A stretch of 57,766 bases of DNA from Andalucia godoyi And28 (Eukaryota; Protista; Jakobida). Positions 1 through 57,766 of this stretch are shown here, piece by piece. Position numbers and translations under genes: made by a program. The stretch's first letter is position 1, and every line of letters starts with the position of its first letter. A model generated the notes under the pieces. The model saw only the letters and a list, made by a program, of their open reading frames with translations. It did no database searches and was not told the origin of the DNA. The stretch covers positions 68,222-125,987 of the forward strand of contig VRVR01000014.1 of the NCBI GenBank assembly GCA_009859145.1. Reading direction: 5' to 3'.

Positions 1-103
1 TCCCTTCCTCCTCTCTCTCTCTCTCTCTCCCTTTCTCTCTGTTTCCTCTGTTTCTTTTGTGCGATTTTTTGTATACCTCTTGCGAATCGAGCTTATCATA
101 GAA

Positions 104-628
104 ATGGTGCACCAATACCAGATTGTTGGCCGAAAGATCCCCACTGACGCCGAGAAGAACCCGACGCTGTACCGCATGGCCGTCTTTGCACCCAACAAGG
201 TTGTTGCCAAGTCGCGTTTCTGGTATTTCCTTTCCCAGCTTCGTAAGATGAAGAAGGCGACTGGCGAGGTTATCCAGTGCCAAGAGGTTTTTGAGCGCAA
301 GCCCATCGTTGCCCGTAACTACGGCATCTGGCTCCGCTACAACTCGCGAACGGGAACTCACAACATGTACAAGGAGTTCCGTGATGTGTCCGTCAACGGT
401 GCAGTTGCACAGGCATACCAGGATATGGCTGCTCGCCACTCCGCCCGCGCAGACGTCATCCAGATCGTCCGTGTCGCAGAGGTTGCAGCCAAGGATACCC
501 GCCGCCAGTATGTCCAGATGTTCCACGACAACAGCATCAAGTTCCCCCTGCCAAACCGCCGTGTCCTCAAGCCCAAGCGCTTCCGCTCTACTTTCTTGGC
601 CCAGCGCCCGTCCACTCTCACTGCATAA
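104..628 (+). CDS. RPL18A: 60S ribosomal protein L18a (eL20)
   Basis: Translation MVHQYQIVGRKIPT...LYRMAVFAPNKVVAKSRFWYFL...RNYGIWLRYNSRTGTHNMYKEFRD...YQDMAARH is the eL20 family signature. ATG at 104 chosen because it aligns with homolog N-termini; the ORF-track start at 59 is a non-ATG extension. An upstream exon outside the window cannot be excluded. Confidence 0.96.
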   Translation: MVHQYQIVGRKIPTDAEKNPTLYRMAVFAPNKVVAKSRFWYFLSQLRKMKKATGEVIQCQEVFERKPIVARNYGIWLRYNSRTGTHNMYKEFRDVSVNGAVAQAYQDMAARHSARADVIQIVRVAEVAAKDTRRQYVQMFHDNSIKFPLPNRRVLKPKRFRSTFLAQRPSTLTA

Positions 629-1072
629 GCTTGCTAGCGTTCGTGCCCCGTACCAGTGGACAACAAGATCAAGAAGAAGAACAAGAAGAATTAATTCGCA
701 GAGTAAAAAATTGGTGTAGACATGATGACTGCAGGTAACAATTTTAACCGTGTTTCCAATTTCCATGCACAAGCGAAAGCACTCTCTATTCGTGGTGCTC
801 GCAATCCAAACAAAAAGGAAGAAGAGCGCAGTGCTCGAGTAGCAGCGCTCGAGCAGCTGGGGGCCTCCCAAAAACATTTGCATTCCAATGAACCAGCGTC
901 CTCTCGACGGCCATCCACGGGTTTCGAACGGAGCTGCCAATGTCCAATGGGGAGGGAGGGGGCCGAAGCCAGGCAAAGTTGCGAACGAAACAGTGTTGTC
1001 AATGAGCGCAAGCGAAAAGGAGCTGCCTGCATTTTATTCTTCTTCTTAAAATTCATAATTTATAATTTAATC

Positions 1073-1528
1073 CTAATCGGAACGGCTGCGATGGTTGACT
1101 CTTGCTGAGACAGGTGTGATGACGACTGGTTTTTCCGCGGTCTTCTTCACAGCTGGTGTTGCATACGCAGTCATCACGAGACTCGGAAGCCTCATCAACA
1201 ACAGGTACACCAAAGCACACAACGAGGCCAGATAACAGTTGCGTTGCGCGCGATAGTGCGACTGCATTCCCCAAGCGTACGTCTCCAGCGTGATGCTTTT
1301 GGACGTTGTGATGTGCGGATACTTGACTGTGAATTCTTCGTATGAGCGATACGCTAGGAATGCAGAAAATGATGCAATCAGCGCAAATGCGCCGACCGCG
1401 GACGGAGATCGCAAGGCTTGTGCAAACGGAACCACCACAACACGAAACAGGCGGGGCAACAGCAGCACGGAAATGGTCACGCAACCTGCAGTCAACAACA
1501 GGAAAATCACTGTCCACTCGACTGTCAT
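1073..1528 (-). CDS. BAP29/BAP31 (Yet-like) ER membrane protein, short form
   Basis: MTVEWTVIFLLL...LLLP N-terminus, three hydrophobic segments and the YRAQRNCYLA motif typical of the Bap31 transmembrane domain. It lacks the long C-terminal coiled coil. Confidence 0.75.
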   Translation of the reverse strand: MTVEWTVIFLLLTAGCVTISVLLLPRLFRVVVVPFAQALRSPSAVGAFALIASFSAFLAYRSYEEFTVKYPHITTSKSITLETYAWGMQSHYRAQRNCYLASLCALVYLLLMRLPSLVMTAYATPAVKKTAEKPVVITPVSARVNHRSRSD

Positions 1529-1848
1529 TTCGTATCTACTATCTACACGCACGCAATCGCAATAAAAATGAAAGAAGAAAGAAGCGCGTAAGCTGGAAAG
1601 CCAGCAAGATAATACATTTAAAATGGTTGTAATAATAATAAAAAGGGAAAAAGGGGGGAGGGGAGAGAAACACTCGAATGATCCTGCTCAAACTTCAACT
1701 TGGCACTGCTCACGTGAAATGCGAGGTGGAATCAGCAACAGCAAAAGGCAGTCCTCACCGTAGGAAGCGGGGGAGGGAGCCGAGTTGCGGACGTGAGACG
1801 CTGGAGCTAAAATAAAAATTAAAAAAAGAAAGAAAGAAAAGCACTGCA

Positions 1849-2325
1849 TCACGGCGGCCCATCCTCGGATTTTTTGTACAGGATCTGGCGATGTGAGCCT
1901 TCGGGATCGCCTTCTTCCAACAGGAAAGTCCATTTGTGCAGTCGCCTAGCTCCCGCAAGCAGCGCCGGATCCAAATGCTCAAACCATTCGATGAGATGCA
2001 CAGCATGAGCTAGCGAGTCTGGAGTCAGCCCGAGTCTGGCATTCGACGATTTGCACGGGTCTAGACGATACGCATCGATATGAACGTATTCAATACTTGT
2101 TTTTGGATGCCTGTATTCAACCCGCAAGTTGTACGTAGGACTCGAGACATGCAGCTCGGGATCCACATCCGCGAATACTCTTTGTAGAAAGTATCGTGCA
2201 AATGTTGTCTTACCCGCTCCCAAGTCGCCACCGAGAAGATACACGTCGCCTCGATGGTGCTTGCATGCAGCTTCGTGTGCAAGAGAAACCAGTCCAGAAA
2301 GTGGCACTCGGGACCAACGATGCAT
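1849..2325 (-). CDS. tsaE: TsaE (YjeE) tRNA threonylcarbamoyladenosine biosynthesis ATPase, bacterial-type
   Basis: GDVYLLGGDLGAGKTTF (Walker A), VSSPTY, HIDAYRL and HLIEW motifs in the correct order and spacing; 158 aa. Confidence 0.9.
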   Translation of the reverse strand: MHRWSRVPLSGLVSLAHEAACKHHRGDVYLLGGDLGAGKTTFARYFLQRVFADVDPELHVSSPTYNLRVEYRHPKTSIEYVHIDAYRLDPCKSSNARLGLTPDSLAHAVHLIEWFEHLDPALLAGARRLHKWTFLLEEGDPEGSHRQILYKKSEDGPP

Positions 2326-2728
2326 CTCCTTTTCCCCCGCCTTCTTGTTCTATTTTCTTCTCTGTCGTTTTCTCTCGCTGCCCGCGATATTCCTTTTTTT
2401 AATTTAAATAATAAATAAAGAATAAAGAATAAAGAAAAGAGAAAGAAACCTTTTCAATCACTCATTCGTTCGTTCCCTCTCTTGCTTTCCTATCTTCTTT
2501 CTGTGATTCCAAAACAAAAACTCCTGCGACTACAACTACCGCAACATTCAAAGAAGACTAAAACAAAAAAGATTCGAGTTCCGGCGGAAATCCCAAACAA
2601 ATGAGGAAAACTCTTGCTGACGCCATGCCTGTCGACCGATTTTTCTCAATGCTGTCTTTTGTGACGGCTGCTCCATACTGCATGATCATAAACGAAACGC
2701 TGCTTTTTCTAAACAAACGTGAGCTGCA

Positions 2729-3847
2729 ATGTCTGAGCCTCGATTGCGATATGCGGTGATTCCAATTGCAGGTATGTGATCACTGGTGTCTTTACTTTTG
2801 TCTTTTTCTTTTGTCTATTTTCTTTTCCCCCTTACCGACTTGGCTCTTTCTGATGCAAAACGAAAAAATATTTTAATAATATGATTAGGGTTTGGGACAC
2901 GCATGTTTCCTGCTTCGAAGGCCGTTCCCAAGGCGCTTCTTCCGATTGTCCACAGAGGTTTTGCAAAGCCTATTCTCCACGTCATCATTGAAGAGGCTCT
3001 TTCGGCCGGAGTCGAAAAAATCTGCCTTGTGTGTTCTCCGTCGCAGATCGAGGAGGTAAAGGAGTACTTTTCATCGGAACCGCTCGATGTTTACCAGAAA
3101 AAGTTCCCTGAACAATGCCGGCAGCTCAGAGACATCTCGTCTCGTATTGCGTTTGCAATCCAGCCTGAAATGAAGGGGTTCGGGGACGCAGTCTTGTGCT
3201 CAAGAGACGTTGTTGGCACGGAACACCATGTGCTTGTCATGCTTGGCGACCATGTTTATACCTCGTCGGATGCCCAAGGCAGATCGTGTGCAAAACAGCT
3301 TGTGGACGCATGGACTTCCTGTGGCAAAGTGGGTTCCGCAACGTCGCTGGACACGTGTGCATTGCAGGATGTCCGTGTCAATGGCATTGTGAATGTCAGT
3401 CCTGTTCCCACAGCAGATCCAGATGTTGGCGCACGTGCAGAGGCTGATGCAGAGGCTGGGGCTGGTGCTGGTGCTGATGCTGCTTTTACTGGTGCCGGTG
3501 TTGGGGTGTTCCGGGTGGATTCAGGAGTCGAGAAACCGTCTGTCGAGTACGCAAAGAACAATCTGACCCCGTGTGGATTCCAGAACAAAGATGGAAGCAC
3601 TGAGCCGCTATTTTATTGCTACTTTGGAATGGATCTGCTGTCGCCGCTCATATTTGAGGAGCTGCAGTCTATGAAAGATGATCCTTCGCTGCGCACGCAT
3701 GGCGAACTACAGCTTCGAGACGCAATGATGCGCGTTGCGGATCGTGAACAGTTTTTGGGAGTCAGAGTCCAAGGAAAGAGACACGACACCGGTATGCCAT
3801 GCGAGTATGCACAGGCAATCGCTGCCATGGCTGCCGTTCCATACTGA
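2729..3847 (+). CDS. GalU-like (bacterial-type) sugar-1-phosphate nucleotidyltransferase, probable UTP-glucose-1-phosphate uridylyltransferase; 2 exons
   Basis: Exons 2729-2771 and 2889-3847 splice to MSEPRLRYAVIPIAGFGTRMFPASKAVPKALLP, restoring the nucleotidyltransferase GxGTR...PK motif. Further motifs are QPEMKGFGDAV, MLGDH, GELQLRDA and RHDTG. About 333 aa. The substrate is inferred. Confidence 0.85.
2772..2888 (+). other. Spliceosomal intron (117 nt) in the GalU-like gene
   Basis: GTATGT donor, T-rich body and TTAG acceptor. Removal joins AVIPIA-G-FGTRM in frame and rebuilds the conserved motif. Confidence 0.92.
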
Positions 3848-4158
3848 TGCGAACTGTTCCCTACGCTTTCCGTTCGCGATATGCCAAAATTTCCCATTCC
3901 TGGCTGCAAGCGCGGTCGTAACAAATAGCAAAGAAAACCAACAAAGAGATCCTCTTCCCGCCAAATCTCGAGCCTTTATTATCTTAAACGATTCTTTTTC
4001 ATTTTTCATTTTTCATTTTTCATTTTTTTGCATTTGCATTTGCATTTGCATTTTGGATTTTATTGATTATGTTTTCCTTCCCTTTTTGAACACCACTGTT
4101 TATCCCTCTCTCGACAAGCTGTCCTTGTTTTCTTTCTTTCTCCTGCTTTGCTTTTGGA

Positions 4159-4168
4159 CTCCCTCCCT

Positions 4169-4215
<47 letters not shown>

Positions 4216-4245
4216 CCTCTCTCCCTCTCTCTCTCTCTCTCTCTC
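4159..4245. repeat. (CT)n/(CCCT)n microsatellite upstream of NCAPG2
   Basis: Directly visible polypyrimidine tandem repeat. Confidence 0.95.
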
Positions 4246-4265
4246 GATTAGCCCCCCGTGCAGAA

Positions 4266-6344
4266 ATGTCGGCTTCTGAAAATGAACTGCTGGAAGCATT
4301 GTCGCAGCATGACCAGATTCCTCTGCTGAGTGGAGCCGCTGCAGAAGGGGCTGCATTAAAGGTGGATGCTGCATTCCTGTCGACAAACGATGTTCGATTG
4401 GTCCCGAATCTTCTTGGGTACTATCTCTCCACCTCCAATTTCACAAAAATCGCATCTTCAAAGCAGCTTTTATCTGCGTTCTCGGTCTGCGACTTTGAGG
4501 AAGACGCAGATTTGCTGCTGAAGGCGTTTGATCCGGACTCCGCACTGTCCGACGCAAGATTACGAATTGCAGTAGCAGCATTGTCTCACCAGCCTGAGTC
4601 GGTTCAGCTGCAGATTCACAAGCAGATTCTCCAAAGACTTCCGGATGCATCTGTTCAGGATCTGGAAAAGATTGGGAAGATGTACTTCAAAGCGTGGGCA
4701 CAGGGAATGGACGAAGCACCCATCTTGGCAGACCTTGCACATCGAGCAGTGCATGCGTCAAGCACGCGCATTTTGACCGCACTTCGCACGGTTCTTGAAC
4801 CACTCCACTCGTCTCGAAAGGTTGAGCTCCTGGTGGCAATGTACGGACCGCTGCTGGCTCGATCGCTGCATGTGGCGAATGCGTCCGTTCGGACAAATGC
4901 GGCTTTGCTCTTTGGGGATGTTTTTCCGCTACATGAATCCAATACTGATGAGTTGGATGGCGAGTTTCTGGAAATTTTCAACTCCATGACGCAGGATCCG
5001 TGTGTTTCTGTTCGGACGGCTGCATGCGAATCAGTATGCCATATCCTCCATCTGTACTCCTCTGTTCTTTCCAGAAATGTTGTCTTGGATGCAGTACGGC
5101 ATGTTGCATTGCATTCTGCGTTCGACGGTTCCTCCCAAGCGCTGCGAGTCGTTGCAGTCGAAGGAATCTCCAACTTGTGCATCCAGGACATGATGCCTTT
5201 CATTCGCAATGTGCTCCCGAACCTCACTCCTCTGCTGCGTGATCGGTCTTGGAAGATCCGCTTGGAAACTGTCAAGGTGCTACGCAAGCTGAGCGACATT
5301 CCCGGTTTGCGGTTTGAAGACATCGTTTCTCGGCAGATTCTCGAAAGCCGGCTTAACGTGGAGGAGCATGATCGTGTGCTCAAGGAACTTAGCGATCTCG
5401 TTTTCCAGGATGAGATCCACGGTGATCCACACGCGATTCTGGAGGTGTATCGCTCAAGTCTGGCGGATGAAACGAAACATCGGCAATTGCTTCGATTGAT
5501 TTCATCTGTCCGCAAGGGAAGTCGACATGCCTCTGCTGTCCAAGGACTGTTGCAGAGAACTGTTCAGTGCATTACGGAGTCTTTGGACAAGCAAAAGGCC
5601 ACACGCTCCCTAGCAGACGATGCAGACGTTTCTGCTTCTGCAGCAGGATCCAGGAAACGAGGGAAGACGTCAAGGACAGGTGCTGCCAAGAATGCGGTGG
5701 CGGACAGTGCAAAGCGGTTTCGCGTTCTTTCAAACGAAGAGTTCTCATTTCTTTTGCATTTACTGCCGCCAATAGTGGAAACCTTTGGTAACGTTCAAGG
5801 ATGCATAACGGCGTCGTTTTTCCATCTTGTTCTGGATGCATACGGTGTCTCCGACGTCATCTGCGACATTGCTCGATTGACAAAAATCAGGGTCGACATC
5901 TTGCGGCATGTTTTGCACGCTTCTCAGATCAATGCGGATTTTGCATTTTCAAAGTCGGTGATGTTGGCCATGGGTCCTGCTGCCGTGGTCGAGTTCGTTT
6001 CTGCGACGCCGGCAGCGCACGGCGAAGATGCCTTACGAAGACGACAGAAAGGAAAGGCTGGCAAAGTCAGTGCGCAGACACTCAGCGACCAGCAGCTCCA
6101 GTGCGCTGCTGTGTATGTGCAGTACAGTGCGCGTGATGCAGATGCAGATCGAAAGCTCTGTGCTTTGTTCAAGAGCATGCACGAAACCGCGCTCGACGAC
6201 GATGTTGTGACCTCGCTGTATCTCAGACTCCTTGTGCGATGCGGACACTGCGACGAGTCTTACCTCGAAGATTTTGACCATGAATCCGACGTCGTCAAAG
6301 AAGTCATTTCCTTCATGGAAGTCCTTGCTCTTCCCGCGTTGTAA
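4266..6344 (+). CDS. NCAPG2: Condensin II complex subunit CAP-G2 (HEAT repeats)
   Basis: MYGPLLARSLHVANASVRTNAALLFGDVFPL and DPCVSVRTAACESVCHIL match the CAP-G2 conserved blocks. ATG 4266 lies after the microsatellite; the upstream in-frame extension is low-complexity. 692 aa. Confidence 0.85.
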   Translation: MSASENELLEALSQHDQIPLLSGAAAEGAALKVDAAFLSTNDVRLVPNLLGYYLSTSNFTKIASSKQLLSAFSVCDFEEDADLLLKAFDPDSALSDARLRIAVAALSHQPESVQLQIHKQILQRLPDASVQDLEKIGKMYFKAWAQGMDEAPILADLAHRAVHASSTRILTALRTVLEPLHSSRKVELLVAMYGPLLARSLHVANASVRTNAALLFGDVFPLHESNTDELDGEFLEIFNSMTQDPCVSVRTAACESVCHILHLYSSVLSRNVVLDAVRHVALHSAFDGSSQALRVVAVEGISNLCIQDMMPFIRNVLPNLTPLLRDRSWKIRLETVKVLRKLSDIPGLRFEDIVSRQILESRLNVEEHDRVLKELSDLVFQDEIHGDPHAILEVYRSSLADETKHRQLLRLISSVRKGSRHASAVQGLLQRTVQCITESLDKQKATRSLADDADVSASAAGSRKRGKTSRTGAAKNAVADSAKRFRVLSNEEFSFLLHLLPPIVETFGNVQGCITASFFHLVLDAYGVSDVICDIARLTKIRVDILRHVLHASQINADFAFSKSVMLAMGPAAVVEFVSATPAAHGEDALRRRQKGKAGKVSAQTLSDQQLQCAAVYVQYSARDADADRKLCALFKSMHETALDDDVVTSLYLRLLVRCGHCDESYLEDFDHESDVVKEVISFMEVLALPAL

Positions 6345-6939
6345 CAACAGCGACCTGCAATCTCATCTCTGCGTATCTGCAAAATGTGGTACCGTTGCCG
6401 CTTATTGCGATATGGTGAAGCAATCTAAAGCGCATGTAAACAAGAACCACTGCCACGCGTCGTGCGCATGCGTTTTGTTATCTTGACAGCTCCGTCATAC
6501 CATGCCCGATTCGTTTCGCCCCATTTTGATCATGAAATCCCTATAAACACGCCGCCGCGTTGCATTCTCGCACAGCGACGCTCATTTCATTTTCTTATTT
6601 TTATTGTCCATGCAACGCAACATCTATCTTGAGAACGTCGCTCATGCCGAGGGGTGTGTTGGGGCCTGCCCCCTTCCCAATCATGCTATGCATGTTGCTG
6701 GGTTGCAACATTGATTATGGGTTATCAGCGATGATTATCCGTGGTTAGTGTACAATGTTGGCAATCCGCATCTACTCTGCCGGATCTTTTTTCCCTCTCA
6801 ACAAACTCTTTATATTGTTTTGCTTTTGCTTTTGTGTTTTTGTTTTTAAAACGGGGCAAAAGATTTTCGCGGTTTTCCTTTTTTTCTTTTTCCTCTGCAA
6901 TTCGAGCCAAAGTGGAGAATAGAAAGAGTCGGAAATCCC

Positions 6940-9900
6940 ATGGATCGAGAAACTGCGGATCTTCTGACGCGGCTGATAGCGAAGGGATCAGATCCACATC
7001 AAGTCATTTCGAAGCCTACTTGCAATGAAATCTTGGCAAACTGGCTTGTGCGAAACAACCATTTCGAACTTGTGGACATCGAGAGCACGGTTCACGATAT
7101 ATCGAGAGCTTCTGTCTCTTCTGGGCTTTCTGTGCTGATTGCCTCCAAGCAGAAAACCGTTCCTATTCAAATCACGCAAATGTTTACTTTGAGGAAAACA
7201 TGCTTTCTGACATTTGACAGCTTATCTTCGTTTTTCCGATTTTTGATCTCTGTGCATGGCTCGGAATTGGATGTCCGGCTTTCTTCGGCTCTGGTGGATC
7301 ATTTGATCCAGTCGTCGGATCTCGTATTTCAGACTCAAAGGTTGTATTCGTTTGGTGTAGACGTCCTGCAGTACGTTCCTGCGGATATGCGGTCGAGGTT
7401 CTGCGATCACTTTCTGTTTCGTGAGTTCTCATTTCCCGATTGGAAGGGTGTTTTGGTGCGGAAGTCTGAGGAGAAGCTAAAAGATCCAGCAAAGAGATTC
7501 AAGTCTTACCTGGAAGCGCTGCTGGATGATCCGACCAAACTGGACGACTACGTTCTGGCGTCGTTTATTCGGAGTTCCAAGAACGTCTATGACAGGAAAG
7601 TGCGCTTTGATTTGGAAGAAGCAGAGCAGCGAGAAGAACTCAAAGCTCGGAAGAATGCAAAACTGGCGTCGGATGCGGATGGCAATTCATTAAAGACGTC
7701 CCAGCAGAAACTCGATGGTGGTGCAGGTGGCGATGAGCACAAAAAGTTCCATGACGATGGTGACGACGGTGCTGACGCTGTTGACGACGACGGAGACGAA
7801 GATGAGGAAGAAGAAAATGAGGAGACTTCGGAGCGTGGAGAGGTTAATGATGAACATGCAGATCGGTGTGTAGAATCCAGCAGCGCAAGGATTGCGGATT
7901 CCCCAGCGGTAGCTTCTGGGCGAAAAGGGCGAGATTTGTACGAAGACACTGCCGATTTCTTGGTTGAAAAGCTCCTCATGAAACTTCCATTGTCTACAAT
8001 GACAAAAGCCAAGATGCAAGTGTGCGCCAGCGCAAAGGTTCGATTACGAGACGCATCATTTTCGCGGTTGCTCTTTCTGCAGACTCTCAGCGTCGCGTGC
8101 ATGTGGTGCTGCCCTTCACTGGTCGATGACAGGGATCTTTTGCTGGCGGTGGATTCGGATGACGAGTACAGATCCCTGCTTTTGCTGTGCTCATCCGTTC
8201 GCAGGGTCGACTATCTTGTGGAGACTTCAGAGTTCTGCAGGATCACACCATCGACAATCGACGTCTGGAAGCAGGTGATCGCATCGCTGCCGCAGGGTCA
8301 AGTCATCCCTTTGTGTCGAATCATTGCGGCCAGAAAGTCCGAGTATGAGTCCGTGATCGGCCCTCTGCTTGATTCTTTCGTTGTGTACGACGAAAGTGCT
8401 GCTGCCTCCTTCTTCAGGATCTTAAAGGAGAACGGTGTGCTGCATCTCGCAACTGTCTTGGCAAACACTTGTAGGGACATGCTGCTCATGCCACGACCTG
8501 TTCCTTCATTTTCACGACAGGAGATCGATACCGTGCTGCGGGATGGCTCCTGCATCCAGTTACACGATTGGCTTCAGAAGTATGATCGATACGCAAGTTC
8601 CACTCAACGTCGAATGTTTCTACTTGGACTTGTTGCTTCTAAGACTCCTGCCGAGCTTTCGGCCTTGGAAATATCACCTTCACTCTACCGAGCGTTCAAG
8701 AAGTTGTGCTCATCGAAGCACAAGAATAGCTGGAGTATGCTGTCGAAGCTGCCGTTTCCGCTTCGATTCAAAAAGGCATCGGTGCTTCTGGTGTTGCGAA
8801 ACGAACATTTTGAGTCCCGCCTTGAAATTTTGACGTTCATGATCAAGAGTTCGTTTGCTTTGAAACAGCAGAAAGTATCCGCACTGTTTTGGAAGCCTGA
8901 ATCGCAGCACTCTCTCCTTTCCATCCTCCATTCTACCCCGACTGATTCTGCCACAGAGATTGGCTACTTCGCCTCGCGCCTGATGCTCTCTCTTCCTCCA
9001 AAATCCCCGGCTGCAAAAAAAGGAATGTCGCTGGATGCCTTGCTGTTCAGACATTCTGGATTCGCGGATGGTTGCTTTGACCATGCTGTGGAGCATCACT
9101 CCGTTCCCGTTGGATTTCCCGTTCTTCCAGAAACCCTCAAGGTACTCGGACTGTGCAAGAAGGGATTTGATGTGACGCAGGCCCGACAATCCAGTGCAGA
9201 CGTCCAGGCATTTGTCCTGCATCACATGAGCCCTCTTCCCACGGAGCAGGAATTCCATTCGATATGCGAAAATCTCCACGATCCAATCGCCGTGGATATG
9301 ATCGTTCGCCACGCGGATGCAGATCGTGCCCGCTGGATCGCCGAGTATCTCACCAAGCGGCTACTTTCGCTTGCAGACTGCGCAAAACCGTTGGACGACG
9401 TGTCACGACTGCTGCTGGAGGCGTTTTGCCGGTACCGCTTATCATCCAAACCGGCAGCCTCCATTTTCAATGCCTTGCTGATTCTTGGCCCTCGATTCGA
9501 CATTTCACTGTACAGCTTTGTGGAGGCCATCTTCCGAAAAGAAGATGTGCGCGTTTCCGAGGACCTTGTCTCTTTGTTTTTCTCCAGTTCCTTCACGTCC
9601 AACTCGTCATTGGTCCACTCAATGGAAGCCTGCACTGCCCTCATTCTTCACCGTGGAAAACTGGCTGTTGGCCACTCTGTGCTTCTCGTGTCGTATCTAC
9701 GCAAGCTTGCGCAGTGCCTGTTATCCGAAGTATCCTTCCAAACCATGCAGCAGAGTTCCCAATTCGTTCGTCTTTCCGACTCGCTGCGGAGCCTTGCGTC
9801 TCAGCTTCGCAAGTCGGTTCTGTACGTCATTCCAGCGGTTGTCGATGCCCTGAAGCAGTCTCCTTTTCGCGAAGGCGATGTCAAGCGAGAGTTTATGCGT

Positions 9901-10044
9901 GGAGTATGGGCTCTCATGGATACCTGTGGTACTGACGAGTTTCAGGAGGTGAACACTCTCATCACTGATGCGGCAGGCCGTGAACTGTGGCGACAATTGT
10001 ATGCTCAGTATGACCGACTCCACCGGTTCAAAGGAAAATCGTAA
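6940..10044 (+). CDS. URB2: Urb2/Npa2-like nucleolar pre-ribosomal protein
   Basis: 1034-aa helical protein. The C-terminus FMRGVWALMDTC...INTLITDAAGRELWRQLYAQYDRLHRFKGK resembles the Urb2/Npa2 C-terminal domain; there is an internal acidic tract. Confidence 0.7.
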   Translation: MDRETADLLTRLIAKGSDPHQVISKPTCNEILANWLVRNNHFELVDIESTVHDISRASVSSGLSVLIASKQKTVPIQITQMFTLRKTCFLTFDSLSSFFRFLISVHGSELDVRLSSALVDHLIQSSDLVFQTQRLYSFGVDVLQYVPADMRSRFCDHFLFREFSFPDWKGVLVRKSEEKLKDPAKRFKSYLEALLDDPTKLDDYVLASFIRSSKNVYDRKVRFDLEEAEQREELKARKNAKLASDADGNSLKTSQQKLDGGAGGDEHKKFHDDGDDGADAVDDDGDEDEEEENEETSERGEVNDEHADRCVESSSARIADSPAVASGRKGRDLYEDTADFLVEKLLMKLPLSTMTKAKMQVCASAKVRLRDASFSRLLFLQTLSVACMWCCPSLVDDRDLLLAVDSDDEYRSLLLLCSSVRRVDYLVETSEFCRITPSTIDVWKQVIASLPQGQVIPLCRIIAARKSEYESVIGPLLDSFVVYDESAAASFFRILKENGVLHLATVLANTCRDMLLMPRPVPSFSRQEIDTVLRDGSCIQLHDWLQKYDRYASSTQRRMFLLGLVASKTPAELSALEISPSLYRAFKKLCSSKHKNSWSMLSKLPFPLRFKKASVLLVLRNEHFESRLEILTFMIKSSFALKQQKVSALFWKPESQHSLLSILHSTPTDSATEIGYFASRLMLSLPPKSPAAKKGMSLDALLFRHSGFADGCFDHAVEHHSVPVGFPVLPETLKVLGLCKKGFDVTQARQSSADVQAFVLHHMSPLPTEQEFHSICENLHDPIAVDMIVRHADADRARWIAEYLTKRLLSLADCAKPLDDVSRLLLEAFCRYRLSSKPAASIFNALLILGPRFDISLYSFVEAIFRKEDVRVSEDLVSLFFSSSFTSNSSLVHSMEACTALILHRGKLAVGHSVLLVSYLRKLAQCLLSEVSFQTMQQSSQFVRLSDSLRSLASQLRKSVLYVIPAVVDALKQSPFREGDVKREFMRGVWALMDTCGTDEFQEVNTLITDAAGRELWRQLYAQYDRLHRFKGKS

Positions 10045-10553
10045 CCGAATATTCGCATGAGTTGCGTGCCTGCATGCATATGTTTTATGCTTTTTATTGA
10101 ATTAAAAAACCGAAAAGACCGCCTTTCCCCCCCCTTCCGTCCGTAGGAAGGAAGGGGCGCTTCCTTCTGCAGGCTGCTGAGTGTTAATATGCTGCGAGGT
10201 TCCCGCCAGAACTGAGCTACTGTACAGCCATTCTGCATCATCTGAAACATTTTCCCTCTCTTGACAGCCGAAACTCAAAAACCTTTTCAGATCCTTGGAA
10301 ATAGAGAAAGTGCACCAAAAGTCCACAGGAGGCATTTTCCTGTTTGTTTCGTTTGTTTTGTTTTGTTTTGTCGTTGTTGTTGTTGTGTGTGCGTGTGTGC
10401 GTGTGTGCGTGTGCGCTTCTTGTTGTTTTCTTTTTCCGTTTCGTGAACAACCTTGGCTTGGTTCTCCTTGAGAAAAAGAGTGAGCGTACATAATCATCTT
10501 TGCCCAGTGGAAAATCACAAGAAGATCAGTATTGGTTTGCCTACTAGAAGAAA

Positions 10554-11756
10554 ATGCAAGCAGGCGAAGAAGTCCGAGCACATGTCCTTGATCTTGGCAC
10601 ACACACACTCCGAGGTGGATTTGCAGGCGAAGATGTTCCTCGATGCTGGGAGCCTTCTTACTGCTATCTCGAACCTCAGTCATCTCCATTGTCCAGTAAT
10701 CCGAATGCTGCTGCTGCGTCCTCCTCCTCGCCTTTACTGAATCCGCGAGCAATTCTTACTTCGCATCGCAGAGACGGTCTTGAATTTTCACCGATTTCCA
10801 CGTCTCACTTTTCGGATGTTGCAACAAGTGTTTTTGAAACACATATGCGATCACGTCTCGCGGATTTTCCGATGCTCGTGACCGGCTCGCCAGCGTTTGC
10901 AGAGGATGTTGCTGGCCGCGAATTGATTGCCAAGCAGGCGTTTGAAGTGCTTCGGGTTCCCGGGATCTTTTTCGCCCGTGCTCCCGTGCTTTCGGCGTTC
11001 TGTGTTGGGAAACCCAATGCATTCGTGATTGACTGTGGCCATTCGCACACGACTGTCACTCCAGTGATTGATGGATACGCCCTTGGAAAGTCGACTGCAA
11101 CGTCTGCGGTGGAGCATGGCGCTGCGGTCTCGAAGCGACTCCGCGATGCGATCCTCGCCAAGCTTGAATCTGGAGGGGTGGCGGCAGAGGAGATGCTTCG
11201 ACCATTGTATGAAGTGAAGGCAAAGCAAAAGGGTCAAGGCGTGGACAGTGTGAGTCTTGCGTACCGGCAGTTTGCGGTGAACCGGCTGGTGGACGATGCC
11301 AAGGAAGGGTTGTGCGCGGTTGCCAAGGAACGGTTCCAGGATTTGCAGGGCGTTGCTCCAAAACAGTACGAGCTGCCGGACGGAAGGTCGATTGATCTTG
11401 GACAGGAGCGTGTCTTGGCGGTTGAGCCGTTTGTGCAGACGATTCCAGATCTAGTGATGGACAGTTTGGGCCGCACTGATCGCGACCATACAAAGGATTT
11501 ATTGGGAAATGTAGTGCTTTGCGGAGGAAACGCATCGTGGGCAGACTTGCTGTTCCGTCTTCAGCTCGATCTCGGAAGCCGAACAACGGGAGCTGCGCGT
11601 GTCAAGATCCACGGTCTGCAGGCAAACGATCGACGGTTTGCCACTTGGATCGGTGGATCCATCTTGTCCACTCTGGGGACGTTCCAGCAGATGTGGGTCT
11701 CGCGTGCCGAGTATGAAGAACATGGTGTATCCATTATCCACAAAAAGTGCCCGTAG
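10554..11756 (+). CDS. ARP4: Actin-related protein 4 (ARP4/BAF53/ACTL6-like)
   Basis: GEEVRAHVLDLGTHTLRGGFAGEDVP N-terminus and DRRFATWIGGSILSTLGTFQQMWVSRAEYEEHG...HKKCP C-terminus are ARP4-type. Confidence 0.9.
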   Translation: MQAGEEVRAHVLDLGTHTLRGGFAGEDVPRCWEPSYCYLEPQSSPLSSNPNAAAASSSSPLLNPRAILTSHRRDGLEFSPISTSHFSDVATSVFETHMRSRLADFPMLVTGSPAFAEDVAGRELIAKQAFEVLRVPGIFFARAPVLSAFCVGKPNAFVIDCGHSHTTVTPVIDGYALGKSTATSAVEHGAAVSKRLRDAILAKLESGGVAAEEMLRPLYEVKAKQKGQGVDSVSLAYRQFAVNRLVDDAKEGLCAVAKERFQDLQGVAPKQYELPDGRSIDLGQERVLAVEPFVQTIPDLVMDSLGRTDRDHTKDLLGNVVLCGGNASWADLLFRLQLDLGSRTTGAARVKIHGLQANDRRFATWIGGSILSTLGTFQQMWVSRAEYEEHGVSIIHKKCP

Positions 11757-11988
11757 ACACACATGCCGAGTTAGTGAGAAGAGCCATGCAACCTCTTCTG
11801 CGTCTCGTCCCCCAGAAAAGGAAAAACATGACAGTAAACAAATACGCACTTCAACGCATTCACTTTCTTTCTTTTTTCTTTTCTTTTTTGGCAGCATGTT
11901 TTGAAATTCAAGTGATGCAGACCGAGAGTGCTGGGTACAGCCCAATCTGTTCTGAACATGTTGGAAGAGAGCGCGGAACACCAAACTG

Positions 11989-12480
11989 TCAAAGCTTCGA
12001 GGCAATCGGAAACATAAAGGGAGCCTGAATCGACTGCTCCGAAGAATCACTTGCAGCACGCAGTGACGATGGTGACGATGATGGCAACAGACTCGACGCA
12101 AGAAGCGGCTTGTGTCGACGATCGTATTGGTCGTGCAGCTTGGGATAGAGCGAGCAAATCTTGCGCATCAGCATCAGCCAATATGCATTTGACGGTGGAA
12201 ATGCGGGCCCAATCCACGCAACGAGACTTGGGGAGCCTGCGACCCGCCGCGCGATCGTCTCCATCATTCGCAGAGACGGATTTTGAAGCAGGATACTGTG
12301 TAGAATTGTATGTGGGATAATGTGACCAAGAGTGAGTCGAGTGTAGAGCGCGAGGATTTCTTTGGGCTCGCTGCGGTCTGTGAGTAGCAGTGGCAGCAAC
12401 ATCGACCCCGCAATACCGCCAGCTTGAGATCCCAAATGCACCCCGACTGCCTCCGACGTCGATAACCGTAGCCCAGTCAT
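11989..12480 (-). CDS. Hypothetical protein (~163 aa)
   Basis: Open frame with coding-like composition between ARP4 and a CA/GA microsatellite. No recognised motif. Confidence 0.4.
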   Translation of the reverse strand: MTGLRLSTSEAVGVHLGSQAGGIAGSMLLPLLLTDRSEPKEILALYTRLTLGHIIPHTILHSILLQNPSLRMMETIARRVAGSPSLVAWIGPAFPPSNAYWLMLMRKICSLYPKLHDQYDRRHKPLLASSLLPSSSPSSLRAASDSSEQSIQAPFMFPIASKL

Positions 12481-13459
12481 AACACCAGTAGCAGCAGAAT
12501 CACACGAGGCGAAAGACGAGCTGAGAGACGAAGGAGTACTGAGCACACACACACACACACACACACCAAGAGAGAGGCAAGACGGCGAGATGATGCACAA
12601 TGGAAAACAATGAAAAACGAAGCGATAACAAAGCAGACGTGTCCCCCAACTTGTTGGCAGGTGTTGTTGTAACCCACTCTCGACCGTTGAATAAATGACA
12701 CGCCATTGTCATGCATACGGGGAAGTATACGTAAACAGACACGGTCGACACTGGCCTACACTAGCACGTTTCTGTTTCACAGGAATTCGTGCTTATGCAC
12801 GCTCGGCCAAAATTCAGCAGGTGACACAGGCTCTGCATTTTCGACACTATCTAAGGCAGCATCCGTAGCCATCTATTCTATCATTCGTTGGTTCCACTTT
12901 TTGCAACGTTTGTTCCATAAGGCGACCGAGTACCGCGAGCGGCGGAAGCAAAGTGGTTGCATGTTCCCGCGTGCAGCTCACCGATTGATCGAGATTGGGA
13001 ACGGAGCGTGGAGCATTTATCTGAAGAGCGCCGTGAGGCATGTTGGGGCCCATCCCTTCCAGGCAGCGGGATGCAAGGATTGAGTATGCATGGCTATTCG
13101 TAGATATGCATGTTCAGTGTGTAATGTAGGTGTACTTTACCTCACTCACCAGATATTTCAGACAATGCTTGCTTCGCTCGACCTTATTCATGCACACCAA
13201 TCCATCGTCTTGCGTGTTTGTTTGTTTGGTTTTTTTTGGTTTTATGGTTTTCTTGCTCCCCCTTAGTCTTCTCGCGCGCAGCATCTATCGGAAGAACGCT
13301 TCGGCGTACTGGAGCCTCCGCCCTTCTGAATTGAATTCACATTTTCGGTTCCGGTGCAAGACTTCTCAACGTGGTGGAGAGTGCGTGAAAAGCATATCAG
13401 GATTTTTATTTTATTTTTTTTGTTTGTTTTTAACAACTGCAAAGAGTTATGGCTGCTAA

Positions 13460-13978
13460 TCATTTCTGTTGGTTGCTGGCGGTCCAGAGGGCAGCAAGGT
13501 CTCCCTGAAAGACGGAATCGACCTTTTGTGCGGCGACCTTGCCGACCTTTCCTGCTTCGTATGCAAGGAACACCGACTGCGCAGGATAAACAAGGACGCA
13601 CGCGGCCAGAGCGCCTGCAAGCGCGCATCGCGTCTGTGCAAACCGGCCGATTCTGCTAATCGTACCGACAATTCCGCCCGCTGTTGCGCCTGCAGCACAC
13701 ACTGTGATTGGTGCAACAAACGGGAATCTCGTTTGGAAGGACTCGAGCGATTCGCGTGTGTGAGAGACGGAAGACGACACTGCGTTTGCGACCTCATCCG
13801 AGGTTGTTCGCAGCGTCGAGACGGACGACTGGAAGAAAGAAGCAGAGGTTGTGTACGACATGCGAAGTGCAGAGGCAAAGGAAAGAAGCGGAGCAGACGA
13901 TGCGCCTGTAATACCAAGCTTGGGACCCGTCTCGCGCTCAGGATCAAACGGAAGAAGCGATCCAGACACAACCTTCAT
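13460..13978 (-). CDS. Small membrane protein, possibly MIC26/MIC27 (ApoO)-like
   Basis: 172 aa with a coiled-coil-like Ser/Thr-rich middle, then two Gly/Ala-rich hydrophobic segments separated by a basic linker (ISRIGRFAQTR) and ending in LVYP. This resembles the ApoO ...LCYP layout. The ORF itself is well bounded; the family call is tentative. Confidence 0.45.
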   Translation of the reverse strand: MKVVSGSLLPFDPERETGPKLGITGASSAPLLSFASALRMSYTTSASFFQSSVSTLRTTSDEVANAVSSSVSHTRESLESFQTRFPFVAPITVCAAGATAGGIVGTISRIGRFAQTRCALAGALAACVLVYPAQSVFLAYEAGKVGKVAAQKVDSVFQGDLAALWTASNQQK

Positions 13979-14437
13979 GTCTCACAAATCCATAAACAAC
14001 ACACAAAACACAAATAGACACACACTCACTCACACTCACACAAGCACAAGCACAAGCACCTTGAACTACAGAAGAATACACACAGCGCAGCCGATCGTTT
14101 GGTCTTTGGTTTTGCGTTGTTCGTTGTTGTCGTCTATCTTCTACAAAATTAAAAGGGATTGGGGAACCTCGGTCAAACCACAGCTTTGGGAAGGACTTGC
14201 ATGAACTACAGCAGATGGATCGTCATCAAAACGGATCGTGCTATTTTTTTAATTTTGGCTTTTCTTTTAATACACAGAACGTGTTTCTGGGCCTTGCGTG
14301 CTCGCTCTCTATACACGGCCCAATCGACCCCTCGACAACATCGCAACATGCACAAGCAACAACAAGACTCACACACTCACCCAAAACACGCACACGCTCA
14401 CACACATTCCATTCCACTTTGCATGCGTCCTCTGCGG

Positions 14438-14719
14438 CTACTTCTTGACGAATTCCTTTGGAGTGGAGGTGTTGAGCGAGTGATTTCTATAGTTACCGGC
14501 GAACCCAAACTCGCGAGTGAACGTTCCCTGGCGTCCAAAGTAGCGTTTTGAGACAGAGAGCTGCTCCTCCGAACCAGCACCTGCAGATCCATTCAAAGAG
14601 GAGGAGGAAGAAGAAAGGTCCGCTGCAGCTGTTTGCTTTTGGGCTACTTTGGCTCCAATTGCAGATTGTGTCGTGCGGTACAAAGGATGCTGAACTGGTT
14701 TCGTACTAGCTGCGTTCAT
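14438..14719 (-). CDS. Pierce1/2 / FAP182-like (DUF4490) ciliary microtubule inner protein
   Basis: HPLYRTTQSAIG and KRYFGRQGTFTREFGFAGNYRNHSLNTS resemble Pierce1 YRTSNQAYG...FYPNSNKFSQQLAAGGMFRNNTLN. 93 aa; an alternative ATG lies at 14728. Confidence 0.7.
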   Translation of the reverse strand: MNAASTKPVQHPLYRTTQSAIGAKVAQKQTAAADLSSSSSSLNGSAGAGSEEQLSVSKRYFGRQGTFTREFGFAGNYRNHSLNTSTPKEFVKK

Positions 14720-14764
14720 GTCGATCATCAATAAAAGCACTGCGCTTCTTTTGTGTGTGTGTGC

Positions 14765-14860
14765 GAGAGAGACAGAGACACAGACACAGACACAGACACA
14801 GAGACAGAGACAGAGACAGAGACAGAGAGAGACAGAGAGAGACAGAGAGACAGAGAGAGA
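14765..14860. repeat. Compound (GAGACA)/(GACACA)/(GA)n microsatellite
   Basis: Directly visible hexamer/dimer tandem repeat. Confidence 0.95.
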
Positions 14861-15159
14861 TGCGACCGAAAAGGACGATGATGAGCACGGAGTTTGATAT
14901 TGTCGGACGATCTTTTCAAGAAACAACAACGGTTTCGACGGTTGTCTGGAATCAATTGATGCTGCAATGCAGAAGAAAATTCGTTCCCAGACTGCTTACT
15001 GTAATCAGCCCTCGACTGCGCTCTCGAGTTTTTGAAGTTCCCAACAAAAGACTTTTCCGAGTCGTTAGCAGTAAGTCATCGCTTATTCGTGTATGCTACT
15101 CGGTGGAACGAATTCGAAGAATTTATCACGACGTGGAGATTCGCCGTCTATATGCGTAA
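14860..15159 (+). CDS. Possible small basic hypothetical protein (99 aa)
   Basis: Arg-rich ORF in a moderately GC island bounded by two microsatellites. No motif recognised. Confidence 0.25.
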   Translation: MRPKRTMMSTEFDIVGRSFQETTTVSTVVWNQLMLQCRRKFVPRLLTVISPRLRSRVFEVPNKRLFRVVSSKSSLIRVCYSVERIRRIYHDVEIRRLYA

Positions 15160-15214
15160 TCACACACACAAAACGAACGAATCGCCTGTAATTATATAAT
15201 TTGTTTGTTTGTTG

Positions 15215-15218
<4 letters not shown>

Positions 15219-15258
<40 letters not shown>
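15219..15258. repeat. (GT)20 microsatellite
   Basis: Directly visible. Confidence 0.97.
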
Positions 15259-15260
<2 letters not shown>

Positions 15261-15385
15261 TTTTTTTAAAATAAGATCTTCCTTCGAAACTTGCATAGTA
15301 TTGGAATTGGCCTTGTAGAAATAGACTCGGTGTGGCGGATTAGAGTAGAGTTGTAGTCTTTGAGCTAAAGGAGTGATTGCTTATC

Positions 15386-16960
15386 ATGAATACATATCTG
15401 CCTCGACAGACTCCTGGACAGCCGCGATTGAAGAAAAGAGGTCCGACACACCATGCGGTAATTGCGCTGGCTTTTGTCTTCTTGTCTGCGGTGTTTGTTG
15501 CGGTCTATCTAGCGTATTACAGACTTACTGCCTTCCGCTGGGTTCCAAAAATGCAGCTGGAATGGATGCTGAGACGAGCTGCAAACTTTGATACGCCGAG
15601 ACTCGTCGAGGAATCCCCAGTCGAAGCACAAATGTTTCAATTAACAATCCAAGAGTTGCAGCATAACAAAAAATCGCTCGTCTACAAGCACTTCGGAATG
15701 GCCCCAAGGCGTGCAAGTGCGTCGGAGGATCCGTCCAGTGCCAATGCCAGTGCGTCGGAGGATCCGTCCAGTGCCAATGCCAGTGCAGCGGCGACGGCAA
15801 CTGCTGGTGCAGAAGTGCTGCATCCGAATGCATGTGTGGTATTTCTAATTCAGCGAGTTCACTCGTCGTTCCATCGCGAGTCTCTGTCGAACCTTTCGAA
15901 ATCGCTCCATCTGCTGTTTGAAAATTGGCCAGATGTCAGAAATTACGATGTCCTGCTGTTCCATGGCGGCGAATTCGACTCGTGGACAGCGGCACAGGAG
16001 TTGAATGCGGCTCTCGGGCGTGCGATTTCGGCATTCGTCAAAGTTGTACGTGTTCCTCACCGATACTGGGGAGTTCCGACAGACACTGTCGGCAAGGAAG
16101 TGTACATGCAGGACTGGGATCATCAGTGGCAGTCAGAAGGGTACCGACACATGACTCGCTGGTTTGCGTACAACATGATGGAGTATCTGCACGAGGTTGG
16201 ATACGACTACGTGATTCGACTGGATGACGACAGCTTCGTCAGGACTCCGATCGTTGACGATCCGTTTGTGCAGATGCAAATGAATCAATGGGTGTACGGA
16301 TACCACATGTTGCTGCTCGAACCGGTCTATCTGATGCTGCCGGAGGTTGTCGCACACTACATTCAACAACACAGCGTTAACCCCACTATGCTTTTTGACT
16401 ATGTCAGTCCCGAGCGCAACGTGAAGTCTCTTTTGCTTCCAAGACAAGGATGGAATCTGCAAAATCTGTCGAATTCGTGGCCGTGTGTCGGACCGAGTTG
16501 CGGAACTGGCTGGTCAGGTGTGGCGTACTACACAAACTTTTTTGTCGCTGACATCGGTTTTTGGATGCGCCCAGAGGTGCGCGAGTTTTGGCTGTATCTC
16601 GATCGTTCTGGGGGCATGTATTTGCGACGTTGGGGTGACGTTATGGTCCACACAATGATCGTGCAAATCTTTGCGAAGCCTTCTGAGGTGCATCAGTTCG
16701 ACGACTTCGTATACGAGCATGTGACTCGGAAAGATGGAAAGTGCAATTATGGAGGAATGCGAGGTTCTTGGAATGTGAAGGACCGAGCCCGGATGGAAAC
16801 GCTGCTGAACGAGTTTCTTGAACAGAATGCTCCTGAAGCCGTGCGAGTCGGCGATGGCGCGTACTGCGATCCCATTTTCTTCTTCCAAGATAGGTGCAGC
16901 CCCCACCTGGGCAGGAATCATACAGGTTGCTTGCAGAAAAATCCACAGACAGTAGAATAG
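15386..16960 (+). CDS. Glycosyltransferase family 15 (KRE2/MNT1-like alpha-1,2-mannosyltransferase), type II membrane
   Basis: N-terminal signal anchor (HAVIALAFVFLSAVFVAVYLAYY) plus GYRHMTRWF, GYDYVIRLDDDS, YYTNFFVADIGFW and YLDRSGGMYLRRWGD, which are GT15 motifs. Confidence 0.9.
   Translation: MNTYLPRQTPGQPRLKKRGPTHHAVIALAFVFLSAVFVAVYLAYYRLTAFRWVPKMQLEWMLRRAANFDTPRLVEESPVEAQMFQLTIQELQHNKKSLVYKHFGMAPRRASASEDPSSANASASEDPSSANASAAATATAGAEVLHPNACVVFLIQRVHSSFHRESLSNLSKSLHLLFENWPDVRNYDVLLFHGGEFDSWTAAQELNAALGRAISAFVKVVRVPHRYWGVPTDTVGKEVYMQDWDHQWQSEGYRHMTRWFAYNMMEYLHEVGYDYVIRLDDDSFVRTPIVDDPFVQMQMNQWVYGYHMLLLEPVYLMLPEVVAHYIQQHSVNPTMLFDYVSPERNVKSLLLPRQGWNLQNLSNSWPCVGPSCGTGWSGVAYYTNFFVADIGFWMRPEVREFWLYLDRSGGMYLRRWGDVMVHTMIVQIFAKPSEVHQFDDFVYEHVTRKDGKCNYGGMRGSWNVKDRARMETLLNEFLEQNAPEAVRVGDGAYCDPIFFFQDRCSPHLGRNHTGCLQKNPQTVE
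15716..15786 (+). repeat. Exact 33-bp in-frame tandem duplication (ASEDPSSANAS x2) in the GT15 stem
   Basis: agtgcgtcggaggatccgtccagtgccaatgcc occurs at 15716-15748 and 15749-15781. Confidence 0.95.
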
Positions 16961-17201
16961 TTTTTAATAAATTAGCCGTAAACTGCACCGCCTGTGTCAG
17001 TCCCCCAAGGTGCAATACACCACCAACAATTCCGCGAAAGAGAATCAATTTTTCTATCTCCATTGATTTCTTCTCCTCCTTTCTATTTTCTCTTTCTCTC
17101 TTCTTCTTTTTTTCCCCTCCTTCCCCCTCCCCCAATTCTTTGTTTCATTCTTGTACAACACGATCTAGCAAGTGTGCATTCATATTTCTCGGCAAACGCG
17201 T

Positions 17202-18428
17202 CTACTGCATACTATGCATCGGTCTATACGAAACGGTTTCAAGGGCAGGGCAGGATTTCTCTGAGATGGCATCGTCAAACCGTTCCATGATCATCTCCAC
17301 ACATGCAAATGAATACGCGCGTACGGTCTTGTCAATGTCCCACGGCTCCAGAAGAGCAGTGCGTCGCAAGAATCGACTCACTGTTGCAATGTGGATCTTG
17401 ACCATTCCATCAAAATTATCTGGATCTCCGTACTCGTAGCGGTTCACCGTTCCGCCGACTCGGTTGCGAAGAACCAAATTGCTGTTGTTCACCGCAGAAC
17501 TGAGCACAGAGTACAGCGTAAAGATCCAGGGATCGTTATTCGCACCACGGAAGGAGATTGGATAATGAGATCCGGAAAATATGTTCATATGAATACGGGA
17601 GACGACATGAAAAGTCGGGAAATTGGGCATCCACTGGTCATGGAACACCGAAATGCCGAATCCAGGAAGCTTTGGATGCTCGATAAGGTTGATGGCATGC
17701 CGATATGCCCAGTTCTTCGTGAAGATCTCCACGTCATCATTCATTGGCGTGTAAAAATGGGCTCCATCCGCGTACGCTTGCTTACTGAGAATATTCCAAA
17801 TTGCGTTGATGCGACCTTGCAATCCATACAGTGGTATCCATGCAAAAGAAACCTTGGCTTCGGAAGGACATGTTTGCACCAACCACTTTTCATAGTAGTC
17901 TTGGAATGAGACTGAGTCCAGAACCGGGTCGCCAAAATCGTAACCAACGTAGAAGCGATACTCAAAGTAGTGGAGCGACTCGTCGGAAAGCGTGCGGCAA
18001 AAGGAGGCTCCAAAATACTTGACCATCAGCTGATCAAAAAAGTTGGATCCCAAACGCAGGATCTCAGATCGCACCGGCAGGAGCACCGCGAACAGCAGCA
18101 GCCTGTCTGGGAATTCTGCAAACATTGTCTTTGAAAACTTGGATAATGGATCGGATGTCGCAAACGATTCTGAGCGAACAGAAGCTAAGCTCGGTGCTCG
18201 CTCAGACACGTCAACGTCAAATACATAGCACAACTCAGGACACACTTTCGCCTCCGGACTGAAAACGTTATATTTCACAATGATCCAGATTGCAAACAAG
18301 ACAGCAACCAGACAGCATCCGGCAAATCCCAATGCAAACAAAGATCTGCCATGTGAATCAAACATCACCCGACTGTCATGCGATGGGCTGCGATCTGGGA
18401 CCAGCCTTCGACCCAGTCTCTGTTTCAT
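17202..18428 (-). CDS. GT-A fold glycosyltransferase (GT2-like), type II membrane protein
   Basis: Signal anchor (LFALGFAGCCLVAVLFAIWIIV), FYVGYDFGDP, WNILSKQAYADGAHFYTPMNDDVEI (DxD-like NDD), FHVVSRIHMNIF and NDPWIFTLY. 408 aa from MKQRLG. Confidence 0.75.
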   Translation of the reverse strand: MKQRLGRRLVPDRSPSHDSRVMFDSHGRSLFALGFAGCCLVAVLFAIWIIVKYNVFSPEAKVCPELCYVFDVDVSERAPSLASVRSESFATSDPLSKFSKTMFAEFPDRLLLFAVLLPVRSEILRLGSNFFDQLMVKYFGASFCRTLSDESLHYFEYRFYVGYDFGDPVLDSVSFQDYYEKWLVQTCPSEAKVSFAWIPLYGLQGRINAIWNILSKQAYADGAHFYTPMNDDVEIFTKNWAYRHAINLIEHPKLPGFGISVFHDQWMPNFPTFHVVSRIHMNIFSGSHYPISFRGANNDPWIFTLYSVLSSAVNNSNLVLRNRVGGTVNRYEYGDPDNFDGMVKIHIATVSRFLRRTALLEPWDIDKTVRAYSFACVEMIMERFDDAISEKSCPALETVSYRPMHSMQ

Positions 18429-18564
18429 CCGCTCGTCTCTAACAACAACAAAAACGGGAGCAAGAAAGGGGGAAAAGATATGTGGATATATACAGAGCTT
18501 GCACAGAAACAAATAAAGTTAATTATAAAAAAACCTAAAATCCAGAACGGGATAGAGTGAATGC

Positions 18565-18585
18565 GTGTGTTTGTGTTTGTGTGTT

Positions 18586-18644
<59 letters not shown>
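18565..18644. repeat. (GT)n/(GTTTGT)n microsatellite
   Basis: Directly visible; the pure (GT) run spans about 18593-18644. Confidence 0.97.
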
Positions 18645-18646
<2 letters not shown>

Positions 18647-19719
18647 GTGTATGTGAGTGTATGTGGGGAGGTTGCCAATGTCAGCAGAGGCTGGATACGA
18701 TGTGGATGACGAGACTAGGCCGATTCAAGAGAGGGAAACCAGCAATGCAGACAACAAAAGTTTGATATTCAACCACAAAAAAAAATTGACGAAGGAAAAC
18801 GAGAAGAAAAAAATCCTGAATCAACGATGAGCGATAAAGTCAAATATCAGTAGTTCATGAATGGCTCATAAAAATGAATGTCCTTGTATTTCTTCGTCCC
18901 GCTCTGGCTTCCTTTCTTCTATCCAATTGTTCCCGCTCTTTCTTGTGTGTGAAAAGAAAGAAATAAAGGAGGTAAGTCAGGAAACAGCTGCTGAAACAAC
19001 ACAAAACACAAAATATTACCAATGCAAAACTGTAAATCACAGGAATAAAACAAATAAAATATAAATGACGATGGAAATGGAGATGGACAAGCAAATGGGA
19101 ATGCAGAAACGAGAAACACTTAGTGAAAAAAATAGAGAGACATTGAAAAGAAGGATGGTGGTGACTTTGGGGGACTTTTGGGTGGAGAAATTCCCGAGCG
19201 ACGCAGATTAAAAATGAAAACCTCCCTTGCAAAAGTCGTGTCTCGTGCAAGTTTAGTGAGGTTTATCGTTGGCGCCAGTTCGCGAACTCTGTATTTAAAA
19301 CTCGCTCTTGACAAAACACACGCATCCCATTTTCCCTCTCTTTTTTTCTTCTGCTATACCCGTCTCCCCCTCGCTCAGCAATAAAGGGTTCTCCTGCGGC
19401 AAGGCTAACGAACACTGCTTCTTTCTTTCTCAAAGAATCCAGCAATCATATAGAGAGAAAGAGAGAGACGGCACCGCTGGTTGTACTGATTGTGGCGGTA
19501 TCCTCCCGCGTCCTGTGTTCCCGGGGTTTTTTTTTTTTTTGGGGGGGGGGGGGTTGTTCTTTTCATTTTGTTCCTTCTGCATGCATCTCAAGTTCGCAAC
19601 TGCCCTGCCGTTTTGAATTTTGGGAACACGCAGTCTGCTGGAAAAATACGTGTTTTGGTCGTCGAATAATAATGATGATGATGACGAGGAGGAGGATGAA
19701 TGAGGCAACGACGACGCTG

Positions 19720-21435
19720 ATGGCGATGATGGGCAGCACGAGTCGACTGCTGCTGAGACGATCGTTGTCATCGTCGGCGGCGGTCCACGGTTCTGGAGTG
19801 TACTATCCTGTTTCTCCAACATCATACTATGTGTCTCTCCGCATCCCAAGCAGCGCGATTGTCTCTTCCGCCGCAGACTTTGCATCTCGGTCTATTCTGG
19901 TGCTTGACAAGTCTGGCTCCATGGAAGGCGAGCCGATTCGACTCGCGAATGTTGCAGTGCAAAACTATCTGGCGAGTATGAAGCAAGTTCCCAACCATTC
20001 TGTGGATGTACTTGCTTTTTCGCATCACATGGACATTTTCAAAAATGTGGTTTCCCACGAATGGGATCATTCTGTGCAAACTGGTTCAGGCAGCCATGCG
20101 CCTTCAATGCCAAAACCTCCGTTTTCCCGGTTTGTTCCTCGGTCGCTGAACCCCACTGCCTGGAGCGGTGCTACACCACGGATGGAAAACGGCGTGCTAC
20201 CAGCGGTTGTTGCTGAGGGGTCCACTGACTTTTGGCTTCCATTGAATGAGATTTCGCTGCAGTTGACGGCCGACGGAGCAGAACGATCCACTACCGTGGT
20301 GTTTTTGACAGACGGAAACAATACGGGCAGAGACGCTGTGCCGTATGTGGACAAGCTGAAGAAGGCAATCAAGCAGTTCCATGCAGGCGTTGCTGTGCAC
20401 TGCATTGGAATGGGGCCGGTTCACGATGCGCTGTTTCTGCAGTCTATCAAGGCGGTATCGACGGCATCGTCGTCCTTCAACTACGTCCAAGATGGCGCGC
20501 AGCTTGCTTCTGTGATTTCCAATATTTCGAGCTTTGTGCATGAAACGTATGCAAACGGAACCATGTTTGGTGTCGTTGCTGCGCGGTTTCCGACAGGAAT
20601 CAGACGCGAAGGACTGTTTTCGCATCAGCATGTGGAACTGAAGTTGCATCGAGACCGAGATGAATTTGTGGCGGATGCATTTGTAGATATTGGCCATCTT
20701 GGTGATGCGGGGGCTGCTGATGGACTCAATGCATTGCAGCATGCACTTGGCTCTGTGAACGTCCACATTCCTCGCAAGCATCTGTCGTTTGATGTTCCTC
20801 TGGAACTTATGCAAGCCAGCGAGGCTTCTGCTGAACTCTTCGCCGTCAAGGTGAAGCATTTGGAAGAGCAGTACCAAAAGCGCGTCATAGACCGAGTGCC
20901 TGAGGTAATGGAAAATCCAAGTCTACAAGGCCAAATCGCTGCACAAACAAATCAGCTGCATTCTCAGATCCAGACCATTCAGGCGCAGAACTCTGTACAG
21001 AAACCTCGGTCCTTCTTTTCATCCTGGTTCACATCTGCCAAGCCCACTCCATCGATCCCTTCCGACCCAGCCAAGGCACAGTCTTTCGAAAAGCTGACGC
21101 AGCTGAACACTGCAGTATCGTCCGCCAGCGCTGCGCTTCGCTCTCCACTGCCGTCGTGGTCGAATCAAGCTCTGGGAGTGCTGTTTACTGGAACGTCGGT
21201 TTTTGTTGGAGCTGCCGTTCTGTCGTCATTGTACAACATGATGGCCTCGCATCCGCTCTCGAGCATTCCATATCCGGCTGTCGACATGGACGGATCACCC
21301 ATGGATCCCCAACCGAGCGTCGAGTCTTCCACATCCGAAGCCGAAGCCGACACAGCCCATGAGCCTATTGAGCAAAATGGCTATGGCAATACGGAGGAGG
21401 GTTCCTATGAACACGCCGATTATGACGATGATTAG
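19720..21435 (+). CDS. von Willebrand factor A (MIDAS) domain protein with a mitochondrial-presequence-like N-terminus and a C-terminal hydrophobic segment
   Basis: ILVLDKSGSM (DxSxS), EGSTDF, VVFLTDG and VHCIGMG are vWA motifs. The N-terminus MAMMGSTSRLLLRRSLSSSAAV is Arg/Ser/Leu-rich. The exact ATG is uncertain (19696 or 19720). Confidence 0.8.
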   Translation: MAMMGSTSRLLLRRSLSSSAAVHGSGVYYPVSPTSYYVSLRIPSSAIVSSAADFASRSILVLDKSGSMEGEPIRLANVAVQNYLASMKQVPNHSVDVLAFSHHMDIFKNVVSHEWDHSVQTGSGSHAPSMPKPPFSRFVPRSLNPTAWSGATPRMENGVLPAVVAEGSTDFWLPLNEISLQLTADGAERSTTVVFLTDGNNTGRDAVPYVDKLKKAIKQFHAGVAVHCIGMGPVHDALFLQSIKAVSTASSSFNYVQDGAQLASVISNISSFVHETYANGTMFGVVAARFPTGIRREGLFSHQHVELKLHRDRDEFVADAFVDIGHLGDAGAADGLNALQHALGSVNVHIPRKHLSFDVPLELMQASEASAELFAVKVKHLEEQYQKRVIDRVPEVMENPSLQGQIAAQTNQLHSQIQTIQAQNSVQKPRSFFSSWFTSAKPTPSIPSDPAKAQSFEKLTQLNTAVSSASAALRSPLPSWSNQALGVLFTGTSVFVGAAVLSSLYNMMASHPLSSIPYPAVDMDGSPMDPQPSVESSTSEAEADTAHEPIEQNGYGNTEEGSYEHADYDDD

Positions 21436-22218
21436 CGTCCGCCAAAAAACAAAAACAACAACAACAACAACGCGAATTCGTCTTCTCAGTCTTTTCATGT
21501 TGTTGAATGTATTTCTTTTTCTCTTTCTTTTTTTTAAGTCAGTTATTGTACATATTGCTGCATGGCTATCTCCAGGGATTCGCTTTTTGCTTTCTTGCTT
21601 TCTCATACACTATGTCGTGTAGAACGCACATTCTCTATTTGCAAGATCGTCGCAATGGATTGGCGAGGACAGTTCGGACACCCGACGATGATGAACCCTG
21701 CCACCGATCCCATCTTTTGGTGCTGAGCTGTTCATCTGTCTCATGGAAATCTGGCTGTCGCGTCTGGGTCTTGTCGGAGAACATCGTGCTGCACCTTTCA
21801 ACTGCCAACGAAGAACAATAACAACAAAGACAGCTAGTAGAAGAAGCGAGTCATTTCCAGAGCGAGATCCACAGATTGATTTCTCATTATGGATGGATGT
21901 GCAGTGAATGGTGATTCTTGCTCACGATCGATGACTCCAGCCGACGAAGGTCGTTCACTGCTGCATTACAGATGAAGCCGCTTGTGCCAGTCTCGGCTGC
22001 CGCGGTTCGTCGTTCTCCCCTGTCGGAGCGCCTGTAAAAATTTAAAATAGTGTCGGAGGTTTTTTTTTTCCGTTTGGTTTGATCGATTGTCGACGTCACC
22101 ACGGTTTAGTGTTTTCGTGTTGGTCTAGACCATTATAGTTGGTGTTGTTGCTGGTGTTGGTGTTCTTGGAAGCAGACGGTGTGAGGGAAAAGGGAAATTT
22201 AAGAGTCCTAAATTATAA

Positions 22219-22922
22219 ATGCCGACTGAAGAAGAAAAGTCGTCGATCCAGTCTACTCTGACTCCGGAAGAGCTTGCGGAGTTCAAGGAGATTTTCGATC
22301 TGGTCGACAAGGATGGCGGCGGGTCGATTTCAAAGGACGAGTTGAAGGAACTGATGGAGACTCTTGGCTTGCGGCCTACCGAAGACGAGCTCGATGCAAT
22401 GATGGCCGAAGTAGATGAAAACGGATCGGGAGATATCGACTTTGATGAATTCGTCTATGTCATGTCCCGTATGTTTTTTATTTATTTATGTAATTAATTG
22501 AATTGTTCATTGTTGTTGTTGTATTAGATTAGTGACGCATTATGTTAATTTTTGATGATTTTCTTCTTTCTGTTTCTGGTCTGCATGCATGCGCGTGTGC
22601 GAGTGGTTTTCATGTTTTATTATATTTTTTAATATTGTTTATATATGTATTTTTCAATTTAAACTTTCTGTTCTTGGTCAATGCAGGAAAGGTTCAAGCG
22701 GACTATACTCCCGAACAGCTGCGAGCTGCGTTCCGAGTCTTTGAGACTCCTGACTGCGGAAATGGGTTTGTGTCCACGGATGTTCTGGAACGTGCATTGA
22801 CAACGTATGGCCCTGACAAGCTGTCTTTGGACGAGGCTGCAGAACTGCTGGCGACTGTGGACCATGAAAACACCGGACGAATCAACTACATGGAACTCAT
22901 CAACATGATGAGTTCTGGATAA
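22219..22922 (+). CDS. Calmodulin-like EF-hand protein; 2 exons
   Basis: Exons 22219-22468 and 22687-22922 give ...DFDEFVYVMSRKVQADYTPEQLRAAF... EF loops are DKDGGGSISKDE, DENGSGDIDFDE, a degenerate third loop and DHENTGRINYME. 161 aa. Confidence 0.9.
22469..22686 (+). other. Spliceosomal intron (218 nt) in the calmodulin-like gene
   Basis: GTATGT donor, AT-rich body and GCAG acceptor; in-frame joining of two ORF-track fragments. Confidence 0.9.
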
Positions 22923-23643
22923 ACGAGGCAGTAATCCTCCTTTTCCCCTTCTCTTTCTTCCCCTTCCCCTTCTTCTTCTTCTTCTTCTTCTTCTTCTTTT
23001 TCTTCTTCTCCTTCCTTTTGGCCTTTCTCATTAGATGTGCGATTGGATAGAATCACCTACATTGTACATTGCATATGCATGGTCATCGCTAATCATGCGT
23101 AATCAGCCTTGCAACCACGCCATTATACATGGGGCGGAAAGGGGGGTAGGCCCCAACACGCCTTGCCGGCGTTCTTAACGTAAATGTTGTTGCGCGCACC
23201 ATAAGACAAAAAAAGACAAAGGAGGTTGCAGCGTCCCAAAAATTAGCGTCTGAACAATTTGGATAAGAGAACAACTCCGGATTCTCATTTCGTTTGCTTG
23301 TTGTTGCTTGCGTGCGTTCATGCTTGTTGCTTGTTGCCGCCTGCGTGAGAAACGGTGATTTGCGATTTGTACCCTAAATATCCAAAGAGACAAAATTTGC
23401 TCTGTCGTAGTACTTCTGCTCAAGCAACATAGCCCTTTCGTTTTTAATTCACACACATGAAATCGCTGGTTTTTCCACTCCGTCAGTTCTTTTTTATTTT
23501 TATTTATTTATACAATAATCAGTAGAATTCCTCCGTCTCCTACAGTCTAATCAGCTCCAAATTCCCGCTCAACACAAGATTTGTGTTGCGAAGAGCGAGT
23601 AAGAAAGAAAGAGAAAGAGGGGTGGTGGGTCTGTATTGAAGGA

Positions 23644-24996
23644 ATGGTGGACGCAGCTGCAACGGGATATTTCTGGGTGTCGTTCGTCGCTGGACTTGTG
23701 GGGGTTGTGGCGCTTGGTCTGTCGATATTCAAGCATTTCCGCTATGCTATTCCTTACCAGCGCTTCGTATCAACCAAGACTGGAAAGGAGTTTGACGGGA
23801 ATCTGTCTGCGTTTTCCGTGAAACATCCTCTGCAGAGTGCAACGCTGTGGTTGGTGTTCTTCGGTCTCTTTGCTGTGGACGGATGTCCGCGGATTCTTGA
23901 TCTGGTGCACTTGAGCGCTTGGATTCTGTTCTCGCTGCTGGACCGCACACAGGACTGCATCCGCTCGTACGCATTGTACTTTCAACGAGTGTCCGTGTAC
24001 GGAAGTGATCCATCGTCGTCCGACAAGTCAAGTGCTGATTCCACGATATACGCTCTGATTGTTATCATTTATCTTGTGATGTTCCTGTTCTACGTATTTT
24101 CTGTTTGGTTTGTACGTGCCGGGTTCTTCTACCGCATCATTTCCTACCGACCGGAGGCAGCGGCGTTTTTTGACTTTACTGAATCGATGGGTCGAGTACG
24201 GTTCACCAATGTGCTGCTTACGTGGTCCATGCGCCTGTGGGTCGCGGCAAACGTAGTGTACGGGATTTATCGTTTTGCATGGACGGTCGCTCTGGGATAT
24301 CCGGTGTGGTGGGCGATCTTCCGCTTCCTGTTTGGGACACCGTTGTCCATCATTTGCTCGTCATCCATGTTCTTGCTGATGTTTTCTGTATCTGGATATT
24401 TGCTCATTGAGGTGTCGCTCACCAAGGCCAAGTTGGTGGAAGTGTATGCGGCGTTGCGCGACCAGGCTCGAGGATTTCCACCGCATCGCAAGCTGCTCGA
24501 CGCGTTTCAGCCAAGCCTGTTTTTCCATACGTATGCGTACTTGGTTGCGAAGATCCAAATGACTGGAAACAAGCTGTCAGGAATCTTGTTCTTAGCCTGC
24601 TTTGTGTTTGTTATCCAATTTACACTCATCCTCGTACGGTTCTTGTCGTTTGGCAGAAACTTACAGCAAATTGCAGAGGATCTTGTGTCGCACGCGAGCG
24701 ATTTTCTCGTCGCAGTCCCGTTGCTGCTCATTGTCTTGTCGTTCGCTCTTGTGAGCTCCAGAATGAACTCAGTACTTGTCACATCGCAAATGACACTTGG
24801 GTACTTTGTGATGAACGGATACAAGGCTGTCAAGCAAGCAGACGTGCTTGTCATGATCCAAAGTATCGGCAACTTGCCATATGCATTTCACATTGGTGGT
24901 ATCTTGCTTGACAACGGTTCTGTAGTCAAGGGCTTTTCTCTTTTCTTTTCTCTTGGAGCCGCCATTATTGCCTTCTACGACTACACCACGAAGTAA
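23644..24996 (+). CDS. Multi-pass membrane protein, candidate 7TM ion channel / gustatory-receptor-like (GRL, DUF3537-like)
   Basis: 450 aa with 7-8 hydrophobic segments. The C-terminal LPYAFHIGGILLDNGSVVKGFSLFF and the pre-TM HTYAYLVAKIQMTGNKLSGILFL resemble Gr/DUF3537 patterns. The CDS is confident; the family is inferred. Confidence 0.6.
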   Translation: MVDAAATGYFWVSFVAGLVGVVALGLSIFKHFRYAIPYQRFVSTKTGKEFDGNLSAFSVKHPLQSATLWLVFFGLFAVDGCPRILDLVHLSAWILFSLLDRTQDCIRSYALYFQRVSVYGSDPSSSDKSSADSTIYALIVIIYLVMFLFYVFSVWFVRAGFFYRIISYRPEAAAFFDFTESMGRVRFTNVLLTWSMRLWVAANVVYGIYRFAWTVALGYPVWWAIFRFLFGTPLSIICSSSMFLLMFSVSGYLLIEVSLTKAKLVEVYAALRDQARGFPPHRKLLDAFQPSLFFHTYAYLVAKIQMTGNKLSGILFLACFVFVIQFTLILVRFLSFGRNLQQIAEDLVSHASDFLVAVPLLLIVLSFALVSSRMNSVLVTSQMTLGYFVMNGYKAVKQADVLVMIQSIGNLPYAFHIGGILLDNGSVVKGFSLFFSLGAAIIAFYDYTTK

Positions 24997-25120
24997 GCCC
25001 TGGCTGCACTTCTTGCTCTCCCCGCTTTCTTTCTCGTCTGTCCGTTCTCTTCCCCTCCTTCCCCTCCCTTTTTTCCCTTTATCCTTCTTCCTTCCCATTC
25101 CTTTCTGAGGCTGACCGCGT

Positions 25121-26233
25121 CTATTCTGCTGGTGCATTCACTTCTCCGCCTTCTTCTCCTTCCTGCTGCTGCTGTTCTATCAGCGCTGCGAGCCGTTCTT
25201 CAAAAACACGCACAAGACCCTCGGCAATTGTGGTCAAGCTGCTCCATTCTTCCCAATGCTCGGACATGTCGATGCGAGACGACAGATATTCTGAGAATCG
25301 ATGGAACTTCTCTACGGCATTGGGACCCGGTTGCAGATCAATCGCTTGCATCATCAAATTCACAATGCCCACAGCATACATTCCAAGCGACATTTCCGAA
25401 AACTCCTTGAATCGGACACTACGAATCGCTGTGGAAATGAGCTTTGCCGTGCACGGTTGCTCCAACACAAACTCTACACGTGGACACAGCGGCTGCAGGA
25501 GAGAATAAATCAGCATTCTTTGACCATCGATGCATGAGCCCATATCCGTAATCAAGCACGATAGCCACGGAATGTGGTAACTCAACGCACTTGATTCGGA
25601 CAGGTACGCCTCCCCCAAGCTTTTAAGCTCCGAAAGCAGCCCGTCCCGGAAGCGCCCGCCGGCTGCAAAACACGCGCCAATCAGTCCTCCGAGAGCTCTT
25701 CTACTTGTCACAAACTCTCTGGAAAGATCTGCTGATTTTCGCAATTCGACAGCCAAGTCTGCACAATGCAGCGGGGTTTTGAAGAACCGCTTGTGTTCCT
25801 CCAGCAAAACAGCCGCGTGCTGTCGCAGTCCCGACGACACACACCACTTTTTCAAAACTTCAGGATCCTTTTGCAGAGCAAGACATGACTCCTCAAGCAC
25901 GCACGAGCCTCCCACAAGTCCGTTCCGAGACAGAGCTATCACGCAAGGATCGAGGATCAGTCTGCGAAAATCCGTGAATTCGAGAGGGAAACACACGCTG
26001 AAGTGCGGCCCTTCAGCAATACAGATGGATCGGAAAAGAGCCTTCATTCGAACATCCGAAGAAGTAATCGCTGCATGAACAACTCGCGTCAAAAAGTCCT
26101 GATCGAGGATGTACCCCGTTCGAAGTGCCCACGCCATGGACGAACAGATGACCGGATACGACTTTTGAAATGAAAAATCAAACGACAGCGCATCTCCTAT
26201 TTGATGAGGAAGAGTGCTATAAGGCACGGCCAT
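25121..26233 (-). CDS. Hypothetical helical protein, possible divergent MIF4G domain
   Basis: 370-aa ORF from MAVPYS with weak resemblance to MIF4G helices (see findings) and an acidic/Gln tail. Confidence 0.6.
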   Translation of the reverse strand: MAVPYSTLPHQIGDALSFDFSFQKSYPVICSSMAWALRTGYILDQDFLTRVVHAAITSSDVRMKALFRSICIAEGPHFSVCFPLEFTDFRRLILDPCVIALSRNGLVGGSCVLEESCLALQKDPEVLKKWCVSSGLRQHAAVLLEEHKRFFKTPLHCADLAVELRKSADLSREFVTSRRALGGLIGACFAAGGRFRDGLLSELKSLGEAYLSESSALSYHIPWLSCLITDMGSCIDGQRMLIYSLLQPLCPRVEFVLEQPCTAKLISTAIRSVRFKEFSEMSLGMYAVGIVNLMMQAIDLQPGPNAVEKFHRFSEYLSSRIDMSEHWEEWSSLTTIAEGLVRVFEERLAALIEQQQQEGEEGGEVNAPAE

Positions 26234-26448
26234 TGCGTACAATAAGAAAAAGTAGACGGAGAAATGGTCACTGAAATGCTCCTCTTTTTTCTTCTCTTTT
26301 ATATAAAAATTTAGAATGAACGTTTTTTCATTCAATAATAATAATAATAATAAGTAGTGGTTTTGGAAGAAATGCTGAAAGAGCGGGACAATGTTTGGTC
26401 AAAGCCATTTTCTGGCGGGAAGCTACGACAGGCAATCTGTGCTTCCGC

Positions 26449-26472
26449 GTGTGTGTGTGTGTGTGTGTGTGT
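26449..26472. repeat. (GT)12 microsatellite
   Basis: Directly visible. Confidence 0.9.
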
Positions 26473-26686
26473 CACATACGGTAATTCGTAGAGGCGGGGG
26501 AAGCGAGTACACAGTAGAACCCCCCTCCCCCCCCCCCAAGCGATTCAAACAACGACTGAGCAAGAAGAATCTTCGAAAGGCCGATCGCCGAAGCATCACT
26601 TGCGCGCTCTACAGATTCGGAAACAACAACAACAATCAACAACAACAACAGTCAAAAAACCAAGAGTAGAGAGGGGCCAGACCGGC

Positions 26687-27226
26687 CTACGCTTCTGAAA
26701 TGGACGCCACATCCGTGATTTCCTTTTGGAACGCTGCGATGCCGTCTTGAGCAGATCGGACAGCATCGGCCCTGTCTCTCCGATCCCGCAATTCGCAGAC
26801 CGTTTTTAACAGGCTTATACATTGCTCTCGAGCGTGTTCAATTGCTCTTCTCTGGGCATTCCTGATGGACCCTGCAACATGCATTGTTCGAAACACGCAC
26901 AACCTGTCCTTGACAGCCGTAGTCATTGCGATCGCCGCCACAAACCGCACATGATCTGCGCGCGCAACTCGCAGAATCAGCGTTCCTGTGCTGTAGGAAT
27001 AGTACTTTATGCTGAACGACCCACCAAAAATCGCAGACCCGTGAATCCCGAAACAATCAAGAATCGTCTTGCGGATCGCACTCAGCACATCGCGATCCGT
27101 TACGCTCCCACCTCCACTTGCAGAGCCAGTCCCCGTCGTTGTCGTCGTCGCCACAGCCTCCCGTCCCTTCGGATGATCCGAAAACTGCAGATCCACCAAA
27201 ATATACCGATTCTTGAACCGCACCAT
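26687..27226 (-). CDS. POP5: RNase P/MRP subunit Pop5
   Basis: MVRFKNRYILV N-terminus, IKYYSYSTGTLILRVAR and HVAGSIRNAQ are the Rpp14/Pop5 family signature. Confidence 0.93.
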   Translation of the reverse strand: MVRFKNRYILVDLQFSDHPKGREAVATTTTTGTGSASGGGSVTDRDVLSAIRKTILDCFGIHGSAIFGGSFSIKYYSYSTGTLILRVARADHVRFVAAIAMTTAVKDRLCVFRTMHVAGSIRNAQRRAIEHAREQCISLLKTVCELRDRRDRADAVRSAQDGIAAFQKEITDVASISEA

Positions 27227-27596
27227 CGTAAGTGAACTCTGACCAGCAAGAAGCGGGGCGCAGATTGAGTAACAGAAGAAGAAGATGATGATGATGATGA
27301 AGAAGAAGAAGAAGAGGAAGAAGAAACCCCTTGCAAATGCAGCTCAGTACGGCTTCCCACGTTTCCCGTATTCCAATAGCTTTGTACTACAGTACCCTGT
27401 TTTCCAATCTTTCAGCATCACATGGCGGCACTTGATGCATCGCTCAGCAAGGAGAATGTGTGCCTTTTCAGTGCCGCAGTGGAAGATCTCGAGTCGACAG
27501 GCCGCCGAGTACGAGAGACGGTGGGAACGTCGACCGACAGAGACAGTGGGAGAAGGAGAGCGGTGGACTAGAACAGAAGAAGAGAGAAGAGCAAAG

Positions 27597-28145
27597 ATGG
27601 GTGCGCTATTATCGATGTTGTTTTCGACAAGGATTGATATCATTGTGGTTGGGCTTGCGAATGCTGGGAAAACGACATTGCTGAATGCTCTTTCGGTGTC
27701 GCCGGAAGACGACCGGGGAACGAATGCGCATGCGGATACGATCCCTACGATTGGACTCAATGTGAAGAAGTTTAAGAAGGGCGGGATTACAGTGAAGGCT
27801 TGGGATTTATCTGGGCAATCGCGGTTCCGGTCGGAATGGAGAAGGTATACACCGGGAAACGACGCGCTTGTGTTTGTCATTGACTCTGCGGACCTGGACA
27901 AGATCGAGGAAGCTCGATTCGAACTTCACAATATGCTTGAAGACCGTGCATTGGCTGGAATGCCAATTGCTATTGTGCTCAACAAGACAGACATCGACCC
28001 GCACATCCGAAAAGAAGACGCCATCAAACAGCTTAATATGGACTACATCACGGACTTCCCTTGGGTCGTCATCGAAATGTCTGCTTTGCGAAAAATCGGA
28101 ATGGAGGAACTCGTGCAGTGGCTCAAGAAGCACTCCAAAAAGTAG
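27597..28145 (+). CDS. ARF-like small GTPase, Arl8-related (possibly Arl18)
   Basis: GLANAGKT, TIPTIGLN, WDLSGQSRFRSEWRRY, NKTD, MSAL and C-terminal WLKKHSKK (Arl8-like). Gly2 is present. 182 aa. Confidence 0.85.
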   Translation: MGALLSMLFSTRIDIIVVGLANAGKTTLLNALSVSPEDDRGTNAHADTIPTIGLNVKKFKKGGITVKAWDLSGQSRFRSEWRRYTPGNDALVFVIDSADLDKIEEARFELHNMLEDRALAGMPIAIVLNKTDIDPHIRKEDAIKQLNMDYITDFPWVVIEMSALRKIGMEELVQWLKKHSKK

Positions 28146-28330
28146 ACAGATGGGGCCCCGGCGTGATATCCAACGATGAGACAGCAAGAAGAAGAAAAAG
28201 AAGAATACAATGAGGGATTTTATAATTGTGTGAAACACCATCTCAAAATAAAAAAGACAAGACGAACCGTTACGCACTGTTCTCACAATGTGGATGAGGA
28301 CGACGAGGTGGCAGGTAATGCTCATGGTTC

Positions 28331-29356
28331 CTATTGATCGACTTGCCAGTCATCGCCGAACTTCTTAATGTTCTGCATGTCGTCCACAAACTCTCCTATC
28401 AACTGCAGCTTTTCCATCAGAGACTGTGCAGGCGGTCGGTGCGTGCCGCGGCTCAAGCTTGACTTCATGCATCGCAGATACATCTCCTCCACTGCAGTCT
28501 GCACTTCCGTGGACACCAGCCTTCGGTTGACGTATCTCTTGGACTCTTCGTCCCATTCCCGCTGCGCCCACAGCGATTCGTCCGTCAGTTCTTCGTGCAT
28601 TTGCTGCTTATGAGACCGTTGCTGCCCCAGCCGAGCAGACACCGAGGCGGCTTCGTACTTTTTCCTATTATATTCTCTCTGCATTGCCTCCAGCTCTGCC
28701 TCGAGAGCATCCCTTCGCTGCACAAGCGCCTTTTCCGTTGCGCGCAAGGCATGGTACCGTTCGATCACGTCATTGATATCATTGAATCCCTCAACCTTCT
28801 CAATGAAGCTGAGAAGAAACTTTGCATACGCTGAAAGCCGGGAAACCTCTTCAGCATGGGACTTTCGTGCTTTTTCAATGTTCTCGAGCTCCTTGTGAAG
28901 AGCAACGATCTCCCGCTGCTTTTCAACCACGAGCCTCGCTTCATCGAGCGCCTTCTTTTCTGCCCGAGCTCTCTTCGCATCGTTATCTAAAAGAAACCGA
29001 TTGAACTTTGACAATTGTCGCTGCAAATCATCTTCCATCTGCTTCAACTGAGCCTCCTTGATCGTAAACTCTCGTTCCTGATGCTCAAACGACTCCTGGG
29101 CTCGATCGTACTCGTCCCCTGCCCGAATCAGCGCCTTTCTCAGTTGCAGCAGCTTTGTGGATTCCGTCGACACATCCTCCGTCTCGTATTTCAAAAGGCG
29201 CTCTTGCACTTTTGCGGCATCTCTTTTTTCCTTTTCAGCCTTTTCATCCACAACGACAGTCGACCGCCGTGGGATCCGCGTGCCATTCAGGTCCATTACA
29301 GGCTCGGGGGACAAACTTCCTGCATTCTTCCCAGGTACTCGAAATGATGTCTGCAT
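28331..29356 (-). CDS. CCDC42/CFAP73-like (DUF4200) ciliary coiled-coil protein
   Basis: EAQLKQMEDDLQRQLSKFNRFLLDNDAKRARAEKKA and YAKFLLSFIE...INDVIERYHAL are the DUF4200 pattern. Confidence 0.85.
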   Translation of the reverse strand: MQTSFRVPGKNAGSLSPEPVMDLNGTRIPRRSTVVVDEKAEKEKRDAAKVQERLLKYETEDVSTESTKLLQLRKALIRAGDEYDRAQESFEHQEREFTIKEAQLKQMEDDLQRQLSKFNRFLLDNDAKRARAEKKALDEARLVVEKQREIVALHKELENIEKARKSHAEEVSRLSAYAKFLLSFIEKVEGFNDINDVIERYHALRATEKALVQRRDALEAELEAMQREYNRKKYEAASVSARLGQQRSHKQQMHEELTDESLWAQREWDEESKRYVNRRLVSTEVQTAVEEMYLRCMKSSLSRGTHRPPAQSLMEKLQLIGEFVDDMQNIKKFGDDWQVDQ

Positions 29357-29994
29357 GATCTGAAAACGATACTAGATTATCGACTGGTGATGTCGTTTCT
29401 TTGATTTCGTTCTCTCTCTTTTTTTTCACCTCTTTCAAAATCTATCTACTGAATTGGCTCTTTTTTGTTTTTACGTTTTTCTTTCTGTATTTTTTGAGGA
29501 GGTGGTTGAAAAAACTGTCCGTTGAATAGGCTGTGTGAGCAGAGCGCACATCGATATCCGTCAATGCTTTCCTGTGTTTCCGCAAAAAGGTGCAACTGGC
29601 CCCAGGTTAGCAGAACGAGAACGGGGGGGGCGGGGTTCCAGAAGCTGGCTTGATCATTCAAAGACCCTCCTGGTGGACACAGGGGGAGTGGCGTGTTTTC
29701 GATCCGCATCTCGGTGCTTCGCCGACCCCGCTCTTATGAGGCTTTGCAAGAATAACCGAGCAACCAAAATGCATACGCCGAGACACGAGACGACGCGAGA
29801 TCAGGAAACCTGGAGAAATGTTTGGGACCTAACGGACTACAGTGGCCGTGATCGCCCTTCCCGCCGGGCGGGCCGCCTGACAAAGATCTCTCTCTCTCTC
29901 TCTCTCTCTCTGTGAAGCAACGTTTCTTCGATTGTTCTGTTGCTGACTGCATGCTGCACAAAAGCCGGTTTCTAGAACTACGTAGAACAGCAGA

Positions 29995-30700
29995 ATGGAA
30001 GAAAATAAGTTTTTGAAGCGGACGAAGGAAAAGGCAGATTTCAACCAGTACTGGTACTCAAAACCCACGATTGACGCAATGGTATCCGAAGTTTTGGCAA
30101 ATGCTCGGTGCGCGGCATTCCTGTCCACTCCAAGCGTCTATTTTTCTCTCCCTGACGACTCTGATGTGCGAAAGAATAGTATTGTTCTCGACGTATGCTT
30201 TCTTGTGTTTCTCCATCCTCCTTTCCAGTTTCTTCATCGGGTGCTGTGTCTGTGTTTGGGCATTTGTCAGAAGTGGCGTCGTTGCTATTTGATCAGTCCG
30301 ATTATTCATTTGTTTATTTTATTTCTTTGTTGGTTGATGCTGTGTATAGATTGATCCCGTGTTCAAAAAAGATCCGAATTTTGTAATGTATGATTACCAT
30401 CATCCGGAAGCGATTCCAGCAAAGTATGAAAAGCAGTTCGACTACGTCGTGATTGATCCGCCGTTCATCACAGAAGAAGTATGGAGGCTTTACACGGAAG
30501 CTGCAGCGCGACTGTTGAAAGATGGAGGGAAGATTCTCTTATCCACAATCCAGGAAAATGCAGACATGATGAAGGCGTTGCTGAATGTCGCTCCGTGCAA
30601 GTTCATGCCGTCCATTCCACACCTTGTATATCAGTATTTTTTTTACACAAACTACGAACCCGCGGTTTTGAACACGTCCAATCCGGAGATTCCCGAGTAA
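29995..30700 (+). CDS. EEF1AKMT1: EEF1A lysine methyltransferase 1 (N6AMT2)-like; 2 exons
   Basis: Exons 29995-30192 and 30350-30700 give FNQYWYS...FLSTPSVY...IVLDIDPVF...FVMYDYHHP...VVIDPPFITEE. 182 aa. Confidence 0.88.
30193..30349 (+). other. Spliceosomal intron (157 nt), phase 0
   Basis: GTATGC donor and TATAG acceptor; joins LD|ID in frame. Confidence 0.88.
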
Positions 30701-30842
30701 TGCAACGCAGCACACAGAGAGACAGTTATTTGGGAAAGAAGAAAAAAGAAAAAGGAAGAGGAAGAAAAAAAAAGAAGAGAAGAGAGGGACCTCTGCGGTA
30801 AAGAAAGGATATGAAAAAGTGTCGCTTTATTAACAGAGCGGC

Positions 30843-31304
30843 TCAGAAAGGATGGGCTAAGGCCTTGTATTCGTCCGAGTCCAACAAGTCGGTCGCAAGA
30901 TGGATGTCATGGTGAATGGCGCTGATGAGGTCTTCAAGCGAGTCAAACTTTGCTTCGTTTCTCAAGAACCCAAGTACTTTGACCTCCAGTAATTTCCCGT
31001 AGAAATCCTCATTGAACGAGCTCAGCAAATGCGGTTCGATCGTCTTTTGCTGGACATCGGAAAAGTGCGGGTTGTACCCAATGGAGAGCACAGTCTTGTG
31101 CAGCCGCACATCGTCTTCAAGCCTTGCCCACCCAAAGTAAATCCCAGTCCCAAGCGCCTCCAGCGACGTCTCATTGCCCTCAATCGGGAGATTCGCAGTC
31201 GGAATCCCAAGTAGCTTCGATCCTCGCCCGAACCCTTTGCACACTGCTCCTCTCAGAACCACCGGCTCAATCTTGCGAACTTGCCACTTTACACTCTCTG
31301 TCAT
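30843..31304 (-). CDS. RFK: Riboflavin kinase
   Basis: GAVCKGFGRGSKLLGIPTANL, GIYFGWA, SIGYNPHF, TIEPHLL and DFYG...LGFLRNEAKFDSLEDLISAI. Confidence 0.96.
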   Translation of the reverse strand: MTESVKWQVRKIEPVVLRGAVCKGFGRGSKLLGIPTANLPIEGNETSLEALGTGIYFGWARLEDDVRLHKTVLSIGYNPHFSDVQQKTIEPHLLSSFNEDFYGKLLEVKVLGFLRNEAKFDSLEDLISAIHHDIHLATDLLDSDEYKALAHPF

Positions 31305-31676
31305 TCTGCTCCCCTACTTGTCTCCCGTACTTGTCTCCCGTCTCCGTCTCTTGTCTAAATGCAGTCACCACGGGCTGTCGGCAGTATCTCGCTTGCCGCC
31401 GAATTTATTTATTTATATTCCCGGTTTCCTCCGAAACTTGAACGTGGATGAAAAGTGCACTATGCGCAGCATCAGTCAATTGATGCAACGGGATTTTTTC
31501 AGTAAAAAAAATCGGGCCGCTGAAGGCTCTCTCGTAGTTGACCGGTGAGGATTCAAGCAGCGTGGGCTTGTCGATGTTTTTGTTTAGTGGAGTTTATAGG
31601 ACTTTTCGTCGACCGATTTTCCTGTCCTTTCCTTCGTTCCAAGAAGCAACAGAGTATTTAAAAAAAAGCAGAAGAA

Positions 31677-32642
31677 ATGAGTAATGAAGAGCAGGGTGAT
31701 CCTTCTCTGACACATTCCCATCCACATACAATTCCCGAGGCTGCGATATCGATCGCGGAAGATATTGTGCTTGCAGAAGCGAGCAAGACAGGCCGGTACT
31801 TACGAATATGTGGGGTTTTCGTCGTTTTGGGACTTTTGATTGCGGTGTTATATGTGTGGGAGCCGCAGAAGAAGCTGATGCCAGTATTTGAAACGATCCG
31901 AGAAATGGGAGCTCCTGGAGCAATACTCTTCATCTTGCTCTTTTCCTCGTTTGTTACTTTTTTGTTTCCGTTTTTCATCTTTGCTCTTGTGTCGGGTTTC
32001 ATCTACAAACTTGGATTTGGGCTGCTGATCGCAATGATCTCATGCGAGATTGCTGCATGCAGTGCCTTCTGGGTTGCTCGAAAGGGACTGCGAAAGACGC
32101 TCTTGGAGAAGTTCCAGCACAACAGAAAGTTCCAGGTCCTTGAATATGTGCTCAAGGAAAAAGGATGGCGAGTGGTGATTCTTGCCAGACTCAACGTCAT
32201 GTTCCCGTTCGCATTCTCGAATTGGGCATTTGGGCTGCTAAGTGTAGATTTTGTGCACTACGCGATTGTTTCCCCACCGGGCTTCTTCCTAGAGGTGCTG
32301 TTCTATGTGTACCTTGGATCGGTGGCTTCGAACTTTGATTCAGTGGCCTCGGGAGATTCCGGCGACAACGGCGGATTGCAGACTGCGGTGCTGATTATTT
32401 CTTTGGTGCTCGGCGCGATTGTTGCCATCGCATTTGCATACTTTGGCAAAAAGGCGTTCAAGGAGGCGGAGGCCCGCATGGACCGTGAGAAGGAGATGCA
32501 TGCAATCGCACACAGAGATGAAGAATCGCGCGAAGAAGGTGCAGACGTTGATGCAGACCGTGTTGCATTGTTGTCTGCACAGTCGGAGCCGAATTTTGCA
32601 AACGATTTTCCCTCCTCCGAAGAGCAAATCAATACTGAGTAG
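31677..32642 (+). CDS. TVP38/TMEM64 (VTT/DedA, SNARE-associated) membrane protein
   Basis: GFIYKLGFG...CSAFWVAR, KGWRVVILARLNVMFPFAFSNWAFGL and several TM segments. Confidence 0.9.
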   Translation: MSNEEQGDPSLTHSHPHTIPEAAISIAEDIVLAEASKTGRYLRICGVFVVLGLLIAVLYVWEPQKKLMPVFETIREMGAPGAILFILLFSSFVTFLFPFFIFALVSGFIYKLGFGLLIAMISCEIAACSAFWVARKGLRKTLLEKFQHNRKFQVLEYVLKEKGWRVVILARLNVMFPFAFSNWAFGLLSVDFVHYAIVSPPGFFLEVLFYVYLGSVASNFDSVASGDSGDNGGLQTAVLIISLVLGAIVAIAFAYFGKKAFKEAEARMDREKEMHAIAHRDEESREEGADVDADRVALLSAQSEPNFANDFPSSEEQINTE

Positions 32643-32733
32643 CGTGAAGCCTGTACTAACCAAATAGAACGAGAAAGAGGGCGCGCATGTGCAGCGCGGG
32701 GAGAGGAAAATACACGGGGAGTGAGAGACTTTC

Positions 32734-34068
32734 CTAGTCAGTTGCGGCCCCAAACATGAATGGCGTATACGAAATTTCGGATTTCGCATCTGGAATCTTG
32801 AAAGGCAACGAACACCAGTTCTGCAATCCCATTTGACATCGCCGTTCACTCGGAAGGAACAAGACTCCGAGCTCGTAGTTTGCTACTCGAAACATATCTT
32901 CGTTCTTGCTCGTAAATTTCCCCCATGCCGATGGGCTTGCGTTGGCGGATCCTGCATACAGCCAAAACAACCCGGTGTCGCGATCGACTTGAAACAGTAT
33001 TTTAGAATGCAGCAGAATTCGATCTCGTGCGGCATCCGGACCGATGACATCATGAAACCAATCTCGAGGAAACTGCGCATGCATCCAATGCTTGTCATTT
33101 AAACACATGAAGGCTTCACATCCTTCCGATTTAGTACTTTCCACAGTCTCCTTCGACGGAAACAGAACAAACACATTGCCCAGCGAGGAGCATTCGATTC
33201 CAATGGACCGAGCAAACTGATCCTGGAACGCCTTGTCCAGCAATCCGACCGATGAAGTCTGGTAGCAAACCACAGAATCTGGATTCAGTACACCGTGAAA
33301 AGGCTCCAGGTTTTTTCGCAGAGACAAGTGGCCTTGTCGATGCATCCAGTCGCCTTTATGGAATCCCGGAATCGAATGGATGAGTGCAATATCTTGTGGA
33401 ATGACGGAGAAGTCGTAACGATCGCTGTCGAAGAGCCGCGCGATGTCTTGGATGCCGACCTTCAAGGACTGTACAAACCATTTCAGATCCAACACGAACT
33501 TTGGCAAACCACAAAATGCACTCTTTGCAGTTGACATGGAGGAAGACGGAACTGCCAAGGACCTTGCAGGCACATCGCAAATCCAAAAGCATTGCCCAAC
33601 CAATGCAAAATCTGCAACTCCCAGATTCGCAGACGAAATAATAATTCTCATGAAGTCGCCATATTCGAGCATAAACAACTTTGCGTGCATGAAACCCCAC
33701 TTTCCAGTACGAATCGGCGGCATGATAATCGTCGTATTGTCCGACGTCTTCACGGACAAGCCATTCTGTCGGGCATCTTGATTTTCTCCCGGATCCGTGA
33801 CAATGACCAAGTTGCATGTATTTCCAACAAGCTTTCGGACAAAATCTTCGTCCACGATCATTGCGGTAACCAGTGCGAATTCCAAATTTCTCGATTGCAC
33901 AACAGACCGAATGGGTAAATGCCCGGGACAATCCGAATCTGCCAAGAACACAGGCTTGTTCATAAACAACGAAGTCCCATCAAACTCAATTCCTCGTCGA
34001 TCCTTGTGCTGATTCTGCGGACCATCCGCTGCAGAACTTCCTTTAAACTTCTTTGGCAGCGGTTCCAT
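32734..34068 (-). CDS. TDP1: Tyrosyl-DNA phosphodiesterase 1
   Basis: Two HKN motifs (HAKLF...ISSAN; HSKIL...GSAN), SPSAWG and ANYELGVLF. Start is MEPLP (34068) or 34107. Confidence 0.92.
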   Translation of the reverse strand: MEPLPKKFKGSSAADGPQNQHKDRRGIEFDGTSLFMNKPVFLADSDCPGHLPIRSVVQSRNLEFALVTAMIVDEDFVRKLVGNTCNLVIVTDPGENQDARQNGLSVKTSDNTTIIMPPIRTGKWGFMHAKLFMLEYGDFMRIIISSANLGVADFALVGQCFWICDVPARSLAVPSSSMSTAKSAFCGLPKFVLDLKWFVQSLKVGIQDIARLFDSDRYDFSVIPQDIALIHSIPGFHKGDWMHRQGHLSLRKNLEPFHGVLNPDSVVCYQTSSVGLLDKAFQDQFARSIGIECSSLGNVFVLFPSKETVESTKSEGCEAFMCLNDKHWMHAQFPRDWFHDVIGPDAARDRILLHSKILFQVDRDTGLFWLYAGSANASPSAWGKFTSKNEDMFRVANYELGVLFLPSERRCQMGLQNWCSLPFKIPDAKSEISYTPFMFGAATD

Positions 34069-34678
34069 TCTCGTACCTGATAGGAAAAGACTCGGACGAA
34101 GAAACAAGGCATGTGGCGCGCTACACGTCTGACATCAGAGCGAAAACACAAAGCAGGAAAGACATTGGTCCCAAAAGGAAAGAAGAAGAAAACAGATGAC
34201 AGCACAAATAGGTGTATACAAAAATCACCCCCCAAATGAATGAATTGATTGTACTTTCGGATTGTCCAGCTGTAATACTAATTTAATATATATAAAAAGA
34301 CTCGGGTAAAAATAGACTCCGCTGTTTTGGTGTTCTGTGTGACCACTTGAGGCTTCGGGGCAGTTTGCCATCTCTCTCTGTGCATTTTTGTTTTGGAAAA
34401 AGTTTTCCCCAATGGGCGAACAGACAATATGAAAACAGTATTCAAAAGCAAAAGAGAAAACGTCGGGTGCGTTCTTCTGATTTTGCTATTTGGATGTTTT
34501 TCATCATTTTCACTCTCTTTCTCTCTCTTCTCTTTTTTCTCTTTTCTCTCTGTGCGTTTCTCAAAGTGGTTGTTATTGCGTTTCTCTTGTTCATCTTTTT
34601 TATATTATTATTATTATTGTTATTTTTTAATACTGAGAGATTGGATCGAGTTGTTGGTTTTTTGTTGTTGGTTTGCGG

Positions 34679-35857
34679 ATGGACGAGTACGAGGAAGCGA
34701 TTGTGCCGCGGAAGCGTGGGGATACGGAGAAGTGGGAGGTTCATCGAAAGTACCAACTGCGAGCACAACTTGGTGAAGGGGCATACGGAGTTGTTTGTTC
34801 AGCGGTTTGTGTTACATCGAACCGCGAAGTAGCCATTAAGAGGGTATCAAAACCGTTCAATCGGACGTTGGACGCAAAGAGACTGTTGCGGGAAGTGAAG
34901 CTTTTGCGATACTTTCACGGCCACGAAAATATTCTTGGACTAAGTGAGATCATGAAGCCACGTACATGGGAGTCCTTTGATAACGTGTATCTTGTGTCGG
35001 AACTGATGGACACGGATTTGCACGACATCATCTCGCATTCGGCGCAGTTTCAGCAGCAGCATGCACAATATTTTCTGTATCAGATGCTGCGGGGACTGCA
35101 CTACATGCATGCGGCGGGTGTTGTGCACCGGGATTTGAAGCCCTCGAATATCCTCATTAACAAGGACTGCGACCTCAAGATCTGTGATCTGGGCATGGCC
35201 AGACTTGTTGGAGCTCCGGAGAAATCGGCGGAAAATCCGCTAACCATGTACGTCACGACAAGGTGGTACCGAGCGCCAGAAGTCGTCTTGTGTTCGTCTG
35301 TATATACAACAGCAGTGGATGTGTGGTCGGCGGGTTGCATCTTCGGGGAGTTGCTGGGAAAGCTGGAACCCGATCCAAACAAGAGAAGGCCCCTGTTTCC
35401 AGGAAGGGATTATCGCGATCAGCTTCACAAGATCATTAGTGTTTGCGGAACTCCGCCAGAGGAGGATCTTCACGGAATCGGTACTCCAAATGCACTGAAT
35501 TATCTGAGATCTCTGGAGTACAGACCAAAAGTCGATATGCAAACGGTATTTCCAAGTGCGCCCGCGGATGCTCTGGATCTTCTGCACAGTATGCTCCAGT
35601 TTTCCCCAGAAAAGCGGATTTCTGTGGTGGATGCATTGAAGCATCCTTACCTTGCAGACTTTGTGGACGCATCGGACGACCACATTGTTCCGCCCCCCAT
35701 GATCGATTTTGAGTTTGAATACGCAGCCGATCCCGACTTGAAGAAACTGATGTGGGAGGAAATGAAACACTATCACCCGGAAATGCCAACTGCGGAAGAC
35801 GCTGCTGCGACTGCTGCGCTGCATTCGATGCAGCAAATGCATACCAGCGTCCATTAG
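34679..35857 (+). CDS. Mitogen-activated protein kinase with TMY activation motif
   Basis: GEGAYGVVCSA, VAIKRV, LREVKLLRYF.HENI, HRDLKPSNIL, CDLKICDLGMAR and TMYVTTRWYRAPE. 392 aa. Confidence 0.93.
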   Translation: MDEYEEAIVPRKRGDTEKWEVHRKYQLRAQLGEGAYGVVCSAVCVTSNREVAIKRVSKPFNRTLDAKRLLREVKLLRYFHGHENILGLSEIMKPRTWESFDNVYLVSELMDTDLHDIISHSAQFQQQHAQYFLYQMLRGLHYMHAAGVVHRDLKPSNILINKDCDLKICDLGMARLVGAPEKSAENPLTMYVTTRWYRAPEVVLCSSVYTTAVDVWSAGCIFGELLGKLEPDPNKRRPLFPGRDYRDQLHKIISVCGTPPEEDLHGIGTPNALNYLRSLEYRPKVDMQTVFPSAPADALDLLHSMLQFSPEKRISVVDALKHPYLADFVDASDDHIVPPPMIDFEFEYAADPDLKKLMWEEMKHYHPEMPTAEDAAATAALHSMQQMHTSVH

Positions 35858-36213
35858 CATAATGTAGCTGCGAGGCAGAGGTTTTTTTTTCCAAACTGGT
35901 TTCGCTCCCTTTCTTTTTCTTCTTCTTCTTCTTCTTCTTCTTTGACCTCATGATTTTTTGCAATAAGCTGTTGATATGTTTGCGTGCATCGAGATTGTAG
36001 CGTTGTCGAGGATGGGTGATTGCGCGTCTCGCCAAAAGAACCGTCGTCCTTTACTGCGTTTGTCAATGCAGGTTCTTGAAAATAGGGAGTTGGAAAACTC
36101 GCTGGCTCCCCTTCGTGGGTTTTTTCAGCCCGATTCGGCTTTTGTTTTTGTTATTAAAATTAAAAATTAATAAAAACAAATAAAGGCAACGCATAATTTA
36201 AGGTGTGATGTGA

Positions 36214-38904
36214 TTACCGAATCCGTGTCAAGGTGACAGGGATCGATGTAAACACAAAATATTCGAAAGGAGCGAACTCATTCGGACTGAAAGTGGAAAT
36301 GACAATAATATAGGTGCCTGGATTGAACTCCACGTCTAAAACAGTGCCGCATCGGCGGTTGTGGTAAACAGGAGTGCTTGCAACCTTGTGCTTGAGAAGA
36401 GCGGAAGCGCAAAGATTTGCCTTGCCACCAGGCGGAGAAAAAATGCATATCCCAATGGCCGGCGGACTTGGACGCCGGTCTTCATCCGGAATCCGAAGTC
36501 GCATCCGAGCTCGAAAGCGCTGCGGACTGGAGATGGAATATGTGGGGTTGTTGAAGAATGTTGGATGGTTCGGACTGCCGCCGCTCAATACGCCGTCCCA
36601 TGAGCCACGCAGCTCGTACCGAATAAGCCCGTCTCCCTCTCGAGGCAGCAAATACGCGGCAACATCACATGAAGAGGAATACACCCGCAACGTAAATGGA
36701 AGAGTACGGACAACGTACTGTGAGCAAACCACAGTGAGCGGGCGGTCCGTGGAAACATCCCGAAGCTGGATCTCGGTGAGGCCCTTGATGTAGGATCCTG
36801 TGTTCCCAACAGACCGTCCATCGTCCACGGACTCCACTCGGTCGGCTCCCGCGTGCAAGTCTATGCGGACCCCGCAGTCCTGACTCACCATACTGCTCGA
36901 GACCACAGTCTCCAGCTCTAAACGCAAGTTCGTTGTCCGCGAATTGTTGCTCGCAAACTGCAAAACAAATTGAGGATTTCGGTAAAAGGTGCTCGATGAG
37001 ATTGAACCACCGGCAGTGAACTCGGACTCGTTCCACATGCAAGGATACTCGCGGGAAACAGCAAAAGACGGATCCACAGCAGGGAGCGCGTGAATGCTCA
37101 TCTTCTCTTCACAAAAAGCTTGAAGTGAAAAATTAACCTTTCGAGGCTCGTACAGACTGACAACAACGATGAATTCGTGACTTCCGCGAGGCACATCAAA
37201 TCGAGCAGTGTTGTCCCTCCCATTAAAGTACGCAGTCCGCAGTAACACCTCCTGTGTGATGCAGATACCGTGTTGCCCGTCTGCCCGTCTGAACAAATGA
37301 ATTGCAGTGATTGCGTCATGCTCCAAGTCCCAGTCGTGCACATGCTTCGACACCACCAACAAGACCTCGGCATGTCTCATTGCGTCGACTTTCAGCAGAA
37401 ACTGCGGATTGTTACGGAATCGATGCAAATCAGAGTAGTTGCCAATGTTGGACAAGTGCTTCCAGCTTCCATGCAAGGTTTCCTGGTAAGGATACGACGC
37501 AGGATTCCAGCATATCGTAATATTCCGAAAGAATGCACAAACATCGTCCCAATGCATGAAGAATACCCCATTATCGTAAAGATAGTCCGATACTGGATCA
37601 TAGCCTGTTTCGCGAATCAAATCTTTCGTCCACGAGACTCTGTCGTACCGAGAATATCGACCCATCCACTTGTATCTCGCCCACGGGTTCTTGATCTTCA
37701 CTAATCGCTGACCGGCGCAGTCAAATACATCTAAAATGGCATACGAATGCATTGCCACGAGCCCGCACGTGTCGACAGAACCCCACAAATCATCCTGAGA
37801 AGAATTTGCACCGCTTCCTGAAGTCGCAGGACCCCCTGTCGCAATCTTGAAACTCTGCTGGGCACCGCGGAGTTTGACGGATTCGCCTGTGGCGAGCATA
37901 GCGACGGCATGACACTCCTTCCGAGACCGCAGCACTCTGAACCAGTAGAAGTCCTTGTCGAAACCGTCCATTTCGAAATCCACAACCTCGGGAATCCAAC
38001 CAGTTAACATGTGAAAATCGGTGGCATTGGAAGACCCTTTTGGCCGATCGTACCCAATGAGCACATGCATGACGGCCTTCTCAATCAACGACACCCATAG
38101 AGCATTGGTATTGGAGACTGAAACCAGCGCGTCATTGACTCGACTAGCAGGAAATGTATCATCGACATCGACTACTCTCCAAGCGCCATTGAAAAACAGT
38201 TTCACCGAATACTTGCATCCGGATTGAACAATGTTGTCAATCAGCAAGTTCCGAGCATCCGGAAACGACGACTGAGCAACCGCAGCAACGATCAAACTGG
38301 AGAGCAGTGAACAATCTCCCACCATCGATTGTGTGATTGAGAATGGGGATATTCTGGGTTCCTTCTTTTCCGTCAAATCCCACAACGGAATCGAACGACG
38401 AAAAATCTCTTCTGCCTTTCTCCAGGCTGCAAAATGCTTTTTCTGGTGAGGATTCAAAAAAAGCTCGCCTTGCGGTCTCCAAAAGTGTGCAAAATGTGCA
38501 TTCCAATCCACCTCGCTCTCCAACGGAAAGATTCTACATTCTACTGCATCGGAATGAGGGACAATGATGCACCCTTCGTTCAGAATCTCTGAACGCAACC
38601 GCAAATCTTCGGTGCTTTTTCTGCCTCTCTTCATTGAAGACGAATCTGCAGACACCACACTTGCTTTTTGGCTTCTTGAATTTGCAGAGATGATGCCCAT
38701 CGGCGACGTGGTTCGAACTGATCGATTGCTAGCCGTAATTGCGTTCGAAATCGACGAGCCGTGATCAAGATAGATTTGCGCAGATGCATTCAAGTCCCAT
38801 CGCCCTCTAGCGAGGCACTCTCTTGCAATTTCTGGCTTGCATTCTGGGAACAGCGCGAGAAAGTTTTCAACCAAAGCCCGTTGAAAAGTCGTCGGATCAT
38901 TCAT
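36214..38904 (-). CDS. CAPN7: Calpain-7/PalB-like cysteine protease with an N-terminal UBA-like domain
   Basis: Catalytic triad in QSMVGDCSLL, HSYAI and KNPW. LWVSLIEKA...GSSNATDFHMLTGWIPE is calpain-7-type, followed by repeated domain III (NNPQF/RNPQF/NNPTY). 896 aa from MNDPTT. Confidence 0.88.
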   Translation of the reverse strand: MNDPTTFQRALVENFLALFPECKPEIARECLARGRWDLNASAQIYLDHGSSISNAITASNRSVRTTSPMGIISANSRSQKASVVSADSSSMKRGRKSTEDLRLRSEILNEGCIIVPHSDAVECRIFPLESEVDWNAHFAHFWRPQGELFLNPHQKKHFAAWRKAEEIFRRSIPLWDLTEKKEPRISPFSITQSMVGDCSLLSSLIVAAVAQSSFPDARNLLIDNIVQSGCKYSVKLFFNGAWRVVDVDDTFPASRVNDALVSVSNTNALWVSLIEKAVMHVLIGYDRPKGSSNATDFHMLTGWIPEVVDFEMDGFDKDFYWFRVLRSRKECHAVAMLATGESVKLRGAQQSFKIATGGPATSGSGANSSQDDLWGSVDTCGLVAMHSYAILDVFDCAGQRLVKIKNPWARYKWMGRYSRYDRVSWTKDLIRETGYDPVSDYLYDNGVFFMHWDDVCAFFRNITICWNPASYPYQETLHGSWKHLSNIGNYSDLHRFRNNPQFLLKVDAMRHAEVLLVVSKHVHDWDLEHDAITAIHLFRRADGQHGICITQEVLLRTAYFNGRDNTARFDVPRGSHEFIVVVSLYEPRKVNFSLQAFCEEKMSIHALPAVDPSFAVSREYPCMWNESEFTAGGSISSSTFYRNPQFVLQFASNNSRTTNLRLELETVVSSSMVSQDCGVRIDLHAGADRVESVDDGRSVGNTGSYIKGLTEIQLRDVSTDRPLTVVCSQYVVRTLPFTLRVYSSSCDVAAYLLPREGDGLIRYELRGSWDGVLSGGSPNHPTFFNNPTYSISSPQRFRARMRLRIPDEDRRPSPPAIGICIFSPPGGKANLCASALLKHKVASTPVYHNRRCGTVLDVEFNPGTYIIVISTFSPNEFAPFEYFVFTSIPVTLTRIR

Positions 38905-38938
38905 CTCTACAGAGCCAAACGATCGATTGAAACCAAAA

Positions 38939-38992
38939 TAATTATAACAACAATAATTATCACAACAATAATTATAATAATAATAATAATAA
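38939..38992. repeat. (TAA/CAA)n trinucleotide tract upstream of the calpain gene
   Basis: Directly visible; it explains the Tyr/Asn/Cys run in the ORF-track N-terminal extension. Confidence 0.85.
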
Positions 38993-39480
38993 TTAAAACT
39001 AATTAAAAACAAGCATCGAATAGCTGTCTGCGCTGATCCGGATGTTTTTTCCCGAAAAGCACCAACTCCGGGAAAAAACCGTCTGTCAAACCACTGCCGG
39101 ATCTTCTTGTAGTGTATGCTTCTCTCGTTCTTTTTTTTACGGCTGGCTTTTCCCCCTCTGAATTTGGGGGGGGTTTTCCTTCTCGGGTTTTTGCCGAGGT
39201 TCTGTTTGCGTTATCAAAAAAGAGACGGAAACCATTTTCTGTATGTTAAGTTTCCGCGTTCCTGACTTTGATATTTTTCTTTTATTTTCTGTTCTGTTCT
39301 TTTATTATATTTCTTTTACTATTATTTTTTGCTTTTGGTTTTGTTGGGAATCTCAAGGAAAGTACGCATCCGTGTCGACTGCCGAGACTCGAGAGAGAAC
39401 TCCGTATATACGTCCCTGTCTCCCTCTTTCACCACGCCCCTGTTACTTTGCGAAGTTGCGCAGCATCATTTTGTGAATAT

Positions 39481-40746
39481 ATGAGGATCGTTTCAGCCGT
39501 GTGCTTCGCCTTCGCTTTGCTGATTGGCTTGTCGGCTGCTCTTGTTGCCGGTGAGCGACTTTCACAGAAGCAAATGGACAATGGAAATGCTGTGCTGCAG
39601 TTTGCGCGCAGCCTTGAACACTTGGTTACTTACATTGTAGGAGACGAGCTTTCCTCTCTGTTTGGACTTGAGCAGACGGCTGACTCGAGCTCCTATGACT
39701 TGGCCAACTTCTTGCCGCAGGATGGCATGCACAACCAGGAAATCCGCCAAGTGGCGTTTCTATCCAACACTGGATCCCGAAGATCGGTGAAGGCCAGCGG
39801 TGCTTCACGTCCTCACACTCTGGCGGACACAGTTGCGTACAATGAATGTGTCCATGGGGTGTACGCTCGGTATCGTGTGAACACTACGCAAGGCCCGTTC
39901 AGTCGGTCTGGGTGCTTCTGTCCGTTGGATTATGTCGGGTCAAATTGCAATGTGCAGAGAAGGGTGGCGTGCACCATTTTGCAGGTGTGGCCGCAGAATG
40001 CTTGCGTGGCCACAGGTAATTACATTGGTTATCCCGTGTGCTTGCAGAGAGTGTCTTCGGAGGTGGAGTCGTATAGGTTTACGCTTTCCTGTGCATTTTC
40101 TCAGAGCGCCCAGGGGATTCCATTCACAGTCCCGGGAGGATTCAATGATTCTGTCTTGTTGGAGGTCAGGAATATTGGGTTATCTGCGAATACCAGTTTG
40201 GCTGTCGGAGCGCTGGTTACCATGAAGCAGCTGATGGATGCATTTGGATACTCGTTCATTGGTTCGTCTCCAGCCGTTGTTGCAGATCCGTTGTATCTGT
40301 CTGCGGATCCGCACTGGGACTTAATCTTCCATCCCATTGATTTCGCAAAGTACGCTTCCGCGGGAGGTGAGGTCCAGGTTCGACTGTCAGAAGCAGAAGT
40401 GCAGGGAGCTCGCAATGTGACGTTCAATGTCGACTATGGGAGGATTCCGGCCTCGTTCAAGCAGTTTGGACGAATGTACGCAGAAGTTGGATTTGTGTTC
40501 AATGAGACCATCTCATACGTTGCGGAAGAAGATAAGAAATACGTGCAGATCGTTGTTGACTTTACAGATTACCTGGAACCGGCATCAACAGTGGAGCAGG
40601 GACTTGTGGTCTTGATTGCGACTGTGTGTGTGGCAGCTGTCTTGTCGTTCCTTGCCGTCGTGTGGGCAGTTCACGAACATCGTAAGGAGATTCGACACAT
40701 CGTGGTCAAGCGACACGAGTTTTTGAATCGAAAGAAGCTGTCCTAA
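39481..40746 (+). CDS. Type I membrane protein with an EGF-like domain (orphan)
   Basis: Signal peptide MRIVSAVCFAFALLIGLSAALVA, EGF-like ECVHG...GCFCPLDYVGSNC, TM GLVVLIATVCVAAVLSFLAVVWAV and a short basic tail. 421 aa. Confidence 0.75.
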   Translation: MRIVSAVCFAFALLIGLSAALVAGERLSQKQMDNGNAVLQFARSLEHLVTYIVGDELSSLFGLEQTADSSSYDLANFLPQDGMHNQEIRQVAFLSNTGSRRSVKASGASRPHTLADTVAYNECVHGVYARYRVNTTQGPFSRSGCFCPLDYVGSNCNVQRRVACTILQVWPQNACVATGNYIGYPVCLQRVSSEVESYRFTLSCAFSQSAQGIPFTVPGGFNDSVLLEVRNIGLSANTSLAVGALVTMKQLMDAFGYSFIGSSPAVVADPLYLSADPHWDLIFHPIDFAKYASAGGEVQVRLSEAEVQGARNVTFNVDYGRIPASFKQFGRMYAEVGFVFNETISYVAEEDKKYVQIVVDFTDYLEPASTVEQGLVVLIATVCVAAVLSFLAVVWAVHEHRKEIRHIVVKRHEFLNRKKLS

Positions 40747-40867
40747 GAAGAACGGGTGGGATGCGTCTGCATCCTCCCTTTGATCCCCCGCACCCGCTGT
40801 TTTTTTCTTCTTCTTCTGCTGCATCAACATCGGCACGTGTTTGGAAAATCCAAGACAAAGCGATCCT

Positions 40868-42694
40868 CTAGGAGGTGAGCATCTCCCGCGTCTTGGATTC
40901 CTCGTGGATGAACTCTGCAGCCATCTTCCCGACAAGGTAGCAAGCGGCTTGTGTGTTTCCCGATACGACGTGCGGAAACACGGAAGCATCTGCAACGCGA
41001 ACGTTTTTCACCCCTCGTACACGCAGGTGGGCGTCAACGGCACGGCCCAGAGAGCATGATCCGCTTGGGTGCCAGGATGACACGACCGTATCCTTGATGT
41101 AGGCCGACAGTGCCTTGTTTCCAGAACTCGACAGCCAGCTCCGAAGTGGAAACAAAACTTTCCCACCAAACCCCGGCGATTCAACAATTCTCTGCGACAG
41201 CTTCAATGCTGCAGCGATGGTCTCGACATCGCGCTGGTCATCCATGTAGTTTGGATCAACAAGAGGATACTCCCAGTGGTTTTTTGATTTCAGTCGAACG
41301 CTTCCGCGACTGTATGGCCTGCCTTGGATTGTGAAGATGATAGCAAGATGGGAAGTAAACCAAGAAATGAACAGTGAAAAGAACCAGCAAAGCAGACGGG
41401 AAAAGAACAACAGGAAGTAGTGGAGCAGCAGGAACTGTTGGTCCGACAGCGCCGAGCGCAGAAACGGCAAGTTCGAAAGTCGGTCTGTGATGACGGATGG
41501 GATGGCATGACGGAAGGAAGCAGAGCCGTCCACGCAGACTATCTCGACAGATTCCGCCTTCTTACTGCTTGGAATATCAACAAACGAAAACGACACCGCA
41601 TCCTGACCGTTTGTCAGGGGATTCTTTCGACCCGGAAGTTTCTCCTTGCTCCACGTGTAGAGCCCGCAAAGGACGTGGTCGTGCAGATTCTGTCCAACAA
41701 ACTCGTTGCGAGCAACAAACGGAACGTTCTGCGATTGCAGTTCGTCCAAGGGCCCAATTCCGGACAGTAACAGGAGCTGCGGAGTAAAAATCGCTCCAGC
41801 AGCACAAATCACTTCTCCATTCTCAGCCAGCTGGATCCGCCTCGAAAGGCCTTGGATCCCGTGTTCTTTGGTTTGGGTTGAGCGGAACTGGCTGCAGAAC
41901 TTACTCCACCACGAAGACTTCAATCGCTTCCTGTGCTCTGCTTCTGTGTCCATGACATGAACTGCAACGGGTTTCAGTTCCGAGTTGAACTCAATCTTGA
42001 CCGCTTTGCAGTTTGTCCAAACATGGATGTTCTTATCCGGGATCGCCGGCGAATCTTCGTCGTCTTTGCGATTGAACACTGCGCGACTTGCGCAATAATG
42101 GTCGAAGGCGTTCACCCGCGACGGCTGCTCTTCTCCAAACGAATAGATTGTGTGGCTTGATCCCCCGACGCACTCACTATTGTAGGAATCGACTTTGAAG
42201 AGTCGTTCTGGATCCGTCTCCGCTGCCGCTTTGACGTACTTGTCTGCAAGCCAGGATCTTCGCGACCCTAAGGACGTAACAGACAATGCATGTTCCCCGA
42301 GATGCGGAAACTTGGATCGAATTGCATCAAACTTCCATTCAGGCGCATGGATTTCGTCCGCCCACATATCATAGTCCTCTTTCAATCCGCAGACAAACAT
42401 TCCTGCGTTCGTCGCTGTGCATCCCCCAAGAACGCGAGCCTGAGAAATCGCAATTCGGCGACCGTTCAGTCCTTTTTGTTTGGTCGTGATCACATCATAG
42501 TCAATAGAGCGGTTTCCAAAGAGCGCCGTCCATTTTTGTGGATAACACACGTTCTCGGCAGTCGGTGAATCCAGCTGCTGCACAGACGGCCCAGCTTCAA
42601 GAACTAGTGTTTTCTTTGTCGGAAATGAGTAGGACAGATGGCCTGCAGCTGCAGATCCACCAGCACCAGACCCAATAACAATAAAGTCAAACAT
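40868..42694 (-). CDS. GMC oxidoreductase (choline/glucose dehydrogenase-like flavoprotein)
   Basis: FDFIVIGSGAGG (ADP-binding), ARVLGGCTATN, AAGAIFTPQLLLLSGIG, GQNLHDH, SWHPSGSC and DASVFP...GNTQA. Confidence 0.93.
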   Translation of the reverse strand: MFDFIVIGSGAGGSAAAGHLSYSFPTKKTLVLEAGPSVQQLDSPTAENVCYPQKWTALFGNRSIDYDVITTKQKGLNGRRIAISQARVLGGCTATNAGMFVCGLKEDYDMWADEIHAPEWKFDAIRSKFPHLGEHALSVTSLGSRRSWLADKYVKAAAETDPERLFKVDSYNSECVGGSSHTIYSFGEEQPSRVNAFDHYCASRAVFNRKDDEDSPAIPDKNIHVWTNCKAVKIEFNSELKPVAVHVMDTEAEHRKRLKSSWWSKFCSQFRSTQTKEHGIQGLSRRIQLAENGEVICAAGAIFTPQLLLLSGIGPLDELQSQNVPFVARNEFVGQNLHDHVLCGLYTWSKEKLPGRKNPLTNGQDAVSFSFVDIPSSKKAESVEIVCVDGSASFRHAIPSVITDRLSNLPFLRSALSDQQFLLLHYFLLFFSRLLCWFFSLFISWFTSHLAIIFTIQGRPYSRGSVRLKSKNHWEYPLVDPNYMDDQRDVETIAAALKLSQRIVESPGFGGKVLFPLRSWLSSSGNKALSAYIKDTVVSSWHPSGSCSLGRAVDAHLRVRGVKNVRVADASVFPHVVSGNTQAACYLVGKMAAEFIHEESKTREMLTS

Positions 42695-43038
42695 TTTTGT
42701 TTTTTAAATTAGTGGGATGGAATCGCTAGATATGGTGCGCAAAGTGTTTGGCAATAGAATAAGACGTGTTTATCGAATTCTGAGCCTTGCGTTGACGGAC
42801 ACACGCAAAACAGGGTCGGAGGAAGGGCCGCTCGCATACGACAGTTGTTTTTTTTCTTTCCGGTCGAATGCGCAACAAGCACCGAAACAGGAGTCCAGGC
42901 TGGAGTCTGTCGTACTGCATATCTCACGGATGGTTTAAAGGACGCTCCCGCTTATTCGACTGCCTTATGCTTTCGTCTCGATGCGTTACTTTCACACTTT
43001 TTCTTCTTCTTATTATTATTTTATTTTGAATTACCTTT

Positions 43039-43069
<31 letters not shown>

Positions 43070-43126
43070 GTCTATCTGTCTATCTGTCTATCTGTCTATC
43101 TGTCTATCTGTCTATCTGTCTATCTA
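43039..43126. repeat. (CT)n-(TCTA)n-(TCTATCTG)n compound microsatellite
   Basis: Directly visible immediately upstream of the carboxylesterase ATG. Confidence 0.95.
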
Positions 43127-43153
43127 CTGAAGCTTTCTTTGTTATATGTGAGA

Positions 43154-44929
43154 ATGACTGCCAAGTTTACCGTTTTCATGGTGGTTGTGCTGGCCGCAAT
43201 GTGCTCGGCGTTTGCGGACCCGTCTCTGATTGTGCGGACCTCGTCGGGATTGTACGAAGGCATCACGGCTCCGAACAATTCCCAGGTTTTCCGCTGGACT
43301 GGAATTCCTTTCGCTGCTCCCCCCATTGGTAACTTGCGCTGGAAGTCTCCGATGCCGTACAACGCCACCGACTTCACTACCGTCCGATCTGCGAGTTCCT
43401 TTGGAGCATCCTGTCCGCAAGTCAACTACTACAATCCATCGGTGACTGCGTTCATGTCTGAAGACTGTCTTTCGTTGAACATCTGGTCTCCAGTCCATCC
43501 GTCGAATGTCAGTACCTCCGAACCTCTGCCGGTCATCTTCTGGATGTACGGAGGAGGTTTCTTTGAAGGTGGCACGGTCATTCCGGACTACGATGGCACA
43601 AACCTCGTGGCAATGCGCAAGTCTGTTGTGTTTGTGTCTGCAAACTATCGTCTTGGTGCGTACGGTTTTGCGTCGTCCACGAGTCTGGATGCCGAATCTG
43701 GACCCCGAAATGCTTCTGGATTGTACGGAATGGAGGACCAGCGGGCCGCCATGCAGTGGGTTCGCGACAACATCCGCAAGTTCGGAGGAAACCCCAACAA
43801 GGTGACACTCATGGGAGAATCGGCAGGATCATTCTTTGTCTGCTTCCACCTTGCCTCTCCACTCAGCTCGGGCCTGTTTCATGCAGGAATTATGGAGTCC
43901 GGCAGCTGCGAACTCTTGGACGACTTCTTCAAAGTTCACAAGACCCTGAAGCAAGTGACTGACTTGTTTGCCTCGAAGACTCGCTGCGGATCACCGAGCA
44001 ACCTTGCCTGCCTCCGTTCTCTTTCGATTTCAGAGATTGCAAACGCAACCATCGACATGAATGCGAATGTCTTGCTTGGTGCCAATGCGTTTATTCCCGA
44101 TCTCGATGGGTTCAATCTTCCGAAGTACTCGCAATTCGGCATCTCGTTCTCCAGTACATTCTCCTCGGGATCCTTCAATAAGGTTCCGCTTCTGATCGGA
44201 TTTAACCAACATGAGCAGTCATTGTTTTTGCTGGGAGACTTCGTCGGCAACCCAGCGAATGTCACTATCACTCAAGCCACTTATGATGCAATCGTCGCTT
44301 CCCAAGATGGAGGAGATCCACGTGTGAGGAATTACTACTCCGCCGAACGATTCGCAGCCTGGGATCCCCAACAACCCTTGCGCGGCGCGGTGGTTGCCTT
44401 GCTCACGCACAAGATCTTCGGCTGCCCGTCCCGCAGGCTGGCTACCGCGGTCTCGCAGAACGGGGTGCCAGTGTACATGTATCAGTTTAATCACGCGCCA
44501 GTGAATGGAATCTACGGAAACTACTCTTGGATGGGAGCGTACCACTATGCCGAAATTCCGTTTGTGTTTGGAAACCCGAATGATGAGTTTCATTACGTTC
44601 GGTCCTTTACTCCCTCCGAAGCTGTTTTATCCAAGCGTGCGATGGGCTACTGGCTCTCATTTGCAGAATCCGCAGGTAATCCGAATTACCTCACGACCGA
44701 AAGATCCATCAACGACCCTACTTTCGTGACCGCTTGGCCGCCCTACAATTCTGACACGGACCTGACCCTGGAACTTGAGGCCCGCGATGCGCTTCGAGTG
44801 CGCCACAAATTGCTCGCAGAACCGTGCAGCATCTGGGACGATTTGCAGCCTGCAAGATCCAGTGCCTTCTCGGCAGCGGCCGTCTGTTCTTCTCTGTTCA
44901 TCAGTGCGCTGTTGTCGCTGTTCTTGTAG
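43154..44929 (+). CDS. Type-B carboxylesterase (secreted, probable GPI anchor)
   Basis: Signal peptide, GIPFAAPPIGNLRW, SEDCLSLNIW, YGGGF, NYRLGAYGF and nucleophile GESAG. Acid residue in FNQHE, His in GAYHYAEIPFVFG, and a hydrophobic C-terminal tail. 591 aa. Confidence 0.93.
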   Translation: MTAKFTVFMVVVLAAMCSAFADPSLIVRTSSGLYEGITAPNNSQVFRWTGIPFAAPPIGNLRWKSPMPYNATDFTTVRSASSFGASCPQVNYYNPSVTAFMSEDCLSLNIWSPVHPSNVSTSEPLPVIFWMYGGGFFEGGTVIPDYDGTNLVAMRKSVVFVSANYRLGAYGFASSTSLDAESGPRNASGLYGMEDQRAAMQWVRDNIRKFGGNPNKVTLMGESAGSFFVCFHLASPLSSGLFHAGIMESGSCELLDDFFKVHKTLKQVTDLFASKTRCGSPSNLACLRSLSISEIANATIDMNANVLLGANAFIPDLDGFNLPKYSQFGISFSSTFSSGSFNKVPLLIGFNQHEQSLFLLGDFVGNPANVTITQATYDAIVASQDGGDPRVRNYYSAERFAAWDPQQPLRGAVVALLTHKIFGCPSRRLATAVSQNGVPVYMYQFNHAPVNGIYGNYSWMGAYHYAEIPFVFGNPNDEFHYVRSFTPSEAVLSKRAMGYWLSFAESAGNPNYLTTERSINDPTFVTAWPPYNSDTDLTLELEARDALRVRHKLLAEPCSIWDDLQPARSSAFSAAAVCSSLFISALLSLFL

Positions 44930-45247
44930 CAACTTTCCATGGTGAATTACCGAAGGCACCTTCACTTCTCATTAAATTTAAAATAATAAAAAAGGTGGTC
45001 TCCCCACACACCCCTCGCAGGCAAACGTCTTCCTCCGCTCTATTCCTGTACACTGAATCCAGTTAGCATTGCTGTCGATCCTTACTAGTCATCGTCGTGC
45101 ACATCTCACGACCCAAAGCGCAGGCCTTGCAGCCTTTCGAGAGAGTGGGTATTGAGTTTGGAAAGTTAAAACGTATTTCAATGAAAACGGGCGGTATGAA
45201 TGTCAGTCTGTACAAAATAGAAACTATGAAAACCCGCAGCAGTGCGA

Positions 45248-48232
45248 TCACCGCGATTGATCAAACTGATCATCGTCGAGGAGCTGAGCAATGAGTTGCC
45301 GATTCTCGGCTTCATTTGTTTTGGGATGGAAGGTGCACTCCTCGAGTTCACGTCGCCGGAGCTCTTCCTTGATGCGTTCACGACGAACTTCCGAGTGATA
45401 GCCGCTATGCAGCTGGAACGGCTGAGGAATGGTGAACGGGTGGCCTGATGATCCACTGGTGACATTGACCATGAACGCCTTTTCTTCGCGTTCCTTAAGA
45501 TCTTCAACTTTCTTCCGTGCATTTTCCTGGCGCTCAAGATATCGACCAAGTCCGCGGATTAAAATCGGTCCTTGCGCTTGTTTGGGCCCCGTTCCTTTGA
45601 CTTCGGGTTTGAACGTACATTCTCGAAGCTGCTCATACTCTGCAGCCTTCCTCAATTCATCCAATCGGCGCTCTTTTTCCTTGCGCGCGACCTCGATCTG
45701 CTTCGTCAACATAGTCGGATCTGTCAAGTCAATTAGCCTGGAAGCATTCATCGACTGGTTCGACAGATTGGTTCTAGAAGAAGGGGATGAAACCGACAGC
45801 GGGGACACAATCGAGCACCCAGAAACCGAGCGGTCCCCCGCCCCCGAAGAGCCAGATGCAGCAACACGTGAAGGCTTGAAAGGACATTCGTTCTGCAATT
45901 GCTTCTCTGCCTCCTCGATTGCTTTCTGTTTCACTTTCTTGTTGCGCTCATTCGAGACCAGATCGTCAACAGTCGACGCTTTTGCAATTTGTTTGGAGAC
46001 GTGGTTGATTTCGGGCTTGAAGGAGAACTGTGAGTAGTACTGCTCGTGCATTCTTGACCGCAGCTCCTCCGCGCGCTTCTTGTCCCGAAAAGCAAGTCGT
46101 TCGAACCTTTCTTCTTCGTTCTCATCATTGACCAACGACGCAATCTTCTCGGTGGCCTTTGGGAGTTGAGGATGGAAGCTGACGTTCGACGCATGTTCTC
46201 GTTCCGAGATTGCCACATCCAATTGTTGTCTGCGTTTTTGCTTTTGCATCCAGGCCATTTGCCGCTCCAAGAAATCACGATTGGCCCCAGAAAAGGTCTC
46301 TGATTGCTGGGCGATTCTCTGAGAATTCGAATCAATGGCGGGAGCAAATGTATACTTTTCTGCCATTTCCTGGTGCATCTGGTCTGCCTTTGCCGCGCGT
46401 TGCTGTTCTCTAAACCTGGAATCGGAATGCAACCGTTCCGCAACGTCAATCGCAGATCGCCGTGCAGCAAGCATTTCAGAAGTCTCGTTGATCGCTGGTG
46501 CAAACGTTAAATCAGGATGCTGCAAAGACTGCTGCTTGGCTCTTGCAATCTGTTCGTGTTTTTTGCGCTGCAGATCCCCTACGCGTTCGTGTACTGGTTT
46601 ATAGTCTTGCACCAGCCGATCCGACACCGAAGCTGCCTCAAGACGTGGCGTAAATGAAAACTCTTGCATTTGAGACTCCTCCTGATGCCGCTTTGCACGT
46701 TCTCGGTTGAGAACACGGTTGTCTGCATCGTGAAACAGACGTTCGTCCGCGGGAATATGCTCTCGCAACGCGTATTTTGAGATCGTCGCACTTGAAGGAC
46801 GCTTTCGTTCCGACACAATCTCTGGTCGAAATGTGCAATGCTTCATTTCTTCCTTTTCGCGCAAGAGCTTCTCTTTCTGCCGACGGGCAATTTCCGCTTC
46901 ACGAGACTTTGACAGGGCAGCAATTCGATCGTCCAAGCTTTGCTGCCGTTGCAAATTGGACGATATCTGGTTAATCTGTGGTCTGAAGGTACAATGCCTC
47001 GCAAATTCGGCCTCAACTTCATTCACAACCTTTTCCTTTGCGTATCGGTTTCGCGGAGCTGACGTTGGTCGAAGCCGAGCATTCTCGCCCTTTGGCGAAC
47101 CGCCGTCGTCGGTGCCATTTCGGCCTGGTGAATCATTGCGAACTAAGCGCCCAGAAGTCCGAGCAAGATCGCCTTCATTAAACGCAGCTGTCGACGGCTT
47201 TTCCTCCAATTGAAAATCGTCGCCGGCAACATGATCTGCATACTCAAAAATATCTCGGTCAGAGTCGTCGTCATCATCATCGGAACCATTTTCAGCCACC
47301 AATTCACTCTCCACGTCCGCATCTCTCTCGTCCTTTTTCCGCTGCTGCTGCGGCTGCTGCGATACACGATTTGCAGCAGCCTTTTCCATTTGCGGCGATG
47401 AAACCAGCCGGTGTTCCTGAGGATTGTACTCGACTGGGGCCCCAGTTCCTTTTCCAGTTGGGGCACTGTTCAACGTCGTTCGCAGTTCCTGTGCTCTCGG
47501 AGAGCCCCTTCTTCTTTCCCGCTCAACCATTAGCTCTTGGAGTTTCTGTTCTCTCTTCGCTTTCAACTCAATGGCCTTCATGGCCGACTTTGAAGACGCA
47601 TTGGACCGCAACGAGCCTGGGCTAGTGTCTCGCACCGCAGCCTGGCTTCGCGACGGAGAACCCCCTTCATTGTGTCTATTCAGCGCAGACACATTCAGCT
47701 TACTGTTGCTATCGATCAAAAGAAGCGTCTGGTCTCCGCCCTTTTGCACCACACGTCGCCTATCCTCCCGTTCCTTTTGCAGTCTGTCAAGAATCTCCTG
47801 CCGTTTTTCATTCGAAAGTTTCGAAGACTTTGAGACCGGCGCGGTACCAATCGAAACAGACGAAACATCCATTGAAATATTGCTGGTGTTGCTCAGCGAC
47901 ATGTTTGGAGACGAGAACTCTTCTATTTCATGATGTTGGTGCTGGTGAGGACCCTGAGTCGACTTTGGAGGAGATGCATAGTGTGCATCAGGAGACGAAG
48001 AAGGCGCGTCCCACTCTGAGGACAGTCCAGCTGCTGAAGAATGCTTCGACGCACGGGGAGCAGACACAACAGCCGAATGCGGATGCGAGTTAGACGAAGA
48101 ATGGCCTCGAGCAGGCTTATTGTTCCGGCTGCGGAATCGCGCAACTTGGTCTGGATTGTCCGCTAACAGTTTTTCATACTGACGAATATCCTCTTCTACC
48201 TTTAAGAGAATCGAGTCTTCTTGCACAGACAT
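45248..48232 (-). CDS. Large coiled-coil protein with about 10 [C/x]TF[x]P repeats (putative microtubule/cilium-associated)
   Basis: 994 aa from MSVQED: a disordered Ser-rich N-half, then repeated CTFRPQI/FSFTP/TFAPAI/SFHP/FSFKP/CPFKP/CTFKP/CTFHP motifs and TIPQPFQL near the C-terminus. Confidence 0.75.
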   Translation of the reverse strand: MSVQEDSILLKVEEDIRQYEKLLADNPDQVARFRSRNNKPARGHSSSNSHPHSAVVSAPRASKHSSAAGLSSEWDAPSSSPDAHYASPPKSTQGPHQHQHHEIEEFSSPNMSLSNTSNISMDVSSVSIGTAPVSKSSKLSNEKRQEILDRLQKEREDRRRVVQKGGDQTLLLIDSNSKLNVSALNRHNEGGSPSRSQAAVRDTSPGSLRSNASSKSAMKAIELKAKREQKLQELMVERERRRGSPRAQELRTTLNSAPTGKGTGAPVEYNPQEHRLVSSPQMEKAAANRVSQQPQQQRKKDERDADVESELVAENGSDDDDDDSDRDIFEYADHVAGDDFQLEEKPSTAAFNEGDLARTSGRLVRNDSPGRNGTDDGGSPKGENARLRPTSAPRNRYAKEKVVNEVEAEFARHCTFRPQINQISSNLQRQQSLDDRIAALSKSREAEIARRQKEKLLREKEEMKHCTFRPEIVSERKRPSSATISKYALREHIPADERLFHDADNRVLNRERAKRHQEESQMQEFSFTPRLEAASVSDRLVQDYKPVHERVGDLQRKKHEQIARAKQQSLQHPDLTFAPAINETSEMLAARRSAIDVAERLHSDSRFREQQRAAKADQMHQEMAEKYTFAPAIDSNSQRIAQQSETFSGANRDFLERQMAWMQKQKRRQQLDVAISEREHASNVSFHPQLPKATEKIASLVNDENEEERFERLAFRDKKRAEELRSRMHEQYYSQFSFKPEINHVSKQIAKASTVDDLVSNERNKKVKQKAIEEAEKQLQNECPFKPSRVAASGSSGAGDRSVSGCSIVSPLSVSSPSSRTNLSNQSMNASRLIDLTDPTMLTKQIEVARKEKERRLDELRKAAEYEQLRECTFKPEVKGTGPKQAQGPILIRGLGRYLERQENARKKVEDLKEREEKAFMVNVTSGSSGHPFTIPQPFQLHSGYHSEVRRERIKEELRRRELEECTFHPKTNEAENRQLIAQLLDDDQFDQSR

Positions 48233-48984
48233 TGTCAGATAACGAGAAGGGAAAATGGTGCAGCGATAACAACAATGAGGGAGAGAGAGAGAGAGAGAAA
48301 AGAAATCGGTTAAAACGAAAAACAGCAACTAGAATCGAAAAAAAAACCCCCAAAAACCCCACAAAACAACAGCAACAAAAAACCAAAAACACGATGATTT
48401 TCCTCTTCTCTTCTTCTTGTGACTGTGATATTTGGTGTCGGTTGCAAGAAGAAGCCCCTGGTTTGCAAAGGAATAGAGAAAACACGACAATATCGCAAAT
48501 TCACAAAAATATTATTTTAAAAAATAAAAATATTCAGTATAAACAATGTAAAAAACGCAAGGTACTAAAAGATGGAAAAACGAAAGAACGGAAAATAGGA
48601 AACGCAAAAGGCGCCTCCGGGTCTCCTTCAGTCTCTTAAGAAAGGGCAATGGGCGGCGTTGCAGAAACGAAAAAAACGACTCTCTGTGAAACGTTAGTGT
48701 ATCTACAGCAGCTACAGCACCATGCTGTTTTTTTTACATTTATTTTGCATTTTGGATTTTTGAAGTACATTTCGTAGCATGAATATGGTATTTACTGATT
48801 AAACAACGATTAGGATTGACTATTGGGGCAGAGATTGAAATTGGTGCAATCGCGAGTACTCGAAAGAAGCTTTGAAAGGAGTCGCAGCCTTGGCATTTTT
48901 TGAATTTTTTGAAATTTGGGGAAAAAAAAATTCTGGTTAATAATAATGCACCAACATGATTAAACCAATAGTAAAAAGACATAC

Positions 48985-49137
48985 GGAATTAAGGTGGGAT
49001 TGGGTCTGCAGGCACTCCGATAATTGTGAGTTGGCATTGGAGACGTCTTTGGAAATTCGATCGAGAATTGCATTCATTCGTTTCAATGAATCATGAACAA
49101 CTTCGGCTTCTCTCAACGTAATTTCCACGCTCTCCAT
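48985..49137 (-). CDS. Probable first exon of a small coiled-coil protein (3' exon unresolved)
   Basis: MESVEITLREAEVVHDSLKRMNAILDRISKDVSNANSQLSECLQTQSHLNS is heptad-like and ends exactly at a GTATGT donor (48984, phase 0) followed by AT-rich sequence. Confidence 0.4.
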
Positions 49138-49537
49138 TTCTCTCTCTTTCTCTCTTCCTTTCTTTTTGATCGTATTCTACGATGACAATAATGATAAACG
49201 AATGAATTAATCACTGCGGAGTGAATCTTGACTCGTAACTGACGATTTTTGGCGCCAGATTGTTTTTGTCATCCAACGAGCTGGCTCTCTTCTTGGAATC
49301 GTGGCTTTTCATCCGTCAGACCTCTTTTGCTGAGTTGATGCTGGGGACAACAATTTTATTTATTTATTACGGCTGCTCTTGCGATTCACTTTCAGTCGGG
49401 TGTTTGAATGTGAATTAATAGGAAGAGATATAAGAAACGAGCAATAAAAGAGCATTTAAGAAAGAGAGAAGACTTTCTTCTCGACGATTGCAAACTATGA
49501 TAAGAACATCCGAAACAGCAAAGCAAACCAAAAAATC

Positions 49538-49590
49538 AGAAGAAGAAGAAGAAGAAGAAGAAGAAGAAAAAAAAAAAAGAAAAAAAAACG
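49538..49590. repeat. (GAA)n plus poly(A) purine tract upstream of the RtcB-like gene
   Basis: Directly visible. Confidence 0.9.
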
Positions 49591-49600
49591 AGAGAGAGAG

Positions 49601-50713
49601 ATGACGGACATAACGTTAATATCGTACGCAAATGTTGATCAAGGCACCATCAACCAAGTGAACCAGGTAAAGCGGTCTTTGGGAACGAATGCGGTAGCAG
49701 TGGCGGTGATGCCGGATGCGCACCAGGGCGACGAGATTCCGAACGGGGTGGTATTTGAAACACGAGTGCCCGTCCCCCGGCTTGTGGGAACTGATATCGG
49801 TTGCGGAGTGTCGCTGTTCGACGCTTCTTTCATGACAGAACAGGCGCTGGCGCAAGTCAAGGCAGAAGATGCACATGCGTTCACAAGCAGATTTCAGCAG
49901 GTACGAATTCCCGCGGATTTCAGCAAAGATCTGCCCTTTTCGGAAGAGCTCGGGAGTCTCGGTGGTGGAAATCACTTTGCAGAGATTGTGCGAGTGGAGT
50001 CGGTGGTGGACACAAAGCTGGCAGAACAAATCCATCCAGGGATGCTTCTGATGATGATCCACAGCGGCTCGAGAGGGTACGGCGCACATGCAAGCAAGGT
50101 GCCTCTCGCTCGGTACATGGAGAATCAGGACGCCGTCGTCGACTGGGCAAAATTAAATCGGCAGCTTGTTGCATATCGATTCAAGCACGCACTGACTGTG
50201 GAGCCGCTTCCACAGCCCCACACGCACGAGGTCCCTGAAATCCTGTTGAACGTATCGCACAACTGGGTCGAGCAGACGACGGCAAGCACCTTTGTTCACA
50301 GAAAAGGAGCCGTCTCCACGACCACTAGCAAGTGGGACTCTGCATGCTGGGTGCACAACGGCAAGAAGCTGATGGTCCTGCCGGGATCCCGTGGGTCTGC
50401 ATCCTTTCTGCTAACCGCCGTCGACAATCCAGAAGTTCACAACGCTTGCTTGAACTCGATTGCTCATGGAGCAGGGCGAAAACTGAAGAGATCGGACTGC
50501 AAAGCGCTCTTCACTGACTCCAAGTACAAGCAAAGCTCCATCGAGCTGGATGACGGAACCACCGCGACGGTCTGCTGCGCCAATGAAAACCTGAAAGTGC
50601 AGGAGCATCCAGATGCATACAAGGATGTGACTGCCGTCGTCGAAGACTTGGTAACGTTTGGTTGTGTCAATGTAGCAGCGGTTCTCCGTCCTGTTTTTAC
50701 CTACAAGGATTAG
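49601..50713 (+). CDS. rtcB2: RtcB-family 3'-phosphate RNA ligase, short bacterial RtcB2 (release factor H-coupled) type
   Basis: MPDAHQG, VGTDIGCG, LGSLGGGNHFAE, IHSGSRGYG, SHNWV, VHRKGA, LPGSRG, SIAHGAGR, HPDAYKD and LRPVFTYKD. Intronless, 370 aa. Confidence 0.88.
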   Translation: MTDITLISYANVDQGTINQVNQVKRSLGTNAVAVAVMPDAHQGDEIPNGVVFETRVPVPRLVGTDIGCGVSLFDASFMTEQALAQVKAEDAHAFTSRFQQVRIPADFSKDLPFSEELGSLGGGNHFAEIVRVESVVDTKLAEQIHPGMLLMMIHSGSRGYGAHASKVPLARYMENQDAVVDWAKLNRQLVAYRFKHALTVEPLPQPHTHEVPEILLNVSHNWVEQTTASTFVHRKGAVSTTTSKWDSACWVHNGKKLMVLPGSRGSASFLLTAVDNPEVHNACLNSIAHGAGRKLKRSDCKALFTDSKYKQSSIELDDGTTATVCCANENLKVQEHPDAYKDVTAVVEDLVTFGCVNVAAVLRPVFTYKD

Positions 50714-50880
50714 TGCTTGCACAATAATTGTTTTTCCTTGCGGTCGCGGACGTTGATGATTTTTTGTTGGCTGCAACCATACTGCAATAGAAGACAGACG
50801 CCAAATTTCCCCCAGCATTGCGTTTTGCAGAAAGACCAAGAAAGATGGGAAGACGGGAAAAGGAAACACAACCAGAAGTT

Positions 50881-53800
50881 TCAAAAGAAAGGGGGTGGGA
50901 ACCAGATTCCGGACGCATTTGGATGAAAAGCACAGCAACGGCGATACTGCAATGCCTCCGCCATCGACACCGGCTGCTTGCTGGTCAGCCAAAGTATGCT
51001 CCCCACAATCTCCTGCCCGGAAATGGCAGAGTGCTTTGCGAACCCATCCCATGTTCTGCCAGGAACAGAACATCCAGCTGTTTTCACGACGTTCCGGCGT
51101 CGGCGCAGGTGCAGCACTTTTAACAATTCTGGGGATTTTGCGGCTTCCAAAACCCCTCCGATTGCCACCTTGTACTCCTCTGTAATGCTTCCACATTGCG
51201 CCATCGAACGTAAACAAACAAGACCTTCTGGATTTCCAGCGTAGAGCAAAGCCCGCGCCTCCAGAAAAGCAACTTCAGACAGAGAAATCGGAAAATCCAA
51301 GATTGCAGGAACAGGAAACGTGGACAAGAACGCACTGAGATGTGTAAAATCTGCGCTGCTGTGCGGATCACTTCCGCAGCCATGAAACAGACACTGTCGA
51401 AACGCAGCCGACAAGAAAGCGCAAATCTCCCACCATCCCATCTGAGAAGCCTTCACCGCACCCAGAAAATACGAGTAGCACAAAAGCCGTGCTCGCAGAG
51501 GCGGATCGATGGCGGTAAGATCCAAATTGTCCAGAAACACTGCATACTTTCCAACCTCCGTAATGTCTGGAACAAAAATGCCATCGGACGATTTCAAGAA
51601 CCCAGAGAACAGCTGGGTGATTTTTTGGTCGATGAGTACACCTGCGTCCGTGAATTGCCTGCCTAGCATCAGACATCGGACGCGGTCCATAGTGCGCGTC
51701 GCACTGCGTTCTTCATCGAGGTAGTTTCCAGACGAACGCAGGCCAAACGAGCGATATACTTCCCAAATCGCTGACGGATCTTCCGGGACCGTGGATCCTG
51801 GCGCAATTGTGGTGTACCGCACGCACATGAACTCGGTCAAGAAACGACCGTTTGGGACTGTATCATGAAGCGCATATGCTGTGACGTACAAATTCAGCAT
51901 CAAACATCTTGCAGAGATATCCTGAATGAGGCGTAGAGGATACGATCCCTTTCGCAGAGTGCAGTTTGCGACGGCCCACGAAAGAAACAGCTCGTTTGCG
52001 TTGTGTAAAAGCTCAGTCGCGCCATGAACGTCATCAACTGACAACCGATAGCTTGCCGCCCAAATTGGTTGATAGCGATGCTTTTCAAAATCGGATGAGT
52101 CTGTAACAACCGATAGCACAAGCGGAGAAATCGAGTCATAGGACTTTTCAATGACAGCAGCTGGAATGCTATTCAGGGAGGCCTCTCGTTTCAGCGAGGA
52201 AGAATTTGGAGCTTCCACAGCATCCACGACTTTCGGAGACGAAATGTCACTCGTCGCAGAAGAGTCGAAGCTTGGCCCGGCAGCAGAAGAAGACGGGGAA
52301 TTTTGACCTTGGGCTGCTGCAAACGGAAATCGGCCAAGCATATCGCTCACAGAAATGGTAAAAGCATCGTCGAAATCACCTCGCTGACGAAGAAGCGACA
52401 CTGCCTGCGGAACATGTCCAGACGCAGCCAAGAACAAGGAGGGATCAAACGGCTCTTGGTGCGTAGGATGCTCGAGCACATACTCGGCGTATCTACGCAT
52501 CAGATCAGACCACAGTTGCATAGAATGTCCTGGAGCGATCATCAAGGCAGAATGCCAGTCTCCACATTCGATGCAGATTTTGCAAAACTCCGGAATGTTT
52601 CCCGCACACAAAAACATTTTTGCCGCGGCTCGAAGTCTTGTTTCTCGCTTCCGATCTGCCAGAGAAACCTTCAAGGATCGAGACAAAACGCTACTGAGGA
52701 CATTCTTCTGCTGCACCAGCTCACGGCCCCTCGCTTCCAGCGTCGGACCGACTTCATTGACGTGCAGCACTTCTGCTTTTGAACTCCTTGCGATGCGAGA
52801 CGTGGTCGACTCCAACAACTCCATCAAATCACGTGTTCCAAATGGAAGATCGAAAAACTCGAGAATTGTCTTGAATTTTGTGGCAAGATTCGAATCCGTC
52901 CCTGCGGAAGTCTTGAGGGTCTTAATCAGATCAAGAGAATTCGAGCCCGACATCTTCATCTGGGGAGGTACAACATCACCAAGGATGTTCATGTCGCTCG
53001 AAATGCCATTGAATACCGTTCGTTGGGTGCTCGTGAACATCGCCACAAGATCAGCTTCCGATTTGATCGGGAACATCGTAGACAAACCAAACTTGAGAGC
53101 CTCTGCCATAGCAGAAAGTTGAAAAAACCGCGTTGTCGTATCCCGCGACGTGGATGCAAACACGAACGGTCGTTTGGCATGCGAATCCAGCCCGTAAACA
53201 TCAGAATGGTGCTCGTGAGTCATTGACACGCATTTCCGATCCGCAACGTTCCAGCAGCGGATAGTTCCATCCCAGGAGCCAGAGAGCAATATCCACGGAA
53301 TCTCATGATGCCAGCAGAGTGCCCTCACGTTGTCAACATGTCCAACTAGACACACGCAACTGCCATCTGCAACATTCCACACCCGAACTGAGTGGTCGTT
53401 GGAGCCGGAAACCAAAACGCCTGGAACCAACGGATGGTACTCCACGTTGTAAACAGCATCCGTATGTCCACGCAGCTCTCGAACTGCAGAATCTGTCTGC
53501 GCGTTGATGTCGTAGATCCTCACCACGCCGTCAAAACAACCCACGGCAATAATGTCTCGCTGATGAAAGTTCCACGCAATTCCAAAACAAGGACGCGCGT
53601 GAGTATATCGCCGCACCAGAGTGCCATTTTCTCGGAAGACGCAGCATGTGCCATCTTTGGAACAGCTTGCCAGCAGGTTGTACGAAGCATTCGGATGAGG
53701 ATCCCATTCGACGCGAAACACGGCGTCCTTGTGGACAGCATGCCTCCCAACCTGGGTACCTTTCACAGCATCCCAGATGATAACGTCATTGGTGGACAGC

Positions 53801-55298
53801 GCGCCGGCGACGAGAGGCTTGCCTCGGCACCAGCTAACACTGTAAATAACGGCCTTCACTCGGACGAACTCCAGGACGAGTTCCATTGAAGCGATGTCCC
53901 ACATCTTCACCGACCCATCGTACGAGCTTGTCAGCAGGGTATCGGGGTTCGAGGGACTAAATCTGCAATCAAAAATAGTTTCGGTATGCCCAGCTTCCGA
54001 GCGATAATCGTACCGTCTGCGACGTGTGTTGTACAAACCGATGGACCCGTCGGAGAACGTGCACAGCATACTGTTATGCTTGTCGTCATAGACAGTGTTC
54101 TGAAAGGCAGAATTGGCGAGCTTGAACGCATCAATGGCGCTCTTTTGCGATACATTCCAGTACCGCAAAACGCCGGTCCGCTTGTCGGCTGAGAAGAAAT
54201 TACCCGGCTCACTGGGAATCCATGCAAGAGACTGAATTCCACCGGCAATCCTTTCAAAATGCTTGATCTCAGACCCGGAAGAGATATCAAAGAGAACGAC
54301 GTGGCCCGAGCTGAACGCAATGAGGATGTACGTGTCCGACAAAGGATCCCACTGGATATCCTCCACCTTGCAATTGCCAGAATCCACATCTGTTCGAGAG
54401 TCGAGCACTGCAGATCGAAACAGCGTTCCTCTCTTCAAAATCGACGAATCCATCGTAACGACGGAGCCGTCTTCGAAGCCTCCAGCAAGCAAGTTCTGCC
54501 TTCTGGGATGCCATCGCAGAACTCGCAGCGGTGCATCGATATCAAAATTCGCGGCCCCAAACATGCGAGTAGGATAGTCCCAGATTCTTATCACGCCCTT
54601 CACAGACGCAGATGCAAAGCAGGAAGGATGAAACGGGTTCCACTCCAGCACAACAGGATCGTGCAGTTCGGTGCTCATGTCCCCAATCTGCAGACCCGTA
54701 TCCAAGTTCCATACTCGAATTGTCTTGTCATGTGCACACGTCGCAACTATGTTCGGGCTCATTGTGCACCATGTAAGACTAGTAATGTTCTTATGATGCG
54801 CATGAATCACCCTTTCCAGTTGAAATGTATCCAACGAGTACACATAGATTGCAAGAGAGGAACAATAGGCAAATCGGCCTCCTCCAAATCCGCACACACT
54901 CTTGTTCCAAATTTGACATCCAGCAGGAATTATATGCTACACATGGCATTGAGAAAAAAAGAAGCAGAGCAAGGCAAGACACGACAGAAGAAGACGAAAA
55001 ATACACGAAAACAACAACAACAACAATAATAATAATAATAATCATTATCATCATCATCCACGATTAGCACTCTGTGGTTTGGCAACATGCATCTCAAGGC
55101 GCGACGAACAATCTTTAATTCCGTAAAGTAGGGAAGAAGAAAACAACCAATAAACACAAAAGAAGAAAGGAGGAAAATCGCACATACAAGTTGTTTCTAT
55201 GACACACGAAAAAAATAATAATAAAGTAAAATAAAATTAGCACACTCGAAGATGCGATGGAAATGAATTTAAAAAAGCCAGAAATACGTCCATACCAT
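50881..55298 (-). CDS. WDR17: WD repeat-containing protein 17; 3 coding exons (55298-55296, 55196-55188, 54936-50881)
   Basis: GHTETIFDCRFSP.NPD.L.TSSYDGSVKMWD and RFAYCSSLAIYVY match WDR17. The spliced N-terminus MKQLHIIPAGCQIWNKSVC matches the conserved KQ...AGCQxWN start. About 1355 aa. Confidence 0.9.
54937..55187 (-). other. WDR17 intron 2 (251 nt, phase 0)
   Basis: Minus-strand GTATGT donor at 55187 and GTGTAG acceptor ending at 54937. The in-frame TAG at the acceptor closes the long ORF upstream, so splicing is required. Confidence 0.8.
55197..55295 (-). other. WDR17 intron 1 (99 nt, phase 0) directly after the start codon
   Basis: Minus strand reads ATG|GTATGG...CATAG|AAACAACTT. Confidence 0.7.
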
Positions 55299-55704
55299 AT
55301 GCAAAACCAAACAAACAAAAATATAAAAACGTTTGTGAAATGAAAGAAATGTACACCGTAGTATGCCAGGATAACAATAGCAATAGCAATAATAATAATA
55401 ACAACAGCAGCAGCAACAACAAACAAAAAAAAAAGGAGAGAAGGAAAGATGAAGGAGAAGGAAACAGACGATGCAGGAAATAAAACAGCAAGATTCGTGG
55501 CGCTGGAAACGAAACGAAATAACGAAAGGAGCGCCGTCGGTTCGACTACAGCAGGCTTATTAACGAACACCCTTTTCCTTCTCCGTCACGCAGATGACGG
55601 GAAGAACGACAGAGCAACGGCAAATGTCGATCACACGAGCTTCTTTGTCGGTTCAGCGCACTTCATAAATTGAAATATGAACTGTGTAGGGACAAGTCGG
55701 AAGA

Positions 55705-57591
55705 TCACATCTTGAACTTCTTTTTTGTCAAGCCGCTTGCAAATGCTGAGGAAATCTTGAGAACCTTGTCGTACAGACTTGAGGACGACGGTACTGGAAT
55801 GGAGCCGAAAGAAGGATTTGCAGCAGAATGAGAAATCCTGTCGGTAGCATCTGCATATTCTGACAGATCAATGACTTGCACTGGCTCCAATGGAGACGGC
55901 AGCGGCTGCACAAGGAAATTGCGCTCGCCAACAGTCTGATCAAACTCATCGTGTGTGCGTTTTCGAGAAGCAAGTATTGCTTTAGCAACACGTTCTCTAT
56001 CAGATACGAGTGGTGCAATCCAGTCGGCAGAAGCCTTCGCAGTTGAAGACACAAGAGCTCCGAAGACGCCGGAGGATGCGGGGCAAGGGATATTTCGATT
56101 GTCTGAAAGGTGCGGCGACGGATGCGAGGCTCGTGGCGGAACAGGGTGCTCGGAAAATCGTCGGCATTGGCCATAGAATTGCTGCACAACGGCGCTGCAT
56201 CGGATGCTCTTTGCATCGAACCGTTCCAAGAAGAGCCCTTCCAAAGTTCGAACGCGGCTCAGCGCCACGTACGCCATGCCACACTCGAAGATCTCGCGTC
56301 CAATGGATACGAAGAGACGATCCAGCGTCATCCCTTGGCCCTTGTGAATCGAAATTGCCCATCCGAGAATGAGGGGAGTCTGGGAACAGCACAAGCGAAC
56401 ACCCAGTCGATGGTCTTCGCGGTCCCAAGTGGAGCGAGACACTTCAATTTCCTGCACAGACACCTGCCCATCTGGCCCAACTGGCGAAAACGCCACGATG
56501 GGACCGCCGCTGGGCGAGAAGCCAACAACAGTCCCGGCAGAACCATTCCAAACTCCTTGCTCTCGATAGTCATTGCACACCATCAGGACGTATGCGCCAA
56601 TGCAAAGCTGCAGCTCTTGTTCGATGGGGGAGTCCTCTGCCAGCTTGGACAAGGCTTGCTGCTCTTCCGCTGAGCAAGAACTAAAGACCCTTCCGTCGAT
56701 TGTCAGCTCCGCCAAGAACTTTTCGATCCTATGTCCCGTTCGATCGGCTACTTCATTCAGTTTACGAAAGTTCACGTCGGCAACTTGCCGTCGAAGCGGA
56801 AACATTTTTGTCATCTGATTCAGAGCCTCGCTGGAAGGACGAGCGGAAGCACGAGTTTCAAACAGCGCAACTGTGGAGGCCGAAGGAACTCCTTGTCGGA
56901 TCTCCTCCAAAGCCTGGATAAAGTTCCGATCCGTCTGTCTTTGCACCTTTCGCAGTTCGACAAACTGAAAATCGCAATGCTCCCATGATGCAGTTTCAAA
57001 TACAAACGCGTGGCGAATGCCATCTGCCGGTCGACCGTATAATTCCCGTGTCTGATTTCGATACCCGACTTCTGTCCCAGTCAGGCTTGCCACTTCCCAG
57101 AACGTGGAGACATAGGAGTCTGGAACTGGGGGAAGCTGAAAAAAGTCTCCACACACCACCAGCTGCATTCCACCAAACGGCAAATTGGAGGGCGCTCCTT
57201 TTGTCCCGCGGACGTTTCTCAACACAATGTCACACAAGCAGAAAAACAGCGGATCTGCCATTGAGATTTCATCAATAACCAGAACATCCGTGTACAATAG
57301 CCTCTTTGCAGTTCGTCTGTACCGCGCTTTCTCCAGCAGTTTCCCAATTGGTTCTCTCGCCAGTCCAAGTCCCATGAAAGAGTGGAAAGTGGATGCTTTT
57401 GGAAGGTGTGTTGATGCGATCCCAGTCGTTGCCGTCACCGCCACAACCCGCCGACTTTCCACAAGCCGTGAAATAATCGTATGAAGCACAAAGGACTTGC
57501 CAACACCACCCGGTCCAGTCAGAAACACATTCCGCCCCATCAACACTGCATTCACTGCCCGCTGCTGCTCATCCGTCAGTGCTCCCCGCAT
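55705..57591 (-). CDS. PIF1: Pif1-family 5'-3' DNA helicase
   Basis: LTDEQ...VFLTGPGGVGKS, TATTGIA, STFHSFMGLG, LVIDEISM, PFGGMQLVVCGDFFQLPPV, QRQTD..FI.AL.EIR.G and WAISIHKGQGMTL...AYVALSRV. Confidence 0.95.
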   Translation of the reverse strand: MRGALTDEQQRAVNAVLMGRNVFLTGPGGVGKSFVLHTIISRLVESRRVVAVTATTGIASTHLPKASTFHSFMGLGLAREPIGKLLEKARYRRTAKRLLYTDVLVIDEISMADPLFFCLCDIVLRNVRGTKGAPSNLPFGGMQLVVCGDFFQLPPVPDSYVSTFWEVASLTGTEVGYRNQTRELYGRPADGIRHAFVFETASWEHCDFQFVELRKVQRQTDRNFIQALEEIRQGVPSASTVALFETRASARPSSEALNQMTKMFPLRRQVADVNFRKLNEVADRTGHRIEKFLAELTIDGRVFSSCSAEEQQALSKLAEDSPIEQELQLCIGAYVLMVCNDYREQGVWNGSAGTVVGFSPSGGPIVAFSPVGPDGQVSVQEIEVSRSTWDREDHRLGVRLCCSQTPLILGWAISIHKGQGMTLDRLFVSIGREIFECGMAYVALSRVRTLEGLFLERFDAKSIRCSAVVQQFYGQCRRFSEHPVPPRASHPSPHLSDNRNIPCPASSGVFGALVSSTAKASADWIAPLVSDRERVAKAILASRKRTHDEFDQTVGERNFLVQPLPSPLEPVQVIDLSEYADATDRISHSAANPSFGSIPVPSSSSLYDKVLKISSAFASGLTKKKFKM

Positions 57592-57766
57592 TCGGAAAAA
57601 AATAATGTTACGCAGACGCAGACCGGCGAAAAATGAAATAATCAGATGAGCAACTCAATCAATCTGTTAAATAAATTGTAAAAAAACAAAAGAGTCCACC
57701 GTTTCTCACAAAGGCGAAAGCAACATGCATGAACGGACGTAAATAAAAAACCCAAGCAAAAGGCAC

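Follow-up and report, generated by a model that had tools for sequence, protein, structure and literature searches.

The RNA ligase RtcB2 of E. coli repairs the 30S ribosomal subunit but not tRNA (PMC9304027), and can act without its partner PrfH, since RtcB2 alone repaired colicin-E3-cut 30S and 70S particles in vitro and its overexpression rescued growth (PMC13166195). Eukaryotic counterparts are also on record: Tian et al. 2022 reported 98 eukaryotic RtcB2s, with PrfH confined to bacteria, and predicted 40S repair as their function (PMC9304027). The genes of Capsaspora (XP_004345156) and Spizellomyces (XP_016608226) already bear the NCBI label "release factor H-coupled RctB family protein", and we found RtcB2-like genes without PrfH in Capsaspora, chytrids, Selaginella (XP_002984977), green algae, one malawimonad and giant-virus-like contigs; the eukaryotic cases include those of Hyaloraphidium (KAI9032177), Auriculariales (KAH7097153), Bryopsis (GMH36946) and Gefionella (EP00698_P006342). 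The role of such eukaryotic ligases is the question on which a gene of Andalucia godoyi bears; the accessible parts of the A. godoyi genome paper and of the diplonemid RtcB tree paper hold no statement on an RtcB2-like gene in Andalucia. Since the 98 cases of Tian et al., a eukaryotic RtcB2 lacking PrfH is no longer new, contrary to what a preliminary description of this gene might suggest; the Andalucia gene is a divergent further case and not a new class of system, and with it the distribution of the RtcB2 type now reaches the jakobids (Discoba).

The gene lies in a 57.8-kb stretch of A. godoyi DNA, the whole of which was analysed and is here called the window. It is an open reading frame from ATG to TAG, compact and intronless as first described, with no in-frame start between the preceding stop and the ATG. 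The gene and its immediate surroundings, in window coordinates, are as follows.

49538..49600, + strand: host-type tract of (AGA)10, poly-A and (GA)n in the 5' flank/UTR, abutting the ATG (sequence)
49601..50713, + strand: RtcB2-like RNA ligase coding sequence, intronless, 370 aa plus TAG (ORF; PF01139; AlphaFold2; Foldseek)
50714..50880, no strand: 167-bp spacer from the RtcB2-like stop to the stop codon of a convergent WD-repeat gene (ORF positions)
50881..54897, - strand: WD-repeat (WDR17-like) ORF of 1338 aa, ANDGO_04516 (protein match)

The gene is integrated in the nuclear chromosome of A. godoyi. Eukaryotic genes flank it on both sides: the 1338-aa ORF is 100% identical to the EukProt entry ANDGO_04516 of this species, its next-best matches include proteins called WDR17 in NCBI/UniRef, and genes for a calpain, Tdp1, PIF1 and a kinase are also found in the window. 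AGA/CTT microsatellites akin to the 5' tract recur across the whole window, and the GC3 (0.61) and RSCU r (0.60) of the ligase gene both fall inside the range of its neighbors. The eukaryotic neighborhood and host-style repeats noticed in the preliminary description are thereby borne out. No tRNA genes were found in the window.

The encoded protein matched the Pfam RtcB profile (PF01139) with E=2.2e-58 and 198.9 bits against a gathering cut-off of 27; its AlphaFold2 model (pLDDT 90.8, pTM 0.91) displays a confident RtcB fold, and a Foldseek search with this model recovered RtcB entries as the only significant hits (E 1e-24 to 1e-17, TMq 0.61-0.77). In a HMMER alignment, P. horikoshii D95, C98, H203, H234, H329, H404, N202 and D65/H67 are matched by Andalucia D65, C68, H125, H154, H220, H289, N124 and D39/H41, respectively, and the catalytic columns are invariant among 120 relatives. 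The features along the coding sequence are listed below, some of them shared with the sole close relative, the metagenomic protein P0002.

49709..49729, + strand: MPDAHQG motif with D39 and H41 (P. horikoshii D65/H67) (alignments)
49793..49807, + strand: DIGCG motif with predicted metal ligands D65 and C68 (P. horikoshii D95, C98) (alignment)
49961..49975, + strand: GGGNH motif with N124 and H125 (P. horikoshii N202, H203) (alignment)
50060..50077, + strand: HSGSRG motif with H154 (P. horikoshii H234) and R158 (alignment)
50090..50116, + strand: site of a lineage-specific deletion, about 16 residues short relative to other RtcB2-like proteins, common to P0002 (alignments)
50258..50263, + strand: HN motif with H220 (P. 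horikoshii metal ligand H329) (alignment)
50315..50368, + strand: longer lineage-specific loop STTTSKWDSACWVHNGKK in the HRKGA-PGSRG interval (alignments, model)
50465..50503, + strand: HGAGRKLKRSDCK, with H289, the predicted guanylylation histidine (P. horikoshii H404), R293 and R297 (alignments)
50600..50626, + strand: QEHPDAYKD, a variant of the EEAPEAYK motif (alignments)

The metal- and GMP-binding motifs reported as intact at first reading were all located (PDAH 38-41, DIGCG 65-69, GGGNH 121-125, HSGSRG 154-159, HN 220-221 and HGAGR 289-293), as was the LRPVxTYK terminus, which reads LRPVFTYKD (residues 362-370). The protein is an RtcB-family ligase with every catalytic motif, and ligase activity is predicted for it by homology.

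Between these conserved elements the protein has several peculiarities. At the MPDAHQG site a lineage-typical HQGDEIPNG stands where the RtcB2 consensus has HPGKxPVG; the deletion of about 16 residues falls after HSGSRG; and the STTTSKWDSACWVHNGKK loop, modeled by AlphaFold2 with lower confidence, exceeds its counterpart in bacterial RtcB2 by about 12 residues, P0002 alone having it too. The GRKL variant within HGAGRKLKRSDCK is common to P0002 and the giant-virus-contig clade, and parts of QEHPDAYKD recur elsewhere, EHP in P0002 and Gefionella P0352 and QEH in the viral-contig protein P0004. The best NCBIfam matches, NF007153 and TIGR03073, are both below threshold (225 bits where the cut-off is 407, and 180 where it is 271.8, respectively). 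As the deletion and loop expansion are without a bacterial RtcB2 counterpart and these scores fall short of the cut-offs, the substrate specificity of the enzyme may have shifted.

With respect to its placement within the family, the protein reached 152 bits with E. coli RtcB2, 98.6 with RtcB1 and 64-87 with the solved canonical RtcBs; gaps made up 29% of the alignment columns with E. coli RtcB1 and 18% of those with E. coli RtcB2. Its architecture is the compact one (about 360-380 aa, free of the RtcB1 and canonical insertions). Canonical RTCBs, by comparison, are about 480-505 aa long with family insertions and group with archaeal and eukaryotic enzymes, and the Andalucia protein yields only fragmented alignments with them; the 481-aa archaeal RtcB aligns in just three blocks, with about 80 aa missing between 113 and 193, in keeping with the observation that the large insertions of the approximately 500-aa RTCB are lacking. 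Kimura distances are 1.54-1.68 to E. coli RtcB1 and DpRTCB1 and 1.2-1.35 to RtcB2-like proteins. In the first neighbor-joining (NJ) trees, whose sole outgroup was E. coli RtcB1, the Andalucia protein sat in a basal ladder of long branches, possibly through long-branch attraction; the addition of four further outgroups settled its clade membership. With the resulting five (T. thermophilus, P. horikoshii, zebrafish RTCB, E. coli RtcB1 and Diplonema RTCB1), the RtcB2-like set including the Andalucia protein was split from the outgroups, together with three divergent bacterial sequences, in 195 of 200 bootstraps, a result of a distance method only. The phylogeny called for at the outset therefore sets the protein apart from canonical RTCB and RtcB1, and of the original designation "RtcB2-type" the RtcB2-like clade stands, while strict RtcB2 membership, given both NCBIfam cut-offs, does not. 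The sequence evidence supports its identification as a divergent RtcB2-like ligase, a long-branch outlier, rather than a canonical eukaryotic RTCB.

Close relatives are rare. Among about 15 billion proteins, P0002 (locus L001, ENA ERZ27258666) is the sole close relative, with 42-46% identity and 73-92% NJ support for its pairing with Andalucia, and an exhaustive representative protein search for closer ones returned it alone. A DNA pattern for the lineage-specific HGAGRKLKRSDCK had no matches in the metagenome and viral collections, and a profile scan of JGI metagenomes gave 36% identity at best. Other eukaryotic RtcB2-like proteins are 34-38% identical to the Andalucia protein, and bacterial and viral relatives 28-36%. 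With one relative at 42-46%, comparative inference for this protein is limited. Beyond P0002 its position is unstable: NJ joins it to Gefionella and the eukaryotic P0358 with 40% bootstrap. A profile from the eukaryotic set scored it at 276 bits and one from the bacterial set at 244, a comparison that is uninformative because the outgroups lean the same way.

A feature of bacterial RtcB2 is its association with PrfH, and, as the preliminary description held, the two are commonly encoded together, with prfH directly downstream of rtcB2 in 62 of 80 named bacterial relatives. In E. coli the pair forms a ribosome-repair operon, rtcB2-prfH, of which strain K-12 keeps just a natural remnant. The Andalucia gene has no adjacent prfH; a tblastn search of the window with two PrfH proteins gave no match, the best fragment (E 0.05) falling within the WD-repeat (WDR17-like) ORF, in agreement with the earlier failure to see such a gene there. 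PrfH is likewise absent at other eukaryotic loci (a fungus, Bryopsis) and at the viral-contig loci. In light of this, and of the repair of 30S and 70S particles by RtcB2 alone, PrfH-independent action of the Andalucia ligase is plausible.

We propose that the protein probably carries out cytosolic, GTP- and Mn-dependent repair of endonuclease-cut RNA, perhaps of small-subunit rRNA, a reading in which we place moderate confidence with regard to activity, location and substrate alike. By homology, His289 would be guanylylated in the presence of Mn2+ and GTP; the enzyme would open any 2',3'-cyclic phosphate and then pass the GMP to the RNA 3'-phosphate; and attack by the 5'-OH at the opposite end of the cut RNA would then seal the break. 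The favored candidate substrate is a nick in the decoding site of small-subunit rRNA, by analogy with the decoding-center nick that E. coli RtcB2 specifically reseals in the 30S subunit, in which case the splitting and rescue of stalled ribosomes might fall to the eukaryote's own factors in place of PrfH. We know of no eukaryotic ribotoxin or rescue factor that matches the predicted 40S repair. Nor, as Tian et al. also noted (PMC9304027), is any ribotoxin documented to nick the decoding site of eukaryotes in vivo.

The origin of the gene is a separate matter. It had been taken for a horizontally acquired ligase in a probably bacterivorous protist, but a lineage-specific acquisition from bacteria is not supported by the data: bacterial identities do not exceed about 34% and are spread over many phyla, the composition of the gene has been ameliorated to host values, and the nearest sequences are the metagenomic gene, whose contig is AT-rich, and, more weakly, those of a malawimonad and another eukaryote. 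The occurrence of PrfH-less RtcB2 genes in other eukaryotes and on giant-virus-like contigs likewise leaves unsupported any recent transfer from a bacterium straight into Andalucia. A single bacterial donor could not be assigned, as the best 80 named bacterial genomes (28-34% identity) belong to Proteobacteria, Bacillota, Planctomycetota, Actinomycetota and Myxococcota. The sequences offer weak hints of a donor among other protists or giant viruses. Delivery of the gene to Andalucia or its ancestors by a giant virus, instead of direct transfer from a bacterium, would accord with the best full-length matches (P0004 to P0006, 35-36% identity), PrfH-less genes on AT-rich contigs of 42-434 kb listed as viral by IMG/VR, and with the signature residues exclusively shared with Andalucia and P0002, of which the viral clade has the most (11, where 124 control groups have a median of 1 and a 95th percentile of 4.85). 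We nevertheless regard this route as unlikely, given a bootstrap of only 9% for the Andalucia-viral grouping, the best NJ tree with its union with Gefionella and another eukaryote at 40%, and a viral status of the contigs taken solely from the IMG/VR listing and composition. Quite doubtful, too, is the more sweeping idea that the genes of Andalucia/P0002, Gefionella, and the N-terminally extended opisthokont and green-plant forms descend from one ancient eukaryotic acquisition, an early PrfH-independent ligase for small-subunit rRNA repair lost by most lineages, of which the Andalucia protein would be a stripped-down core possibly exchanged with giant viruses.

Returning to function, a rather improbable alternative to rRNA repair is that the protein serves as the housekeeping ligase of tRNA splicing (and HAC1/XBP1-type splicing), in place of canonical RTCB or Trl1. 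The residues of RtcB catalytic chemistry are all intact, the HRKGA-PGSRG loop matches that of canonical RtcB in length, and an altered substrate could account for the divergence from RtcB2; against this, the protein lacks the canonical insertions and groups with the RtcB2-like set and not canonical RTCB, E. coli RtcB2 fails to join tRNA halves (PMC9304027), and fungi and plants with RtcB2-like genes splice their tRNAs via Trl1 (Tian et al., PMC9304027), which makes the family accessory in those lineages.

Import into mitochondria, for repair of mitochondrial tRNAs or of the mitoribosomal small-subunit rRNA, which is unusually bacteria-like, appears very unlikely. The bacterial-type 30S subunit is the native substrate of bacterial RtcB2 (PMC9304027), A. 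godoyi mitochondrial translation is the most bacteria-like, including tmRNA-SmpB (PMC7050145), and other Discoba do import an RtcB into mitochondria, but of the RtcB1 clade (PMC12699882), to which the Andalucia protein is unrelated by NJ. Against import, RtcB is absent from the accessible text and supplements of the paper on the curated A. godoyi mitoproteome of 864 genes (PMC7050145). Residue for residue and without extension, positions 1-30 match the N-terminus of the bacterial proteins, a structured region (strand 4-6, helix 14-30 in the model), and the first 40 residues, with three acidic and two basic ones, are not presequence-like in composition. Hence the lack of a targeting presequence is upheld, and of the cytosolic or mitochondrial ribosomes first suggested as targets the latter are disfavored; we infer that the ligase is likely cytosolic. 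Finally, a bacterial contaminant, chimeric assembly or decaying non-functional relic is hardly credible, for although the RtcB2 family is chiefly bacterial and no close relative occurs among other sequenced eukaryotes, host genes and microsatellites are contiguous on both flanks within tens of bases, codon usage is host-like, bacterial identities stop at about 34%, and neither the ORF nor any catalytic residue is disrupted, the fold being confident.

The best explanation of the locus is an RtcB2-like ligase long resident in the nuclear genome and consisting of the catalytic core only, with neither PrfH partner, N-terminal accessory domain nor targeting extension. Canonical RTCB enzymes work with archease and complex partners. 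Canonical RTCB/HSPC117 and archaeal RtcB (PDB 7p3b, 8odp, 1uc2, 4dwq) have the same fold and catalytic residues as the Andalucia protein, but at about 20-22% identity, with the canonical forms 110-135 aa longer (TM-score normalized to target about 0.5) and in another clade. The discoban mitochondrial ligases (Diplonema RTCB1, kinetoplastid, Naegleria) combine an RtcB1-type sequence with a presequence, and the Andalucia protein has neither. Its resemblance to E. coli RtcB2 (WP_000528869, strain RM10466; Tian et al. 2022; Maviza et al. 2022, 2026) extends to length (about 370-380 aa), catalytic motifs, the LRPVxTxK C-terminus and clade, whereas it differs in being a nuclear eukaryotic gene of 31% identity without adjacent prfH, with the 16-residue deletion and 12-residue longer loop. 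The viral-contig genes (P0004, P0005, P0006, P0009) are likewise compact and PrfH-less with the GRKL, QEH and H[QE]G signatures, but at 35-36% identity they are ordinary RtcB2 members that score about 350 bits on the bacterial profile, against 244. P0002 has the deletion, the long loop and both signatures, HGAGRKLKRSDCK and QEHP[DE]AYKD, in common with Andalucia, but is a frameshifted gene on a single 4-kb metagenomic contig of 30% GC and low coverage. The eukaryotic PrfH-less homologs, like the Andalucia gene, are nuclear, have eukaryotic neighbors, belong to the RtcB2-like clade and have predicted functions only; most of them, however, are about 450-540 aa long, with a conserved N-terminal domain (about 100 aa, a weak DCX/ubiquitin-like match) that is absent in Andalucia, six such domains used as tblastn queries having found no match in the window. 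Without this accessory domain and without introns, the Andalucia protein is the most minimal eukaryotic version found here, and so a convenient construct for biochemistry.

The RtcB-family gene of Andalucia is real, and the preliminary description of it as a compact ORF with intact family motifs was correct. Pfam RtcB (PF01139) matches its product with E=2.2e-58.

Features of the RtcB-family gene, its product and its downstream neighbor
49601..50713, + strand: RtcB-family CDS, a single ORF of 370 codons from ATG to TAG
50881..54897, - strand: WD-repeat (WDR17-like) ORF, 100% identical to EukProt ANDGO_04516 of Andalucia godoyi
Protein residues 38-41: PDAH motif
Protein residues 65-69: DIGCG motif
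Protein residues 121-125: GGGNH motif
Protein residues 154-159: HSGSRG motif
Protein residues 220-221: HN motif
Protein residues 289-293: HGAGR motif
Protein C-terminus: LRPVFTYKD

Between the ATG and the preceding in-frame stop lies low-complexity AGA/poly-A/GA sequence that contains no other start codon; a hidden N-terminal extension is therefore absent. In HMMER alignments the motifs fall on D65/H67, D95, C98, N202/H203, H234, H329 and H404 of P. horikoshii RtcB, which we take from established RtcB enzymology to be the two-metal site and the guanylylated histidine, and the catalytic-motif columns are invariant across an alignment of 120 relatives. With an alignment of 120 relatives as input, AlphaFold2 returned a confident model (mean pLDDT 90.8, pTM 0.91), whose matches in the PDB are RtcB structures only (E 1e-24 to 1e-17). 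Residue conservation and the predicted structure together show an intact catalytic core in a confidently modeled fold.

The RtcB gene is convergent with the gene for ANDGO_04516 downstream, 167 bp away; after that protein, the latter ORF best matches proteins from Naegleria, other protists and animals, several of which bear the name WDR17. The window also has ORFs for a calpain, Tdp1, a PIF1 helicase, a protein kinase, a carboxylesterase and a GMC oxidoreductase, in a compact, almost intron-free layout with genes on both strands, which agrees with the published description of the ~20 Mb A. godoyi genome (PMC7050145). The RtcB start codon is directly preceded by (AGA)10, poly-A and (GA)n, and microsatellites of these kinds also occupy intergenic regions elsewhere in the window. 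The GC (0.54) and GC3 (0.61) of the gene, as well as its codon usage relative to the other window genes (RSCU r=0.60), lie inside the host range or at its edge. Given these host neighbors, host microsatellites and host-like codon usage, together with the observation that bacterial copies are at most ~34% identical to the Andalucia protein (among the best 80 named bacterial relatives), the sequence makes it very unlikely that the gene is a bacterial contaminant or part of a chimera. Both its seat in a eukaryotic chromosome and the absence of PrfH from the 57.8-kb window stand as originally claimed.

Elsewhere in the window, the WD-repeat ORF encodes 1338 aa when read from GTG, its first start codon, as against 1355 aa in the EukProt model; the annotated N-terminus thus lies outside this ORF, which suggests that there is an upstream exon or a different start. 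Upstream of the RtcB gene, a spacer of 1.27 kb contains a 66-aa ORF (48937..49137, - strand), whose coiled-coil CCDC167-like match is weak (E=5.9e-4, below cut-off) and which may represent either a genuine small gene or the first exon of such a gene. The GMC oxidoreductase and carboxylesterase genes adjoin on opposite strands at 40868..44929; an 8-bp repeat, (TCTATCTG)x11, at 43039-43125 lies in the 5' portion of the long ORF for the carboxylesterase and precedes its Pfam-matched region, and translation probably begins downstream of this repeat.

We then considered the class of the enzyme. Its top NCBIfam models are both RtcB2 models, NF007153 (225 bits) and TIGR03073 'release_rtcB' (180 bits), yet the respective curated cut-offs, 407 and 271.8 bits, are well above these scores. 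It is 31% identical (152 bits, 18% gap columns) to E. coli RtcB2 from an intact rtcB2-prfH locus, versus 28% (98.6 bits, 29% gap columns) to RtcB1, the product of K-12 rtcB, and it matches solved canonical enzymes in fragments at 64-87 bits. As prfH occurs immediately downstream in 62 of the best 80 named bacterial relatives, the family that these hits define is Tian et al.'s PrfH-coupled RtcB2. In a first neighbor-joining tree with RtcB1 as the sole outgroup, the Andalucia protein was part of a ladder of long branches at the base; with T. thermophilus, P. horikoshii, zebrafish RTCB and Diplonema RTCB1 added as outgroups, the split grouping it with RtcB2-like sequences was recovered in 195 of 200 bootstraps, all trees being neighbor-joining with Kimura distances only. 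The RtcB2-type identity first proposed is thus borne out by phylogeny, and the sequence relationships argue that the protein is an RtcB2-clade enzyme, albeit a divergent outlier within the clade. Among 80 metagenomic relatives (L092-L171, from JGI and ENA) prfH was present within the examined flanks in 26, against 62 of the 80 named bacterial genomes; many of the soil and peat contigs may carry eukaryotic or viral PrfH-less copies or be too short for prfH. A probe spanning the K-12 rtcB2 remnant (ykfJ) and truncated prfH (L009 3468-4203) is at least 80% covered in ~2000 of 5426 complete E. coli genomes, and the intact pair is kept in other E. coli, such as strain RM10466 (L011).

In very large protein searches the sole relative above ~40% identity is P0002 (42-46%), encoded on a 4-kb metagenomic contig of 30% GC, and pattern and profile scans aimed at metagenomes and viral contigs yielded no closer sequence. 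The two proteins pair with 73-92% support in neighbor-joining trees and have in common a ~16-residue deletion after HSGSRG, a loop ~12 residues longer before PGSRG, HGAGRKLKRSDCK and QEHP[DE]AYKD. The P0002 gene (L001 2938-3946) is split into two frames near 3206-3216 at a contig coverage of ~5.6x, so that either an error in sequencing or a genuine frameshift could account for the split; close by is a weak RING-finger gene.

The placement of this pair within the RtcB2-like clade is unstable across trees: the best joins it with Gefionella and P0358, a relative whose contig carries clearly eukaryotic genes, at 40% support (120/300). A separate compact PrfH-less clade (P0004 to P0006 and P0009) is found on AT-rich contigs of 42-434 kb listed as viral by IMG/VR. 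It has 11 exclusive signature positions in common with Andalucia and P0002, where the median was 1 and the 95th percentile 4.85 among 124 control groups, and its grouping with the pair received 9% bootstrap only. Contigs of 27-32% GC that are listed as viral and bear compact PrfH-less RtcB2-like genes (L172-L174, IMG/VR UViGs; L002/L092, the 434-kb JGI contig Ga0310810_10000005; and L093) look like giant viruses with an RNA-repair ligase; the neighbors of the L002 gene are ankyrin-repeat, PRPP-synthetase and DUF5850 genes. On these sequence affinities, the Andalucia gene may have common ancestry with other eukaryotic or viral copies. Because of this possible kinship, its host-ameliorated composition and the lack of an identifiable donor, a recent direct transfer from bacteria into a bacterivore is not demonstrated.

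Based on RtcB enzymology, His289 would be guanylylated by GTP with Mn2+, the GMP would be moved onto an RNA 3'-phosphate, and attack by an RNA 5'-OH would then seal the break. The ribosomal decoding site is universally conserved. As E. coli RtcB2, moreover, acts specifically on the nicked 30S subunit and leaves tRNA halves unjoined (PMC9304027), we favor small-subunit rRNA as the candidate substrate by analogy, although the lineage-specific indels could have changed the specificity. The missing PrfH would pose no functional obstacle, since E. coli RtcB2 alone repairs colicin-E3-cut 30S subunits and 70S ribosomes in vitro, with PrfH only speeding the repair of translating ribosomes (PMC13166195). 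The bacteria-like mitoribosome of A. godoyi makes a mitochondrial role attractive; however, such a role is less likely than a cytosolic location, which we favor because the N-terminus lines up with the structured one of bacterial proteins and does not resemble a presequence, and because RtcB is absent from the paper on the curated A. godoyi mitoproteome, within the text and supplementary material covered.

Tian et al. reported 98 eukaryotic RtcB2s, mostly from fungi and plants, found PrfH to be confined to bacteria, and predicted repair of the 40S subunit for the eukaryotic enzymes (2022, PMC9304027). We recovered genes of this kind from Capsaspora, Spizellomyces, Hyaloraphidium, Selaginella, an Auriculariales fungus, Bryopsis and the malawimonad Gefionella; for several, NCBI already uses the name 'release factor H-coupled RctB family protein'. 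The genes of the fungus and the alga contain introns and have eukaryotic neighbors, and no PrfH was found within 8 kb of them. About 80 of the best 150 cluster representatives have an N-terminal extension of ~100 aa, which in named eukaryotes is a conserved domain of about 70-100 aa. The domain resembles a doublecortin/ubiquitin-like model weakly (PF25510, E=3.8e-4, under the cut-off) and goes unmentioned in the papers surveyed. Its carriers include Capsaspora, chytrids, Selaginella, a basidiomycete and Bryopsis (proteins P0253, P0264, P0244, P0250, P0021 and P0033; loci L005 8001-9482 and L006 8001-10002). Unlike these extended proteins, that of Andalucia is without the domain, and nothing resembling it is encoded anywhere in the window. 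As partner-less eukaryotic RtcB2 is already known from the literature and from database annotation, the Andalucia gene is not the first of its kind; rather, it adds an unusually divergent and minimal example.
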